From positions 4,128,001 to 4,192,000 of the forward strand of contig OZ242318.1 of NCBI GenBank assembly GCA_965208105.1: a stretch of DNA of 64,000 nucleotides, given 5' to 3'. This DNA is from Candidatus Latescibacterota bacterium. GTDB lineage: Bacteria > Latescibacterota > UBA2968 > UBA8231. The notes below the pieces were generated by a model. It was given only the letters and a program-made list of their open reading frames with translations. It did not search any database and had not been told where the DNA came from. Positions 1 to 64,000 of the stretch are shown here, piece by piece. Made by a program: the position numbers and the translations under genes. Within the stretch, counting starts at the first letter, position 1, and each line of letters starts with the position of its first letter.

Positions 1-1926
1 CGGGTTGTTGAGCAGGTGGATCATGAGCTCGCCCGTGGGACGGAAGGCGGCGGTCATTTCAACGACCTCGGGGGCCTCCACGGCCAGCGGCGGGCCGGCC
101 TCTCCGGCGAGATGGGCGACCAGACGCCGCAGGGGCGGGTAGGGGCTGTTCATATAGGCGCCGCCCACGTCTCCGGCGATGTAGACGGCGCGGCCTTTGC
201 CGTAGGGATGGACGGTGACCGAGGGCTCGCTGCCGCGGTAGTCCATGGAGGGGTGGAAATTGTTCAGCAGCCCGGGGTCCAGGTCGCTGCGGGTGCAGAT
301 GACGCTGGTGCCGGGGCGGGCGCTGATCGCCGCCTCCTGGCCGAAGAAGCAGAGCACGGGGCCGCAGAGGCGCTCCAGCTCATCCTCGATCGGCGCGTAG
401 ATGACCTGGTGGTCCCCTTCTTCCTGGAGATGTCCGCGGTAATCCACCCCCAGGACCTCGCCGAGGGCAAAGCCGTCGCGCTCCTCTCCCCACTCGTTCA
501 GAAGGGAGGTCTGGTAGGTGGCGATGAGGGTGCCGCCGCCGGCCACGAACTCGGCGATGGCGGCGCAGTGGAGGTCGGATAGGCAGGCGCTGTTGGAAAG
601 GAAGAGGACGCGGTAAGAGGACAGCTTGCCGGCGGTGAGATCGGCGTCCAGGGCCATGTCGAAGACCACCTGGGAGCGGTTGAGCATTTCGTAGGCGCCG
701 TAGTGGTCCTTCTGGCCCAACTGGTGGTAGTGGACCCTGCCGGTGTTCTTGGGGAGCTCGGAGGGGCGGAAGTCCCGGTTCATCTGCGAGTAGTGCAGGG
801 CGAGGTACTTGAGGGTCTCACCTCTTACGTAGGGGGACCGCTTTTTGTACTCGGCGAAGACGCGCTCCATGGCCTCTCCCTGCAGAAAGGAGGAGGAGCC
901 GAAGGGGCCGCCGCAGGGAGCGCCGCCGTTTATCATGGCTCCCAGGCCGGCGACGGCGGCGGGGTAAATCTCGGGACGCGGCGCGGCGCCGAAGCCTTCC
1001 AGGTGCTGGGTGACGTTGCGGAAAATGCCGAAAGGAGTCCCGGTGGCGCGCAGCGCCTTGGCCACGAAGCCGGGCTCGCGCAGGGAGCGGAAGGTCTCCA
1101 CGAAGAAGTGGCCCCCCACCTCTTCCAGGCGCAGAGAGCCCAGGGGATGGCCGTCGGACCAGTCGGTCTGAGGGCGGATGTAGGAGTTGAGGTCGAGGAT
1201 GGCGTCGGGGTACTTTTCCCTGATTCTGGAGAACAGGTTGTGCATGAAGTCGATCATCTTCTCGTAGCGCCAATTGACGAAGCGGCGGAAAACCATGGAG
1301 TCGAAGTCCACCTTCCTGGGGATATCGTGGCTGGTTTCGCGCCGGAAGAGCTCCTCGCACCAGGAGCAGCAGCAGGCCGGGGTCCAGGGGCGGTCCTCGT
1401 GGGTGCCGTAGTTGGTGTCGTCGAAGTAGAAGCCGTCAAGGTCGAGATTGTCCATCCACTCGAGCAGGTAGGCCGGCAGCCAGTCGCGGTAGGGGGAGTT
1501 GAAGCAGAACCATCCCAGGTTCTCGGGCTGGGGCCGGCCGTCGTCGAGGAACTTCATCATCCACTCGGGGTGGAGAGGCTTCAGAGGCTTGGTGTAGATG
1601 ACGGGATAGTAGGAGAGCACGATGACGCCGCGCTGATGCGCCAGCTCGAGAAAGCGCGGGAGGCGGTCGTTGTCCACGTCCGGGTGGGGTGGGATCATCT
1701 CGGAAGGGAAGCGAGGGGTCCCGCGGTTGATCTCGCCGTCGACAATCTGGACTTCCATTCCGATGCGGTCGATGAAGTCGACCCACTCCTCCACCGAGGG
1801 ACCATCGTATGACGGCCGCCAGGATACGCAGGCGGGATAGCACTCGATGCGGCACATGCGCTCCTCGTAGGGTTTTTGCGCCAGGCGCTCGGCGGTGGAG
1901 CCCACTCTTTTAAGTTCCTTCTTCAT
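1..1926 (-). CDS. Glycoside hydrolase-like protein (GHL6/GH42-like barrel plus beta-galactosidase trimerisation-like domain); runs off the window start
   Basis: Absent from the ORF track; translated manually from ATG 1926: MKKELKRVG...HPEWMMKF...WFCFNSPYRD...LDGFYFDD...ACCCSWCEELF...YRVLFLSNSACLSD...FVAGGGTLIATY...YGKGRAVY; open to position 1. Confidence 0.7.
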   Translation of the reverse strand, partial: MKKELKRVGSTAERLAQKPYEERMCRIECYPACVSWRPSYDGPSVEEWVDFIDRIGMEVQIVDGEINRGTPRFPSEMIPPHPDVDNDRLPRFLELAHQRGVIVLSYYPVIYTKPLKPLHPEWMMKFLDDGRPQPENLGWFCFNSPYRDWLPAYLLEWMDNLDLDGFYFDDTNYGTHEDRPWTPACCCSWCEELFRRETSHDIPRKVDFDSMVFRRFVNWRYEKMIDFMHNLFSRIREKYPDAILDLNSYIRPQTDWSDGHPLGSLRLEEVGGHFFVETFRSLREPGFVAKALRATGTPFGIFRNVTQHLEGFGAAPRPEIYPAAVAGLGAMINGGAPCGGPFGSSSFLQGEAMERVFAEYKKRSPYVRGETLKYLALHYSQMNRDFRPSELPKNTGRVHYHQLGQKDHYGAYEMLNRSQVVFDMALDADLTAGKLSSYRVLFLSNSACLSDLHCAAIAEFVAGGGTLIATYQTSLLNEWGEERDGFALGEVLGVDYRGHLQEEGDHQVIYAPIEDELERLCGPVLCFFGQEAAISARPGTSVICTRSDLDPGLLNNFHPSMDYRGSEPSVTVHPYGKGRAVYIAGDVGGAYMNSPYPPLRRLVAHLAGEAGPPLAVEAPEVVEMTAAFRPTGELMIHLLNNP

Positions 1927-1944
1927 GGTCTGCCGTCCTCGGCG

Positions 1945-3357
1945 CTATGCGAACCAGTAGGAGTAGAATTGGGCGTCGCGCAGGGTGAAGCGCAGGCGCA
2001 CCTTCCGGCCCCGCAGCTCGGAGGGGTGTCCCGAGGTCCACGTAAACCTCGCGGACCGCTGATCGCCGCCGAGGGGGGCGGACGAGGCCAGCGCGGCGCC
2101 GTTGCCATCTAGCAGGTCGGCGCGCAACTCCCCCCTGCGGGCGTCGACGTTGGCCCACAGCTCATCAGCGGGCAGGGTGAATACGGGGGTCTCCAGTACC
2201 CCCTCGTGGGACCCTGCGTCGAGGGAGACGAATCCGTCCCGGCGCAAAACCGCGAGGCATACGGCCCCGGCATCGGGATGGTAGTCGTCGTAGCCTTTTT
2301 CTCCGCCCGAGGAAATGAACGCGTATTGCTTAATCCCCGTGTAGTAGAACCACAGCTCGTCCCCGCGCACCACCGCGCTGGAAGGTCCTATGATGGTCTG
2401 CAGGTCATAGGCGCCGCTGTCCTGCAGGGAGGCATCGATGAAGGCGCGGCGGCCGGCCACCCTGGTCCAGTTCCTGAGGTCGCGGCTGCAGGCCACCTGG
2501 ACGTTGTAGAAACCGGTGTAGTCGCCGTACTTGGAGACGCACTCCGCAATGTAGGGGGAGAGGCGCATCCTGGAGAAGCCCTCCCACCCGGGGGGAACCT
2601 TGCCGGTGTGGTGGTATACGGAGGGAAGGCCGATGTAGAGCGACTCGTAGCGGAAAACTCCCATATTGTAGATTTCGATGCTGTAGTGCTCGGGGTCGTT
2701 GAACTCGGTCTGCTTGAGCAGGGGGTGGGCAAGGCGGCTGGCGATGACCTGGCGGCCCATTTCCTGGTCGCGATCGTCGGTGTGAAAAACCACCCCATGG
2801 TCGTCCCAGTGATTGAAGTCCGTGCTGGAAGCAACTGCGACAGAGCGTCCGTAGTCGGTTCCGCGCTTGACGGTGTGAATGAACCGGCCTTCCCCCTCGT
2901 CGAAGGAGAAGTTGCCTTCGTCCTGGCTCTGAATCGCGGGGACGTCCAGCTTGGCCCAGGCGACCCCGTCGGGCGAGACGGCGAAGCCCCTGTCCAGGAG
3001 AGCCGCCTTGAAGCGCCGCGCCGGGTCCGGGTCGGTTCCGTCATACACCACCATGGAGACCCCGAGGTCGGTCCGGGGCCTTGCCCCCGGGGACCAGTGA
3101 AGGCCGTCGTGGCTCTGGCGGGCGGAGTTGTCCATACCGGTGACCCAGAGTTTGAACAGCTTTGCTCCAGGGTCCCAGATGGGGGCGCTGCGGGTCTGAA
3201 TGGTGCTGTCCGGGTCGGGGCTGCGAATTACCGCACCCTTCTTGTTTGGCTGGTGCAGGGTTCGCTCCAGGCGGGAGATGGTCTCAATCCCATCGTCGTC
3301 CAGAAAGAGCTGACGCTGGCCAGGTACTATGGAGCAGGATTTGCTCTGGTCGTCCAT
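1945..3357 (-). CDS. Beta-propeller glycoside hydrolase-like protein (GH32/43-like, uncharacterised)
   Basis: 470 aa; RQLFLDD N-terminus, Asp-box-like motifs (SHDGLHW, SPDGVAW, SRDLRNW), DELWFYY, LRRDGFVSL, C-terminal LRGRKVRLRF. Confidence 0.6.
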   Translation of the reverse strand: MDDQSKSCSIVPGQRQLFLDDDGIETISRLERTLHQPNKKGAVIRSPDPDSTIQTRSAPIWDPGAKLFKLWVTGMDNSARQSHDGLHWSPGARPRTDLGVSMVVYDGTDPDPARRFKAALLDRGFAVSPDGVAWAKLDVPAIQSQDEGNFSFDEGEGRFIHTVKRGTDYGRSVAVASSTDFNHWDDHGVVFHTDDRDQEMGRQVIASRLAHPLLKQTEFNDPEHYSIEIYNMGVFRYESLYIGLPSVYHHTGKVPPGWEGFSRMRLSPYIAECVSKYGDYTGFYNVQVACSRDLRNWTRVAGRRAFIDASLQDSGAYDLQTIIGPSSAVVRGDELWFYYTGIKQYAFISSGGEKGYDDYHPDAGAVCLAVLRRDGFVSLDAGSHEGVLETPVFTLPADELWANVDARRGELRADLLDGNGAALASSAPLGGDQRSARFTWTSGHPSELRGRKVRLRFTLRDAQFYSYWFA

Positions 3358-3615
3358 GAGGATGGGTTCCTTGACGGGTGGAAGAGGTGAAGGATAGAAG
3401 TACTACAGAACCCGGGGCGGGGCAAGGGTACCTGGCGGATCCGCAGCGCGGCAGGGCTCGATTTGCCTCGATTCAGCGGCATTGGCGGCGGCAGGCCGGA
3501 CGGAATGGCGATCGACAACCGGCTGCCCGGCCGGGGACGGCGGGCGGGGAGGCGAAAGGGGGGCATCGGAAGATGGAGTTGCGAGGATGGGATGTTTCTC
3601 GATCCGCTTTCGGGA

Positions 3616-6153
3616 TCAGGGACCGTCGCGGCGCTGGCGGTGGAGACGCAGCATGACCTGGGCGGGTAGAAACTCGCTGCTTCTTCGCGCGCTTTCCTCG
3701 TAGGCGGACGCGGCCTCTCCCCTTTTCCCGTGGAGTTCCTTGATCCTTCCCTTGAGAAAAATGTCGCGGGCTTCCAGATAGGCGCCGAGGCGGGCGGAGA
3801 AGCGGCGGTCCGCTTCAGTGGTGGCGGCCACGACGTCCCCGGGTCGAGGCTGGAAGTGGTCCAGCATGGCCTGGAGAAGCTCGGCCTTGCTGCGGAAATG
3901 ATCCAGGGTCGTCGACCGGCTGGTGAGGGCGGTCTCCCGCAGTTCGTAGGCCAGGCGCGGAGCACCGAAGGTCACCCTGGGGCGGTCATCGGTGTTGAGC
4001 GGGCTGTCTTTGGAGTAGGCGGCCAGGTCGTCCCTGCCCGCGGCCAGATAGCCGAACAGCTTCATCTCGTCGGCCACGCCCGCCGCCTTGAGGGCGGCTC
4101 TCAACTTGTCGTCCATCGCCCGACGTGCAAACCAGTCGGGCGTATAGACCGTGGCATCCCCGGCACTGCCCACCAGGGCAAGGGGCAGGGTGGTGATCCG
4201 GGTGTTGGGCTGGTAGTAGGCGCGGGCGTCGGGGAAAACTTCGAGGAAGGTGCGGATCATGATTTTCACCGTCTCTTCGTCGAGCTGGTAGAGCGGCAGC
4301 CACTGGCAGAACAGGCCGCCCGGAGCGAGGCGCTGGCGAATGGCGAGGAAATGCTCCACGGTGTAGAGGGATCCGGCTCCGTCGCGCGAGGGGTGGAAGA
4401 GATCGGCGGCGATGACGTCGTAGCGGTCGCGTGAGGCGCGGACGTAGCGCCGCGCGTCTGAAACGAGGACCCTCAAGTCTGGCTGGTTCAACAGGTCGCC
4501 GTTCACCTGGCGAAAGAAGGGCAGCAGCCCGACCACCTCGGGCACCAGTTCGACCCCTTCCCCGCGCAGCCGAGGATGGTCGGCTGCCGCGCCGAAGGTG
4601 ACTCCCGCTCCAAGTCCCAGGAACAGGACGCGCCGGGGGTCCGGGTGAAGGAGTAGCGGAACGTGGGCGCGCAACCGGGGTGAATTGGCGTGCGGAGTGC
4701 CTCCCATGCTGAATCGGTTGTTTACCATCAGCAGGCGATTGCCGCCGCGGTCGGACACGACGGAAACGGTGGCCATGGTGCCTTCGCGGTAGGCAAGCAC
4801 CCCGCCGCCCGGAGGTCCGACAATCAGGGTCAGGCCCGCGGGCCATACCTTGACGAGGAGGAAGGCGAGCACCAGGGCAGCCCCTCCGGGCAACAGCCGT
4901 CGCGGCCGGAGGTCGGGGACGAAGAGCAGGTAGCCGAGGGAGGTCAGTACGAGGGCGGTTTTCGTCCCCAGGGCAGGGAGCACCAAGACTCCGAATACCA
5001 GGGGCGCCAGGGACGCCCCCACGGTATTCAGTCCCAGGGAGCGCCCGACGCCGCCCCGCTCCCGCCTCATCGACTGAGCCAGGTGGCTGAACAGGGCCCC
5101 CATCAGGATCGACGGCAACAGGAAGACGATGAGGGCGAGCCCGATCTCGGCGCCCACGGAGCCGGCGAAACCCGTCCCGAAGAGTTGGCGCAGCCACTCG
5201 TAGAGGGCGAAGGCCTGTGAGATGGCGACCACGCCGCAGAGGCAGGCCGCCCCGGTGGTCTGAACCAGGAAGGAGAGGACGGCCCGGGAGTCCCGGCCCC
5301 GGCCCAGAACCTGGTAGGCGACAGCCCCGAGGGCCGTGCCCAGCAGGTAAGCCGAGAGGATCGAGGCGAAGCTGTAGACCGTGTTCTCGAAAACCTGGCT
5401 CAGCACCCGCACCCCCAAAACCTCGTAGCCGATGCCCAGGAACCCGGTGATGAAGATGGTGAAGCCGAGGCGGCCTGGGGGGGGAGAATCTCCCATGCGG
5501 GCGTCGACAGAAGGGCGTTCCCTCTCGCCGCGCCCCAGTCCGGCGAATACCACGGCAGCGCAGACCAGGTTGACCGCGGCCAGGATCAGGAGGGTGGCGC
5601 GGAAGCCCAAGGACGGCACCAGCACGAAGGTCGCGCCCAGGGTTCCGGCAACCGCCCCCAGGGTATTGGCCCCGTAGAGACCTCCGAGGGAACGGCCCTG
5701 GGAGCGCAAGCGCGACAGGAAGCGGTCCATGGCGGGAAGGGTCGCCCCCATGGCGGCGGTTGCCGGAAGCAGGGCGAGGAACGGTACGAGGAAGGCCACC
5801 ATCCAGTGGCGCAGGGCTCCGGGCGCGGTGCCGGTGAGAAAGGCCACCTGGTCGTTTGCCCAGGGGATCAGGGCCATGGAGGCGAAGCCCCACAGGCCGA
5901 TGATCAGTTCCAGTACCGCGTACCAGCGCCCGGGGGAGCGGCTGCGGCTCACCTTGCCGTCGAGGACCCAGGCCCCCAGGGCGAATCCGGCGAAGAATGC
6001 GGCCAGCACCGCCAGCACCCCGGGCATCTCGTGTCCGAGACCGACGGAGAACATCCGGGTCCAGACGATTTCGTAGCCCAGGCCGGCCACCCCGGAAAGG
6101 AAGAATATGAGATAGGAGCAAGAGGAAGCGGGGCGTGTGGTGGATCCGGACAT
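3616..6153 (-). CDS. Fused multi-TM membrane / spermidine synthase-like SAM-dependent protein
   Basis: FLSGVAGLGYEIVW, MGATLP, LYGANTLGA, duplicated TM block, then LFLGLGAGVT, VELVPEV, DARRYV, YDVIAADLFHP, QWLPLYQ; ATG 6153 chosen for its purine-rich RBS. Confidence 0.85.
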   Translation of the reverse strand: MSGSTTRPASSCSYLIFFLSGVAGLGYEIVWTRMFSVGLGHEMPGVLAVLAAFFAGFALGAWVLDGKVSRSRSPGRWYAVLELIIGLWGFASMALIPWANDQVAFLTGTAPGALRHWMVAFLVPFLALLPATAAMGATLPAMDRFLSRLRSQGRSLGGLYGANTLGAVAGTLGATFVLVPSLGFRATLLILAAVNLVCAAVVFAGLGRGERERPSVDARMGDSPPPGRLGFTIFITGFLGIGYEVLGVRVLSQVFENTVYSFASILSAYLLGTALGAVAYQVLGRGRDSRAVLSFLVQTTGAACLCGVVAISQAFALYEWLRQLFGTGFAGSVGAEIGLALIVFLLPSILMGALFSHLAQSMRRERGGVGRSLGLNTVGASLAPLVFGVLVLPALGTKTALVLTSLGYLLFVPDLRPRRLLPGGAALVLAFLLVKVWPAGLTLIVGPPGGGVLAYREGTMATVSVVSDRGGNRLLMVNNRFSMGGTPHANSPRLRAHVPLLLHPDPRRVLFLGLGAGVTFGAAADHPRLRGEGVELVPEVVGLLPFFRQVNGDLLNQPDLRVLVSDARRYVRASRDRYDVIAADLFHPSRDGAGSLYTVEHFLAIRQRLAPGGLFCQWLPLYQLDEETVKIMIRTFLEVFPDARAYYQPNTRITTLPLALVGSAGDATVYTPDWFARRAMDDKLRAALKAAGVADEMKLFGYLAAGRDDLAAYSKDSPLNTDDRPRVTFGAPRLAYELRETALTSRSTTLDHFRSKAELLQAMLDHFQPRPGDVVAATTEADRRFSARLGAYLEARDIFLKGRIKELHGKRGEAASAYEESARRSSEFLPAQVMLRLHRQRRDGP

Positions 6154-6440
6154 CGACCCCTTCCGAAAGAAATCGAAAAAGCGGAACCTCGAGGGGAACT
6201 GTTCACTCACGATCATCCAAAATATTGGAAATGCGACCCTGGTCAAGATTCTCCCCCGTCTCCAGGGCGGGGCGGCATGTTACTCCTGCCCTCCCGTGGC
6301 CAGGCCTTGAGTCCGGCGAGGTGTTTGCTATTCCCACGTTATGCCTTAGTATAGTACCGAGTTCATCCTGCCTTCGAGGCAGGGAGGGAAATGATTGCTG
6401 CAGGGCAGGGCTTCGCTTCGGTGGCCAAGGCCGGTGAAAG

Positions 6441-7556
6441 ATGGCTGAAATGAGCAGGAAGATACGCGTGGGGGTGCTTTTCGGCGGGCGTTCCTGCGAG
6501 CACGAAGTCTCGGTGACCTCGGCTCGATCGCTGCTGGAGGCGATCGACAAGGAGAAGTACGAGGCGGTTATGATCGGGATCAGCAAGGAAGGCCGCTGGC
6601 TCGTGGCCGAGGATGCTCTGAAGGTGCTGGAGGCCGGCGTGGTCGAGGAGGGCAACGCCCTGCCGGTGATGCTCGACTACCCGGGAAGCCGGGAGCTGGT
6701 GGCGCGCGGCCACGGGGACCTGGCCGCCGCCGCGAGCGGACAGGTGGACGTGATATTTCCGATACTGCACGGTCCCTTCGGGGAGGACGGCACGGTGCAG
6801 GGGCTGCTGGAGTTGGCGGGGGTGGCCTACGTCGGCGCCGGGGTGGTGGGCTCGGCCGTGGGAATGGACAAGGAGATGATGAGGCGTGCGTTTCGCGCCG
6901 AGGGACTGCCCCAGGTGGACTACACCGTGGTGCGGCGCCGGAGCTGGGAGCGCGAGCCCGAGGCGGTTCTCGGGGAGATCGAGGAGCAGTTCGCCTATCC
7001 CGTCTTCGTCAAGCCGGTAAACCTGGGGTCCAGCGTCGGGATAACCAAGGCATGGGATGGGGAGGAGCTCCGCCGCGGCATGGACGAGGCTGCTTCCTTC
7101 GACTACAAGATCATGGTGGAAGCGGCGGCCGTGGATTGCCGCGAGGTGGAATGCGCGGTCCTGGGCAATGAGGATCCCCAGGCATCGGTTCTGGGAGAGA
7201 TTGTTCCCGGCAACGAGTTTTACGACTACAACGCCAAGTACGCAGACGACAATTCCGACCTGATCATACCTGCTCCGGTCTCCGCGGGGACCGCCGAACT
7301 GGTGCGGCAGTACGCCATCCGCGCCTTCCGGGCGGTGGAGTCGGCGGGCCTGGCGCGGGTGGACTTCTTCATCGGCAAAGGAGACGAATCCATCCGCCTC
7401 AGCGAAATAAACACCATGCCGGGATTCACCCCCATCAGCATGTATCCCAAGTTGTGGCAGGCCAGCGGGGTCGGCTACGGCGAGCTCATTCACCGCCTGA
7501 TTCAACTGGGGCTGGAGCGCCACGGGGAAAGGCAGAAGACCCGCACCTCGCTTTAG
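6441..7556 (+). CDS. ddl: D-alanine--D-alanine ligase
   Basis: LFGGRSCEHEVS, LHGPFGEDGTVQG, FVKP..LGSSVG, FYDYNAKY, ARVDFF, EINTMPGFT..SMYP. Confidence 0.97.
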   Translation: MAEMSRKIRVGVLFGGRSCEHEVSVTSARSLLEAIDKEKYEAVMIGISKEGRWLVAEDALKVLEAGVVEEGNALPVMLDYPGSRELVARGHGDLAAAASGQVDVIFPILHGPFGEDGTVQGLLELAGVAYVGAGVVGSAVGMDKEMMRRAFRAEGLPQVDYTVVRRRSWEREPEAVLGEIEEQFAYPVFVKPVNLGSSVGITKAWDGEELRRGMDEAASFDYKIMVEAAAVDCREVECAVLGNEDPQASVLGEIVPGNEFYDYNAKYADDNSDLIIPAPVSAGTAELVRQYAIRAFRAVESAGLARVDFFIGKGDESIRLSEINTMPGFTPISMYPKLWQASGVGYGELIHRLIQLGLERHGERQKTRTSL

Positions 7557-7619
7557 AGGTCCGCCCGGGGTTGCCCGGCGATCCACCCCCGACGGAGGGA
7601 TAATTCGGATAGAGGAAGG

Positions 7620-8348
7620 ATGAAGCAGCGGAAAATTTTCGAGAAAGGGCGGGTGAGCAACTCCACCTCGCTGGCTCTGCTGGTCGCCGGTCTGGCCGCC
7701 CCGCCGGAAAGTGCCTGGGGCGAGTGGGTCCTGGCGGCGGGGCTGTTCGGCCTGGCCGGCGGGTTCACCAACTGGCTGGCTGTGAAGATGCTGTTCGACC
7801 GCGTTCCGCTGCTCTATGGCTCCGGGGTGATACCCAACCGTTTTCGCGAGATCCGGAAGACGGTGAAGGACCTGATAATGGTCCACTTCTTCGACGAGGA
7901 ACACCTGCAGCGGTTCTTTGCAAACCAGGTCCGTTCCCGGCCGGCGGGCGCAAAGCTGGAGTCGCTGCTTGCAGAGCTGCTGGAGTCCGAGGCGGGCGAC
8001 GAGATCATCCGGCGGCAGTTGGAGGAGATGCAGAGCACGCCCGCCGGCATGGTGCTGAACATGGTCGGCACCGCGACCATCGCTCCCCTGGTCAAGCGCT
8101 TCGTCTCCGGGGTGGCCGCGGAATTGGCCCCACTGCTGGGGGCGAGACTTGCCCCCGGCGGTATGGAAGTCGGCGCCCTGCGGAGCCAGGTGGAGCAGTT
8201 GCTGGCCGCCAAGCTGGAAGAGTTGACCCCCGATGTGGTCAAAACGATGATGGAGGACGTGATGCGGGAGCACCTGGGCTGGCTCATCGTGTGGGGCAAC
8301 GTGTTCGGAGGGCTGATCGGAATTCTGGCCAATTTGTCGGGCTATTGA
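7620..8348 (+). CDS. DUF445-family membrane protein
   Basis: GGFTNWLAVKMLF, GSGVIP, C-terminal HLGWLIVWGNVFGGLIG. Confidence 0.85.
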   Translation: MKQRKIFEKGRVSNSTSLALLVAGLAAPPESAWGEWVLAAGLFGLAGGFTNWLAVKMLFDRVPLLYGSGVIPNRFREIRKTVKDLIMVHFFDEEHLQRFFANQVRSRPAGAKLESLLAELLESEAGDEIIRRQLEEMQSTPAGMVLNMVGTATIAPLVKRFVSGVAAELAPLLGARLAPGGMEVGALRSQVEQLLAAKLEELTPDVVKTMMEDVMREHLGWLIVWGNVFGGLIGILANLSGY

Positions 8349-8366
8349 AGAGAAAGGGCGTGCCTT

Positions 8367-9173
8367 ATGGACTTGTTCGATCTGAGCGGGGAAGTGGCGG
8401 CGGTGATCGGCGCTACCGGGGCCCTGGGAGGGGCGATGGCCGAAGGGCTGGCCTCGGCCGGGGCGAGGGTGGCCGTGCTGGGGCGCAGCGAGGAGCGGGG
8501 ACGGCGGACGGTGGAGGCCATCGAGGCGGCCGGCGGAGAGGCGGTTTTCGTCGGTTGCGACGCCACCAGCCAAGCAAGTGTGCGCACGGCCCACCGCGCC
8601 CTGCGGGAGAGGCTGGGGGCGGTCACGGTGCTGGTCAACGCAGCGGGGGGGAACACCCCCGGGGCGACGGTGACCCCTGACCATCCCTTCCAGGAAATCT
8701 CGCTCGAGGACTGGCAGGAAAGCTTCGACCTGAACCTGGTTGGCGGCGTCCTTTTGCCCTGCCAGGAGTTCGGTCCCGCCATGATCGAGAGCGGCAAGGG
8801 CAGCATCATCAACATCGCATCGGCGGCATCGTACCTGCCCATGTCCAGGGTGGTGGCTTATTCGGCGGCGAAGGCGGGTGTGCTGAACCTGACCCGTTTC
8901 CTGGCGCGCGAGTGGGGCGAGACAGGGGTTCGCGTCAACGCCGTCGTTCCGGGATTTTTTCCGGGCGAGCAGAACCGCCGCCTGCTCTTCGACGCCGAGG
9001 GCAGGCCCACCCCCAGGGGCCGCCAGGTTCTCGACCGCACTCCCATGAACAGATTCGGCGATCCCGGAGAACTGGCCGGTATCGCCGTTTTCCTCGCTTC
9101 CCCCAGAGCCAGCGGTTTCGTCACGGGGGGGGACTTCAAGGTCGACGGCGGCTTTCTGGCGATGGCTATCTGA
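8367..9173 (+). CDS. SDR-family oxidoreductase (mannonate/gluconate dehydrogenase-like)
   Basis: GATGALG, LVNAAGGN, YSAAK, VRVNAVVPGFF, TPMNRFG, VDGG. Confidence 0.9.
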   Translation: MDLFDLSGEVAAVIGATGALGGAMAEGLASAGARVAVLGRSEERGRRTVEAIEAAGGEAVFVGCDATSQASVRTAHRALRERLGAVTVLVNAAGGNTPGATVTPDHPFQEISLEDWQESFDLNLVGGVLLPCQEFGPAMIESGKGSIINIASAASYLPMSRVVAYSAAKAGVLNLTRFLAREWGETGVRVNAVVPGFFPGEQNRRLLFDAEGRPTPRGRQVLDRTPMNRFGDPGELAGIAVFLASPRASGFVTGGDFKVDGGFLAMAI

Positions 9174-10425
9174 ACAGGAGTTTCAGGTAGAAGAAGGGAT
9201 TGGCCAGTTCCTTCTTGGGCCTGGCGTTGGCGATCATGCCGCAGATCAACTCGCTCAGGGCAGGGTTACCAGCCGCCTTGCGGATCACCAGATTGAGCAG
9301 GGGCCGATGCTGACCGAGGTGCTGCAGGCGGGTGCTGAGCCTGAGCTCGTCCCCCAGGGAATCCCACAGCCTGTCGCCATAGCGCTTCAGGAATGCGGCG
9401 CTGAAATCTCCGGCGGCACGGGCTTCGGCAGCAGTCTCCACCGCGAGGCGGGCGGAGTAGAGGGCATTGCCTATGCCCTCGCCCGTGAACGGGTCGATCA
9501 GCCCCGCCGCGTCGCCCAGAAGCAGGAAGCCGGGGCCGTGCATCGGACGACGCTTGCTGCCCACTGGCAGATTCCACCCCACCGGCTGCTCCAGGGGCCG
9601 GGCGCCGGCAAAGCGGGACTTGAACCCGGGGCTGTCCAGGGTTTCCCGCAGGGCGGCCTTGAGGTTGACCTTGCGGCGTTTGATGTACTCGTGAACCATT
9701 CCGATCCCGACGTTGGCACAGCCGTCCTCAAGGGGAAAGATCCAGAAATACCCAGGCCGCACGGCGTCGACGAAGTGGAGTTCGATCTGGTCGCTGAGAT
9801 CGGCCACGTTTTCGTAGTAGCAACGCAGGGCAACCACCCAGTGGCGGCTCTCGTGGCGGTAGAGCCCTGCCTTGCGCGCGACGACGGAGTTGAATCCGTC
9901 GCAGCCCAGAACCAGGCGACTGCGGAATTCGCTGAATCTTTCGTTGCCGCCGTGCCTTCCGCGCACCCCCCGCACCTGCCCGTCCTCCATGATCAGGTCG
10001 GCCACGGCGAAGTCCTCGGCGCAGTGGTCCGCCTGCCGCCGCGCCTGCTCGAAGAGGAAGTTGTCGAAGATCCGGCGGCGGATTACGAAGCCCTCCATGG
10101 GCATGCTGCGGCCTGTGAGGTGGTCGCGGTAGTCGTAGTGGTGCAGTCCGACATGGGCGTCGACCCGTTCGGGGCTTCCGAAGACTATTCTGCGGATGCA
10201 GGCTCCGGGCAGGTTGCGCACCGTGTCGAGCAGCCCGAGTTCCTGCAAGACTGCCACGGATTTACCCGACAGGGCATCTCCACAGATTTTGTCCCGCGGG
10301 AAACGGTCCTTGTCCAGGAGCAGGGTCCTGAGGCCCCGGCGCCGGGCGTAAAGTGCGGCGGCGGCGCCGGCAGGACCGGCTCCGACGACGATGAGGTCGT
10401 AGATCTCTTCTTCCGTTGCTCTCAT
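9166..10425 (-). CDS. Geranylgeranyl reductase-family FAD oxidoreductase
   Basis: GAGPAG, FPRDKICGD, DGFNS, GYFWIFP, GDAAGLIDPFTGEGI. Confidence 0.9.
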   Translation of the reverse strand: MRATEEEIYDLIVVGAGPAGAAAALYARRRGLRTLLLDKDRFPRDKICGDALSGKSVAVLQELGLLDTVRNLPGACIRRIVFGSPERVDAHVGLHHYDYRDHLTGRSMPMEGFVIRRRIFDNFLFEQARRQADHCAEDFAVADLIMEDGQVRGVRGRHGGNERFSEFRSRLVLGCDGFNSVVARKAGLYRHESRHWVVALRCYYENVADLSDQIELHFVDAVRPGYFWIFPLEDGCANVGIGMVHEYIKRRKVNLKAALRETLDSPGFKSRFAGARPLEQPVGWNLPVGSKRRPMHGPGFLLLGDAAGLIDPFTGEGIGNALYSARLAVETAAEARAAGDFSAAFLKRYGDRLWDSLGDELRLSTRLQHLGQHRPLLNLVIRKAAGNPALSELICGMIANARPKKELANPFFYLKLLFR

Positions 10426-10587
10426 TTCCTCTCCTGAGATTGAAAAGATAGGCTTACCGCGAAGGCCGACAAGGGAAGCCCCTTGAGCAGCCCCGCTCCA
10501 CAGGGTGGATCTCTTGCCACCTCAACGATATTGCGTAGATTTTTTGGAACAGCCTTGAATCCGTTGCGACGAGGGAGTTTGACGGTT

Positions 10588-12495
10588 ATGACCACGCCAT
10601 CGGCCACCGAAGGAGCAGGAGTTGAGGAGCTTCCATTCCAGACGGAAGTCCAGAAGCTGCTTCAGCTCCTCATCCATTCGCTCTACACACACTCGGAGAT
10701 CTTCCTCAGGGAGCTGATATCCAACGCGTCGGACGCCCTAGACAAGGTGCATTTCCGCTCGCTCACCGACCGGGACATCGTCGACCCCGATGCGGCCCTG
10801 GAGATCGAGGTCGAGGTCAACAAGAGCTCCAAGACCCTGATCGTAAGGGACACTGGCATTGGCATGACCCGGGAGGAAGTCAACCGCAACATCGGCACGA
10901 TTGCCCGCTCCGGATCGGCCGAGTTCATCGAGAAGATGGCTGCGCTCAAGGATGAGGACGACAAAAAGAAGGTGCAGTTGATCGGCCAGTTCGGGGTGGG
11001 ATTCTACTCGGTTTTCATGATCGCGGAGCGGGTGGTTCTGACCACCCGCAGCGCCGACCCCGGAAGCGAGGCGGTGCAGTGGGAGTCCACCGGGGCGGGA
11101 AGCTACACCATCTCGGCGGCCGACCGGGAGGAGCGCGGCACCGAGATAAAAATATACGTGCGCAGCGACTGCGAGGAGTACCTGGACGCCCACAGGCTGG
11201 AAGCGATCATCAGGCGCCACTCGGACTTCGTGGCATACCCGATCAAGGTGGCCGGCAAGCAGGCCAACGACACTTCGTCTCTGTGGACCAGGCCGCGCTC
11301 CGAGATCGGCAGGGAACAGTACGAGGAATTCTTCACCCACCTGACCGGAGACCCGGACAAACCCCTCGCCTGGGAGCACGTGGTGGTGGACGCTCCCATC
11401 CAGTTCTACAGCATTCTTTACATCCCCAGGAAGGCCCCGGTCAATTTCCTCTTCAGTCCCGAGCCCAGGATTGCCCTCAATCTCTACGTCAAGAGGGTTT
11501 TCATCCAGGACGACTGCAACGAGTTGCTTCCACTATACCTGCGCTTCATGCGGGGTGTGGTGGACTGCGACGATCTGCCCCTCAACGTCTCGCGCGAGAC
11601 CCTTCAGCAGAACCCGGTGGTCACCAAGATCCGCAACACTCTGGTGCGGCGCATTCTGCGCCTGCTCGAAGACATGGCCAAAAACAGGCCCGACGACTAC
11701 GAAACCTTCTATGAGGCCTATGGCATCGTCCTCAAGGAAGGAGTGGCCATGGATTTCGAGAACAAGAACAAGATTGCCTCATTGTTGCGCTTCTCCTCCT
11801 CTCTGGGAGAGAAGCCGGAGGATACGGTGTCCCTCCAGGGTTATGTGGACCGCATGCACAGCGATCAGGACGAGATTTACTACCTGGCCGGGGAGAGCAT
11901 CGAGGCCGTCGCCCAGAGCCCGCTGCTGGAAGCGTTTCGCCAGCGCCGGCTCGAGGTCCTCTACCTGGGCGACCCGGTGGACGAATGGGTGGTCAACGGC
12001 TTGCAGGAGTTCGGCGGCAAAAGGCTCAAGGCGATCGACAGTGAAGACCTGGACCTGGGAGGGAAGGTCGAGCTGGAGGGTGTCGATGGAGACGGCAAGG
12101 AGCAGACAATCGAGTTGATGGATTTCCTCAAGAAGGAGCTGGCGGAGAGGGTTTCGGACGTGAAGGAGTCCCATCGCCTGACCGACAGCCCCTGCGCCAT
12201 GGTGACTCCCAAGGGAGGTATGAGCCTCAACATGGAGCGACTGATGAAGGCCACCGACCGGGAGTTCGAGGCCACGAGGCGGATCCTGGAGATCAATCCC
12301 TCCCATCCGGTGATTCGCAACATGGGGGCTGTCCTCGCCAGATCCCGGGATGCCGCCGAACTCAGGGAATGGGCCCACCTCCTTGTCGACTACGTCCTGA
12401 TAGGCGAGGGAACGGTGGAGAATCCCCAGCGCATTACCCGGTCCTTGCAGGGAGTCCTGAGCGCGGCCACGTCCCATGCCCGGGAGGGGTCCTGA
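10588..12495 (+). CDS. htpG: Chaperone HtpG (Hsp90)
   Basis: FQTEV, IFLRELISNASDALDK, DTGIGM, GTIARSG, IGQFGVGFYS, DLPLNVSRETLQ, LEINPSHP. Confidence 0.97.
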   Translation: MTTPSATEGAGVEELPFQTEVQKLLQLLIHSLYTHSEIFLRELISNASDALDKVHFRSLTDRDIVDPDAALEIEVEVNKSSKTLIVRDTGIGMTREEVNRNIGTIARSGSAEFIEKMAALKDEDDKKKVQLIGQFGVGFYSVFMIAERVVLTTRSADPGSEAVQWESTGAGSYTISAADREERGTEIKIYVRSDCEEYLDAHRLEAIIRRHSDFVAYPIKVAGKQANDTSSLWTRPRSEIGREQYEEFFTHLTGDPDKPLAWEHVVVDAPIQFYSILYIPRKAPVNFLFSPEPRIALNLYVKRVFIQDDCNELLPLYLRFMRGVVDCDDLPLNVSRETLQQNPVVTKIRNTLVRRILRLLEDMAKNRPDDYETFYEAYGIVLKEGVAMDFENKNKIASLLRFSSSLGEKPEDTVSLQGYVDRMHSDQDEIYYLAGESIEAVAQSPLLEAFRQRRLEVLYLGDPVDEWVVNGLQEFGGKRLKAIDSEDLDLGGKVELEGVDGDGKEQTIELMDFLKKELAERVSDVKESHRLTDSPCAMVTPKGGMSLNMERLMKATDREFEATRRILEINPSHPVIRNMGAVLARSRDAAELREWAHLLVDYVLIGEGTVENPQRITRSLQGVLSAATSHAREGS

Positions 12496-12496
12496 G

Positions 12497-13828
12497 GTGG
12501 CGCAGACCATCCGAGCTCTGGCCGCCGCGGCGCGCCGGGCGTCGCGGCAACTGGCCGCCGCTTCCGGCGCCCAGCGCAACGCCGCCCTCGCCTCCATAGC
12601 CAGGGATCTGGCGGCGCACAGGGAGCGCATCCTCGCCGCCAACCGGGCGGACCTGCGGGCGGCGGAGGAAATGGTGGCGAGGGGCGAACTCGCAGCGCCG
12701 CTGGTCAAGCGCCTGAACCTGGAGGGTTCCAAGTTCAGTGACGTCGTGGCCATGGTGTGCAGCGTCGAGGACCAGCCCGATCCCCTGGGCCGCACCCAGA
12801 GCGCCATGGAACTCCACCGCGGGCTCGAGCTCTTCCGGGTGACCGTGCCAATCGGGGTAATCGGTGTAATCTTCGAGTCCCGGCCCGACGCTCTGGTCCA
12901 GATCGCCTGTCTCTGCCTCAAGTCCGGAAACGCGGTGCTGCTCAAGGGGGGACGGGAAGCGGCGCAGAGCAACCGGGTGCTGGCGCGGGTCATCGAGGCC
13001 GCCGCGCAGGAGGTGGAAGGGATCCCTCCGGGCTGGATCGGACTGCTGGAGACGCGGGACCAGGTTGGTGCCATGCTCGAGCTGGACCGCGATATCGACC
13101 TGATCGTTCCTCGAGGCGGCAATGAGCTTGTCCAGTACATTATGCGGAATACCCGCATACCTGTCATGGGGCACGCCGATGGCGTTTGCCACGTGTACGT
13201 GGACAGGAAGGCGGAGGTGGACAAGTCGGCGCGCATTGTGGTGGACTCCAAGACCCAGTACGCGGCCGTGTGCAACGCGGCGGAGACCCTGCTGGTGCAC
13301 CGCGAGATCGCCCCGGAGTTCCTTGCCGTTGCGGTAGGGGAGCTGAGGAACCGCGGAGTGGAGATTCGAGGCGACGAGGAGACCAGGCGTCTGGCCGGGG
13401 CGGACGGAGAAATCGGACCTGCTGCCGAGGAAGACTGGGGCCGCGAGTACCTGGATTACATTCTCGCGGTGAAGGTGGTGGGAAGCCTGGAGGAGGCGGT
13501 GGATCACATCAACCGCTACGGCAGCGGACACACCGATGCGATCGTGACCGAGGACGCAGCCGCCGCACGGAGATTCCTGGGTTGGGTGGACTCCGCATCC
13601 GTTCTTCACAATGCATCGACCCGCTTCGCGGATGGATTCCGCTACGGGTTGGGGGCCGAGGTGGGGATCAGCACCAATAGGCTGCACAGCCGCGGCCCGG
13701 TGGGGCTGGAGGGCCTGACGATCTACAAGTACATACTCGAGGGGGATGGCCACGTCGTTGAGGATTTCGAGGGGGATGGGCCGAAGTCATTCACTCACAG
13801 GCGGCTGCAGACGGACTGGCGGGGCTGA
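12497..13828 (+). CDS. proA: Gamma-glutamyl phosphate reductase
   Basis: PIGVIGVIFESRP, LKGGREA, PRGG, CNAAETLL, GSGHTDAI, NASTRFADG, GAEVGIST, RGPVGL; start GTG 12497 or ATG 12476. Confidence 0.96.
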   Translation: MAQTIRALAAAARRASRQLAAASGAQRNAALASIARDLAAHRERILAANRADLRAAEEMVARGELAAPLVKRLNLEGSKFSDVVAMVCSVEDQPDPLGRTQSAMELHRGLELFRVTVPIGVIGVIFESRPDALVQIACLCLKSGNAVLLKGGREAAQSNRVLARVIEAAAQEVEGIPPGWIGLLETRDQVGAMLELDRDIDLIVPRGGNELVQYIMRNTRIPVMGHADGVCHVYVDRKAEVDKSARIVVDSKTQYAAVCNAAETLLVHREIAPEFLAVAVGELRNRGVEIRGDEETRRLAGADGEIGPAAEEDWGREYLDYILAVKVVGSLEEAVDHINRYGSGHTDAIVTEDAAAARRFLGWVDSASVLHNASTRFADGFRYGLGAEVGISTNRLHSRGPVGLEGLTIYKYILEGDGHVVEDFEGDGPKSFTHRRLQTDWRG

Positions 13829-13888
13829 ACGAAGATGCAGGAGGGCCCCGTGGCGGCAGACTCGAAGCTTCAAATGATTGGAGAGGAG

Positions 13889-14236
13889 ATGAGTGCGGAA
13901 AATACCGGGGCTGAAATCAGGCGCCACATATTCATTTGCGCCACCCCGACCAAGCCCAAGTGCCACGCCGATGACACCGGCAGGGAATGCTGGGAGTACC
14001 TCAAAAAGCGTCTGCGCGAGTTGGGCTACGGAGAGCCGCGCAAGGACGGGATCCATCGCACCAAGGCCGACTGTCTGCGGGTGTGCGAGAGGGGCCCGAC
14101 GGTGGTGGTCTATCCGGAAGGGGTGTGGTACCATTCGATGACCGTCGAAAAGCTGGAGAGGATCATACAGGAGCACCTCATCGGGGGCCGGGTCGTAGAG
14201 GCATTCCTCAACCGCGAACCCTTCCGAAGTTTCTGA
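13889..14236 (+). CDS. Thioredoxin-like [2Fe-2S] ferredoxin
   Basis: [33 protein letters not shown]; GAGGAG RBS before ATG 13889. Confidence 0.88.
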
Positions 14237-14247
14237 CCGGGCGCGAT

Positions 14248-15246
14248 TTGCTCTGTAACCCGACAGTGCGCCGCCCATTGACCCTGGAGGCCGCCGCGGC
14301 GGAGAGCCCGGCCGACGAATTCGCCCGAGACGTAGGAACCGGGTTGAGAGCCTCCCCCAAGCGGCTTTCCTGCCGCTTTTTCTACGACAGGGACGGGTCC
14401 CGGCTGTTTGAGCTGATCTGCGACCTGCCCGAATATTACCTCACCCGCACAGAGCGCCGGATCCTCCAGGAGAGGGCTGTCCAGATCGTTTGCCAGGCCC
14501 CGGTGGATACCACCCTGGTCGAGCTGGGCAGCGGCAGCGCGGTGAAGACGCGGGTGCTTATCGAAGCCTTCCTGGAGCGCCGGGGGAGGTTGCTTTTCGC
14601 GGCCGTGGATATTTCTCCCACCGCTCTCGAGGAAAGCTCCGTCGAGCTCCTGGATCTCTATCCGAATCTGCAAGTCCTGACCGTGGCAGCGGAATACCGC
14701 CAGGGACTCGACCGGCTCCGCGAGATTTTGAGCGGCCCGAAGCTGATCCTCTTCCTGGGGTCCAACATCGGAAATTTCGAACGTCCTGATGCAGTCCTGT
14801 TCCTCAAGCTCGTGCGCCGCACCTTGACCCCGCTTGACCGCCTGCTGGTCGGCATCGATCTGCGCAAGGAGCGGGAGGTGCTGGAGGCGGCCTACGACGA
14901 TCCCCGGGGCATAACCGCCCGCTTCAATCAGAACATCCTGGCCAGAATCAATCGCGAACTGGGTGGACGATTCGACTTGGAGACCTTCAGGCACCGCGCC
15001 ATCTACAACGAGGAAGAAGGCCGGGTGGAGATGTTCCTCGTGAGCACCTGCGCCCAGAAAGTGGCCATCGAAGACCTGGGCATGGAGGTGGGATTCGCCG
15101 AGGGAGAGGCCATTCACTCGGAGAATTCCTACAAGTACTCGACCGCGGAGATCGATGAGCTGGCTGCAGCATCCGGGCTCGCCATCCAGCGCCAGTGGTT
15201 CGACGGCGCCAGGCGCTTCAGCCTGAATCTGTTGAAACCCGGTTAG
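14248..15246 (+). CDS. egtD: L-histidine N-alpha-methyltransferase (hercynine synthase)
   Basis: PKRLSCRFFYD.DGSRLFE.IC.LPEYYLTRTE, ELGSGSAVKT, FLGSNIGNF, AAYDDPRGITARFN, IHSENSYKY; start uncertain (TTG 14248 or GTG 14266). Confidence 0.93.
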   Translation: MLCNPTVRRPLTLEAAAAESPADEFARDVGTGLRASPKRLSCRFFYDRDGSRLFELICDLPEYYLTRTERRILQERAVQIVCQAPVDTTLVELGSGSAVKTRVLIEAFLERRGRLLFAAVDISPTALEESSVELLDLYPNLQVLTVAAEYRQGLDRLREILSGPKLILFLGSNIGNFERPDAVLFLKLVRRTLTPLDRLLVGIDLRKEREVLEAAYDDPRGITARFNQNILARINRELGGRFDLETFRHRAIYNEEEGRVEMFLVSTCAQKVAIEDLGMEVGFAEGEAIHSENSYKYSTAEIDELAAASGLAIQRQWFDGARRFSLNLLKPG

Positions 15247-15322
15247 ACCCGGGGGAGGTGGACCAGCGGGCAGGCGCATGTCCGCCCCCTCTGGTGGCCG
15301 GGACGCAACCCGCGCGGCCGGC

Positions 15323-15351
15323 TTGATGCAGGCTGTCGGAAAAGCTATAAT
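15323..15351 (+). promoter_or_regulatory. Sigma70-type promoter upstream of senA
   Basis: TTGATG-17 nt-TATAAT in the egtD/senA gap. Confidence 0.65.
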
Positions 15352-15473
15352 CCCGTGCTGGACTGCGCCGGACCGGGCAGCCGCGGAATGCGGAATATGG
15401 TGTCCCGGATGGTTGTTCACCCCAGCTCGCCGTTCGCTGCCGGATCCGCGCTCCCAGAGGAGGCCAGGGGCTC

Positions 15474-16793
15474 ATGAATTCGTCCTTGAGCGCGGCGGTA
15501 TCCCCTTCGCGGCTGGCGGAGTGGGTGTGCGATGCGCGCGAACGAACCTTCGAGTTGGTCGCCGATCTGAGCGATGAACAGCTCATGGGGCCGCGGTTGG
15601 AAATCGTCAATCCCCTGCTCTGGGAAGTAGGTCACCTCGCCTGGTTTCAGTCCAGGTGGGTGCTGCGGCACGCCTGCGGCCAGCAGCCGGTGCGCGCCGA
15701 CGAAGATCAGCTCTACGACTCCATAGCCATCGGCCACGACAGGCGCTGGGACCTTCCTCTGCCGGCGCGTTGCGAGACTTTGGCCTACGGCCGCCAGGTT
15801 CGGGACCGGGTCCTGCACCGCGTCGAGCTGGGGGACCTCGACGACGAGTTGATCTATCACCTTGTCTACACCACCCTCCATGAGGATATGCACGCCGAGG
15901 CCTTCACTTACACCCGGCAGACCCTGGGATATCCGGCGCCGGGCCTTTCCATTGTCGGCCAGCGGGAAGCCGGATTGGAAGGCGGCGGATCGCTGAAAGG
16001 AGACGCGGAGATTGCGGGTGGGCGGTTCGGTCTCGGCTCGGATCCGGAGGAATCATTTGTATTTGACAACGAGAAGTGGGTTCATCCAGTGGAGGTGGGA
16101 CCTTTCGCCATGGCGAGGGCGGCGGTGACACAGGAAGAGTTTGCCGCTTTCGTGGACGACGGAGGGTACGGGCTGCGCCAATGGTGGAGCCCGGAGGGAT
16201 GGCGCTGGCGCCGATCCGCCGGCGCGGAGCATCCGCTCTACTGGAAGCGGCTGAGCAAGGGGAGGTGGCTGCGCCGGCACTTTGACCGGTGGGTCGGACT
16301 CGAACCGCATCTGCCGGCCATTCACGTCAACTGGTACGAAGCCGAGGCCTATTGCCGCTGGGCGGGCCGCCGCCTGCCCAGTGAGGCAGAGTGGGAGATG
16401 GCCGCGGCCTCGGCCCCCGCCGGACCAGGCTGCAATCAACCCAAGCGACGGTTCCCATGGGGCGAAGAGGAGCCCTGTGCCGGGCGCGCCAATCTTGATT
16501 GGAAGGCCATGGGCTGCGTCGATGTCGGAGCCTTTCCCGCGGGAGACAGTGGTTTCGGATGCCGGCAGATGATCGGCAATCTCTGGGAGTGGACGGGCAG
16601 CACCTTTCTCCCTTATCCGGGCTTTGCGGCAGACCCATACAGAGAGTACTCGGAGCCGTGGTTCGGGACCCGCAAGGTCATGCGCGGCGGTTGCTGGGCA
16701 ACCCGTTCGCGCCTCATTCGCAGCAACTACAGGAACTTTCAGACTCCGGACCGGCGCGATATATTGGTGGGATTCCGCACCTGCGCAGCCTGA
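15474..16793 (+). CDS. senA: Selenoneine synthase SenA (EgtB-family non-heme iron enzyme, DinB + FGE-sulfatase domains)
   Basis: IVNPLLWEVGHLAWFQ, LYDS..GHDRRWDLPL, iron motif HEDMH (EgtB usually HEQQH, OvoA HERIH), FDNE, RLPSEAEWE, GNLWEW, YSEPWFG, YRNF..GFR; directly upstream of a SenB-type glycosyltransferase. Confidence 0.82.
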   Translation: MNSSLSAAVSPSRLAEWVCDARERTFELVADLSDEQLMGPRLEIVNPLLWEVGHLAWFQSRWVLRHACGQQPVRADEDQLYDSIAIGHDRRWDLPLPARCETLAYGRQVRDRVLHRVELGDLDDELIYHLVYTTLHEDMHAEAFTYTRQTLGYPAPGLSIVGQREAGLEGGGSLKGDAEIAGGRFGLGSDPEESFVFDNEKWVHPVEVGPFAMARAAVTQEEFAAFVDDGGYGLRQWWSPEGWRWRRSAGAEHPLYWKRLSKGRWLRRHFDRWVGLEPHLPAIHVNWYEAEAYCRWAGRRLPSEAEWEMAAASAPAGPGCNQPKRRFPWGEEEPCAGRANLDWKAMGCVDVGAFPAGDSGFGCRQMIGNLWEWTGSTFLPYPGFAADPYREYSEPWFGTRKVMRGGCWATRSRLIRSNYRNFQTPDRRDILVGFRTCAA

Positions 16794-16804
16794 GGGAATG
16801 GACA

Positions 16805-17761
16805 ATGAAAATTTTTCTGGCCACGCCTGCCCCGGCCTACTCGCGCAAGGGCAACCGGGTGACGGCGCTGCGTTGGGCGCGCCTTCTGCGCAAGCTGGGA
16901 CACCGGGTGGTGGTCGCGCAGGAGTATGAAGAGCAGTCATGCGACCTGCTGGTCGCCCTGCACGCTCGCCGCAGCCGCCGTTCGATGCTGCGTTACAGGC
17001 GCCGCTATCCCGACCGGCCTCTGGTGCTGGCCCTGACAGGCACGGATCTCTACGGGGATATTCACAGCCATGCCGGGACGCGCCAGGCTCTGGAACTGCC
17101 CTCGCGCTTTATCGTGCTGCAGCCCGAGGGAATCGCCGAGCTGCCGCCGCATCTGCAGGGCAGGGCGCGCGTCATCTTTCAGTCGGTGAGACCGCCTCCG
17201 GGGGTCTTTCCACCAAGGGAGAATCAGTTCGAGGTCTGCGTGCTGGGACACCTGCGTCCGGTAAAGGACCCTTTTCGCACCGCCGGGGCAACTTGGTGAT
17301 TGCCCGGGTCTTCGCGCATCCGTGTGGTGCACGTGGGGGCCGCCCTCAATGCGGAAATGCGGGAACGCGCACTTGCCGAAACGGCTGCCAATCCGCGCTA
17401 CGTGTGGCTGGGAGAGCTGCCGCGCTGGCGCGCCCTGCGGCTGCTTGCGCGCAGCCGGCTGCTGGCGCTCACCTCGCGCCTGGAGGGTGGCGCCAACGCG
17501 GTTTCCGAGGCCCTGGCCTGCTCTGTCCCCGTGATATCTTCGCAAATCTCGGGGTCCATCGGGTTGCTGGGACCGGACTACCCTGGTTATTTTCCGGTGG
17601 GAGACACCCGGGCTCTGGCGGACCTGCTGGAGCGGGCGGAAACCCAGGTCGGGTTCTACGAAGACCTGAAATCGCGCTGCGCCAACTTGAGGTCCCTGGT
17701 GGACCCGTGCCGCGAGCGCCGGTCATGGCAGAGATTGCTGGCCGAACTGGCAGCGCAATGA
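16805..17761 (+). CDS. senB: Selenosugar synthase SenB (TIGR04348-type glycosyltransferase) interrupted by an in-frame TGA at 17297-17299 (recoded or pseudogene)
   Basis: MKIFLATPAP..SRKGNRVTALRWA, ALHARRS, LTGTDLY, GHLRPVKDPF, stop, then same frame LPGSSRIRVVHVG..SRLEGGANAVSEA..GLLGPDYPGYF; 319 codons in total. Confidence 0.85.
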
Positions 17762-17798
17762 AGCGATAATTTCCAACCTCGAAAAGTGGAGAGTTTCC

Positions 17799-18503
17799 AT
17801 GGTTCCAGTGGCCGAAAAACGATTTGGGCACCCGAGTGACTGCCCGTTGTTCAGGGGAATAAGCCAGGAGGGGCTAGAGGAATTGGGACACATCGCCGCA
17901 CCGGTGAAGCTCGAGCCGCAGGAACGGCTGCTCACCGATCCTGAGCACTCGCGGGAGATCTGGATGATCAAGGAAGGACTGGTGAGCCTGATCTACGGCG
18001 ACGCCGAGGGCAGGGATGCGACGGTCATGCTGCTCGATGCCGGCGACCTGTTTGGCGCCATCGGGTGGCAGGAAAGGCTCGACTACAGTCAGAACGTGGT
18101 TGCCCTCAAGCCCACTGTCCTGTGGAGGATGATGCAGCAGCAGATGGAGAATCTTTTCAACAAATATCCCGTTCTGGGCTACCGGATAACCCAATTTTCC
18201 TGGCGTCGCATTGCGCGTCTCGAGCAGCGCCTGGCCGAACTGATGACAAAGTCGGTCAGGGTGCGTCTGGCCTCCCTGCTGCTCAATCTGGCGGCCGACT
18301 ACGGTGAGGACAAGGCCGAGGGGATACGATCGCTGGGTCTGACCGTTACCCATGACGACCTCTCCCGCCTTGTGGGGTCCAGCCGGGAAATGGTGAGCAA
18401 GATCGTCGGGCAGTTTCGCGACGCGGGCTGGATAAATTCTTCCAGGAAGAGAATAGAGTTGACTAACCGAAAGGTTCTCCAGGAGATTGCCGGAGGCCAT
18501 TGA
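17799..18503 (+). CDS. CRP/FNR-family transcriptional regulator
   Basis: cNMP-like beta-roll (GLVSL..GDLFG), VRVRLASLLL, HTH THDDLSRLVGSSREMVSK. Confidence 0.92.
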   Translation: MVPVAEKRFGHPSDCPLFRGISQEGLEELGHIAAPVKLEPQERLLTDPEHSREIWMIKEGLVSLIYGDAEGRDATVMLLDAGDLFGAIGWQERLDYSQNVVALKPTVLWRMMQQQMENLFNKYPVLGYRITQFSWRRIARLEQRLAELMTKSVRVRLASLLLNLAADYGEDKAEGIRSLGLTVTHDDLSRLVGSSREMVSKIVGQFRDAGWINSSRKRIELTNRKVLQEIAGGH

Positions 18504-18516
18504 CAATACCTGGCGG

Positions 18517-18553
18517 GGCCGGATTCGAAAGCTCGAATCCGGCCTTTGTTTTT
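18517..18553 (+). terminator. Rho-independent terminator after the CRP-family gene
   Basis: Perfect 12-bp stem GGCCGGATTCGA/TCGAATCCGGCC, loop AAGC, tail TTTGTTTTT. Confidence 0.8.
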
Positions 18554-18581
18554 GCGGGTATTGCATCCCCCTGGAAAGAGC

Positions 18582-19319
18582 ATGTTGGAACTGAGCGGGG
18601 TCTGCAAGTCATTCGGCAGCGTCCTGGCGGTGAAGCCCATGGATCTGAAGATCCGCTCGGGCGCAACTACCGTCCTGATCGGACCGAGCGGCTGCGGCAA
18701 ATCCACCTTGTTGCGGCTGATGATCCACCTGATACGTCCGGACGCAGGATCGGTTCGCTTCGAAGGAACCGAGTTTTCGGCCGAGGCCGCGCTCGTTCTG
18801 CGCCAGCGCATGGGATACGTGATCCAGGATGGCGGGCTGTTCCCCCATCTCACGGCGAGGGGGAATATCACTTTGATGGCGCGTTACCTGGGATGGAGCA
18901 CGGGGCGCGTAGAGGGACGGCTGGACGAGCTGAGCGCATTGACCCGGTTCCCTTCCGAGGGGCTCGATCGCTATCCGGTGCAACTCTCCGGAGGGCAGCG
19001 ACAGCGCGTGAGCCTGATGCGCGCCTTGATGCTGGACCCCGATGTCCTTCTTCTGGACGAGCCTCTGGCTGCCCTGGACCCCATGGTCCGCTTCGACCTG
19101 CAGAGAGATCTCAAGCAGGTTTTTCAAGCCCTGGGGAAGACGGTTGTCCTGGTGACCCACGATCTGGCCGAGGCCGGGTATTTGGGAGACGTGCTCGTGC
19201 TTCTGCGCGCAGGGAGCATCGTGCAGCAGGGATGTCTGGAAGAGTTGGTCCGCGCCCCCGCCGATCCATTCGTGACCCGATTCATCAACGCCCAGCGCAC
19301 CCCCCTGCAGACTCTTTGA
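18582..19319 (+). CDS. ABC transporter ATP-binding protein (OpuA/ProV/EgtV-like)
   Basis: GPSGCGKST, MGYVIQDGGLFPH, LSGGQRQR, LLLDEP, VTHD. Confidence 0.93.
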   Translation: MLELSGVCKSFGSVLAVKPMDLKIRSGATTVLIGPSGCGKSTLLRLMIHLIRPDAGSVRFEGTEFSAEAALVLRQRMGYVIQDGGLFPHLTARGNITLMARYLGWSTGRVEGRLDELSALTRFPSEGLDRYPVQLSGGQRQRVSLMRALMLDPDVLLLDEPLAALDPMVRFDLQRDLKQVFQALGKTVVLVTHDLAEAGYLGDVLVLLRAGSIVQQGCLEELVRAPADPFVTRFINAQRTPLQTL

Positions 19320-19329
19320 GAAGATCCCC

Positions 19330-20844
19330 ATGAAATTGAAGCGTTGCTCCGTTGCCCCTGTGCTGATGGCAGCCTGGTGGTCTGCGATGCCGGCCGCCGC
19401 GGCGGCGCCCGAGGTAAGGATCGGGTCCAAGAGTTTCACCGAGTCGGTGATTCTGGGTGAAATAGTTGGCCATCTCGTCGAATCCGCAGGAGGCCGGCCG
19501 CTGCACAAGCGCGAACTCGGAGGGACGAGAGTTTTGTGGAATGCCCTCCGGCGCGGAGACATCGACGTTTACCCCGAGTACAGCGGAACCATCAGCCAGG
19601 AGATCTTTGCGGGCAGGGGGCTCCACGGCGATGATGCCGTGCGCAATGCGCTTGCGGCCATGAGCATCCAGGTCAGCCGTCCCTTCGGCTTCAACAACAC
19701 CTACGCCATCGGGATGAGAGCGGACGTGGCAGACCGCCTGGGCATCGGCAAAATTTCGGACCTGATCCGCCATCCCGACCTCGAGTTCGGATTCAGTAAC
19801 GAGTTCATGGATCGAGGCGACGGTTGGCCTAGCCTGCGGCAGCTCTACGGGCTTCCCCAGCTCGAGGTGCATGGTCTGGACCACGATCTGGCCTACCGCG
19901 GTCTGGAAAGCGGTTCGATCCACGTTACCGACCTCTACTCCACCGACGCCGAAATTCGCTACTACGATTTGCGCGTCCTGGAGGACGACCGCGGTCACTT
20001 TCCCGCTTACAACGGAGTGCTCCTCTATCGAACCGATTTGCAGGAGCGCGCTCCGGAAGTGGTGGATGCTTTGTTGAAAATGGAAGGTCGGATTTCGGCT
20101 GCCGCCATGGTGGAGATGAATGCGCGGGCGAAATTGGAGAAGGTGCCGGAGAACCGGGTGGCAGCCGATTTCGCGACTTCAAATCTGGCAGTGAAGGCCA
20201 GGGTCCGAGACGAGGGAACGGCGATGCGCCTGCTGCGTTGGACCGGGGAGCACCTGCTTCTGGTGTGCATCTCACTGAGTGGCGCGGTCGCCGTTGCCGT
20301 CCCATTGGGCATCATGGCGGCGCGCTGGACCCGGGGCGGCCAGCTGATCCTGGGCTGCGTCGGGGTCATGCAGACGATTCCGGCGCTGGCGCTGCTCGTC
20401 CTCATGATTCCTCTGCTGGGCATCGGAGGTCCTCCCGCCCTGGCGGCGCTTTTCCTCTACAGCCTGTTGCCCATCGTGCGCAACACCTGTGCGGGGTTGC
20501 AGGACATCCCGGTGCAGATCCGGGAGTCGGCCGCTGCTCTGGGGTTGCCCTCGAAGACGCGCCTGCGGCTGGTGGAGTTGCCCCTGGCTTCGCGCTCCAT
20601 CGTGGCGGGGATCAAGACCGCGGCGGTGATCAACGTGGGCTTCGCCACTTTGGGAGCCCTGATAGGGGCCGGAGGCCTGGGACAGCCGATTCTCACCGGT
20701 ATCAGGCTTGACGACGTCGGATTGATCCTGCAGGGGGCGGTTCCCGCGGCTTTGCTTGCCCTCGCCGTGCAGGGATTGTTTGAATGGGTGGAGAAGTTTC
20801 TGGTGCCGAAGGGACTTCGCCTGAAGGGGGAGGTTGACTCGTGA
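19330..20844 (+). CDS. Fused substrate-binding + permease subunit of a betaine/ergothioneine-type ABC importer (OpuBC/EgtU-like)
   Basis: Signal peptide; IGSKSFTE, YPEYSGT, GFNNTYA, EFMDRGDG, DLYSTDA, FPAY; C-terminal permease QTIPALAL, LYSLLPIVRNT, ESAAALGL, LIGAGGLG. Confidence 0.92.
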   Translation: MKLKRCSVAPVLMAAWWSAMPAAAAAPEVRIGSKSFTESVILGEIVGHLVESAGGRPLHKRELGGTRVLWNALRRGDIDVYPEYSGTISQEIFAGRGLHGDDAVRNALAAMSIQVSRPFGFNNTYAIGMRADVADRLGIGKISDLIRHPDLEFGFSNEFMDRGDGWPSLRQLYGLPQLEVHGLDHDLAYRGLESGSIHVTDLYSTDAEIRYYDLRVLEDDRGHFPAYNGVLLYRTDLQERAPEVVDALLKMEGRISAAAMVEMNARAKLEKVPENRVAADFATSNLAVKARVRDEGTAMRLLRWTGEHLLLVCISLSGAVAVAVPLGIMAARWTRGGQLILGCVGVMQTIPALALLVLMIPLLGIGGPPALAALFLYSLLPIVRNTCAGLQDIPVQIRESAAALGLPSKTRLRLVELPLASRSIVAGIKTAAVINVGFATLGALIGAGGLGQPILTGIRLDDVGLILQGAVPAALLALAVQGLFEWVEKFLVPKGLRLKGEVDS

Positions 20845-20961
20845 ACCCTGCGAATGGGGTTCGGCGGGCACCCCCCGGCGGCCGTTCCCCGGGCAGTAGG
20901 GAAGAAACGGGGGCAGGCCGCTGCAAAGGGCCATGGTGGGGTTTACGCCCTTTTCTCCGTC

Positions 20962-20989
20962 TTGACAAAGATGCTCCGGCGCCTAGCTT
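20962..20989 (+). promoter_or_regulatory. Sigma70-type promoter
   Basis: TTGACA-16 nt-TAGCTT, 17 nt before ATG 21006. Confidence 0.45.
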
Positions 20990-21005
20990 CATTGTTCCCG
21001 GGTCG

Positions 21006-21467
21006 ATGCGAAGGATGGCCGCGATTCTATTGGGCCCCTGGGTTTGCGCAGCAGGGTGCGGGCTGGCGGATGGGGCGAAGGGTTCGGGAGAGGTGGAACG
21101 GCGAACCGAGGTGGTCGTCGAAGCTGGAGAGGGGTTGGGGGAGGCGGTGCGCGTAGACAGTGCGTTCTGGCAGCCGGGCCTCTTCGCGGTGGGGTCCGGG
21201 GACAGGCTGGAAGTTGACGGCAGGTTTCGAATAATCTTCCGCAACCTCACCGACCTTGAACTGGAAGTGCGCTACGATTTGCGCTTTCTCGACCGCGATG
21301 AATTTCTGATCGATCTGTTTATCCCATTTGGACAGCCCCTGGTGCTTGGGGCAGGTGCGGAGCGCGAGGTGGAAGGCACCTTCTCGATCCGCATCCGGGA
21401 AGAACGCGAAATTGATTTGATTGCCATCATGCGCATCGTTGCCAAGGTGGCAAAAAGAGAAAAGTAA
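21006..21467 (+). CDS. Putative lipoprotein (possibly YcfL/DUF1425-like Ig fold)
   Basis: MRRMAAILL..AAGC lipobox; FRNLT..LEVRYDLRFLDRD. Confidence 0.55.
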   Translation: MRRMAAILLGPWVCAAGCGLADGAKGSGEVERRTEVVVEAGEGLGEAVRVDSAFWQPGLFAVGSGDRLEVDGRFRIIFRNLTDLELEVRYDLRFLDRDEFLIDLFIPFGQPLVLGAGAEREVEGTFSIRIREEREIDLIAIMRIVAKVAKREK

Positions 21468-21502
21468 GAAACCACTCGGAAATTGGTTCCTTCCTTCTAA
21501 GC

Positions 21503-21579
21503 GTGCCCATAGCTCAGTTGGATAGAGCATCTGCCTTCTAAGCAGGCGGTCGCAGGTTCGAGTCCTGCTGGGCACGCCA
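21503..21579 (+). tRNA. tRNA-Arg(TCT)
   Basis: Acceptor GTGCCCA/TGGGCAC, D-arm AGCTCAGTTGGATAGAGC, anticodon loop CT-TCT-AA, T-arm GGTTCGAGTCC, encoded CCA. Confidence 0.97.
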
Positions 21580-21588
21580 GCTATCCAA

Positions 21589-21625
21589 GCCTGAAAATCT
21601 GCGAATGATTTTCGGGCATTTTTTT
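21589..21625 (+). terminator. Rho-independent terminator after the tRNA
   Basis: Stem GCCTGAAAATC/GATTTTCGGGC followed by ATTTTTTT. Confidence 0.8.
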
Positions 21626-21694
21626 GCCGTTCCCGATGTCATGGTCTCCACAGTCAAGGAGCCTGGAACTGCCAAAAGTGTGCTAATGAACGAG

Positions 21695-21721
21695 CAAAAG
21701 GTGCCATTATGGCACTTTTTG
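21695..21721. promoter_or_regulatory. Palindromic operator or enhancer candidate upstream of lon
   Basis: CAAAAGGTGCCA-TTA-TGGCACTTTTTG, 11 of 12 positions in inverted repeat. Confidence 0.55.
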
Positions 21722-21757
21722 ACAGGAGGAGAGGGTCTCAAGTGCTCAGGCCATGCA

Positions 21758-21772
21758 TGGCACAGAAATTGC
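21758..21772 (+). promoter_or_regulatory. Sigma54 (-24/-12) promoter upstream of lon
   Basis: TGGCAC-AGAAA-TTGC matches the TGGCAC-N5-TTGC consensus. Confidence 0.75.
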
Positions 21773-21883
21773 GATATGACTTTGCAAATATTTAAATCTT
21801 TTTGCTGCCTGGTTTCCCAATGGTCGAATAGCCTGACGGATCGCAGTTTACCGGCTCCTGCCGCAGCCAATACAGGGATAGTC

Positions 21884-24238
<2,355 letters not shown>

Positions 24239-24257
24239 CCGGAATGGGACGGATCTC

Positions 24258-25631
24258 TTGAATTCCACCATTACCCAGCAGGCCCGGGTCCTGGTTGTCT
24301 TGCCGGAATCTCCAGGGACCAAGGAACTGGTGACTTATCTGGAGCGCCGTGACTTCGAGGTGATGTGGGCGAGGGAGGGACAGAGCGCTTACGATATTCT
24401 CGACTCCGAGCCGGTGGACGCCCTGGTCTGCAGCCTCAGGGATGCGCGCATCGACGGGTTGCGCCTCCTGAGCCTGGCCCGCCAGCGCCGTGCCGAGATT
24501 TGCGCCATTTTAATCGCCGCGCCGGAGGAAATCGAATTGGGAACCGAAGCCATGCGCCAGGGCGCCTACGACTTTCAGTTGCACCCTCCGAACCTGGCCA
24601 AGATAAACGCCGTCCTCCAGCGCGGCCTCTCCTTCCAGCGTCTTGTTGGCGAGGTTTCCGACCTGCAGCGCCGCCTGGACGAGCGCTACCGCCTTGGGAG
24701 GATCGTGCGGCGCTCGTCTCTCTGGCAACGAATATGCAGCCAGGTCGAACAGGTCGCCCGGTCCAAGGCCAGCATCCTGATCGTCGGAGAAACCGGAACG
24801 GGCAAGGGGGAGGTGGCCAAGACCATACACCAGCAGAGTCGGCGCAGCGGACATCCCTTTGTAGAGATCAATTGCGGGGCCTTGCCCGAGGGTATCGTCG
24901 AGAGCGAGTTCTTCGGCCATGAGAAAGGGGCTTTCACCGGCGCGGCCACCGCGCGCAAGGGACGCTTCGAGCTGGCCGATGGGGGGACTCTCTTCCTCGA
25001 CGAAGTGGGAGACATCCCGCCGGCGACCCAGGTAAAACTGCTGCGCGTCATCCAGGATGGGGTGTTCGAGAGGGTAGGAGGATCCCGGACCCGCAAGGTG
25101 GACGTGCGCATCATCGCAGCAACCAACCGCAACCTGGGTGCAATGGTGGAACAGGGCACCTACAGGGCGGACCTGTTCTATCGGTTGCACGTGATTACCG
25201 TTGAGGTGCCTCCCCTGCGCGAATGCCGGGAAGATATTCCCCTGCTGATCGATGAGTTCATCCGCCAGTTCGCCGCCGAGAACAACAGGGATGTGGAGGG
25301 CATCAGGCCCGCGGCGGTCGATTTGCTGGCTGCCTACGACTGGCCCGGCAATGTGCGCGAACTCAAGAATTGCATCGAGGGGATGGTTGTAATGAGCCCC
25401 CGCTCCGGCCCCCTCGAGGTCACCGACATTCCACGTCACATCAGCGGCAAAGACCGCCAGTTCTCCGGTCTGCACCTGCGCGTCGGCATGTCCCTGGAGG
25501 AACTGGAGAAAGTCGCCATCGCGGAGACCTTGAAGGCGGTGAACTACGATCGCCGGCGCGCGGCGGAGATACTCAAAATCGGTCTCAGCACATTGTATCG
25601 CAAGGAAAGGGAGTACGGATTGAAAGGCTGA
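24258..25631 (+). CDS. Sigma54-dependent activator (receiver-AAA-Fis HTH) with atypical receiver domain
   Basis: [54 protein letters not shown]; start approximate (TTG 24258). Confidence 0.92.
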
Positions 25632-25656
25632 GGGCGAGGAACCCGGAAGGTGGTCT

Positions 25657-27168
25657 TCAGGCCTGGTGGCTGTAGAAGTCCTTGATCAAGGCGTTCAGGG
25701 CCTCGTGAGGGTCGCCGAGAATGGCGGGGGTGATCTCGAATTCCCGCTGTTCGAGCAGTTTCAATCCGTGGCCGTAGTCGGCGAATAGTTCGGCGCAGAA
25801 CTCCTGGAGAGGCCGGCCTCGCTCGCGGGCGAGCCTTTTCACCATGGCCTCGGCCTCCGCCCCGAATTTCAGCCTGATGGCGTTGCTGGAGAAGAAGGTG
25901 TCGATGAAGGACTGCAGGGATTGATCCTCGAGGAGTTTTTGCAGCCCTGGCTGAGGATCCTCGACAAGGTCGGTAGTCACTGTAAACCGTTCAATCCCGG
26001 TGGAAGGGAGCTTCTTTTCAAAGTTGAGCAGAACCTTTTCTATGGCGCTCACCAGTCCCCGGGCGCCGATTTGTTCGCTGTGGGCGCGACGGGCAAGTAG
26101 CCGCAGGGCGCCGTCCTCGAACTCGACCTCGATGCCATAGGCTCGGAAGTCGCGCTTCTTGGCGAGTATCACGCTGCTTTTCGGGTTGCGCAGGATGCGA
26201 TAGAGATCCTCGCATTCGAGCTGGTCCAACACGGCTATGACCGGCAGCCGGCCGGTGAACTCCGATTCGAAACCGTAAGCAATCAGATCCTCCGCGCGCA
26301 CCTGCCGGAAGAGGGCCTCGGCCTTGTCGCTTTCCCTTCTGTCGGATGCGGTCAGACGGAATCCCATGGTGCCCTTGTTGAGACGCCTGGAGATGATTTC
26401 GTCGAGGCCGGCAAATGCACCGCTGACGATGAAGAGGATGTGGCGCGTGTTGATCTTTTTCCTTTCGAGCTTGCCGGTCTGCTGCATCTGGATGACCGAT
26501 TCCATCTGTGAGGCGATGTCGTGCGGCGCCTTGAGATCGACCTCGGTTTCCTCCATGAGCTTGAGCAGGTTGCGCTGGACACCGGAGCGCGACACGTCCG
26601 GGCCAATGCTGCTTTGGGAAGAGGCGATTTTGTCTATTTCGTCGATATAGATGATGCCGTACTGGGCCTTTTCGATGTCGCCGCCCGCCTCGCGCACCAG
26701 CTCGCGGACCATGTCTTCCACGTCGCCTCCGACGTAGCCGGTCTCACTGAATTTCGTGGCGTCTCCCTTGACGAAAGGCACGCCGAGCTTGCGTGCGATC
26801 AGTTTGATGAGGTAGGTCTTGCCCACGCCTGTGGGACCAATCATCAGGACGTTGTTCTTGATATTCCCCAGGAGATCCTCTTCCGGATCAGGAGGCAGGT
26901 TCAGCCGGTTGAAGTGGGTGCAGATCTTGGTGGCGAGTATGGCCTTGGCTTCGCGCTGCTGAATAACGTACTGGTCGAGATAGGCCTCGAGTTCCTCGGG
27001 TTTGAGATTGAAATTGAACTCTTCTTTGGTCTCCTGGGTTTGCTCTCCCGATCCCGGTCCCGCTGCTTCGGGCTGGGCCGCCGCCTCCGCTTGCTGCTGC
27101 TGTTGCTGGGCGAGAAGTCGACGCAACTGATCGGGGTCCAGCCCCATCTTTTCGGCCCGAGTATCCAT
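25657..27168 (-). CDS. ClpX-like AAA+ ATPase lacking the zinc-binding domain
   Basis: GPTGVGKT, DATKFSETGYVGGDVE, YIDEIDKI, DVSRSGVQ, ILFIVSGAF, EFTGRLP, GARGL. Confidence 0.85.
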   Translation of the reverse strand: MDTRAEKMGLDPDQLRRLLAQQQQQQAEAAAQPEAAGPGSGEQTQETKEEFNFNLKPEELEAYLDQYVIQQREAKAILATKICTHFNRLNLPPDPEEDLLGNIKNNVLMIGPTGVGKTYLIKLIARKLGVPFVKGDATKFSETGYVGGDVEDMVRELVREAGGDIEKAQYGIIYIDEIDKIASSQSSIGPDVSRSGVQRNLLKLMEETEVDLKAPHDIASQMESVIQMQQTGKLERKKINTRHILFIVSGAFAGLDEIISRRLNKGTMGFRLTASDRRESDKAEALFRQVRAEDLIAYGFESEFTGRLPVIAVLDQLECEDLYRILRNPKSSVILAKKRDFRAYGIEVEFEDGALRLLARRAHSEQIGARGLVSAIEKVLLNFEKKLPSTGIERFTVTTDLVEDPQPGLQKLLEDQSLQSFIDTFFSSNAIRLKFGAEAEAMVKRLARERGRPLQEFCAELFADYGHGLKLLEQREFEITPAILGDPHEALNALIKDFYSHQA

Positions 27169-27259
27169 GGCAAGGCTCTGATCGAGGAAGGTTCGAAGCA
27201 AGACAACAGGTAGTGTATATTGGGAATATACTGGTGATACCAGCCATTCACAAGCCTGC

Positions 27260-27288
27260 TTGACAGCGCCGATCGGGCCTTCTACATT
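27260..27288 (+). promoter_or_regulatory. Sigma70-type promoter
   Basis: TTGACA-17 nt-TACATT. Confidence 0.65.
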
Positions 27289-27332
27289 TGCTCAATTGGG
27301 GAGGCTTGTAGCTCGCAGGACTCGATCATCCC

Positions 27333-29351
27333 ATGTTCCGCACCGCGCACACCCATCTGATCATCCCGGTTATCTGTTTTCTTACCGCAGCTGGCGATCC
27401 CCTTGCGGCGCAGCAGCCGGCCCCCGTTTACTCGCCGGCCGCAGAAAAGATGTTCCACAAGGGAATTGAAGCGTACAGAGCGGGAAAGTACGAGCAGGCG
27501 CGGAGCTACACCGAGAAAATTCTGGAACTGGCGCCGAACCAGCGCTCCAGTGCCGCCCAACTGGTCCTTGGCAAAGCGTTGTTCCGGCTGCGCGAGTACG
27601 AGTCGGCCCTGGATGCGGCAAGGCAATTGCAGGAAAGATTCGGCGCCAGCCGTTACATTGCCGACTCTCACGTGGTGGCAGGAGATTCACACTATGCATT
27701 GAGCCGCTACTCTGAAGCCGCCGCGCAGTACGGCCGCGTGCTGTCCATGCCGGCGTCGCTGGAGCTGCAGGCCAGCGCCGCCGAGCGCCTGGCCGGGATG
27801 GGCAAGAACGGCCTTGTCCGGGAGGAAGCCCTTGACCGGATCAGGCGGGAGGTCGGCGCCGAGCGTCTTCGGGATGCCCTTCTGTTTGGAGAGGCATACT
27901 GGTATCGGCGCCTGGGCTGGGAGGCTCAGAGCCGAGAGGTGATGCAGACCTACCTGGACAGGTTTCCCCGTGGCATTTTCAGACCGTTGGCTGAAGGTTC
28001 GGATCCCCGGGCAGGCGCGAGGCAAACAGGGCCCGGCTCCCCGGACCCGGATCCGGTGCAGGTCGATGGAGGCAGGCAAGAGCCATTGCCGCGCCTGGGC
28101 CTGCTGCTGCCCCTATCCGGTCCCCAGCACCAGATCGGGGAAGACCTGTACGCCGGAATACAGTTGGCCAATGAGGAGTTGGGCGATCCCTTCGAGTTCA
28201 TTGTGGCGGACACGGGGTTCGAATATGGTGACCTGGTCATCGAAGAGAGCGAGAGCAACAAACTCCTGCGAATCGTCCTCGCCACCAAAACCCTGATTGA
28301 AGAGGAAGGGGTCGTGGCCATAATCGGCCCGGTCTTCAGCAGTTCCTGCGTTGCTGCAGCCGTCGTGGCCGCATCCGCCGGTGTGCCCCTGGTCGTACCC
28401 TTGGCGGACCAGAGCGGCCTGGATTCCCTGGGCAGGCATGTTTTTCAGATCAAGTCCGTTCCCGAAGTGCAGGGAAGGGTTCTGGCGGAGTACGCAACCC
28501 TGGTGCTGGGCATGGAAAAACTGGTGGCGATCGTCCCTCTGAGCGACTACGGCTGGAATTTCAGCCAGGAGTTCGCCGCCGTTGCCTACGCCAATGGAGG
28601 CGATGTGGTTTACATGGACTGGTACTACCCCGGGCAGACCAGGGACTTCAAATATTTTTTTGAAGAGGTGCGCCGGGTCGGATTCGCCCTGGAGCCGGTG
28701 GCGGAACCCGATTCAGCTGCCTTGGCATCCGCGGACTCATTATTGCAGACCGGTGGGACGGAACCTGTAGCCGATCCCCTCGGCGAGGAGGAGGCGGAAG
28801 TCGATTCCGCCGAGCTGTTCATCTCCACGATCGATGGAATAGCCGTTGTGGTGGAGGATTTTAAAGATGTCCAGACCATTGTTCCGCAGCTCTACTTTCA
28901 CCGCCTGGAAACCCGGATCCTGGGTAATGACGTGTGGAACAGCCCCGGAAGAATCCGCCAGATGGGCCGGATCGACCGCGCCCATCTCAAGGGAGCTGTC
29001 TTTGTTACGCAGCGCCAGGACTCGGCGCCGCTGGCAAGGGCGTTCATGGATTCCTTTCGCCGGCGCTTCGCACGAAACCCCGACCTCGCGGCCTATGGAT
29101 ACGACGCCGCCAGGCTGATCATTGGCGGCTGGACGCAGGGGCAACAGAGCAGAAGCGCCCTGGGCGAATGGCTCTCCGCCGTGCATGGATACGAGGGCGC
29201 CTCGGGAAGGATAAGCTTTGCAGCCGGAGGCCGCGCAAACGACGAACTGGTATTGCAGAAGATCGATCACAGGGGAAGGGTAGTCCCCCTCGAACCGGAA
29301 GACCTGCCCGATCTGGGCCCGGGGGATGACGAATTGTCCCCGGCAGAATAG
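27333..29351 (+). CDS. Secreted TPR + periplasmic-binding-fold protein (LpoA/LppC-like)
   Basis: Signal peptide, N-terminal TPR helices, LGLLLPLSG, AIIGPVFS, AAYGYDAA, YEGASGRISF. Confidence 0.75.
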   Translation: MFRTAHTHLIIPVICFLTAAGDPLAAQQPAPVYSPAAEKMFHKGIEAYRAGKYEQARSYTEKILELAPNQRSSAAQLVLGKALFRLREYESALDAARQLQERFGASRYIADSHVVAGDSHYALSRYSEAAAQYGRVLSMPASLELQASAAERLAGMGKNGLVREEALDRIRREVGAERLRDALLFGEAYWYRRLGWEAQSREVMQTYLDRFPRGIFRPLAEGSDPRAGARQTGPGSPDPDPVQVDGGRQEPLPRLGLLLPLSGPQHQIGEDLYAGIQLANEELGDPFEFIVADTGFEYGDLVIEESESNKLLRIVLATKTLIEEEGVVAIIGPVFSSSCVAAAVVAASAGVPLVVPLADQSGLDSLGRHVFQIKSVPEVQGRVLAEYATLVLGMEKLVAIVPLSDYGWNFSQEFAAVAYANGGDVVYMDWYYPGQTRDFKYFFEEVRRVGFALEPVAEPDSAALASADSLLQTGGTEPVADPLGEEEAEVDSAELFISTIDGIAVVVEDFKDVQTIVPQLYFHRLETRILGNDVWNSPGRIRQMGRIDRAHLKGAVFVTQRQDSAPLARAFMDSFRRRFARNPDLAAYGYDAARLIIGGWTQGQQSRSALGEWLSAVHGYEGASGRISFAAGGRANDELVLQKIDHRGRVVPLEPEDLPDLGPGDDELSPAE

Positions 29352-29446
29352 CTCGGCACCTGAGAACAGGCCGATTCAGCGAAGTGCCGAGGAAGGTTGG
29401 GATGCTCCGATGTCCCTTTGTTCAGGCCGCCGGTCTCGCGGAAATC

Positions 29447-29475
29447 TTGCGCATGGGAGGCAGGCATTTTATATT
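29447..29475 (+). promoter_or_regulatory. Sigma70-type promoter
   Basis: TTGCGC-17 nt-TATATT. Confidence 0.5.
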
Positions 29476-29585
29476 TTACGGCTCTGATAACCAGTACACC
29501 TACCCCGCCGGACTGTTGCGCGGCTGCAGCTAACAAGGGCGGCGCTTCTAACACAAATTGCCATATTGAGTTGCGGACGATATCC

Positions 29586-29915
29586 ATGCCCACCTACGAT
29601 TATGAATGTCAAAAATGCGGACATCAGTTCGAGGCCTTTCAAAGCATCACGGCTGAACCGTTGAAAACATGCGCCAAGTCGGATTGCAGGGGCGAGGTCA
29701 AGCGACTCATAGGCGCTGGGGCGGGGCTGCTTTTCAAGGGATCCGGATTCTACATTACGGACTACCGCAGCGAAGGATATCAAAAGGCGGCCAAGGCAGA
29801 AAAGGGCGACGGGGCAAAGGGTGAAGGGGCAAAAGGAGAAGGGGCCAAGGGCGAGGCTGCCAAGAAGGAATCCAAGTCCTCATCCAGTTCATCCGGTAAT
29901 TCCAAGGAGAATTGA
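29586..29915 (+). CDS. FmdB-family zinc-ribbon protein
   Basis: MPTYDYECQKCGHQFE..C....C..FKGSGFYITDY; KGEGA-repeat tail. Confidence 0.92.
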   Translation: MPTYDYECQKCGHQFEAFQSITAEPLKTCAKSDCRGEVKRLIGAGAGLLFKGSGFYITDYRSEGYQKAAKAEKGDGAKGEGAKGEGAKGEAAKKESKSSSSSSGNSKEN

Positions 29916-29919
29916 GCGG

Positions 29920-30483
29920 ATGGAATTCAGGGGAACTTATACGAAGAATACAAGGTTGAATAAACCGGTTATTTCCAGGTCGTGGCTTACAGGTGTAGCC
30001 ATTTTGGCAGCAGGATGGGGGATATGCCTGTGGGGGATGGCAGGTTGCGCGGATCAGACTCCCGAGCAACTGTTTTCCGCGGCAGAAGCCGCCGCCGCGG
30101 ATTCCTCGGGGCAGGATCGCGCCGTTCAGCACTTGACCGAGTTCCTGGGTCGATATCCGCAGCACGAGAGTTCTCCCAAAGCGCTCAAGCTGCTCGCCGT
30201 GATCGAGCAACAAAGGGGAAATGCGGAGGAATCAATATCCTATTACGAGCGTCTCCTCAGCGAGTATCCCAACAGCGGTCATGAGGCGGAAGCTCAGTTC
30301 ATGGTGGCCTACCTGCACGAGGAATACCTGCGGGATCTGGAACGGGCGCGGCTGGCCTATCAGCTGGTGATCGACAACTATCCCGAATCGGAACTGGCCG
30401 CCAGTGCCCGGTTTCTGATCTCCCATCTTGGACAGGACCCGGAAGAGTGGGTAGAGTTCGGGAACGGGAGTTCACCGCCCTGA
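29920..30483 (+). CDS. TPR lipoprotein (BamD/CpoB-like)
   Basis: MAGC lipobox; repeats ending RYPQH, EYPNS, NYPES. Confidence 0.7.
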   Translation: MEFRGTYTKNTRLNKPVISRSWLTGVAILAAGWGICLWGMAGCADQTPEQLFSAAEAAAADSSGQDRAVQHLTEFLGRYPQHESSPKALKLLAVIEQQRGNAEESISYYERLLSEYPNSGHEAEAQFMVAYLHEEYLRDLERARLAYQLVIDNYPESELAASARFLISHLGQDPEEWVEFGNGSSPP

Positions 30484-30654
30484 CCATGTTGGCCGGGCGG
30501 TGCAGGGGCGCTGCCAGCCCGCCTCACCTCCCCCCTATCTCATTCCAGTACAGGGGCCGGTTCGTCCTGTCCGCCCAGTTCTCATCCCTGCGGGCGGGGG
30601 GGTCATCCGGTGCCCGGCTCCCGGTTGGTTGCCGGCGGATATGCATGCAGAGGA

Positions 30655-31650
30655 ATGGCTGAGAGCTTAGATATTCAGGCGATCGATGAGCGGGTGCAGG
30701 GGGAAAGCGTCCTGGTGGACCGCATTTTCCAGGAAATGGACCGGGTCATCATCGGCCAGCGCTACATGTTGGAGCGATTGCTGATCGGCATTTTCTGCAG
30801 CGGGCATGTGCTGCTGGAAGGGGTTCCCGGCCTGGCCAAGACCCTCACTGTGCGCACCTTGGCCGCGATCATCCAGGCCAGCTTCAAACGCATTCAGTTC
30901 ACCCCTGACCTGTTGCCCGCGGACTTGACGGGAACGCTGATCTACCACCAGCCGGAGGGGCGGTTCGTTCCCAGGAAGGGACCCATCTTCGCCAACCTTC
31001 TCCTGGCCGACGAGATCAATCGCGCCCCGGCCAAGGTGCAGAGCGCGTTGCTCGAATGTATGCAGGAGCGCCAGGTGACATTGGGCGACGAGACCTATTG
31101 TCTGGACGATCCCTTCCTGGTTATGGCGACCCAGAACCCCATCGAGCAGGAGGGCACCTATCCGCTCCCCGAAGCCCAGGTCGATCGTTTCATGCTGAAG
31201 ATCAAGGTCGGATATCCCGGCCGGGAAGAGGAGCGGCGGATTCTGGAGCGCATGGCCGCCGGCGGAGAAGTTGAGGTGGACCCCGTGGTGGCTCTCGATG
31301 ACATCCGGCGCCTGCGCGCGGCGGTCCAACTGGTCTACATGGATGACAAGATCAAGGATTACATCGTCAATTTGGTCTACGCCACCCGTCTTCCGCAGGA
31401 GATCGGCCTCGAGGACATGGTCGACCTCATCGAATACGGGGCATCCCCGAGAGCGACGATATTCCTGGCCCGCGCCGCCCGCGCCCACGCATTCATGCGC
31501 CGACGGGCCTACGTGACCCCTGAAGACGTCAAGGCGATCGGAGCCGATGTGTTGCGGCACCGCATCGTGGTCAGCTATGAGGCCGAGGCCGAAGAGATCG
31601 ACGCGGAGCAAATCGTCCGCAGGCTCTTCGACCACGTCGAGGTTCCATAA
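30655..31650 (+). CDS. MoxR-family AAA+ ATPase
   Basis: LLEGVPGLAKT, RIQFTPDLLPAD, DEINRAPAKVQSALL, ATQNPIEQEGTYPLPEAQ.DRF, GASPRA. Confidence 0.96.
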   Translation: MAESLDIQAIDERVQGESVLVDRIFQEMDRVIIGQRYMLERLLIGIFCSGHVLLEGVPGLAKTLTVRTLAAIIQASFKRIQFTPDLLPADLTGTLIYHQPEGRFVPRKGPIFANLLLADEINRAPAKVQSALLECMQERQVTLGDETYCLDDPFLVMATQNPIEQEGTYPLPEAQVDRFMLKIKVGYPGREEERRILERMAAGGEVEVDPVVALDDIRRLRAAVQLVYMDDKIKDYIVNLVYATRLPQEIGLEDMVDLIEYGASPRATIFLARAARAHAFMRRRAYVTPEDVKAIGADVLRHRIVVSYEAEAEEIDAEQIVRRLFDHVEVP

Positions 31651-31675
31651 GGTATTTTCAAAGTCCGCGGCTGCC

Positions 31676-32554
31676 GTGATTCCCAAAGAGATTCTCAGAA
31701 AAGTACACCTGATCGATATTCATACCCGCAGCGTGGTGAACAATCTCTTTGCGGGCGACTACCACTCGGTATTCAAGGGCCAGGGGATGGAGTTCTCGGA
31801 GGTGCGCGAGTACCAGCCGGGGGACGATATCCGCACCATCGATTGGAACGTGACCGCCCGGATGGGTACTCCCTATGTCAAGATGTTCGAGGAGGAACGC
31901 GAGCTCTCCGTGGTGCTCGTGGTCGACGCCAGCGCTTCGGGCAGCTTTGGCAGCGGTTCCCAGATGAAGGGGGAGATCGGGGTCGAGATATCGGCGCTCC
32001 TGGCCTTCGCCGCCATAAAGAACAACGACCGCGTGGGACTCCTGATTTTCACGGACGAGGTGGAGGTCTTCATCGCGCCCAAGAAGGGGCGGAAGCACGT
32101 CCTGAGGGTAATTCGCGAGTTGCTCTACTTCCAACCCCGCGGCGGCGGCACCGATATCACCGCCGCCCTCGAGTATCTGAACCGCGTAATCCACCGCCGC
32201 AGCGTGGTTTTTCTCATTACCGATTTCATGGACGCCGACTACGAGCGCGCCTTGCAATTGGTGCGGCGGCGCCACGACCTGATCGGCATCGCCATCGTGG
32301 ACCCGCGCGAACGCGAATTGCCGGATGTGGGATTCATATCCCTGCGCGACGCCGAGAGCGGGGAGCAGGTCCTGGTCGACACCCGCAACACCGAGCTGAG
32401 GAGGACATTCGCCAGGTGCCAGGAAGCTGCGCAGCGCAGGCGTGCCGAGCTCTTCGGCAAATTGGCCATCGACGAAATCAGGGTGGATGTTTCCCAACCG
32501 TATATCGAACCGCTGGTCCACTTCTTCCAGAGTCGGATACGGCGAAAGTACTGA
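31676..32554 (+). CDS. DUF58 domain protein
   Basis: FKGQGMEFSEVREYQPGDD.RTIDWNVTAR, FEEERE, DASAS, NDRVG. Confidence 0.95.
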   Translation: MIPKEILRKVHLIDIHTRSVVNNLFAGDYHSVFKGQGMEFSEVREYQPGDDIRTIDWNVTARMGTPYVKMFEEERELSVVLVVDASASGSFGSGSQMKGEIGVEISALLAFAAIKNNDRVGLLIFTDEVEVFIAPKKGRKHVLRVIRELLYFQPRGGGTDITAALEYLNRVIHRRSVVFLITDFMDADYERALQLVRRRHDLIGIAIVDPRERELPDVGFISLRDAESGEQVLVDTRNTELRRTFARCQEAAQRRRAELFGKLAIDEIRVDVSQPYIEPLVHFFQSRIRRKY

Positions 32555-32620
32555 GAGCCGGGGCCGGAATGCCCTCGCGGTTTGGCGGGGCAGTGGCTCG
32601 AGCAAAAAGGAGGCGTTTTT

Positions 32621-33568
32621 GTGATTGAAGTCAGCGAGCTGTCCAAATATTACGGCGATGTCGCCGCCGTGGAAGACATTTCGTTCAGAGTGGAGGAAGG
32701 AGAAATCCTGGGATTCCTGGGACCGAATGGAGCCGGCAAGACCACCACCATGCGAATGCTCACCTGCTATTTGCCGCCTTCCAGCGGCAGCGCGACCATT
32801 GCCGGCTATGACGTGGTGGAGGAATCTATGGAGGTGCGCCGGCGCATCGGCTATCTGCCCGAGCATCCTCCCCTCTATACCGACATGACCGTACGCGCCT
32901 ACCTGAACTTCGTGGCCAGGATAAAGGGATTGCCCACTGCCCACCTGAAAGGACGGATAGGCGAGGTCATGGAGAAGACCGGGATCACCGCTGTTCAGGA
33001 CACGGTGATCGGGCACCTCTCCAAGGGGTTCCGGCAGCGGGTGGGGCTTTCCCAGGCCCTGGTCCACAACCCCGACGTCCTGATTCTGGATGAGCCGACG
33101 GTGGGCCTCGACCCCAAGCAGATCATCGAGATCCGCGAAACCATCAAGGGATTGGCGGGAGACCATACGGTGATCCTGAGCACCCACATCCTGCCCGAGG
33201 TCAGCGTCACTTGCGAGAAGGTTGCCATAATCAACAATGGACGCATCGCCGGAGAAGGAACGCCTGAAAGCCTGATGGCGAAATTGAAGGAAGGGGAGGT
33301 CCTTCGCGCCCAGATTACCGGCCCCTCGGATCAGGTCATGGAGTTGATCGGGGCCATCGACGGAGTGCTGGATGTCTCCCTTGAAAGTGGGGGCCGGGAA
33401 GACGGCGAACAGGTTTACCTCGTCACTGCCAGCCCCGGACGGGACGTGCGCGACGACCTCGCCCGCAAGGTGGTGGACAGCGACCTGGGCCTGCGCGAGC
33501 TGAGACCGCTCGAGATGACCCTCGAAGACATATTCCTGCGGCTGACAACAGAGGAGGTGGATGCCTAG
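32621..33568 (+). CDS. ABC-2 transporter ATP-binding protein (GldA-like)
   Basis: GPNGAGKTT, IGYLPEHPPLY, LSKGFRQRVG, LDEPTVGLDP, STHIL. Confidence 0.93.
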   Translation: MIEVSELSKYYGDVAAVEDISFRVEEGEILGFLGPNGAGKTTTMRMLTCYLPPSSGSATIAGYDVVEESMEVRRRIGYLPEHPPLYTDMTVRAYLNFVARIKGLPTAHLKGRIGEVMEKTGITAVQDTVIGHLSKGFRQRVGLSQALVHNPDVLILDEPTVGLDPKQIIEIRETIKGLAGDHTVILSTHILPEVSVTCEKVAIINNGRIAGEGTPESLMAKLKEGEVLRAQITGPSDQVMELIGAIDGVLDVSLESGGREDGEQVYLVTASPGRDVRDDLARKVVDSDLGLRELRPLEMTLEDIFLRLTTEEVDA

Positions 33569-34354
33569 ATGCGCAATTTCTTAGCCATATACAACAAGGA
33601 GATGCGGTCCTACTTTGTTTCGCCCGTAGCCTACGTGATCGCCGGGGTATTCCTCTTCCTCTCCGGTTATCTGTTCCGCAACATTCTCATGCAGTTCAAC
33701 ATGCTGAGCATTCAGCTCATCCAGCAGCAGGCCCGCTTCAGAGACATGACCATGCCGACCCTGAACGTCAACGAGATGGTGGTCTCCCAGTTTTTCGGGG
33801 TGATGGACTTCATCTGGCTGCTGGTCGTGCCCATGCTGACCATGCGGCTGTTTGCCGAAGAAAAGAAGAGCGGCACCATCGAGCTTCTCATGACCTCGCC
33901 CATCACCACGGTTCAGGTGATCCTGGGCAAGTTCTTCGCCTGTCTCAGCCTGTATGTTCTGATCGTCGCAATGACCCTGGTATACTGCGGTATCCTGGAG
34001 CTCTACAGCAAGCCGGACTGGGGCCCCATCTTTTCGGGCTACCTGGGGTACATTCTGCTGGGTGGCGCCTTCATTACGGTGGGCATCCTGGCCTCTGCCC
34101 TGACCGAAAACCAGGTGGTGGCAGTGCTTTTGTCCTTCGGCATGCTGCTGCTCCTGTGGCTGATCGACTGGTCGGCCAGCTTCGCCGGTCCCACGGCCGC
34201 CAGGATACTCGAGTACCTTTCCTTCATCCGCCATCTCCAGGATTTTCAGCGCGGCGTCATCGATACCAAGGACGTGGTCTTCTACCTCAGTTTCATATTC
34301 TTCGGTTTGTTCCTGACCAGCCGGGTAATCGAGTCGAGAAGATGGAGGCGCTAG
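33569..34354 (+). CDS. ABC-2 permease (GldF-like)
   Basis: KEMRSYFVSPVAY, TMRLFAEEKKSGTIELL, SALTENQVVA, RGVID..DVVFY. Confidence 0.92.
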   Translation: MRNFLAIYNKEMRSYFVSPVAYVIAGVFLFLSGYLFRNILMQFNMLSIQLIQQQARFRDMTMPTLNVNEMVVSQFFGVMDFIWLLVVPMLTMRLFAEEKKSGTIELLMTSPITTVQVILGKFFACLSLYVLIVAMTLVYCGILELYSKPDWGPIFSGYLGYILLGGAFITVGILASALTENQVVAVLLSFGMLLLLWLIDWSASFAGPTAARILEYLSFIRHLQDFQRGVIDTKDVVFYLSFIFFGLFLTSRVIESRRWRR

Positions 34355-34355
34355 C

Positions 34356-37300
34356 ATGAAGCCCTATACGATTCCCCTCAGCCTGGCAGGCGCAGCCCTG
34401 ATCGCCGCCGGCGGGTTGGCCTATCTGATCCAGCCGGAGGCGGGAGTCGTCCCCGCGGTCAACATGGCCGTGGGCGCGGCAATGGTGGTGGCGGCAGGAG
34501 TAATCAACCCCGATCTCTTCAGGCACTACGGCCGCTGGCTCAACGCCTTTTGGGGAGGCATCATGGTCCTGGGCATCACCGTCATGGTGAACTTCCTGGC
34601 CGATCGCTATCCCCAGCGCCTCGACGTAACCGCCGGCAAGCTGCACAGCCTGGCGGATTTGACGGTGGAGACCCTGGAGTCGATGGAGAAGGAGGTTCGC
34701 GTTCTCGCCTTCGTGGAAAAAGGGGAAGACCAGGACCTCGAGAGCCTGTTGAAAGGCTACGGCGTCCACAGCTCACTCTTCAGCTTCGAGCTCGTCGATC
34801 CGGACAGGGAGCCTGAGCGGACCCAGAGATACGGAGTTCAGCGTTACAACACCCTGGTGATAGAAACCGACGACAAGCGGCAGATGATCGAGGAGAAGGA
34901 GGAAAAGGAGATAACCAGTGCCCTGTTGAAGGCCCTGCGCGACCGCAGCGAGGTGGTCTATCTCACCGTGGGTCACGGGGAGGCAGGGTCGGAGGGGGAT
35001 GGACGCGCCCTGGGAACGCTCAGGCAGCGCCTTGAAGAGATCGACTATGCACTCAGGGATTCCCTGTTTCTCGGCCACGCCGGAGAGGTGCCCCGCGATT
35101 GTGCCGTTTTGATGATCGCGGGGCCGCGCTTCCCGTTTCTCGATCCCGAAGTGGACGCAGTGCGCAGCTACCTGGAAAGGGGGGGATCGGTCATAGCATT
35201 TCTGGATCCCCTCTATGAAAGTGGCCTGGAGGGCCTGCTGAAGGAGTGGGGAGTGGAGGTAGGATCGGATTTCGTCATCGACACAAGCGGCATCGGCAGC
35301 CTTTTCGGCCTCGACATGACCGCTCCGGTGGCCATGAGCTACGGCGACCATCCGATCACCCGGAAACACCCGGGCGTCATGACCGCCTTCCACTTGGCGC
35401 GATCGGTGCAGCTTGCGGCGGCGCAGGAGGAGGGATTCGAAGGAGTGGAGCTGGTAGAGACCAGCGAACAGGGATGGGCCGAAACGGATTTGAGCGTGCT
35501 CAATACCAGGGGAAAGAGAACGGTCAGGCTCGACGAGGGAGTCGACCGCAAAGGTCCCGTCGCGCTGGGGGTCGCGGTGAGCGCCCCTGACCGGTCCGGT
35601 GCAGAAGGGGGCCGCCTGGTGGTCTTCGGAGACTCCGACTTTGCCACGGATTCCTACTTCGCCTACCAGGGGAACGGCGATCTGGTGCTCAACACCTTGA
35701 GCTGGCTGGCCTCCGACGAAAGCCTGATCTCCATCCGCCCGCGGGAGGCCGGGCACAGTCCCATCGCCCTAACCGAGAGGCAGGGTGACTGGATCTTCTG
35801 GGTCACGGTTGTATTGATGCCGGCGGCAGTCGCCCTCCTGGGGATTTTCATCGTATCTCGCAAGGGCCGGTGGAGCCTGGCCGACCTGGCCACCGCCGGA
35901 CTCGGCCTGGTCATTGCCCTTTTCGCCGTCGGCCTGGTGAATTTTGTCGGCAATAGCTACCACCTGCGCATCGACCTGACCAAGGAGGGCCTGTTTTCCC
36001 TTGCCGAGGAGACCAGGGATCTTCTCGAAGGGCTGGGGGAGGACGACCAGCGCGTCTCGGTAAAGGCGTTCATGACCGAGTTCGAAGCCGGGCGCTTCGA
36101 GAATCTGCTCCGGGAATACGGGTATGCCTCGAAGAATTTCGACTACGAAATTCTCGATCCGCAAAAGAACGCCCTGGAAGTGAAGCAATACGGGGTCCGC
36201 GAGATGGGCACTTCCGTCGTCGAGGTGAGCGGAGACGGCCGCGTTCGCGCGGAGCGCATCACGGAGCAGAGCGAAGAGGCCCTGAGCAACGCCATTCTGA
36301 AGGCGCTCAACGCAAGGGAACAGAAGGCCTACTTCAGCGGGGGTCACCAGGAGGGCGATCTCGACCTGGTGGACGGCGAAGGCTACAGCATGCTGAAGGG
36401 CCGCCTCGAGGAGATGAACTTCGAGGTGTTCGACAGCCTGCGCGTCGAGGAGGGGATTCCATCCGATGCCACCCTGCTGGTCGTCCTGTCTCCCCGGACC
36501 CCGTTCAGCAGGGCCGCCGCCGACTCGGTCTTCAGCTATCTGCTGCGCGGCAAGAAGGCTCTGCTCCTCCTCGACCCCGGTTCCAGGACCGGCTTCGAGA
36601 GGATGTTGTTCACCTACCAGATCGAGCTGGGACAGAATTTTGTGGTCGACTTGAGCGGGCTCGGCCAGTTCTTCGGTGCCGATGTCTCCGTGCCGGTTGT
36701 GGTCGAGTACGGAGACCACCCCATAACCGAAAAGATCCCGCAGAGGGGCATGAGTTTCTTCCCTTTGGCGCGCTCTCTGAACAGGATGCCGTTCATGCGC
36801 CAGATGGCCGGGCCCACCCGGCCCCGGGTCACACCGCTGGCCGTGACCCACAAAAGCAGTTGGGGCGAGAAGGACCTGAGCCCCATCCAGGGCGGGGACG
36901 GCAAGGTTGAATTCAACGAAGGCGAGGATACCAGGGGACCCCTGGTTCTGGCCGCGGCGGTGGAGGCCGAACCAGATACCAGCGTGCACAGCGGGGAGAA
37001 AACCCGGTTCGTAGTCTTCGGCGACGCAGATTTTGCGCGCAACCAGTACTTCGGGCAGCAGGTAAACGGGGAGTTGCTCATGAGCAGCGTCTCCTGGCTG
37101 AGCGAGCGTGAAGACAAGCTCACCATTCCGCCCCGGGAGCCGACGCACACGCCGATCACCTTCTACGGCAACCAGGGAGCGCTACTGGTCTGGGCATCCG
37201 TATTCGTGCTGCCATTCGCGGTCGCGCTTTCAGGCATGGTCATCGTCCTGCGCCGGGGCTATGAGAGCTACGCCAGCGGCTTTCTTTCCTGGCTGATGTA

Positions 37301-37619
37301 CAACTTCAGCGCTGCGGCCGTCTTCTTCTTCGTCCTTGCCGTCATCGGAGCCAGCGAGGGGGACGTAGCCAGCGGTGAGGGCTACCTGCTGCTGTCTCTG
37401 GTCACCGCCGCCATCGGATACGGACTCTACCGCCGTGCGCCGTGGGTCTGGGCATGGGCCCTGGCTCTGGCTGTCCTCCACGCAGGGCTGGGGTTCCTGG
37501 CCATTCCCAACGACACCATTCAGCTTCTCTACGCTGCGCTGTTCACGGTCAATGCCGCGATTCTGGTGTGGATCAGAGATGCCTTTCGCATCCATGGAGA
37601 CAGGGAGGTTGCAGCTTAA
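34356..37619 (+). CDS. GldG-family protein with two tandem GldG modules and extra C-terminal TM helices
   Basis: Paired motifs: RLDVT/RIDLT, GHGE/GHQE, YGDHPIT twice, VVFGDSDFA/VVFGDADFA, SWLA/SWLS. Confidence 0.88.
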   Translation: MKPYTIPLSLAGAALIAAGGLAYLIQPEAGVVPAVNMAVGAAMVVAAGVINPDLFRHYGRWLNAFWGGIMVLGITVMVNFLADRYPQRLDVTAGKLHSLADLTVETLESMEKEVRVLAFVEKGEDQDLESLLKGYGVHSSLFSFELVDPDREPERTQRYGVQRYNTLVIETDDKRQMIEEKEEKEITSALLKALRDRSEVVYLTVGHGEAGSEGDGRALGTLRQRLEEIDYALRDSLFLGHAGEVPRDCAVLMIAGPRFPFLDPEVDAVRSYLERGGSVIAFLDPLYESGLEGLLKEWGVEVGSDFVIDTSGIGSLFGLDMTAPVAMSYGDHPITRKHPGVMTAFHLARSVQLAAAQEEGFEGVELVETSEQGWAETDLSVLNTRGKRTVRLDEGVDRKGPVALGVAVSAPDRSGAEGGRLVVFGDSDFATDSYFAYQGNGDLVLNTLSWLASDESLISIRPREAGHSPIALTERQGDWIFWVTVVLMPAAVALLGIFIVSRKGRWSLADLATAGLGLVIALFAVGLVNFVGNSYHLRIDLTKEGLFSLAEETRDLLEGLGEDDQRVSVKAFMTEFEAGRFENLLREYGYASKNFDYEILDPQKNALEVKQYGVREMGTSVVEVSGDGRVRAERITEQSEEALSNAILKALNAREQKAYFSGGHQEGDLDLVDGEGYSMLKGRLEEMNFEVFDSLRVEEGIPSDATLLVVLSPRTPFSRAAADSVFSYLLRGKKALLLLDPGSRTGFERMLFTYQIELGQNFVVDLSGLGQFFGADVSVPVVVEYGDHPITEKIPQRGMSFFPLARSLNRMPFMRQMAGPTRPRVTPLAVTHKSSWGEKDLSPIQGGDGKVEFNEGEDTRGPLVLAAAVEAEPDTSVHSGEKTRFVVFGDADFARNQYFGQQVNGELLMSSVSWLSEREDKLTIPPREPTHTPITFYGNQGALLVWASVFVLPFAVALSGMVIVLRRGYESYASGFLSWLMYNFSAAAVFFFVLAVIGASEGDVASGEGYLLLSLVTAAIGYGLYRRAPWVWAWALALAVLHAGLGFLAIPNDTIQLLYAALFTVNAAILVWIRDAFRIHGDREVAA

Positions 37620-39062
37620 ATGAAGTTCAAAACCAATGCGATAATCGCCCTGGTATTCGCCGGTCTGCTCGCCTTCGTCTATTGGTACGAGATCAAGGGC
37701 GGGGAAGAACGCCAGGTGGCCGAGGAAAAGGCCGGGATGGTCCTGGATTTCGGGGCTGACGAGGCGGTGAGACTCGTCCTCGACCGCGGCGACACCCTGA
37801 TCGTTCTTGAGAAGCGCGACTCCTGGGTCTTGACCGAGCCCATCGAAAGCGCGACCGACGAGGACGCGGTGGAGCGCTACATCGACGACCTGGCCAGGTG
37901 CCGGCGCGAGCGCGTGGTCGAGGACAGCGCCAGCGCCACCGACTATCCCGATGCGGCCGCCAGGTACCGGTTGGACGATCCGCGTCTCAAGGTGCTGGTG
38001 GAAACCGGAGAAGGGGAGCAGGACACCCTCTTTTTCGGAGCCGAGAGTCCCACTGGAAGCTACGTTTTCGCCAGCCGAAGCGGACCGAACCCCGAAATCT
38101 TCACCATGCGCACCTTTTACTTCAACAGCCTGAGCAAAGGGGTGTTCGACCTGCGCGACCGCCGGGTTCTTCCCTTCGAAAAGAAGGAGGTGCAGGAAAT
38201 CCGCCTGGCGCGTCCGGAAGGGCGGATCGTCCTCGAGCGTCGTGGCAGGAAGGACTGGTACATGCGGGTGCCGGCACAGGTTCCCGTGGACGAGGACGCG
38301 GTGGAAGAGATATTGACCCGGCTCCACAACGCCAGGGTCGATACCTTCGTCGCGGAGCGGCCCGACGACGAGGCCAGGACGCGGTACGGCCTCGCCGGCA
38401 TCGTGAATCTGGAGGTGTCCCTGCTGCTCGGTGCGGAGCACACGGAGAAGCGTCTGCGCCTCGGCGCGGCACGCGATCGGCACCGCAACTATGCCATGGA
38501 TTTGAGCCGTTCTCCCATCTTCCTGGTCGATACGACCCTGGTGCGCCCGTTGCAGCAGCAGGCCAAAGACCTGCGCGACCGAAAGCCCCTGGAGTTCAAC
38601 CGCGACGAGGTCGTCCGAATCGAGATCCGCGGAGCGGAGACTCTGGCCGCTGAGAAGGACACGACCGGGGCATGGATGCTCGTCGAGCCCGAGGTTCGCG
38701 CGACCCGATCGTGGAAATTCAACAACCTCATGACCGACCTCGAAGAAGTGGAGGTCGAGGAGTTTGTCGCGGATCAGGTCGAGGACATGGGTGCCTACGG
38801 GCTCGCCTCGCCCGGGTTGAGGCTGAAGCTGATGGGGGAGGAAGGAGAAGACTTGCTGGAGGTTCACCTTGGCGCGCAAAAGGACGACATGGTCCACCTT
38901 ACCAAGGTGGGAGTGCCTTCGGTATACCTGGTGAGCGAGTATGTTCTGCAGGATCTGGGTCTGGAGGTGGACGACGTGGTTGAACTTGCCGGGTTGGACG
39001 ACTCCGACGAAGCCGGCGATGCGGACGAAGCTGAGGACCCCGAAGACCCCGATGGACCGTGA
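37620..39062 (+). CDS. DUF4340 domain protein
   Basis: N-terminal TM; repeats with YRLDDP/YGLA, DLRDRR/DLRDRK; acidic tail. Confidence 0.85.
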   Translation: MKFKTNAIIALVFAGLLAFVYWYEIKGGEERQVAEEKAGMVLDFGADEAVRLVLDRGDTLIVLEKRDSWVLTEPIESATDEDAVERYIDDLARCRRERVVEDSASATDYPDAAARYRLDDPRLKVLVETGEGEQDTLFFGAESPTGSYVFASRSGPNPEIFTMRTFYFNSLSKGVFDLRDRRVLPFEKKEVQEIRLARPEGRIVLERRGRKDWYMRVPAQVPVDEDAVEEILTRLHNARVDTFVAERPDDEARTRYGLAGIVNLEVSLLLGAEHTEKRLRLGAARDRHRNYAMDLSRSPIFLVDTTLVRPLQQQAKDLRDRKPLEFNRDEVVRIEIRGAETLAAEKDTTGAWMLVEPEVRATRSWKFNNLMTDLEEVEVEEFVADQVEDMGAYGLASPGLRLKLMGEEGEDLLEVHLGAQKDDMVHLTKVGVPSVYLVSEYVLQDLGLEVDDVVELAGLDDSDEAGDADEAEDPEDPDGP

Positions 39063-40048
39063 ATCCGAGTTTGCCTCTCTTCCTGGCATTGTGGCTGAAC
39101 GGTCAGGTCCTGGCGGCAGTCCTGCCGGCGGTGGAGGCTCGAGTCGATACCGCCAGGGTCACCTTGGGAGATCCCGTCGAGCTGACTTTGAGGCTTCGCC
39201 ACCGCTCTTCGGAGAAGCCCGCCCTGCCTCCGGTGGCCAGGATCCTGCCTGGCTTTTTTTCGAGGCTGGAGGCGGGCGGCGGGTCCGAGACCGTGGATGG
39301 CGGGATTGAGCGGGTCTGGCGCTATGAACTGCGATTCTACTCACTCGGGCTGCAGCGAATTCCGCCGCTGCCGGTGACCTTCATCCAGACCTCCGGCGAT
39401 ACCCTGGTCCGCGCCACCGAGCCCCTCGAGATCGAGGTGGTCAGCGTGCGCCGGGAAGGGGAGGAGGTTGAGCTGGGGGATATTCGGCCTCCGGTGGGAA
39501 TCCCCGGCGGGGTGCCCCTGTGGCTGGCCGCAATGCTGGCGGCGCTGCTGCTGGTGGCGCTGGCCGCCGCGGTCTACTGGTTGTTGCAGCGTCCCTCCCG
39601 CAAGGGGGAAGAGGCGCCTGCTGTCGCCCCGACCGACTTTGCGGCGGAATTTTCCCGCATTGCGGCCATGGGCCTGCTGGAACGCGGAGAATTCAAGCGA
39701 TACTACTCCCTGCTTTCGGAAAATATGCGGCGGTATCTCGAAGCCGAGCTGCAGGTGGAAGCCATGGAGCGCACTACGGACGAGATTGCATCGGCGCTCC
39801 GGCGAATCGGCCTCGAGGATGGGGCAAGGACCGATCTGGAGGAGTATTTGCGGGCAGCCGACATGGTGAAGTTCGCCTGCTTTTCCCCGGAGATCGCCAG
39901 TGCGCGCCGGGCACCCGCCTCGGGTGCCACCATAGTGAGGGCGGTGGAAGCTGCAATGCAGGCCGGCGCCGAGCCACGGGCTTTTCCGGATGATTCAGGT
40001 GAACCCTCCGCAGCCTCGGTGCCCTCCCGGGCGCCGTCTCAGTCGTGA
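39059..40048 (+). CDS. Bat-operon membrane protein (Ig-like domain, TM, helical domain)
   Basis: Signal peptide, TLGDPV, DIRPP, TM, RRYLE..AMERTTDEI, ADMVKFA; directly before batA. Confidence 0.75.
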   Translation: MNPSLPLFLALWLNGQVLAAVLPAVEARVDTARVTLGDPVELTLRLRHRSSEKPALPPVARILPGFFSRLEAGGGSETVDGGIERVWRYELRFYSLGLQRIPPLPVTFIQTSGDTLVRATEPLEIEVVSVRREGEEVELGDIRPPVGIPGGVPLWLAAMLAALLLVALAAAVYWLLQRPSRKGEEAPAVAPTDFAAEFSRIAAMGLLERGEFKRYYSLLSENMRRYLEAELQVEAMERTTDEIASALRRIGLEDGARTDLEEYLRAADMVKFACFSPEIASARRAPASGATIVRAVEAAMQAGAEPRAFPDDSGEPSAASVPSRAPSQS

Positions 40049-41049
40049 TTCACTTCGAGTCTCCCCATTGGCTCTGGCTGCTTCTGGCGCTGCCTCTGCT
40101 GGTTTTTCGCTATGTGCGTGAAGAGCGGGGAGAAAAGGGCAGCGTCCGCTTCGCCGACCTGGGCGTCCTGCGGCAGTTGCGGCCCACCCTGTGGACTCGC
40201 CTGCGCCACATCCTCATCGTGCTCAAGGTGGCGGCCCTCGGTTGCTTGGTGGTGGCCATGGGGCGGCCGCAATCGGGACTGGAGAGCCGCGAAATATCCT
40301 CCGAGGGCATCGACATCATGCTGACTCTGGACGTGTCGCGGAGCATGGAGCACAGGGACCTCGCCCAGGCCGAGAAGAGCAGGTTGCAGGTGGCCAAGGA
40401 GGTGGTCGCCGACTTCGCCAGCGGACGCCAGACAGACCGCATGGGGGTGGTTGTCTTCGCGGGTGAGAGTTTCACCCAGTGTCCCCTGACCCTCGACCAT
40501 TCCCTGCTTCTCGACTTTCTGGACGGCGTGGAGATCCCGGCCAAACAGACCCGCCATGCCGATTGGCACGACTCCACCGCCATTGGCATGGCCTTGATCA
40601 ACGCCTGCAACCGCCTGCGCCGCTCGGAGGCCGAAAGCAAGGTCATCATTCTCCTCACCGATGGTGAGAACAACGCGGGCGAGATCGAGCCTCTGACCGC
40701 GGCGGACGTTGCGGCGGCCGTCGGGATCCGGGTATACACCATCGGGGTCGGCGCCTCGGACCAGTCCCGGCAGGGCCTTTTTTCCAGGCTGAATCAGAGG
40801 GCGCCCCAAATCGACGAGGAGACTCTCAGGGAAGTGGCCGGGCGCACCGGAGGGAAGTACTACCGGGCGACCAGCGAGGAGAAACTAAAGGAGATCTACC
40901 GGGAGATAGGCGAACTGGAGACCACCGAGATAAAGACGGAGATCAAGGTGGACTACGCGGACCGCTTCCCCGCATTCCTGTGGTTCGGACTTGCGCTGCT
41001 GCTCGCAGGGGTAGCTCTGGCCAACACCCGTTTTCGCAGCATTCCCTGA
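40045..41049 (+). CDS. batA: VWA domain protein BatA
   Basis: N-terminal F.SP.WL TM, GRPQ, MIDAS DVSRSM, CPLTLD, TAIG, LLTDGENN. Confidence 0.88.
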   Translation: MIHFESPHWLWLLLALPLLVFRYVREERGEKGSVRFADLGVLRQLRPTLWTRLRHILIVLKVAALGCLVVAMGRPQSGLESREISSEGIDIMLTLDVSRSMEHRDLAQAEKSRLQVAKEVVADFASGRQTDRMGVVVFAGESFTQCPLTLDHSLLLDFLDGVEIPAKQTRHADWHDSTAIGMALINACNRLRRSEAESKVIILLTDGENNAGEIEPLTAADVAAAVGIRVYTIGVGASDQSRQGLFSRLNQRAPQIDEETLREVAGRTGGKYYRATSEEKLKEIYREIGELETTEIKTEIKVDYADRFPAFLWFGLALLLAGVALANTRFRSIP

Positions 41050-41065
41050 CCCCGGGACCGGGACC

Positions 41066-42091
41066 ATGCACTTCGGCTCGCCGCAAAACTTCTGGCTGCT
41101 CCTGCTCGTTCCTCTTCTGGGGTGCTTCCTAGCCTGGGCAATCTCACGCAAGCGCCGCGCCCTCGAGCGCTTCGTCAGCTCGGAACTGTCCGCCAAGCTG
41201 ACCCGGAACCTCAGCCGCGGCCGGCAGTCGTGGAAATGCGCCTTCCTGGTGGTGGGAGTGCTGTTTCTGGTACTTGCCCTGACTGCCCCTCAATTCGGCG
41301 CCAAGCTCGCAATGGCGCAGCGCAAGGGAGTGGACGTGGTAATGGTGCTGGACGTGTCGCGCAGCATGCTCGCCCGCGACGTCAAGCCCAGCAGGCTGCA
41401 GCGCGCCAAGTACCAGGTCGGCCGGCTGATGGAGCGCCTGCAGGGCGACCGGGTGGGGCTGGTCGTCTTTGCCGGAGAGGCCCGCGTCCGGTGTCCCCTG
41501 ACCCTTGACCACGAAGTGTTGCGGACCTTCCTCGATGTGGTCGACACCAGGGCCATCCCGGTGCAGGGAACGGCCATCGGGGACGCGCTTGTCCTGGCGG
41601 CAAGCTGCTTCGAGGAAGGTGAGCGCCGCCACAAGGCCGTGGTACTATTCACCGATGGCGAGGAGCACGTGGGCCGGCCCCTAGAAGCGGGGGAGAGCAT
41701 CGCCGCGGAAGGGGTGCGGGTTTTTGCCGTGGGAATGGGGACCGAGGGGGGTGAATTGATCCCGGGGCAGGACGTGGAAGAAGATCTTAATTATCACAAG
41801 GACGCGTCCGGGCAGTACGTCAAGACGCGGCTGGACGAGCCCATGCTCGAGCAGATTGCCCTGAGCACCGGGGGCGATTATTTCCGCAGCAGCCTGGGAG
41901 GAGGAGAGCTGGACGCCCTGCATGAGCAGATTGCCGGAATGGACGAAAAGGAATTCGGGTCCCTGCGCTTCACCAGCTACGAGGAGCGCTTTCAGATTCC
42001 GCTGCTGTTTGCTCTGCTCTGCTTCCTGGCCGAGGCCTGGATTTCGGACAGAAGCCGCCGCAAGGGACAATGGCGGGGGCGTTTCACATGA
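41066..42091 (+). CDS. batB: VWA domain protein BatB
   Basis: LDVSRSMLARDVKPSRL, GDRVGLVVFAG, QGTAIG, FTDGE, YEERFQ. Confidence 0.88.
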   Translation: MHFGSPQNFWLLLLVPLLGCFLAWAISRKRRALERFVSSELSAKLTRNLSRGRQSWKCAFLVVGVLFLVLALTAPQFGAKLAMAQRKGVDVVMVLDVSRSMLARDVKPSRLQRAKYQVGRLMERLQGDRVGLVVFAGEARVRCPLTLDHEVLRTFLDVVDTRAIPVQGTAIGDALVLAASCFEEGERRHKAVVLFTDGEEHVGRPLEAGESIAAEGVRVFAVGMGTEGGELIPGQDVEEDLNYHKDASGQYVKTRLDEPMLEQIALSTGGDYFRSSLGGGELDALHEQIAGMDEKEFGSLRFTSYEERFQIPLLFALLCFLAEAWISDRSRRKGQWRGRFT

Positions 42092-42918
42092 AAGGAAGAG
42101 CGGAGGTATTGGCATTGGCCGCCGGGATGATTGTTGCCTGGATGGTGCTGACAGGAGCGGTGGTTGGCGACCAGGTTGCCTCGAAGGCGGCCGAGGCCAT
42201 GAAGCGCTACGAGCGGGGTGAGTACGAAGATGCGCTCAGGCTCTACCGCGAAGCTCAGATCCGGGAGCCTGGGTCCCCGGCGCTGCATTTCAACGTGGGC
42301 GACGCGCTATACAAGCTGGGAGATCTGGCCGCCGCTCTCGAGGAGTTCGAGAAGGCATCCCTTGGTGGCGGAGAAAATGAGGTCAGGGGGCGGGCCTTCT
42401 ACAATCTGGGCAAGACCTACTTCCAGCAGGGACAGTTCCCGGAGGCCGCGGAGGCCTTCAAGCAGGTGCTGGAGCTGGACTGGAAGGACCGGCCGGCGAA
42501 ACTCCACCTGGAGCTGGCGCTGGAACAGCTGGAAGACCGGCAGGACGGTCAGCGGGATAGACAAAAGGGGCAGGAAGACCGGCAGGGCGGTCAGGAGGAT
42601 CGGCAGGAGGGGCAGGAAGGCCGGCAAGATCAGCAGGAGGGGCAGCAGGGCAGGAAGGATCAGCAGGAGAATGGGGAGGATCGGCAGGAGGGGGAGAAGG
42701 ACCGGCAGCGACAGGATCAGGGACAACAGATGCATCGACAGGAGGGCCGGCGCGGTGACCCGGGACCGGAAGAAGGGCTGGACGAGGGCAGCGATGCCTC
42801 ACTTCCCTTGAGACAGGAAGAGGCCGAGCGTTTGTTGCAGGCGCTGGAGGACCGCGAGAAGCTGGCCTTGCTGCGCCTCTTGAAAGGTGCGCAGAGCGCC
42901 CGCGGCAAGGACTGGTAG
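42088..42918 (+). CDS. batC: TPR protein BatC
   Basis: TPRs (FNVGDALYK, YNLGKTYF), Gln/Glu-rich linker, EAERLL, C-terminal KDW. Confidence 0.82.
   Translation: MKGRAEVLALAAGMIVAWMVLTGAVVGDQVASKAAEAMKRYERGEYEDALRLYREAQIREPGSPALHFNVGDALYKLGDLAAALEEFEKASLGGGENEVRGRAFYNLGKTYFQQGQFPEAAEAFKQVLELDWKDRPAKLHLELALEQLEDRQDGQRDRQKGQEDRQGGQEDRQEGQEGRQDQQEGQQGRKDQQENGEDRQEGEKDRQRQDQGQQMHRQEGRRGDPGPEEGLDEGSDASLPLRQEEAERLLQALEDREKLALLRLLKGAQSARGKDW
42532..42750 (+). repeat. Degenerate ~21-bp tandem repeat (QEGQEDR-like heptads) inside batC
   Basis: EDRQDGQ RDRQKGQ EDRQGGQ EDRQEGQ EGRQDQQ... Confidence 0.7.
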
Positions 42919-42919
42919 G

Positions 42920-44734
42920 ATGTGGGTGGAAAAATCGATTCGAACGGCGTTGATCGCTTGCGCCGCAGGCCTCCTCGGAGCCCCTGCCTTTGCCATCGAG
43001 TTCACCGCCGAGATCGACCGCAGCCGCGCCGGCGAGGCCGATCCCATCCGCCTTGTCCTGAGCATTGCCGCGGATGAAAATATCCCGGAGATCCCCGTCC
43101 CTGAACTGGTCCTCGACGAATTCCACGTGGAGGGCCCGAGTCTCAGCACCCGGGTGGAGATGGTCAACTTCCGCACCACTTTCAAACGGGAGCTGACCTA
43201 CACCATTTACGGGCGCAGGCCCGGCAACTTTGTCATCGGTCCGGCCAGGATCGAACTTGGGGGCAGGACCTACGAGACCGAGCCGCTCAAGGTCGAAATC
43301 GTCCCCGGTTCGCTGCGCCAGGCTCCGCTCGCGGGTCAAGGCGAGCCGGCGGCGCCGGCAAGTATCGCGGACAACCTGTTCCTGCGCGTACGCAGCGACC
43401 GCGGCAGGGCCTACGTTGGACAGCAGGTAACCCTGGACTACGATCTGTGCTATCGCTTCAGGCTCCGCAACGTGGGTTTCAAGCAACTACCGACCTTTGC
43501 GGGCTTCTGGGTCAAGGAGCTCTTCGCAGCCCAGACCCTGGAGGTCCGCCGCGAAACGATTCGCGGGTCTCAGTTCGACGTGGCCCCGCTGCGCCGGGTC
43601 GCCCTCTTCCCCACAAGAGCGGGAACGCACCAGGTCGAGGCCATGGTCCTCTCCTGCGAGATCCACCGGAGGCGCAGGCAGCGCAGCGTCTTCGACTCCT
43701 TCGGGCTTTTCGACGGCTTCGGCCAACCCGGCCAAAGTGTGACAGTACGCAGCGAGGCGGTGGAAATCGAGGCTCTGCCCTTGCCGCGGGACAGAAGGCC
43801 GCCGGACTTCAGCGGTGCGGTGGGCCGCTTCGCTCTCGACGTCGAGGCCATGCCAACCGCGGTGCCGGTCGGCGACCCTGTGACCCTCAGGGTGGAGGTG
43901 AGTGGCCGGGGCAACGTGAACGCACTGAATTTCGAGGCCCTGGAGGGGCTGCCGGGGTTTGAAGTATACGAGCCCCGGGTAGAAACGGCCGAATCGGTTG
44001 AGAGCGGGGTCTATGGGGGCAGCCGCACCTTCGAGTACATCCTGATTCCGGAGCGCGGAGGACAACTGGAGATCCCCGCCCTGCGATTGTCCTACTTCGA
44101 TCCCCACAGCGCTTCTTACCGGGTAGCGCATTCCACTCCCATCCAAATCGCCAGTGATGGGGGCGAAATGGCTCTCGAAGGCAGCGAGTACGGGCTGAGC
44201 CGCAAAACCATCGAGGAAGTGGGCAGGGATATCCGTCACATCAAACCGGATCTGGAGGAGCTGGAGGATGTGGAGTTTCTCTACCGGAGGAAATCCATCT
44301 GGATCCTGCCTGCCCTGCTGCCCCTGGCCTACGCGGGACTGCTGCTTCACCAGCGCCACCAGCAGCGCCTCGAAGGAGACGTGGCCTACGCCCGGCGGCG
44401 GCGGGCAAGAGGCGAGGCAGACAAGCGCCTAAGCCGGGCCCGACAGCTGCTGGAGGAGGATCGCGGCATCGAGTTCTACGCCGAAATCCAGCGTGCCTTG
44501 CTGAGCTTTTTGGCCGATCACCTGAATCTCGCGGCCGCCGGACTTACCCGGGAGACATGGGCGGCGTCGCTGGAGGAGAGAGGAGTGGGGGAAACCGAAA
44601 TCTGCGAGGTGGGAGAATTTCTGGACAGGTGCGACTTCGTGCGCTTTGCGCCGGCGGCCCCGGAGCGTCCCGAAATGGAAAAAGCGCAGCAGGAGGCTGC
44701 GCAGCTCATCGCAAGCCTGGGGAGGAGGGTCTGA
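42920..44734 (+). CDS. batD: BatD-family protein
   Basis: Signal peptide, Ig-like repeats, YVGQQV, GFW, FSGAVGRF, VGDPVTL, G.GN, YFDP, DIRHIK. Confidence 0.88.
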   Translation: MWVEKSIRTALIACAAGLLGAPAFAIEFTAEIDRSRAGEADPIRLVLSIAADENIPEIPVPELVLDEFHVEGPSLSTRVEMVNFRTTFKRELTYTIYGRRPGNFVIGPARIELGGRTYETEPLKVEIVPGSLRQAPLAGQGEPAAPASIADNLFLRVRSDRGRAYVGQQVTLDYDLCYRFRLRNVGFKQLPTFAGFWVKELFAAQTLEVRRETIRGSQFDVAPLRRVALFPTRAGTHQVEAMVLSCEIHRRRRQRSVFDSFGLFDGFGQPGQSVTVRSEAVEIEALPLPRDRRPPDFSGAVGRFALDVEAMPTAVPVGDPVTLRVEVSGRGNVNALNFEALEGLPGFEVYEPRVETAESVESGVYGGSRTFEYILIPERGGQLEIPALRLSYFDPHSASYRVAHSTPIQIASDGGEMALEGSEYGLSRKTIEEVGRDIRHIKPDLEELEDVEFLYRRKSIWILPALLPLAYAGLLLHQRHQQRLEGDVAYARRRRARGEADKRLSRARQLLEEDRGIEFYAEIQRALLSFLADHLNLAAAGLTRETWAASLEERGVGETEICEVGEFLDRCDFVRFAPAAPERPEMEKAQQEAAQLIASLGRRV

Positions 44735-45489
44735 TGCGCCTGACCCTTGTGGTCCTCGCGCTGATCCTGGCGGGGCAGGGGGTGCCCGAGGCTCGATCCG
44801 CCTTCCCGGGGCGCTACAACGAGGCCAATGACCTGTACCGCGGCGGCGAGTTCCATGAGGCCCGGGAGATCTACCTCGAGGTAGCCGCCAGCGGGATCCG
44901 GAATTCGGGGCTGTTTTACAACCTGGGCAATTCCTGCTTCAAGTCGGGGCGCCTGGGCGAGGCCATCCTCTGGTACGAACGGGCGCGGAGGATCGATCCC
45001 CGCGACGCCGATATCAGAGCCAACCTGCGTTTTGCCAACCAGGTGAAGAAGGACCGCGACCCGGCGCCGGCCGGGAACGCGGTGTGGGGCTTTCTCCTCG
45101 CACTGTTTCTCTTCCCCTCGATGAACGAGTTGTGCCTCGTCTTTTTTCTGCTGTCCCTGCTGGTTTTCCTGCTGGCGGTCTGGCGCCTGCGGCTGCGCAC
45201 GACACGGGCTTTGTGGCTCGCTCTTTTCCTCACCTGCAGCGGCTTGACCGTGCTGGCGGGAGGGTGGGGTGGACTGCGCATCCACCGGCAGGAAACCCTG
45301 GTCGAGGCCATCGTCGTCGTCGGCCAGGCCACGGCGCGCAGCGGACCGGAATCGCGGCAGACCGCGGTGCTCGTCGTCCATGAGGGCACCAAGGTCCGGG
45401 TCGAGAGAATGGAGGGAGAATGGCGGCTCGTACGCCTTGCCAACGGCCTTGGCGGGTGGCTGCCGGCAGCTTCCCTCGTTAATATTTGA
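44734..45489 (+). CDS. batE: BatE-family TPR-SH3 protein
   Basis: YNLGNS.FK.GRLGEAILWYERA, TM pair, VHEGTKV..GWL SH3 domain. Confidence 0.88.
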   Translation: MRLTLVVLALILAGQGVPEARSAFPGRYNEANDLYRGGEFHEAREIYLEVAASGIRNSGLFYNLGNSCFKSGRLGEAILWYERARRIDPRDADIRANLRFANQVKKDRDPAPAGNAVWGFLLALFLFPSMNELCLVFFLLSLLVFLLAVWRLRLRTTRALWLALFLTCSGLTVLAGGWGGLRIHRQETLVEAIVVVGQATARSGPESRQTAVLVVHEGTKVRVERMEGEWRLVRLANGLGGWLPAASLVNI

Positions 45490-45534
45490 AAGGCCTGCCG
45501 CTCTGCCGGCAGGGTTGAAATGAAAGGGGATTTC

Positions 45535-46590
45535 ATGGCCGGATTGAAGGTGGGAATCATCGGCGTGGGGGGAATTGCCCGCTCCCATGTTCCGGGGTGG
45601 CAGGCTTCGCGGGAGGCTGAGTTGGTGGCCGGCAGCGACCTGGATGCGGACGTGCTCGGCCGCTGGGGAGAAGAAAGTGGGGTAAGCAGGCTCTATACCG
45701 AAGCCGCCGACCTCTTCGCGGATGGCGACATTGACATCGTCGACATCTGCACCCCCAACAGGTACCACGCCGAGCTCGCCATCAGCGCCCTGGAGGCCGG
45801 CAAACACGTGATTTGCGAAAAGCCGCTCGCCCCTACTCCCGATGCCATCCGCCAGATGATCGCCGCGCGCGACCGCGCCGGCAAGATGCTGATGACGGCG
45901 CAGCATTTCCGCTTCGAAGACAGTGTGGTGGCGCTGAAGGCGGAGATCGATACGGGGACACTCGGAGATATATACCATGCGCGAAGCTGGATGTTGCGCC
46001 GGGCCGGTCTGATCCCCACTCCCACCTTCGTTCTCAAAGAGCACAGCGGGGGAGGGCCGTGCATCGACATCGGGGTCCACATTCTCGACCTGACCCTGTG
46101 GTTCATGGGCAATCCCCGGCCGGTGGCGGTGAGCGGGGTAGCCCGGGCGGAGCTGGCGCACCAGGAGGGCGCCTTCAGCAGTTGGGGGGAGCGGCCGCCG
46201 GTCCCGCGGGAGTTCGACGTCGAGGATTTCGCCGCGGCCTTCGTGCGCTTCGAGAACGGCGCGACTCTCATCCTGGAGGTGAGCTGGTTGCTGCACCACC
46301 ACACCGAGGGAGAGGACATGCAAATGTGGCTGTACGGCACCCGCGGCGGGGCGCACTGGCCCGCGTGCCGGATCGCCGAAAGCAATTACGCCACCCGGCA
46401 GCACTACGATCGCACCCTTCAGCTCATGCCCGACGGGCTCGAGGAGCACGCCCTGGAGTGCGTAGAGTTTGCCCGCGCCATCGCCGAGGGAGCACCGTCC
46501 CCGGTGCCAGCCGAGCAGTCGCTTCAGGTGGTCCAGATTCTCGATGGCATCTACCGCAGCCAGGAAGCCGGCGGCGAAGTCAGGCTCTGA
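45535..46590 (+). CDS. Gfo/Idh/MocA-family oxidoreductase
   Basis: GIIGVGGI, ICTPN, GKHVICEKP, GGGPCIDIGVH, DVED. Confidence 0.93.
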   Translation: MAGLKVGIIGVGGIARSHVPGWQASREAELVAGSDLDADVLGRWGEESGVSRLYTEAADLFADGDIDIVDICTPNRYHAELAISALEAGKHVICEKPLAPTPDAIRQMIAARDRAGKMLMTAQHFRFEDSVVALKAEIDTGTLGDIYHARSWMLRRAGLIPTPTFVLKEHSGGGPCIDIGVHILDLTLWFMGNPRPVAVSGVARAELAHQEGAFSSWGERPPVPREFDVEDFAAAFVRFENGATLILEVSWLLHHHTEGEDMQMWLYGTRGGAHWPACRIAESNYATRQHYDRTLQLMPDGLEEHALECVEFARAIAEGAPSPVPAEQSLQVVQILDGIYRSQEAGGEVRL

Positions 46591-46629
46591 CCCGGGCAGG
46601 CGGTACGGCGCCACCTGCATCCCCATGTA

Positions 46630-48387
46630 CTAGATTCCTGCCTTGAAATAAGCGGCGACGGCCTCGGTGTCGAGGGTGTTGATGACGTCCTCGCTCCGCA
46701 GCCAGCCCTTGCGGGCAATGCCGATGCCGAAGTGGAGGTTGTCGAGGCCGGCGATGGAGTGGGCGTCGGTGTTTACGGCGAGGCGCACCCCGCGGTCGCG
46801 GGCCTTCCTGACGTGGCGCCAGTCCATGTCGAGTCGCGCGGGAGAGGCGTTGATCTCGATGGCGGTGCGATGCTCTGCTGCCGCGGCAATGATCGCGTCG
46901 ACGTCAACGGCGTATCCTTCCCGGTCCAGAAGGAGGCGGCCGGTGAGATGTCCGAGCATGGTGGTGGCGGGATGCTCGATGGCGCGCACGATGCGCCGGG
47001 TCATTTCCGCTTCACTCATGTTGAAGCGCGCGTGCACCGAGGCGACGACGAAATCGAATGTGGAGAGAAGGTCGTCATCGTAGTCGAGGCTCCCGTCGGC
47101 GCGGATGTCGGATTCGATTCCCCTGAAGATGTGAAAGTCCCGGCCTGCTTCGTTGAGGGCATCGATCTCCTCGTGCTGGCGGCGGATGTCCTCCTCCTTC
47201 AGGCCACCGGCATAGGCGGCCGAGCGGCTGTGATCGCTTATTCCCAGGTAGCTGTAACCCCGCTCCTCCGCCGCCGCGGCCATGGCGGCCAGGCTGTCGC
47301 TTCCGTCGCTGTAGGTCGAGTGGACGTGGAGCAGGCCGCGGATGTCTCCCGAGGTGACGAGTCCGGGCAGGGCTGCCTGCCCGGCGGCGGCGATTTCGCC
47401 GGCCCCCTCGCGCAGCTCGGGCGCAATGTAGCCCAGGCCAAGGGCCTCGTAAATTTCGGCCTCGGCGGCGCAGGGAAGCCGTTCCCCGCCGCGAAAGAGG
47501 CCGTCCTCGCGGAGCTCGAGGCCCATGGTCCGGGCCCGGGCGCACAGCTGCTCATTGTGCTCAGCGCTGCCCGTAAGGTGACGGAGGGCAAATGGGAAGG
47601 CTTCTTCAGACACGATGCGCAGGCGCGCCTTCATGCCGTTCTTGAGGCGAACCGTCGTTCCGCCGTCGCCGCCGTCGGTCAGCTCTGCAGCCTCACTCAC
47701 CTCGATGACCTCCTCGTGGGCGGCGCAGGCCGCGGCTACGCTCGCGGGATTGTCCGAGCTCAGTACCAGATCGATGGATCCGATCGTTTCCAGGTGGCGC
47801 CGCAGAGGGCCGGCCGGACTGATGCGCGCGGTGTGGGGTTGGGCGGCAAGCGCGGCTCCGAGAGATTTGGCTGCGGCCATGGCCACGTCAAGGCGGAACC
47901 GGCCATGATGGCGGCGCACGAATTCGATCCCCTCGAGGATCTGGACCTGGGTCCTGGTTCCGAAACCGGGAAGAGTGCTCAATTGCTCCTGCCGGCAGGC
48001 CTCTGCGAGGGCGTCAAGGGTGTCGATGCCGAGCTTGTCATGGACGAGGCGGATCTTCTTGGTGCCCAGCCCCGGAATCCTGAGCATGTCCAGGAGACCA
48101 GGAGGGATGGATGCCTTCAGCTCCTCGAAATCCCGGGTGGTGACGAAGCCGCTGCCGACGAACTCGGCGATTTGATTGGCAAGCCCCTTGCCCACCCCTT
48201 TGATCGATGTGAGTGACCCCTGGCTCACGAGCTCCTCCACATCCTCATCGAGGCTTGCGAAGATTCGCGCCGCCCGGAGGTAGGCGCGCAGGCGAAAGGC
48301 GTCGGCGCCGCCCAATTCCATCAGGACCGCGAGTTCTTCGAGGAATTCTCCGACGGCGCGCGCGCTGGCAGTGGGCATCTCAGACAA
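46630..48387 (-). CDS. polX: DNA polymerase X / PHP exonuclease PolX with non-canonical polymerase site
   Basis: FRLRAY, IKGVGKG, IPGLGTK, LTGSAEHN, IAPELRE; PHP HVHSTYSDG, SDHS, GHLTGR, EINA, NTDAH. Confidence 0.93.
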   Translation of the reverse strand: MSEMPTASARAVGEFLEELAVLMELGGADAFRLRAYLRAARIFASLDEDVEELVSQGSLTSIKGVGKGLANQIAEFVGSGFVTTRDFEELKASIPPGLLDMLRIPGLGTKKIRLVHDKLGIDTLDALAEACRQEQLSTLPGFGTRTQVQILEGIEFVRRHHGRFRLDVAMAAAKSLGAALAAQPHTARISPAGPLRRHLETIGSIDLVLSSDNPASVAAACAAHEEVIEVSEAAELTDGGDGGTTVRLKNGMKARLRIVSEEAFPFALRHLTGSAEHNEQLCARARTMGLELREDGLFRGGERLPCAAEAEIYEALGLGYIAPELREGAGEIAAAGQAALPGLVTSGDIRGLLHVHSTYSDGSDSLAAMAAAAEERGYSYLGISDHSRSAAYAGGLKEEDIRRQHEEIDALNEAGRDFHIFRGIESDIRADGSLDYDDDLLSTFDFVVASVHARFNMSEAEMTRRIVRAIEHPATTMLGHLTGRLLLDREGYAVDVDAIIAAAAEHRTAIEINASPARLDMDWRHVRKARDRGVRLAVNTDAHSIAGLDNLHFGIGIARKGWLRSEDVINTLDTEAVAAYFKAGI

Positions 48388-49162
48388 CCTCTCCGACCAG
48401 TTCGAGCATGGCCGAGGTCAGGGCCTGGTTGCCGGCTACCAGGCCGCCGTCGATGCGGGGATCGAGCTGATTGTAGCTCCGTACCCGGCCCTCGAGGTCG
48501 AGCATGAGGCCCCCTGCCTCGCGCACCAGGAGATCGCCGGCACAGACGTCCCACTCGTTCTTGGGCTGGACGCTGAGGTTGAGATCGCCCCGGCCTGCGG
48601 CAACGGAGGCCAGTTTGTAGGAGACGCTGCCGAGGGGCCGCACTTGCCCGAGATGGGGATGGAAGGGGTCGACCTCCCCTCTTCCGGCCTCGCTGCGGCT
48701 GACGATCAGGGTGGCCTGATCGAGCCGGGTCGTGGCGCTGCAGAACACCCTCTTGCCGTTGAGAAAGGCACCTCCTCCTCTCACCGCGGCGTATAGTTCG
48801 TCCCTGGCCGGATTGAAGATCACGCCGACGACGGGCTCGCCCTGGCGCACGAGGGCGATGGAGACCACGTACTCGGGGATGCGCTGGAGGAACTCCCTGG
48901 TGCCGTCGATGGGGTCCACGATCCAGACGGTCTCCTTGTGCAGCCGCCGGGCGTCGTCGGCCGTCTCCTCGGAGAGCCAGCCATAGTCGGGGCAGGCCCC
49001 CAGGAGGATCTCCTTGAGGAGCAGGTCCGCCTCGAGGTCGGCGGTGGAGACCGGATGGCCGCCGCCTTTGTCGCGGACATCGGCCTGGCGGCCGAAATAT
49101 TCGAGGGTGAGGGCGCCGGTCTTGCGGCCGGCGTCAAGGGCGAGTTCGAGCTTGTCTCTCAT
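48380..49162 (-). CDS. cysQ: 3'(2'),5'-bisphosphate nucleotidase / inositol monophosphatase family
   Basis: PVSTAD, WLSEE, WIVDPIDGTREF, SRS, GS, EWDVCAG. Confidence 0.88.
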   Translation of the reverse strand: MRDKLELALDAGRKTGALTLEYFGRQADVRDKGGGHPVSTADLEADLLLKEILLGACPDYGWLSEETADDARRLHKETVWIVDPIDGTREFLQRIPEYVVSIALVRQGEPVVGVIFNPARDELYAAVRGGGAFLNGKRVFCSATTRLDQATLIVSRSEAGRGEVDPFHPHLGQVRPLGSVSYKLASVAAGRGDLNLSVQPKNEWDVCAGDLLVREAGGLMLDLEGRVRSYNQLDPRIDGGLVAGNQALTSAMLELVGEVV

Positions 49163-49302
49163 CGGGGCTGGTTCCGACCCGGGACAGGCCGGCTGCCAAC
49201 AAACATATTGGCTGGGCGATGGTCCGGCAAGGCGAGGGGGAGGGGGCAGAGAGGGGATCGGCGCCTCTGCCCATGGTGTCTGGCAGGAGTCCGCGCATCG
49301 GC

Positions 49303-49330
49303 TTGACTCGACGCGCAGGGGGCCTAGATT
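49303..49330 (+). promoter_or_regulatory. Possible sigma70 promoter
   Basis: TTGACT-16 nt-TAGATT. Confidence 0.4.
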
Positions 49331-49386
49331 GAAATTTTGAAAGCGGAAAGGCGAATGACCAGGTATCCATTGTGGAGGTTTGACCG

Positions 49387-50091
49387 ATGAGATCGAGGTT
49401 TTCCGGATCGAGGTTGTTGACGCTGCTGGTGCTGGTGGCTCTTTGTCCGTGGGCTGCGGACCCGGCACAGGGAACATTGAGCGTGGATGAGACCAGGGCC
49501 CTGCTGCGGCAACTGCAGGAGAGTGACCTGTGGGGTGAGGCGGTGCTGGAAGGCGGGAGGATTCGCGATATCAAGGTGGATTCCCTGGCTGCCGACAGCG
49601 TGATCGTGCGCGAGGTCGTCGGGGCGCTGCACCAGCGCCGCGCGGTTTACTCCCTGACCGAGATCAACTCGCTGCGCCAGTTGGGAGCACAGCGGATCCC
49701 GCAGGCACGTATGCCCATGCGGGGGCCGAAGTCCATGCTGGGAGCCATGGTCTTCGAGATGATACCCGGGGCGGGGTACTACTACATCGGGGAAACCCGG
49801 CAAGGCCTGGTGCTGCAGGCATTCACGGCGCTGGCCGCCGGCGCGGTAATGGCCACGGGCAGGGAAGGAGCGGTTGGGTGGGCCCCGCTGGCGGTCTGGG
49901 TCAGGGTGGGATCCCTGCTGCACCTGTGGGACGAAGTGAAGGCGCTGAACGAGGTGGCGCGTTCGTCGGCCCCTGCCGGCGCGTCCAGGGAGGGGACTGG
50001 CGAAACGGGGCAGGGGGGAAGAGCGTCGGTCGGGCTGATGCGCGGAGAAGAGGGGGCGGTTCCGGCGCTGCAGATCCACTTTTCCTTTTGA
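49387..50091 (+). CDS. Hypothetical secreted/membrane protein
   Basis: GGAGG RBS, signal peptide, KS..A...IPGAGYYY.GE motif, C-terminal aromatic residue. Confidence 0.6.
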   Translation: MRSRFSGSRLLTLLVLVALCPWAADPAQGTLSVDETRALLRQLQESDLWGEAVLEGGRIRDIKVDSLAADSVIVREVVGALHQRRAVYSLTEINSLRQLGAQRIPQARMPMRGPKSMLGAMVFEMIPGAGYYYIGETRQGLVLQAFTALAAGAVMATGREGAVGWAPLAVWVRVGSLLHLWDEVKALNEVARSSAPAGASREGTGETGQGGRASVGLMRGEEGAVPALQIHFSF

Positions 50092-50202
50092 GAGAAACCG
50101 CGCCGGGGCCAGTAGGGCATATGGTGCTGCGCCGGCATGGAATTGCAGTGAATCGCTTCAATCACTCATGCCCTGGAATCCTTCGCTCCGCTTGATCCCC
50201 AC

Positions 50203-50370
50203 CTAGTGTCCCGTCGCAGAGATAGGTTGACGAAATTGGGCCGCTCAGGCGCCCGGCTCACCAGGCGCCTGAGCGAGTCGTACCAGTGGTGTACGGTGAG
50301 TGAAGGCAACGCCGTGAGCCGGGATGGATCGGCGAAATAATGGCGACATATTTCTGCGGCGGGACACTAG
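50203..50370. mobile_element. MITE-like non-autonomous element (168 bp including CTAG at both ends)
   Basis: Imperfect ~29-bp terminal inverted repeats: left CTAGTGTCCCGTCGCAGAGATAGGTTGAC, right reverse complement CTAGTGTCCCGCCGCAGAAATATGTCGCC; internal palindromes; no transposase. Confidence 0.75.
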
Positions 50371-52109
50371 TCTTCCTGGCACTGGACCCGCAGCTCGCAC
50401 TGGTGCAGGGTGGGCCAGGAGCCGCTCAGCCCCGGCCCCTGCTGCTGGTAGCCCTGGGGCAACTTGAACCCCTCCAGCACCACCAGCACGGTGTTTTCCC
50501 CGTGCTGCAGCGGCGGATCGTCCACCACCAGCCATTCCTCCCCGAGTGAGTTTCTGATCTTTCCCGCCGACAGCAGATCGATCTGGCGGCCGTTCACCTC
50601 GCAGCGAACGCGCTCGATGCACTCCTCGTGATGGGCGAGGCGCAGGCGCAGTTGGGTCTTCTTGATGCGGCCTTCCGCCCGTCCGGCCTCGATGTCGTCT
50701 TCGACGAGCAGGCGCAGCGCGTGCCCGGGTCCGGAGCCGCGGCCGCTGAGTGCCAGCTTGCGCGGCAGTTGAGGGAGGAAATCGCCCGGGGAGCCGGAGT
50801 CGCTCAGGTGGTAGCAGCGGTCCAGCCCGGCGAGGATTTCGGGATCGCCGAGATCGCGCAGGGTCTGGAGGTCCCTCCTGGTGAAACGGTCCGAATCGAA
50901 GGGGCCCTGCAGGCCGCTGTAGAGGGGAGGAGAGGGAAGCAGGGGCATGTCGCTCACGTCGCCCGCGGCCACCGGCTCGCCGCGGTGGTTGGCGTAATCG
51001 TGGTTGAAGAGGTGGACCCCGGCCGCGCCCTGCCTGTAACCGTTGAGGGCGATGGCGCGCCGCAGCGAGGGTTGGCCGTTCTCGTAGCCGTCCTGGGGCG
51101 AGGCTTTGTAGGTGCCGGCCGAGCCCACGTAGATCAGAGCGCCACTGTTGCGGGCGGCGGCCACCGCCCGTGCAACGTCCATCTCCAACTGCCATCCTCT
51201 TGGCGAGGAGACCACCGCCAGGTCCACCAGGCCTTCTTCGATCCAGGTTTCCGGATCGAGACCCAGCTCCATGCTTGCATCCAGACTGCAGGGGACCCGG
51301 CACGCCAGCTTGATGTCTTTGTTCCTCCGGGCCGCGTGGCGCTCGACGATCTGGCGCGCACTGCGCATGAGTTCGGTCATCGTGGCGACGTGCTTGAAGC
51401 CCTGGTGCTGCTTGAAAAAGGGCGGCTGGCGGCAGTAGTCCAGCTCCAGGCCGTCGACATCGTAGCGGTCGAGGGTTTCGTCGAAGAGGCCGAGGAAGCG
51501 CCGCCTCACTTCCGGCTGGGCATAGTCCCACTGCCAGGAAAAATTGAAATCCTCGGCGTAGCCATTCGCTCCCCGGGGGGACGGCGAGCCGATGAGCAGG
51601 TCCGGACGGGTCACCATGAGGGCGGAGCGCCGGCCGTCGGCCATGCGGTGCTCCATGTTGCGGTGGGCGTCGTTCATGCGGAAGGAGGCATAGATGCCCA
51701 GGCCCACCTGGCGGGCGCGGTCGACGTAGAGCTGGAAGACGTCGTGGCCGTCCTCCACCATGGCGGCGAGGTTGACCTGGAGAAGGTCGGAGGGAACCAT
51801 GTTCATGGCGACGGGGGAGGTCTGCCCGGAGGAGCCTCCGGGAAGGAGGTCGCTAGCTGAAGCGCCCATGGTCTCGCCCCAGAGCTCTCCGTGGGGACTG
51901 CCGCGCCAGCACAGATCGTCGTTTATGCCGACCAGCACCGAAACCACGTCGACGCTGGTGTCCGCCAGTGGAACCAGCATGGCGGTCACGTCGTGGGGAT
52001 TGCGGCGCTTGAGGTACTTGAAGACCAGGCAGCCGTCGGTGTTGAAGATGATGCGCGGCGGCCACCTGTAGGGCAGTTGCTGCTTGCCGGTCAAATTCTC
52101 TTGCCTCAT
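50367..52109 (-). CDS. Glycosyl hydrolase-like (GHL10-type) TIM-barrel protein
   Basis: RIIFNTDG, ASFRMNDAH, WDYAQPEVR, RYDVDGLELDYCR, GVHLFN; ATG 52109 overlaps the upstream stop (ATGA). Confidence 0.7.
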   Translation of the reverse strand: MRQENLTGKQQLPYRWPPRIIFNTDGCLVFKYLKRRNPHDVTAMLVPLADTSVDVVSVLVGINDDLCWRGSPHGELWGETMGASASDLLPGGSSGQTSPVAMNMVPSDLLQVNLAAMVEDGHDVFQLYVDRARQVGLGIYASFRMNDAHRNMEHRMADGRRSALMVTRPDLLIGSPSPRGANGYAEDFNFSWQWDYAQPEVRRRFLGLFDETLDRYDVDGLELDYCRQPPFFKQHQGFKHVATMTELMRSARQIVERHAARRNKDIKLACRVPCSLDASMELGLDPETWIEEGLVDLAVVSSPRGWQLEMDVARAVAAARNSGALIYVGSAGTYKASPQDGYENGQPSLRRAIALNGYRQGAAGVHLFNHDYANHRGEPVAAGDVSDMPLLPSPPLYSGLQGPFDSDRFTRRDLQTLRDLGDPEILAGLDRCYHLSDSGSPGDFLPQLPRKLALSGRGSGPGHALRLLVEDDIEAGRAEGRIKKTQLRLRLAHHEECIERVRCEVNGRQIDLLSAGKIRNSLGEEWLVVDDPPLQHGENTVLVVLEGFKLPQGYQQQGPGLSGSWPTLHQCELRVQCQED

Positions 52110-52594
52110 CCGTCGAAAATGGAATCGTCGGGGATTTCGGAGGAATTCTCCCTGCCCATGGCGATGACGTGCTCGGCGGCGATCTCCTGCCGGCCGGCGT
52201 AACCGCCGTCGATCTCGTGCCAGAAGCGGACCTCGTCCTCGCCCCGCTGCCAGCACAGAAAGACCCACCGTCCCTCGAAGGTGGTGGGAAAGTCGATGAG
52301 GCCGTGCTCCAGGCCACCGGGAGGAAAGCGCAGACCGAGGCCGAGGATCCTGCGGCGGATCAACCGGTCCACGTCCTTGATCGCGGCGGAGATGAGGTCC
52401 CGGTGGCGGCGGAATTCGCCATGATCCGGGTTCTTTGGCTGAGTGACCTTTTCTCCCCACAGGGCATCGAGGATCTGCAACTTCTCGCTGTACCGGCCGA
52501 TCTCCACCTTCTTCTTCTCGATCTCGTCCAATGCCCCTTCGACCGCAGGGATCATCCGGTTGGCCTCTTCTACGGTAAACGATCTGCGTCCCAT
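52106..52594 (-). CDS. DUF2203 domain protein
   Basis: FTVEEANRMIP, GLIDFP, LCWQRGE..FWH..GYAGR. Confidence 0.9.
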   Translation of the reverse strand: MGRRSFTVEEANRMIPAVEGALDEIEKKKVEIGRYSEKLQILDALWGEKVTQPKNPDHGEFRRHRDLISAAIKDVDRLIRRRILGLGLRFPPGGLEHGLIDFPTTFEGRWVFLCWQRGEDEVRFWHEIDGGYAGRQEIAAEHVIAMGRENSSEIPDDSIFDG

Positions 52595-52683
52595 GGCTCT
52601 CCGCTCCTCGGGTGGTCGGACAAGCAACCGGCGCCGTTTATCGAGTGTCGGCGCCAGGCCCCGGTCATCTCCATGTGGCTGTG

Positions 52684-52712
52684 AGTATAGTCAAAGTGAG
52701 GGGATGGAGCAA
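52684..52712 (-). promoter_or_regulatory. Sigma70-type promoter for the DUF2203 operon
   Basis: Minus strand TTGCTC-17 nt-TATACT. Confidence 0.55.
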
Positions 52713-52846
52713 GAAGGACACGGTGGTGCTACGGGGAACAAAAGGCCTTGCGTTCCCCGCATCCCCATAGCATATTTGTCCCGGCTTGGCCATCCTGGTC
52801 GAGGCCTTTTCAATTCCCCGTTTGCAGTGGGTTCAGCGTTTGAAAT

Positions 52847-54992
<2,146 letters not shown>

Positions 54993-55133
54993 GGAGCGGG
55001 TCCCCGGGATTGAAAAAAGTGTCGAAAAGGTAACGCGGCCGCGCTTCCGTTTGAGGGTGTGGCCGATTTTTTTGCTCCGTTCCTCCAAGTCCCCAGGATT
55101 CTGTCGTACCTGGCCGCTTCCCGGCAGGCGGCC

Positions 55134-56990
55134 ATGAAATCAGTATATTCTGCTATGGCAAACTGGCGCGGATTCGCCTTGGTGCTGAGCATGGCCCGAA
55201 TGTTGCAGTGCGGTCCGGTGGAAGAGCAGGGCGCAGAGCCCCCTGGAGCGGCGGCTGACCGGGAGTCATGGGGGGTCGGGATAGAGATCCACGAAGGAGA
55301 TCTGCAGGTGGATATTCAGGCGGCCTACATGGCCGACTACGCGGCGACGCAGACGACCTACGGCGACAGCGGTGTCTCCCTTGATTTCCGCGATGCCCGC
55401 GGGGGAGTCCAATCAAGGCTCAGCGCCGACAGGCTGACTTTGAATCCGGACAGGGCGGCCCTGGGAGGAGAAGTGGTTCTCCGCGCGGGCGAGGAGGTGG
55501 AGGTGCAGGGCGACACCCTGGTCTGGGAGCGCAAAACAGGCTCGCTGGTGGCCCCGGGAGAGGTGCGCCTGATTACAGCGGAGGGGACCGAAAGAGGACG
55601 GGCTCTGCAGACCGATTTCGAGATTCGGACCTGGAGCATGGAAGCCGTTCAGGGACGATGGCATGGGGATGGCCCGGAAGATGCCTACGACCTGGAAATA
55701 CAGGCTCGACGCGTGCACGGCCGACGGGAGGAAGGCCTCCTTCTGGTCCAATACGACAGCGTTGCAGCCGAATGCGAAGGTACCCGAATCAACAGCCTCA
55801 GGGCGCGTTTCGATGCAGGGGCCAGGACTGTCTTCTTTTCGGGGGAGGTGAAGGGGCATGACCCGGACCGGAGGATGGCGGCAGGGGGATTGAAATTCGA
55901 TTTGGGTGAGGGGAGACTGACAGTGCTCGAGCAGGTGGAATTCGCCACCCCCGAGTGGAGTCTGTATGCCGCTGAAGTCCTGGAGGAGAGGAAGGAGAAG
56001 CGCCTGCGCGCCCGGGGACAACCGGCTGCGTTCGTGCAGGGGGATCGCCGGATCGAGGCCGACGAGTTGGATTACGCCCGGGTACCCGGGGTTCTTCAAG
56101 GGCGGGGGCAGGTGGTCCTGCGCGAGGAAGGGCGGATCCTGGAGGCCCCCCGTCTCGTATACTATCGCCCGCAGGAACGCCTGGAGGCGAGAGGCGAACT
56201 GAGGCTGCAGGAGGCCGACTTGGAGGGTGTTGTTACGGGGAAGAAGCTGGTCTATGACCTGGCCGCCGGTAAGGCACAGGTGAAGGAGGGCCCATTATGG
56301 AGGCGGCGGCGGTCTGACGGAACCTGGCTGGAGGCCGTTGCCCTCGAGATGGAGATCGATCTGGGGCGCAGGGAGCTGAGAGGCTCGGGGGACTTCAGTG
56401 TCGCCTCGGCGGGCATGGAAATAAAGGCTGAGCGGGGCCATTACGATGCCGAAGGTGAAGATCTGGCCCTGGGATCGCAGGTGAATCTTCGCTTGCTGGA
56501 CCCCGGGAACAACCACCGCAGCGAAATCGCGGCGGACTCCATGATCGCGAGGCTGCAGGATGGCAAGTTCGACCGTATCACCATACCGAAAAGGGCGAAG
56601 GGCAGGATAGAGGTGGAGAAGGAGAGGACAAGCTGGATCGAAGGAGGATCCGGAGAAATCTTCTTCCAGGACGAACGCCTGCATCGGGTGGAATTGAGGG
56701 GAGGGGCGGACGCGACCCACCACAGGCTCGACGAGAGGGAGGTGAGCCGCTTCAGGGGCAGAGACATGACGCTGCTCTTCGCCTCCGGTGCTCTGGAGCA
56801 GGTGCGGGTCAGCGGCGAAGCAGAGGTATGGTCGCACCTGCCCGACAAGGAGGGGGGAGGACAGGTCTCCATCAATGCGGTAAAAGGAGAGGAGCTGGAG
56901 GTCTCCTTCGCCCAGGGTACTATCGCCGAGGTTCGGGTAGTGGAATCGGTTGAGGGAAAGTACTATCCTCCAGAAGCTGAAGGACCTTGA
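55134..56990 (+). CDS. Extended LptC/LptA (OstA-like beta-jellyroll repeat) protein
   Basis: N-terminal anchor and LptC-like SWGV..LSAD..DTLVW segment; repeated ADELDY/APRLVY/AERGHY/GRDMTL strands; C-terminal GKYYP; directly before lptB. Confidence 0.7.
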   Translation: MKSVYSAMANWRGFALVLSMARMLQCGPVEEQGAEPPGAAADRESWGVGIEIHEGDLQVDIQAAYMADYAATQTTYGDSGVSLDFRDARGGVQSRLSADRLTLNPDRAALGGEVVLRAGEEVEVQGDTLVWERKTGSLVAPGEVRLITAEGTERGRALQTDFEIRTWSMEAVQGRWHGDGPEDAYDLEIQARRVHGRREEGLLLVQYDSVAAECEGTRINSLRARFDAGARTVFFSGEVKGHDPDRRMAAGGLKFDLGEGRLTVLEQVEFATPEWSLYAAEVLEERKEKRLRARGQPAAFVQGDRRIEADELDYARVPGVLQGRGQVVLREEGRILEAPRLVYYRPQERLEARGELRLQEADLEGVVTGKKLVYDLAAGKAQVKEGPLWRRRRSDGTWLEAVALEMEIDLGRRELRGSGDFSVASAGMEIKAERGHYDAEGEDLALGSQVNLRLLDPGNNHRSEIAADSMIARLQDGKFDRITIPKRAKGRIEVEKERTSWIEGGSGEIFFQDERLHRVELRGGADATHHRLDEREVSRFRGRDMTLLFASGALEQVRVSGEAEVWSHLPDKEGGGQVSINAVKGEELEVSFAQGTIAEVRVVESVEGKYYPPEAEGP

Positions 56991-57006
56991 AAGGTACGGC
57001 GGGGGA

Positions 57007-57735
57007 ATGGCGCTGAAAACCGAGAATCTGTGCAAGAGGTACGGCCGCCGCCAGGTGGTCGACATGGTGAATCTCGTGGTGGAGCCCGGGGAGATCGTGG
57101 GCTTGCTGGGCCCCAACGGGGCGGGCAAGACCACCACCTTCTACAGCATCGTGGGCTTCGCCGCCGCCGATGCCGGGCATATCTTCCTGGACGGGGTCGA
57201 CATCACCGGCCTTCCCATGTACCGCCGCGCCCTGCAGGGCATCGGGTATCTTCCCCAGGAAACCTCGATCTTCCGCAAGCTGAGCGTCGAGCAGAACATA
57301 CGCGCTGTCCTTGAAACCCGGGGCCTGGGCAAGGAGGAACTCGCTTCGAGGTTGGCCCGGTTGCTGAAAGAGTTGAATCTGGAGGCGCGCGCGGCGCAGC
57401 GCGCCGACGAGCTCTCGGGCGGCGAAACACGGCGGGTGGAAATTGCCCGGGCCCTGGCGATCCAACCGCGGTACATGCTCCTGGACGAGCCATTTGCAGG
57501 CATTGATCCCCGCACTGTCGAGGATATTCAGAATATCGTGGCCGAGTTGCGCCGGAAGGGTTTGGGGATATTGATTACGGATCACAATGTGCGCGAGACT
57601 CTGGAAATCACCGACCGCTCCTACATCATGGTGGACGGCCGCATTCTCACGGCAGGAAGTGCCCGTGAGCTCACCGCTGATCCCCGGGTGCGCAGCATCT
57701 ATCTGGGCGAGAGGTTCCAGATGGATCCTACTTGA
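57007..57735 (+). CDS. lptB: LPS export ABC ATP-binding protein
   Basis: GLLGPNGAGKTTTFY, GYLPQE.SIFRKL, LSGGE.RRVEIARAL, LDEPFAGIDP, ITDHNVRETL, YLGE. Confidence 0.96.
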   Translation: MALKTENLCKRYGRRQVVDMVNLVVEPGEIVGLLGPNGAGKTTTFYSIVGFAAADAGHIFLDGVDITGLPMYRRALQGIGYLPQETSIFRKLSVEQNIRAVLETRGLGKEELASRLARLLKELNLEARAAQRADELSGGETRRVEIARALAIQPRYMLLDEPFAGIDPRTVEDIQNIVAELRRKGLGILITDHNVRETLEITDRSYIMVDGRILTAGSARELTADPRVRSIYLGERFQMDPT

Positions 57736-57839
57736 TCGGCCTCAAGGCGATCGGTTATATTTGATTTCGATGGATTTTGCCGGCCCCGAGGTAAAGCGAA
57801 CGGGTTTCTCATGCATCCCCACAGGGAATTTTAGGGACA

Positions 57840-59300
57840 ATGCTCCGCATTCTGCAACATCAAACTCTCCAGCAGAAGATGGCCCCTCAGTTGATCCAGT
57901 CGCTGAGGCTGCTTCAGATGTCGACCCTGGAACTGGAGATGAGGATCAAGCAGGAGATGGAGCTCAATCCCCTGCTCGAGGAGAGCCCCTCTGTGGAGGA
58001 GGATTCCCAGGAACCGGAGGCAGGGCTCGATGAAGGGCTCAAGGAAGAGGAAGAGCTGCCCAGGGAAGCGGAGGAAGTAGACTGGGATACACTTCTGGGC
58101 GATCAATTCGACCAGGGCGATTACAACAGCGAACGCACCGAGTACGATCCGAATTGGGAAGTTGACCGCGAGCCCCGGGAGAACCGCATTACGGCCATTC
58201 CCCCGTTGACTGCCCGGTTGCACGAACAACTGGCTTTGAGCTCACTCTCCCCCATCGAGCGTGAGATCGGCGCCTACATCATCGGCAGTATTGACGAGAG
58301 GGGATATCTGGGTTGTTCCACCGAGGAGCTGGCCGAGATGCTGCACCTGGCAGCGGCCGAGGTGGAAAAGGTCCTGAAGGTGGTTCAAGGATTCGAGCCG
58401 CCGGGAGTGGGCGCCCGCGACCTCCGCGAATGCCTGATGATTCAGTTGCAACAGCAGCAAGGAGAGCGCCGGGACCTTGCGCTCCGGGTGGTGGGCGACC
58501 ACATGGAGGATTTGACCAGGAGGCGCCTGGGGCGCATCACGCGGGCCCTGGCCATCTCCGATGAAGAGCTGAAGGCAGTGCTGGACCTGATCGAAAGCCT
58601 GCAGCCTTATCCCGGGTCGCCAAGCAGCAGCGACTACTCCGGCCTGCTCACCCTGGACACGGAGGTTTCCTACATCACTCCCGACCTCGTCGTCGAGAAG
58701 GTCGGCGATGAGTGGGTCGTTTCTCTGACCGATGGGACATTGCCGCCGCTGAGAATCAGCGGCACCTATTCCAGGATGCTCAAGGACTCCCGGCGCAACG
58801 GCAAGGACGAGGTCCAGGACTACCTGGCCAAGAAGATCAACGACGCGCGCTGGCTGATCAACGCCATCCAGCAGCGGCGGACCACCATGCTCAAAGTGGC
58901 CAACTACCTGGTGAGGATGCAGCTGCCATTCTTCGAGAAGGGACCGGCCTACCTGAAGCCAATGGTGCTTCAGGACGTGGCAGACAAGGTGGAGATGCAC
59001 GTGTCGACGATCAGCCGGGTCAGCAACGGAAAGTACATGCAGACGCCCTACGGCGTATTTGAGCTCAAGTACTTCTTCGACGGCAGGGTAAGCACCGAAA
59101 GCGGAGAGGACGTTTCCACCCGCAACGTCAAGGAGCACATTTCCAGATTGATTGCCGGGGAGGACAAGGCCAATCCTCTCAGCGACCAGAAGATTGCCGA
59201 CGAGCTGGGCAGGAAGGGGCTGCAGATCGCCCGGCGCACGGTGGCCAAGTACCGGGACCAGCTGGGGATCAACTCACAGCGCTACCGCAAGTCGTTCTGA
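57840..59300 (+). CDS. rpoN: RNA polymerase sigma-54 factor
   Basis: PQLIQS.RLLQM, NPLLE, PPGVGARDLRECL, H.STISR, ELKYFF, RpoN box ARRTVAKYR. Confidence 0.98.
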   Translation: MLRILQHQTLQQKMAPQLIQSLRLLQMSTLELEMRIKQEMELNPLLEESPSVEEDSQEPEAGLDEGLKEEEELPREAEEVDWDTLLGDQFDQGDYNSERTEYDPNWEVDREPRENRITAIPPLTARLHEQLALSSLSPIEREIGAYIIGSIDERGYLGCSTEELAEMLHLAAAEVEKVLKVVQGFEPPGVGARDLRECLMIQLQQQQGERRDLALRVVGDHMEDLTRRRLGRITRALAISDEELKAVLDLIESLQPYPGSPSSSDYSGLLTLDTEVSYITPDLVVEKVGDEWVVSLTDGTLPPLRISGTYSRMLKDSRRNGKDEVQDYLAKKINDARWLINAIQQRRTTMLKVANYLVRMQLPFFEKGPAYLKPMVLQDVADKVEMHVSTISRVSNGKYMQTPYGVFELKYFFDGRVSTESGEDVSTRNVKEHISRLIAGEDKANPLSDQKIADELGRKGLQIARRTVAKYRDQLGINSQRYRKSF

Positions 59301-60557
59301 TTACCCGCCAGACCTGATCAAAGCACCGTCTCCCGCAAAATCCAGAGGCCGCAGCGGGCCCACCTGCTCGACCTGCGGATGGCTCCTGCATTCGTCCAGC
59401 AGGGACTGCGAGACCTGAATCCGCTCCAGGGACAATGTATTTTTTATGCGCACGATGCGCGCCCTGGTGGAGTCGGATAGACGGAGAACGTCGAGAGCAG
59501 CGCCGATGGCCTCGCGGTCGGTCTCCATGATGACAGGTATGTAGGCGCGGTTGAGGTAGGTCGTGGTAAAAACGTTGGCGTAAGTTGACTTGAGGTCGAT
59601 TTTGTCGAAAAGGCGCCTGGTAATTATATCCGCCAGGCCCAGGCCCGAGGCATTGCCGTGCGTGCGTCGGGTGAGGTCGAGAACGACAATTCTCGCAATG
59701 CCCGGAGTCTCGGGCTCCTTGATCCCCGGCAGTTGCATACGGCCGATTACGTTGGTATCCATTCCCGTACCGCTGATATCCTTGCCCATTTCCTCGACGA
59801 TCAGCAGATCGATTTCCTGCACCAGCAACCGGGGCATCGCCAGGCGCGCCTCCTCGAGAAGACCCGGTTCCCGGGATTCGATTTCATCCGGCCTCAACGC
59901 GACAATTCGCGCCGTGTCGTCGCAGGCGTTCTCCACGATGGCTAGCCCCAGCATAACCGGCATCCGGTGGATGATGGTTTTGCCCCAGGCGGGGATCAGC
60001 CTGGCGATGCCCTGCGCCCCCTTTGAATGCGCTAGGCTCGCACCTTTGTGGCTGCCCAGGCCGATGGTCAACATCTTCATCAGGCCGCTCTCGAAAGGCC
60101 CGCGGAAAGAGGTGTGGGGTTTGATTCGATTCACCAGGACGATGCCATCGGCCTCTTTTGCAAGTTTGTTGAGGAGCACGGGGGTGGCGTCGTTCAGTTC
60201 GCCTACCTGCACGACCTCCATGGTGGCCTCAACCGGAACTCCCATGCTCTCCTCGGTGATGCCGTAGGAGGCGAGGACCTGCTTCTGCCCCTCGGTGCTT
60301 GCGCCGCCGTGGCTGCCCATGGCCGGGAGGATGAATGGACGGCCTCCCGCCTGGCTGATGTGGTCGACGAGAGTGCGGACGATGGCCGCGATATTTGCAA
60401 TTCCGCGGCTGCCGGTGGCCACGGCGATGCGGGCACCCGGTGCAATTGCGCTGGCAAGATCGGTCCGCCGCAATTGATTCTCAATGGCCGCGGCGATATC
60501 TTCTACGTGGACATTGGAAAAGTGCTGCTTGACAGTGGCCATCAGAGGAAGTTGCAT
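59301..60557 (-). CDS. Lactate racemase N-terminal (LarA/DUF2088/DUF362-like) domain protein
   Basis: GSRGI, PAMGSHGG, NRIKPHT, ESGLMKM, GKDISGTGMDTNVIGR, HGNASGLGLAD. Confidence 0.8.
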   Translation of the reverse strand: MQLPLMATVKQHFSNVHVEDIAAAIENQLRRTDLASAIAPGARIAVATGSRGIANIAAIVRTLVDHISQAGGRPFILPAMGSHGGASTEGQKQVLASYGITEESMGVPVEATMEVVQVGELNDATPVLLNKLAKEADGIVLVNRIKPHTSFRGPFESGLMKMLTIGLGSHKGASLAHSKGAQGIARLIPAWGKTIIHRMPVMLGLAIVENACDDTARIVALRPDEIESREPGLLEEARLAMPRLLVQEIDLLIVEEMGKDISGTGMDTNVIGRMQLPGIKEPETPGIARIVVLDLTRRTHGNASGLGLADIITRRLFDKIDLKSTYANVFTTTYLNRAYIPVIMETDREAIGAALDVLRLSDSTRARIVRIKNTLSLERIQVSQSLLDECRSHPQVEQVGPLRPLDFAGDGALIRSGG

Positions 60558-60569
60558 GTGCTGTCTTCC

Positions 60570-61139
60570 TCAATCGTTGCCGGCCAACGCCTGCCGCAGC
60601 CGGCGGGCGCGAGTGCGGATGGGAAGGGCGGGGCGCGGCACGGGTTCGGTGGCCCTGGCTATCTTCCATATGAAGACCAGCGGTCCCTTTGCCTCGAAGT
60701 GAGAGGAGAGGTTTTCATCGAAATCATGGTCGTTGTCGATGGTGCAGACCCGCTCAATGCCCGCGCCTCGGGCAATGGCCTCGTAATCGGCGATACCGGC
60801 GCCGGGTACGGGCTGGTTGCCGGTAACCTCGTAGGTTCCGTTCTCGGTTATCACCAGGGTGAAATTTTCCAGGGGTCTCTGGGCTATCGTCACCAGGGTG
60901 CCCAGGCACATCAGCATACTGCCGTCGCCGTTGAGGACGATGACGCGGCGCTGCGGCTGGGCCATGGCAAGGCCATAGCCGAAATCGGCGGCGTGGCCCA
61001 TGGCGCTTTCAACAGAGGCGAAGTCGAGGGGGCCGTCGGACAGTTTTGCCCATGGGGCGGCCACGCTCATGGTGGTGATCACGACTTCGTCCCTGCGCAT
61101 GGCGGCCAGCTTCTCCAGGCATTTGTACTTGTCTAGCAA
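60570..61139 (-). CDS. ThDP-dependent decarboxylase beta subunit (ComE/phosphonopyruvate decarboxylase-like)
   Basis: SAMG, GLA, GDGSMLM..N ThDP motif, TGNQP. Confidence 0.82.
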   Translation of the reverse strand: MLDKYKCLEKLAAMRRDEVVITTMSVAAPWAKLSDGPLDFASVESAMGHAADFGYGLAMAQPQRRVIVLNGDGSMLMCLGTLVTIAQRPLENFTLVITENGTYEVTGNQPVPGAGIADYEAIARGAGIERVCTIDNDHDFDENLSSHFEAKGPLVFIWKIARATEPVPRPALPIRTRARRLRQALAGND

Positions 61140-61141
61140 AT

Positions 61142-61636
61142 TCAGCTGCTTTCTTCGACGAGAATGACGGCAGCAGGTGAAGAGGTCCCGGCTGCGCGCT
61201 CGAATGCGGCGGAAACGCGGTCGAGATCATCGTCGCAACGGAGCTCGAAGCAGGGGATGTTCCAGGCCGCCAGGGTTGGCTCGAAGAAGGTGGCCGCGGT
61301 ATCGACGCGCTCTGCATCCGGCCCAAGGGATCTGTAGCCGCGATAACCGATGAGCATGACGAGGGGAATCCCCATGTTGTAGGCGGTGCCGCGAAATGCA
61401 TCCCCGGCTTCGAGGAAGCCCGTATTCTGGATCACCACCAGGGGGCGTTTGCCGCCCAGATACAGACCCGAGGCCAGGGCGAATGCCTCTCCCTCGCGGC
61501 TTGACACGATGACTTCGATACCCGGATCGTCCCAGAGTCGCCCGAAAAGGGCCTGGGTGCCGTTGTCGGGGACCCCGACGACGTGCGTGATTCCGTGCTT
61601 CTTGATTTCGGCCAGGAGCTTGTGCGCTTTAATCAA
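61142..61636 (-). CDS. ThDP-dependent decarboxylase alpha subunit (ComD-like)
   Basis: VVGVPD, REGEA, GLYLGG, QNTG, IGYRG. Confidence 0.82.
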   Translation of the reverse strand: MIKAHKLLAEIKKHGITHVVGVPDNGTQALFGRLWDDPGIEVIVSSREGEAFALASGLYLGGKRPLVVIQNTGFLEAGDAFRGTAYNMGIPLVMLIGYRGYRSLGPDAERVDTAATFFEPTLAAWNIPCFELRCDDDLDRVSAAFERAAGTSSPAAVILVEESS

Positions 61637-61823
61637 ACAGGTCTTTCCCGATGGAATTCGTTAATCTAAAACTAGGAGGGCGGCGCGGGCCAGTCAAGGC
61701 CGCTGCCGACGGCGGGGGACCGCTGCGGTCGGGACAATGACGCGGAGGGGAATGGGTCCTCACACTCTGACCGGCAGGCCCGGAAGGGCTTCCGGTGACC
61801 CGGCCCCAGGCGGGAGGGCAACC

Positions 61824-62507
61824 ATGTCCGGGTGCTGTATCCTGATGGTGAAAGACCCCCGGCCGGAGCATGTCAAGACCCGGCTCATGCCGCACTGCAG
61901 CGCGGAAGAGGCGGCCTTGCTCTACCGCGCATTTGTCCTGGACAGCGTGGCCCTGCTGGCGGAATCAGCGGCTGACATGAAGGTCGTTGCCTTCACTCCG
62001 GCAGACGCTGAACCGAAGGTGCGCGAGTGGCTGGAGGAGAGGGGAGATTTCGCCTGGCTGCCGCAGCCCGAAGGCGGCCTGGGACAGCGGCTGGACCAGC
62101 TCATGGGCTGGAGCTTTGACCAGGGAGCCGGGCGCACCGCCATAATCGGATCCGACACCCCCAGTCTGCCGCCCGCCTACGTCGACATGGCCCTTGATTC
62201 AATGGTGGAACACGAGGTGGTAGTTGGACCCAGCGTAGATGGGGGGTACTACCTCATCGGCCAGCAAGCAGGTGAGCGGCCGATGTTCGCGGGCGTCGAT
62301 TGGAGCACGGGCAGGGTCCTGGAACAGACCTTGAGCAGGCTTGGCAGCCGTTCTCTGGGGCTTCTGCCTCCCTGGTACGACGTGGATACGGCTCCGGATG
62401 CGGGGTTTTTGAAGGTTCACCTCATGGCGCTCCACAGGGCCGGTCAACCGCGGGGGTCTCACAGCCTGAGGGTGCTCCGCAAGATGAAGCTGCCGCCGCC
62501 TTCCTGA
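61824..62507 (+). CDS. TIGR04282/DUF2064 CofC-like transferase
   Basis: K.PRP..VKTRL, Q..GGLGQRL, IIGSDTP, GPSVDGGYYLIG, WST, YDVDT. Confidence 0.88.
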   Translation: MSGCCILMVKDPRPEHVKTRLMPHCSAEEAALLYRAFVLDSVALLAESAADMKVVAFTPADAEPKVREWLEERGDFAWLPQPEGGLGQRLDQLMGWSFDQGAGRTAIIGSDTPSLPPAYVDMALDSMVEHEVVVGPSVDGGYYLIGQQAGERPMFAGVDWSTGRVLEQTLSRLGSRSLGLLPPWYDVDTAPDAGFLKVHLMALHRAGQPRGSHSLRVLRKMKLPPPS

Positions 62508-63281
62508 TCACATTCCCATTATGCTGTATCCACCATCCACGTAGAGAATCTCCCCCGTTATCCCCCGGCTCATGGTGCTGCACAGGAACAAAGCAGCATC
62601 CGCCACCTCTTCCACGGTGGTGTTGCGCCGCAGCGCCGCGCGCTCGGCGTGCAGCTTGTGCATGGTGCTGAAATTCTTGATCCCGCGCGCGGCCAGCGTT
62701 TTGATTGGGCCGGCGGAGAGGCCGTTGACGCGGATGCCTTTTGTCCCCAGCTCGCTGGCCAGGTAGCGGACGCCCGATTCCAGGGCAGCTTTGGCCACCC
62801 CCATGACGTTGTAGTTGGCGACTGCCCGCTCGCTGCCCAGGTAGGTCATGGCGACGACGCCCCCGCCCTCGGTCATCAGGTGTTCGGCGCCGTGCACCAG
62901 GCAGTTCAGGGAGTAGGCGCTGACGTCGAGGGCGAGGTGGTAGCCCTGGCGCGAGGTGTCGGTGTAGCGTCCGTCCAGGTCTTCGCGGTTGGCGAAGGCG
63001 ATGGAATGGACCAGGCAATCGAGCCGCCCGCAGGATTCACCAATGGTATCGAAGGCGGCGCCAACCGAATCGTCCTCGGTTACGTCGCACGCTACCAGGA
63101 GTGGCTGTCGCTGCAACTGGCCGACGATCTTTCCGATGCCCTGCTTTTCTCGATCGCCCAGGTAGCCCAGGACCAACCGAGCACCTTCCCGGTCGAGAGC
63201 CCGGGCGATGGCCCAGGCAATGCTGCGGTGGTTGGATACTCCGGTGACAAGGGCGGTTTTATCTTGCATCAACATGAACAT
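62508..63281 (-). CDS. fabI: Enoyl-ACP reductase
   Basis: GVSNHRSIAWAIA, CDV, VHSIAFA, SAYSL, YNVMGVAKAALE, SAGPIKTLAA, ITGE..VDGG. Confidence 0.96.
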   Translation of the reverse strand: MFMLMQDKTALVTGVSNHRSIAWAIARALDREGARLVLGYLGDREKQGIGKIVGQLQRQPLLVACDVTEDDSVGAAFDTIGESCGRLDCLVHSIAFANREDLDGRYTDTSRQGYHLALDVSAYSLNCLVHGAEHLMTEGGGVVAMTYLGSERAVANYNVMGVAKAALESGVRYLASELGTKGIRVNGLSAGPIKTLAARGIKNFSTMHKLHAERAALRRNTTVEEVADAALFLCSTMSRGITGEILYVDGGYSIMGM

Positions 63282-63356
63282 GGCTCCTTTCCGGGTCGTC
63301 TTCGAGGCTGCCACAGCCGGACTCGATATTCCATGTAGACACTTGGGCAATCCCGC

Positions 63357-63998
63357 TTATTCCCGGTGGTGATAGAATACAGGCTTCTCTCCAGGCACGG
63401 GAGAATTGCTCAGTCCGCGTTGGATCACCGCCTCCATGCCTCCGTAGGCTTCCACTTTGGCCGTCTGGTCCACCTTGCACCTGAGGTCGGTGGCCTCCGG
63501 ATCGAGCAGGTCTCGCAGGCGGGCTTCGAGCCCCCGGACCAGGTCCTGGTGGGAGGAAGACCCGGACAGGTCAAGCAGTTCATCCGGGTCGGTCTCGAGA
63601 TCGAATACCTGGGGCGGTTCGTGGGTGTAGTGCACGTACTTGTGGCGCCGGTCGACCAGCATGAAGACGGCGTTCCGCGATCCGGCGGCGTGATATTCAC
63701 TGAAGACCGTGCGGTCGCGGTCCTGCTGGCGGGCGATTTTCCACAGGGATTCCCCTGGCAGGCAGGCGTCCTCGCTTGCGGGCTCCGATCCCACCGCTTC
63801 CAAAACTGTTGGAAAGCAGTCCACCAGTGAAACCGGGGTGCCCACCACCCGGCCTCGGGCCACATCGGGGCCCGCCATGATGAAGGGTAGCGCGGCTGCC
63901 TGCTCGTACATCGTCAGCTTGTTGAACTGTCCCCGCGCTCCCAGCATGGCGCCGTGATCACTGGTGTAAATTATGCGCGTTCTGTCCCGGAGGCCCTG
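63357..63998 (-). CDS. Sulfatase (choline-sulfatase-like), C-terminal part; 5' end outside the window
   Basis: IIYTSDHG.MLG, K..MYE, SLVDCFPT, GESL, FSEYH, KYVHY, FDL..DPDE. Confidence 0.88.
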   Translation of the reverse strand, partial: QGLRDRTRIIYTSDHGAMLGARGQFNKLTMYEQAAALPFIMAGPDVARGRVVGTPVSLVDCFPTVLEAVGSEPASEDACLPGESLWKIARQQDRDRTVFSEYHAAGSRNAVFMLVDRRHKYVHYTHEPPQVFDLETDPDELLDLSGSSSHQDLVRGLEARLRDLLDPEATDLRCKVDQTAKVEAYGGMEAVIQRGLSNSPVPGEKPVFYHHRE

Positions 63999-64000
63999 GG

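Follow-up and report, generated by a model that had tools for sequence, protein, structure and literature searches.

A UGA codon within the selenosugar synthase gene senB of a sponge-associated Latescibacterota bacterium is probably decoded as selenocysteine

In the window, by which we mean the whole 64,000-nt stretch of DNA analyzed here, the gene for the selenosugar synthase SenB contains a single in-frame UGA at codon 165 that is probably decoded as selenocysteine (Sec). The identity of the inserted residue as Sec and not some other amino acid, the efficiency of its insertion and a coupling of SenB synthesis to the selenium supply are all inferences. A preliminary description of this DNA had considered a CGA to TGA nonsense change at least as likely. 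That weighting has shifted: Sec decoding now appears more likely than a nonsense mutation because the TGA is kept among strains, the genome carries the Sec genes, senB shows purifying selection and Cys occupies this position in the closest relatives.

The sen genes lie on the forward strand of the window, in the single 4.85-Mb contig that makes up the genome (G000) of the host, a sponge-associated bacterium:

13987-15246, + strand, egtD-type histidine N-alpha-methyltransferase (TIGR03438, 350.5 bits; PF10017)
15474-16793, + strand, senA (selenoneine synthase), intact (NF041186, 504.2 bits, cut-off 420)
16805-17761, + strand, senB for selenosugar synthase; 318 codons and a terminal stop, with one internal TGA read through
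17297-17299, + strand, in-frame TGA, proposed Sec codon, senB codon 165, context ATW*LPGSS
17799-18503, + strand, Crp/Fnr-family regulator directly 3´ of senB (PF13545 and PF00027)

With egtD preceding senA and a gap of 11 nt between the end of senA and the start of senB, senB runs in one frame from the ATG at 16805 to the terminal TGA at 17759-17761. The preliminary description had reported a frame intact around the single TGA and free of frameshifts, and we confirm this. When read through the TGA, the protein scores 387.3 bits against TIGR04348 (cut-off 300), covering profile positions 1-309 of 310, and it matches the Variovorax paradoxus SenB structures 8JJN/8FBX with a phmmer E value of 2e-56. 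K158, N20/T23/E231 and the EGGAHV motif of the V. paradoxus enzyme are defined in the part of the source available to us (PMC10891094). In the alignment, K154 of the window SenB corresponds to the catalytic Lys K158 and N17/T20 to N20/T23, while the sugar motif reads E227-G-G-A-N-A (EGGAN, residues 227-231). The protein is predicted, as a member of this family, to form a selenosugar from selenophosphate and a UDP-sugar. SenB is the entry step to selenoneine, and we know of no other Se-glycosyltransferase.

Two neighboring genes have features of their own. The egtD ORF as listed begins with an Arg/Gly/Pro-rich extension of 110 residues without a profile match (13987-14320), and since the profile match begins at residue 112, the true start is probably further downstream. 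Three genes past senB, positions 19330-20844 encode an OpuAC substrate-binding domain fused to an ABC permease, a betaine-type transporter that presumably resembles the ergothioneine transporter EgtU and whose substrates could be hercynine, ergothioneine or selenoneine-like betaines.

Under the Sec reading, SelB carrying Sec-tRNA(Sec) would bind a hairpin at 17307-17341 and outcompete RF2 at the UGA, giving full-length SenB with Sec in a surface loop between the first helix and the second strand of the C-terminal Rossmann domain. When charged Sec-tRNA is lacking, translation would stop after 164 residues, and the product would be devoid of the UDP-sugar-binding half that contains EGGAN.

We examined the TGA in public sequencing data, where runs of 10 studies contain the stretch, and compared four runs (X1, X4, X5 and X6) over 1201 bases. 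X1 is identical to the window and is probably the source run; the other three are sponge and marine metagenomes from three other studies. The X4, X5 and X6 contigs (depths 8 to 15) span the site and each differ from the window at 12-14 positions (~1% divergence), without indels and with codon 17297-17299 the same as in the window. At least three further haplotypes are thus fixed for the TGA, and because the contigs from three other studies keep it, it is not an assembly artifact, which the preliminary description had thought at least as likely. While the low depth of the source run (4.9) would fit a sequencing or assembly error, with a sense codon as the true codon 165, the recurrence of the TGA in better-covered contigs that differ elsewhere leaves this explanation with next to no probability. 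The RNA runs X19 and X20 contain small shares of the stretch only.

The differences among the TGA-bearing haplotypes also report on selection. There are 20 variant sites, 11 nonsynonymous and 9 synonymous; 5 synonymous and 5 nonsynonymous sites precede the TGA, and 4 and 6, respectively, follow it. At none of the 11 nonsynonymous sites does the most common residue of the column exceed a frequency of 0.58 (mean 0.32), whereas the mean conservation for all possible nonsynonymous changes of senB is 0.68; 0 of 20000 permutations against this null were as low (P<5e-5). The downstream half alone (6 sites) gave P=1e-4 and the upstream half alone (5 sites) P=0.005. The 9 synonymous changes, in contrast, affect codons that are conserved (mean 0.85; Mann-Whitney P=1.8e-4). 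This pattern is a signature of purifying selection on both senB halves after the TGA arose, which argues that the downstream half is translated in frame. Relaxed selection downstream, the prospect raised against Sec decoding in the preliminary description, is therefore not what the downstream test points to.

These observations have to be weighed against the possibility that a Cys (or Tyr) codon recently mutated to TGA and that senB is a young pseudogene with an incidental hairpin, an explanation we regard as unlikely. It would require either that chance kept the nonsynonymous changes away from conserved columns both before and after the TGA or that the allele spread by short recombination tracts. 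The gene also lacks a second lesion, as no further stop or frameshift was found in the 153 downstream codons of any haplotype, and the G000 SenB retains 111 of 113 highly conserved residues. A relative-rate test with five outgroups, which has low power for a young lesion, gave no acceleration of G000 SenB over that of G001, a genome of the same genus. Favoring a pseudogene, on the other hand, dN/dS is higher among strains (0.46) than for the long-term G000-G001 comparison (0.19), so some relaxation is possible, and the senB of another genome, G011, is frameshifted, so the gene can decay. We did not use the dN/dS values of the two halves between G000 and G001 (0.12 and 0.30) as evidence because they mostly reflect the time before the TGA arose. 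The distribution of the variants can be counted on the same side: all 20 are inside senB and none are in the 244 flanking bases (16700-16804 and 17762-17900), where ~5 would be expected with even spread. This clustering could reflect higher diversity, some relaxation, or chance in a small sample.

Codon 165 was then compared across SenB proteins. The set of 189 sequences comprised 29 from relatives and the phylum, 80 genome_contigs loci and 80 metagenome_contigs loci; the frameshifted G011 and truncated G164 genes were left out, and after trimming to 345 residues and merging, 159 distinct sequences remained. The omitted G011 copy (L038, G011:C45) matches SenB in two frames, over residues 1-229 in one and 229-316 in the other, a frameshift that marks either gene decay or an indel introduced by assembly. 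Column 165 is variable, with Leu in 90, Arg in 21, Gln in 9, His in 6, Ser in 5, Tyr in 4 and Cys in none of the 159; the aligned V. paradoxus residue is Leu. The TGA occurs at this column in the window alone (1/159), so that conservation is seen across strains, in the three other haplotypes, and not across species. Both the restriction to one species and the variability of the column are as expected for a recent nonsense mutation.

The nearest sequences provide a different picture. In the SenB tree, the window's clade has Tyr165 in three members and Arg in one, and codon 165 of G001 (84% identical) is TAT. A protein search identified P0004, from a strain of the sister species, with Cys165 and its other 317 residues identical to the Tyr165 forms P0124 and P0126 (G001's protein). 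Cys165 is also present in P0006 (72% identical), while P0005 (82% identical) has Leu165. The Cys of P0004 is not a placeholder for U because the exact Cys-bearing sequence is in the collection. The best metagenome-contig match sought as a closer relative was 69% identical and thus gave no intermediate. The expectation in the preliminary description that homologues have Arg or Leu, not Cys, hence holds for the family at large but fails for P0004 and P0006. Judging from these sequences, three states of codon 165 occur within the genus: Tyr (TAT), a Cys codon and TGA, which would be the classical Sec/Cys relationship. A nonsense mutation could have arisen by this step as well, as a Cys codon, TGT or TGC, is a single change from TGA; the relatives' Cys is known from protein sequence. 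In an AF2 model of SenB (pLDDT 93.9), residue 165 is in a helix-to-strand loop (164-171). General Rossmann-fold geometry would place this loop at a distance from the active-site cleft, which leaves Sec at this position without an evident catalytic purpose.

The host genome encodes the complete machinery for Sec synthesis and insertion, with all four components above curated cut-offs:

selA, host genome, 557.7 bits (cut-off 268)
selB, host genome, 351.5 bits (cut-off 242)
tRNA-Sec (selC), host genome, 69.6 bits (cut-off 47)
selD, G000:C1:3654722, minus strand, 369.5 bits, above its curated cut-off, with one in-frame TGA

A lack of selB or selC, which the preliminary description had named as telling against Sec insertion, was thus not found. 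selB was detected in 20 of 20 genomes tested, in carriers and non-carriers of a TGA-containing senB alike. Family searches in the host identified five further single-TGA genes in known selenoprotein families (one fdhA-like, three AhpC/TSA and one Rdx/SelW), such that at least six UGA-containing selenoprotein genes, including selD, are present besides senB. A genome-wide codon-usage scan for read-through ORFs, in which senB ranked 1192 among 20473 candidates, was without discriminating power. The only clear selD of the genome is located outside the window, with Sec in a CGG-U-ASK motif and a SECIS of 7 pairs and a GGAA loop; no senC-like selD adjoins the sen genes.

The sequence following codon 165 can form two hairpins:

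17307-17341, + strand, candidate SECIS hairpin of 14 pairs with a 2-nt bulge and loop 17321-17325 (or GUGU loop 17322-17325 with a bulged U)
17319-17337, + strand, alternative 8-pair hairpin with GUG loop 17327-17329

The first exists as drawn in the preliminary description, with a GUGU loop at 17322-17325 that begins 22 nt past the UGA. The genome's six own SECIS are hairpins of 6-7 perfect pairs with the loops GGUCU (the fdhA-like gene), GUG, AGUU, GGAUU, GUU and GGAA, which start 20-27 nt past the U of UGA (n=6). The senB loop, CGUGU at +25 to +29 from the same U, resembles these in position and G/U content, whereas the loop of the alternative hairpin at +31 is outside the +20 to +27 range. 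The senB upper stem, which the preliminary description had called weak in GC-rich DNA, has 5 pairs compared to the 6-7 of the six own elements. The minimum free energy (MFE) of 17297-17350 (54 nt) is -19.1 kcal/mol compared to a mean of -19.9 (sd 3.0) for dinucleotide shuffles (z=+0.27), with 109 of the 200 shuffles matching or exceeding its stability. We also ranked the hairpin by a SECIS score devised for this analysis, which is rough since its loop constraint is not strict and one control folded with a wider loop. The hairpin reaches -7.0, at the weak end of the genome's true range (-7.0 to -15.1), a value equalled or bettered by 21.6% of 3000 in-frame sites drawn at random from the genome's long ORFs. 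A hairpin not above chance is what a pseudogene would predict.

Comparison with homologous sites is more favorable. Among the 159 SenB genes, 13.8% reach the window's SECIS score and 6.3% its MFE, so that the window hairpin outranks 86-94% of them, and over the stretch from +10 to +48 (39 nt, distinct from the 54-nt fold) the window value is -17.6 versus -10.5 for G001. Shuffle z-scores are equally uninformative (-1.8 to +1.6, 66-nt stretches) for the well-supported SECIS at SenB column 130 described below; the poor z-score of the window hairpin therefore says little either way. We consider the hairpin compatible with a SECIS and mildly supportive, though not decisive. The base 3´ of the senB TGA is U, a context found in none of the genome's six own Sec sites and none of the four other SenB classes. 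In E. coli, UGA-U terminates translation efficiently.

This context bears on whether low-level UGA read-through by a near-cognate tRNA (e.g. Trp), independent of a SECIS, gives enough full-length SenB. UGA is the leakiest stop codon in bacteria, and such read-through would accommodate both the selection seen on the two halves and the weakness of the hairpin. We nevertheless judge it very unlikely given that UGA-U is a strong termination context, that the host combines a complete Sec system with a compatible hairpin, and that read-through would leave the Cys of the nearest relatives unexplained. Another arrangement would be a two-piece enzyme, in which translation stops at the UGA and restarts at the adjacent codon:

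17300-17302, + strand, TTG, possible re-initiation codon of a 153-aa C-terminal piece (ORF 17300-17761)

The resulting fragments of 164 and 153 aa would have to assemble into active SenB. The TTG adjoins the TGA in frame, the break is in the AF2-model loop 164-171, and purifying selection on both halves fits this arrangement too. The cut, however, is inside the C-terminal Rossmann domain, past its first strand and helix, rather than between domains, and the sole upstream G-rich stretch ends 11 nt before the TTG. Moreover, a split enzyme does not predict the relatives' Cys, a hairpin stronger than those of homologues or the TGA pattern across the family, and we regard it as quite improbable.

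That family pattern extends well beyond the window. Exactly one in-frame stop was found in 28 of the 159 distinct SenB sequences, always TGA and never TAG or TAA, at five columns:

Column 4: TGA in 2; others, Cys in 45; lowest-pair identity 0.83; first strand (AF2 model)
Column 130: TGA in 10; others, Pro 53, Ala 32, Cys 4; lowest-pair identity 0.57; interdomain linker (AF2 model)
Column 145: TGA in 10; others, Cys 133; lowest-pair identity 0.68; strand before the invariant G148-H149 (AF2 model)
Column 165: TGA in 1 (window); others, Leu 90, Arg 21, Cys 0; loop 164-171 (AF2 model)
Column 171: TGA in 5; others, Arg 123, Cys 1; lowest-pair identity 0.57; last residue of loop 164-171 (AF2 model)

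The use of TGA in 28 of 28 cases speaks against decay by nonsense mutation. Cys homologues are present at each of columns 4, 130, 145 and 171, and, judged by the amino acid identities within the classes, the TGAs at these four columns are old and maintained. An alternative genetic code at the TGA-bearing loci was rejected: no in-frame stop was found in 22 HSPs of the adjacent senA (22 of the 28 loci, the other six having no senA in the flank), and TGA is therefore not a general sense codon there.

The column-130 class (L057, L065, L063, L030, L058, L034, L037, L066, L165 and L183; context QSFT-U-PPG) belongs to Latescibacterota families other than the window's, where 8 of the 9 SenB-bearing genomes of a phylum scan have the TGA and the ninth has Cys; Cys forms are represented by L060, L163 and L192. 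A hairpin of 6 pairs, 18-35 nt past the UGA, is paired in 95% of cells, with compensatory double changes at three pairs. Its covariation score was reached by 0 of 500 shuffles, and slid controls pair at 50-68%. On this evidence the column-130 TGA seems to mark a Sec form of SenB that is well supported and, as far as we can tell, has not been described before.

For the column-145 class, found in Poribacteria and allied contigs (L070, L078, L080, L081, L083, L148, L152, L155, L166 and L167), the TGA takes the position of a Cys that is widely conserved in the FEVCVLGH strand, and the hairpin that follows, of no more than 4-5 pairs, lies within conserved LRPVKDP codons. The column-171 TGA (L156, L159, L177, L179, L201 and L202) stands in place of an Arg that is conserved in most sequences and shares its loop with codon 165, and the column-4 TGA is found in L103 and L188. 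Some SenB proteins are part of longer frames: at ~6001-7962 of L156 and L159, SenB and an EgtD-type methyltransferase share one open frame (655 aa), an apparent fusion, and ~640-aa open frames beginning with SenB are present in L108 and L135.

That other lineages carry TGA at four further columns of SenB, the sole enzyme of the operon to use up selenophosphate, lends indirect support to a selenium switch. We propose, tentatively and as a possibility we still find doubtful, that the UGA in senB is a repeatedly evolved translational selenium gate that gives selenoproteins priority over selenoneine. Full-length SenB, which diverts selenophosphate to selenoneine, would be made only when Sec-tRNA(Sec) is charged. 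The position of the Sec would be free because it acts as a gate and not as a catalyst, which would account for at least five columns (4, 130, 145, 165 and 171) that are mostly variable and have no known catalytic role. A gate would also account for the location of all columns in the first 171 of 318 residues and for a senA without such a codon. The chance of five random columns all falling in this part is (171/318)^5, ~0.045, and is weak evidence. U165 of the window would be the youngest origin, its Tyr and Cys precursors surviving in the sister species.

We found no report of a Sec-containing SenB in the literature searched. In the portions of these sources available to us, the V. paradoxus SenB paper (PMC10891094) makes no mention of a Sec form, with the term 'Cys' absent, the discovery preprint (10.1101/2022.04.13.486033) does not contain 'UGA' or 'TGA', and a 2026 review of the prokaryotic selenoproteome (PMC13188914) contains neither SenB nor 'glycosyl'. 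Because gene callers split senB genes with a TGA, selenoneine capacity is probably under-annotated in sponge symbionts and other MAGs. If Latescibacterota, Poribacteria and further uncultured lineages do make SenB as a selenoprotein, the Sec and small-molecule selenium branches would be coupled at translation, and the SenB pattern would represent a testable case for UGA recoding as a nutrient sensor.

The window SenB belongs to the same family as V. paradoxus SenB of the senABC selenoneine pathway (PDB 8JJN, 8JJQ and 8FBX), with the same GT-B fold and a senA neighbor. Unlike the characterized SenB enzymes, which have no UGA, the window senB contains one, and its cluster has no senC, with selD located elsewhere. 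As for E. coli fdhF, there is an in-frame UGA, a 3´-adjacent candidate SECIS hairpin with a G/U apical loop and possibly a bulged U, together with selA, selB, selC and selD. In classical selenoproteins, Sec occupies a single conserved column and serves in redox catalysis, as described in the part of the review available to us (PMC13188914). In contrast, the proposed Sec codon of the window is in a variable loop, and the SenB family would have five Sec columns; Sec at several non-homologous, mostly non-catalytic positions runs against the rule of one catalytic column. Sec-containing SelD offers another parallel: it acts in the selenium pathway and requires Sec-tRNA to be made, as would be the case for SenB. 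Autoregulation through the Sec of SelD has been discussed. While Sec replaces the active-site Cys in that enzyme, the SenB positions are mostly non-catalytic and lineage-specific.
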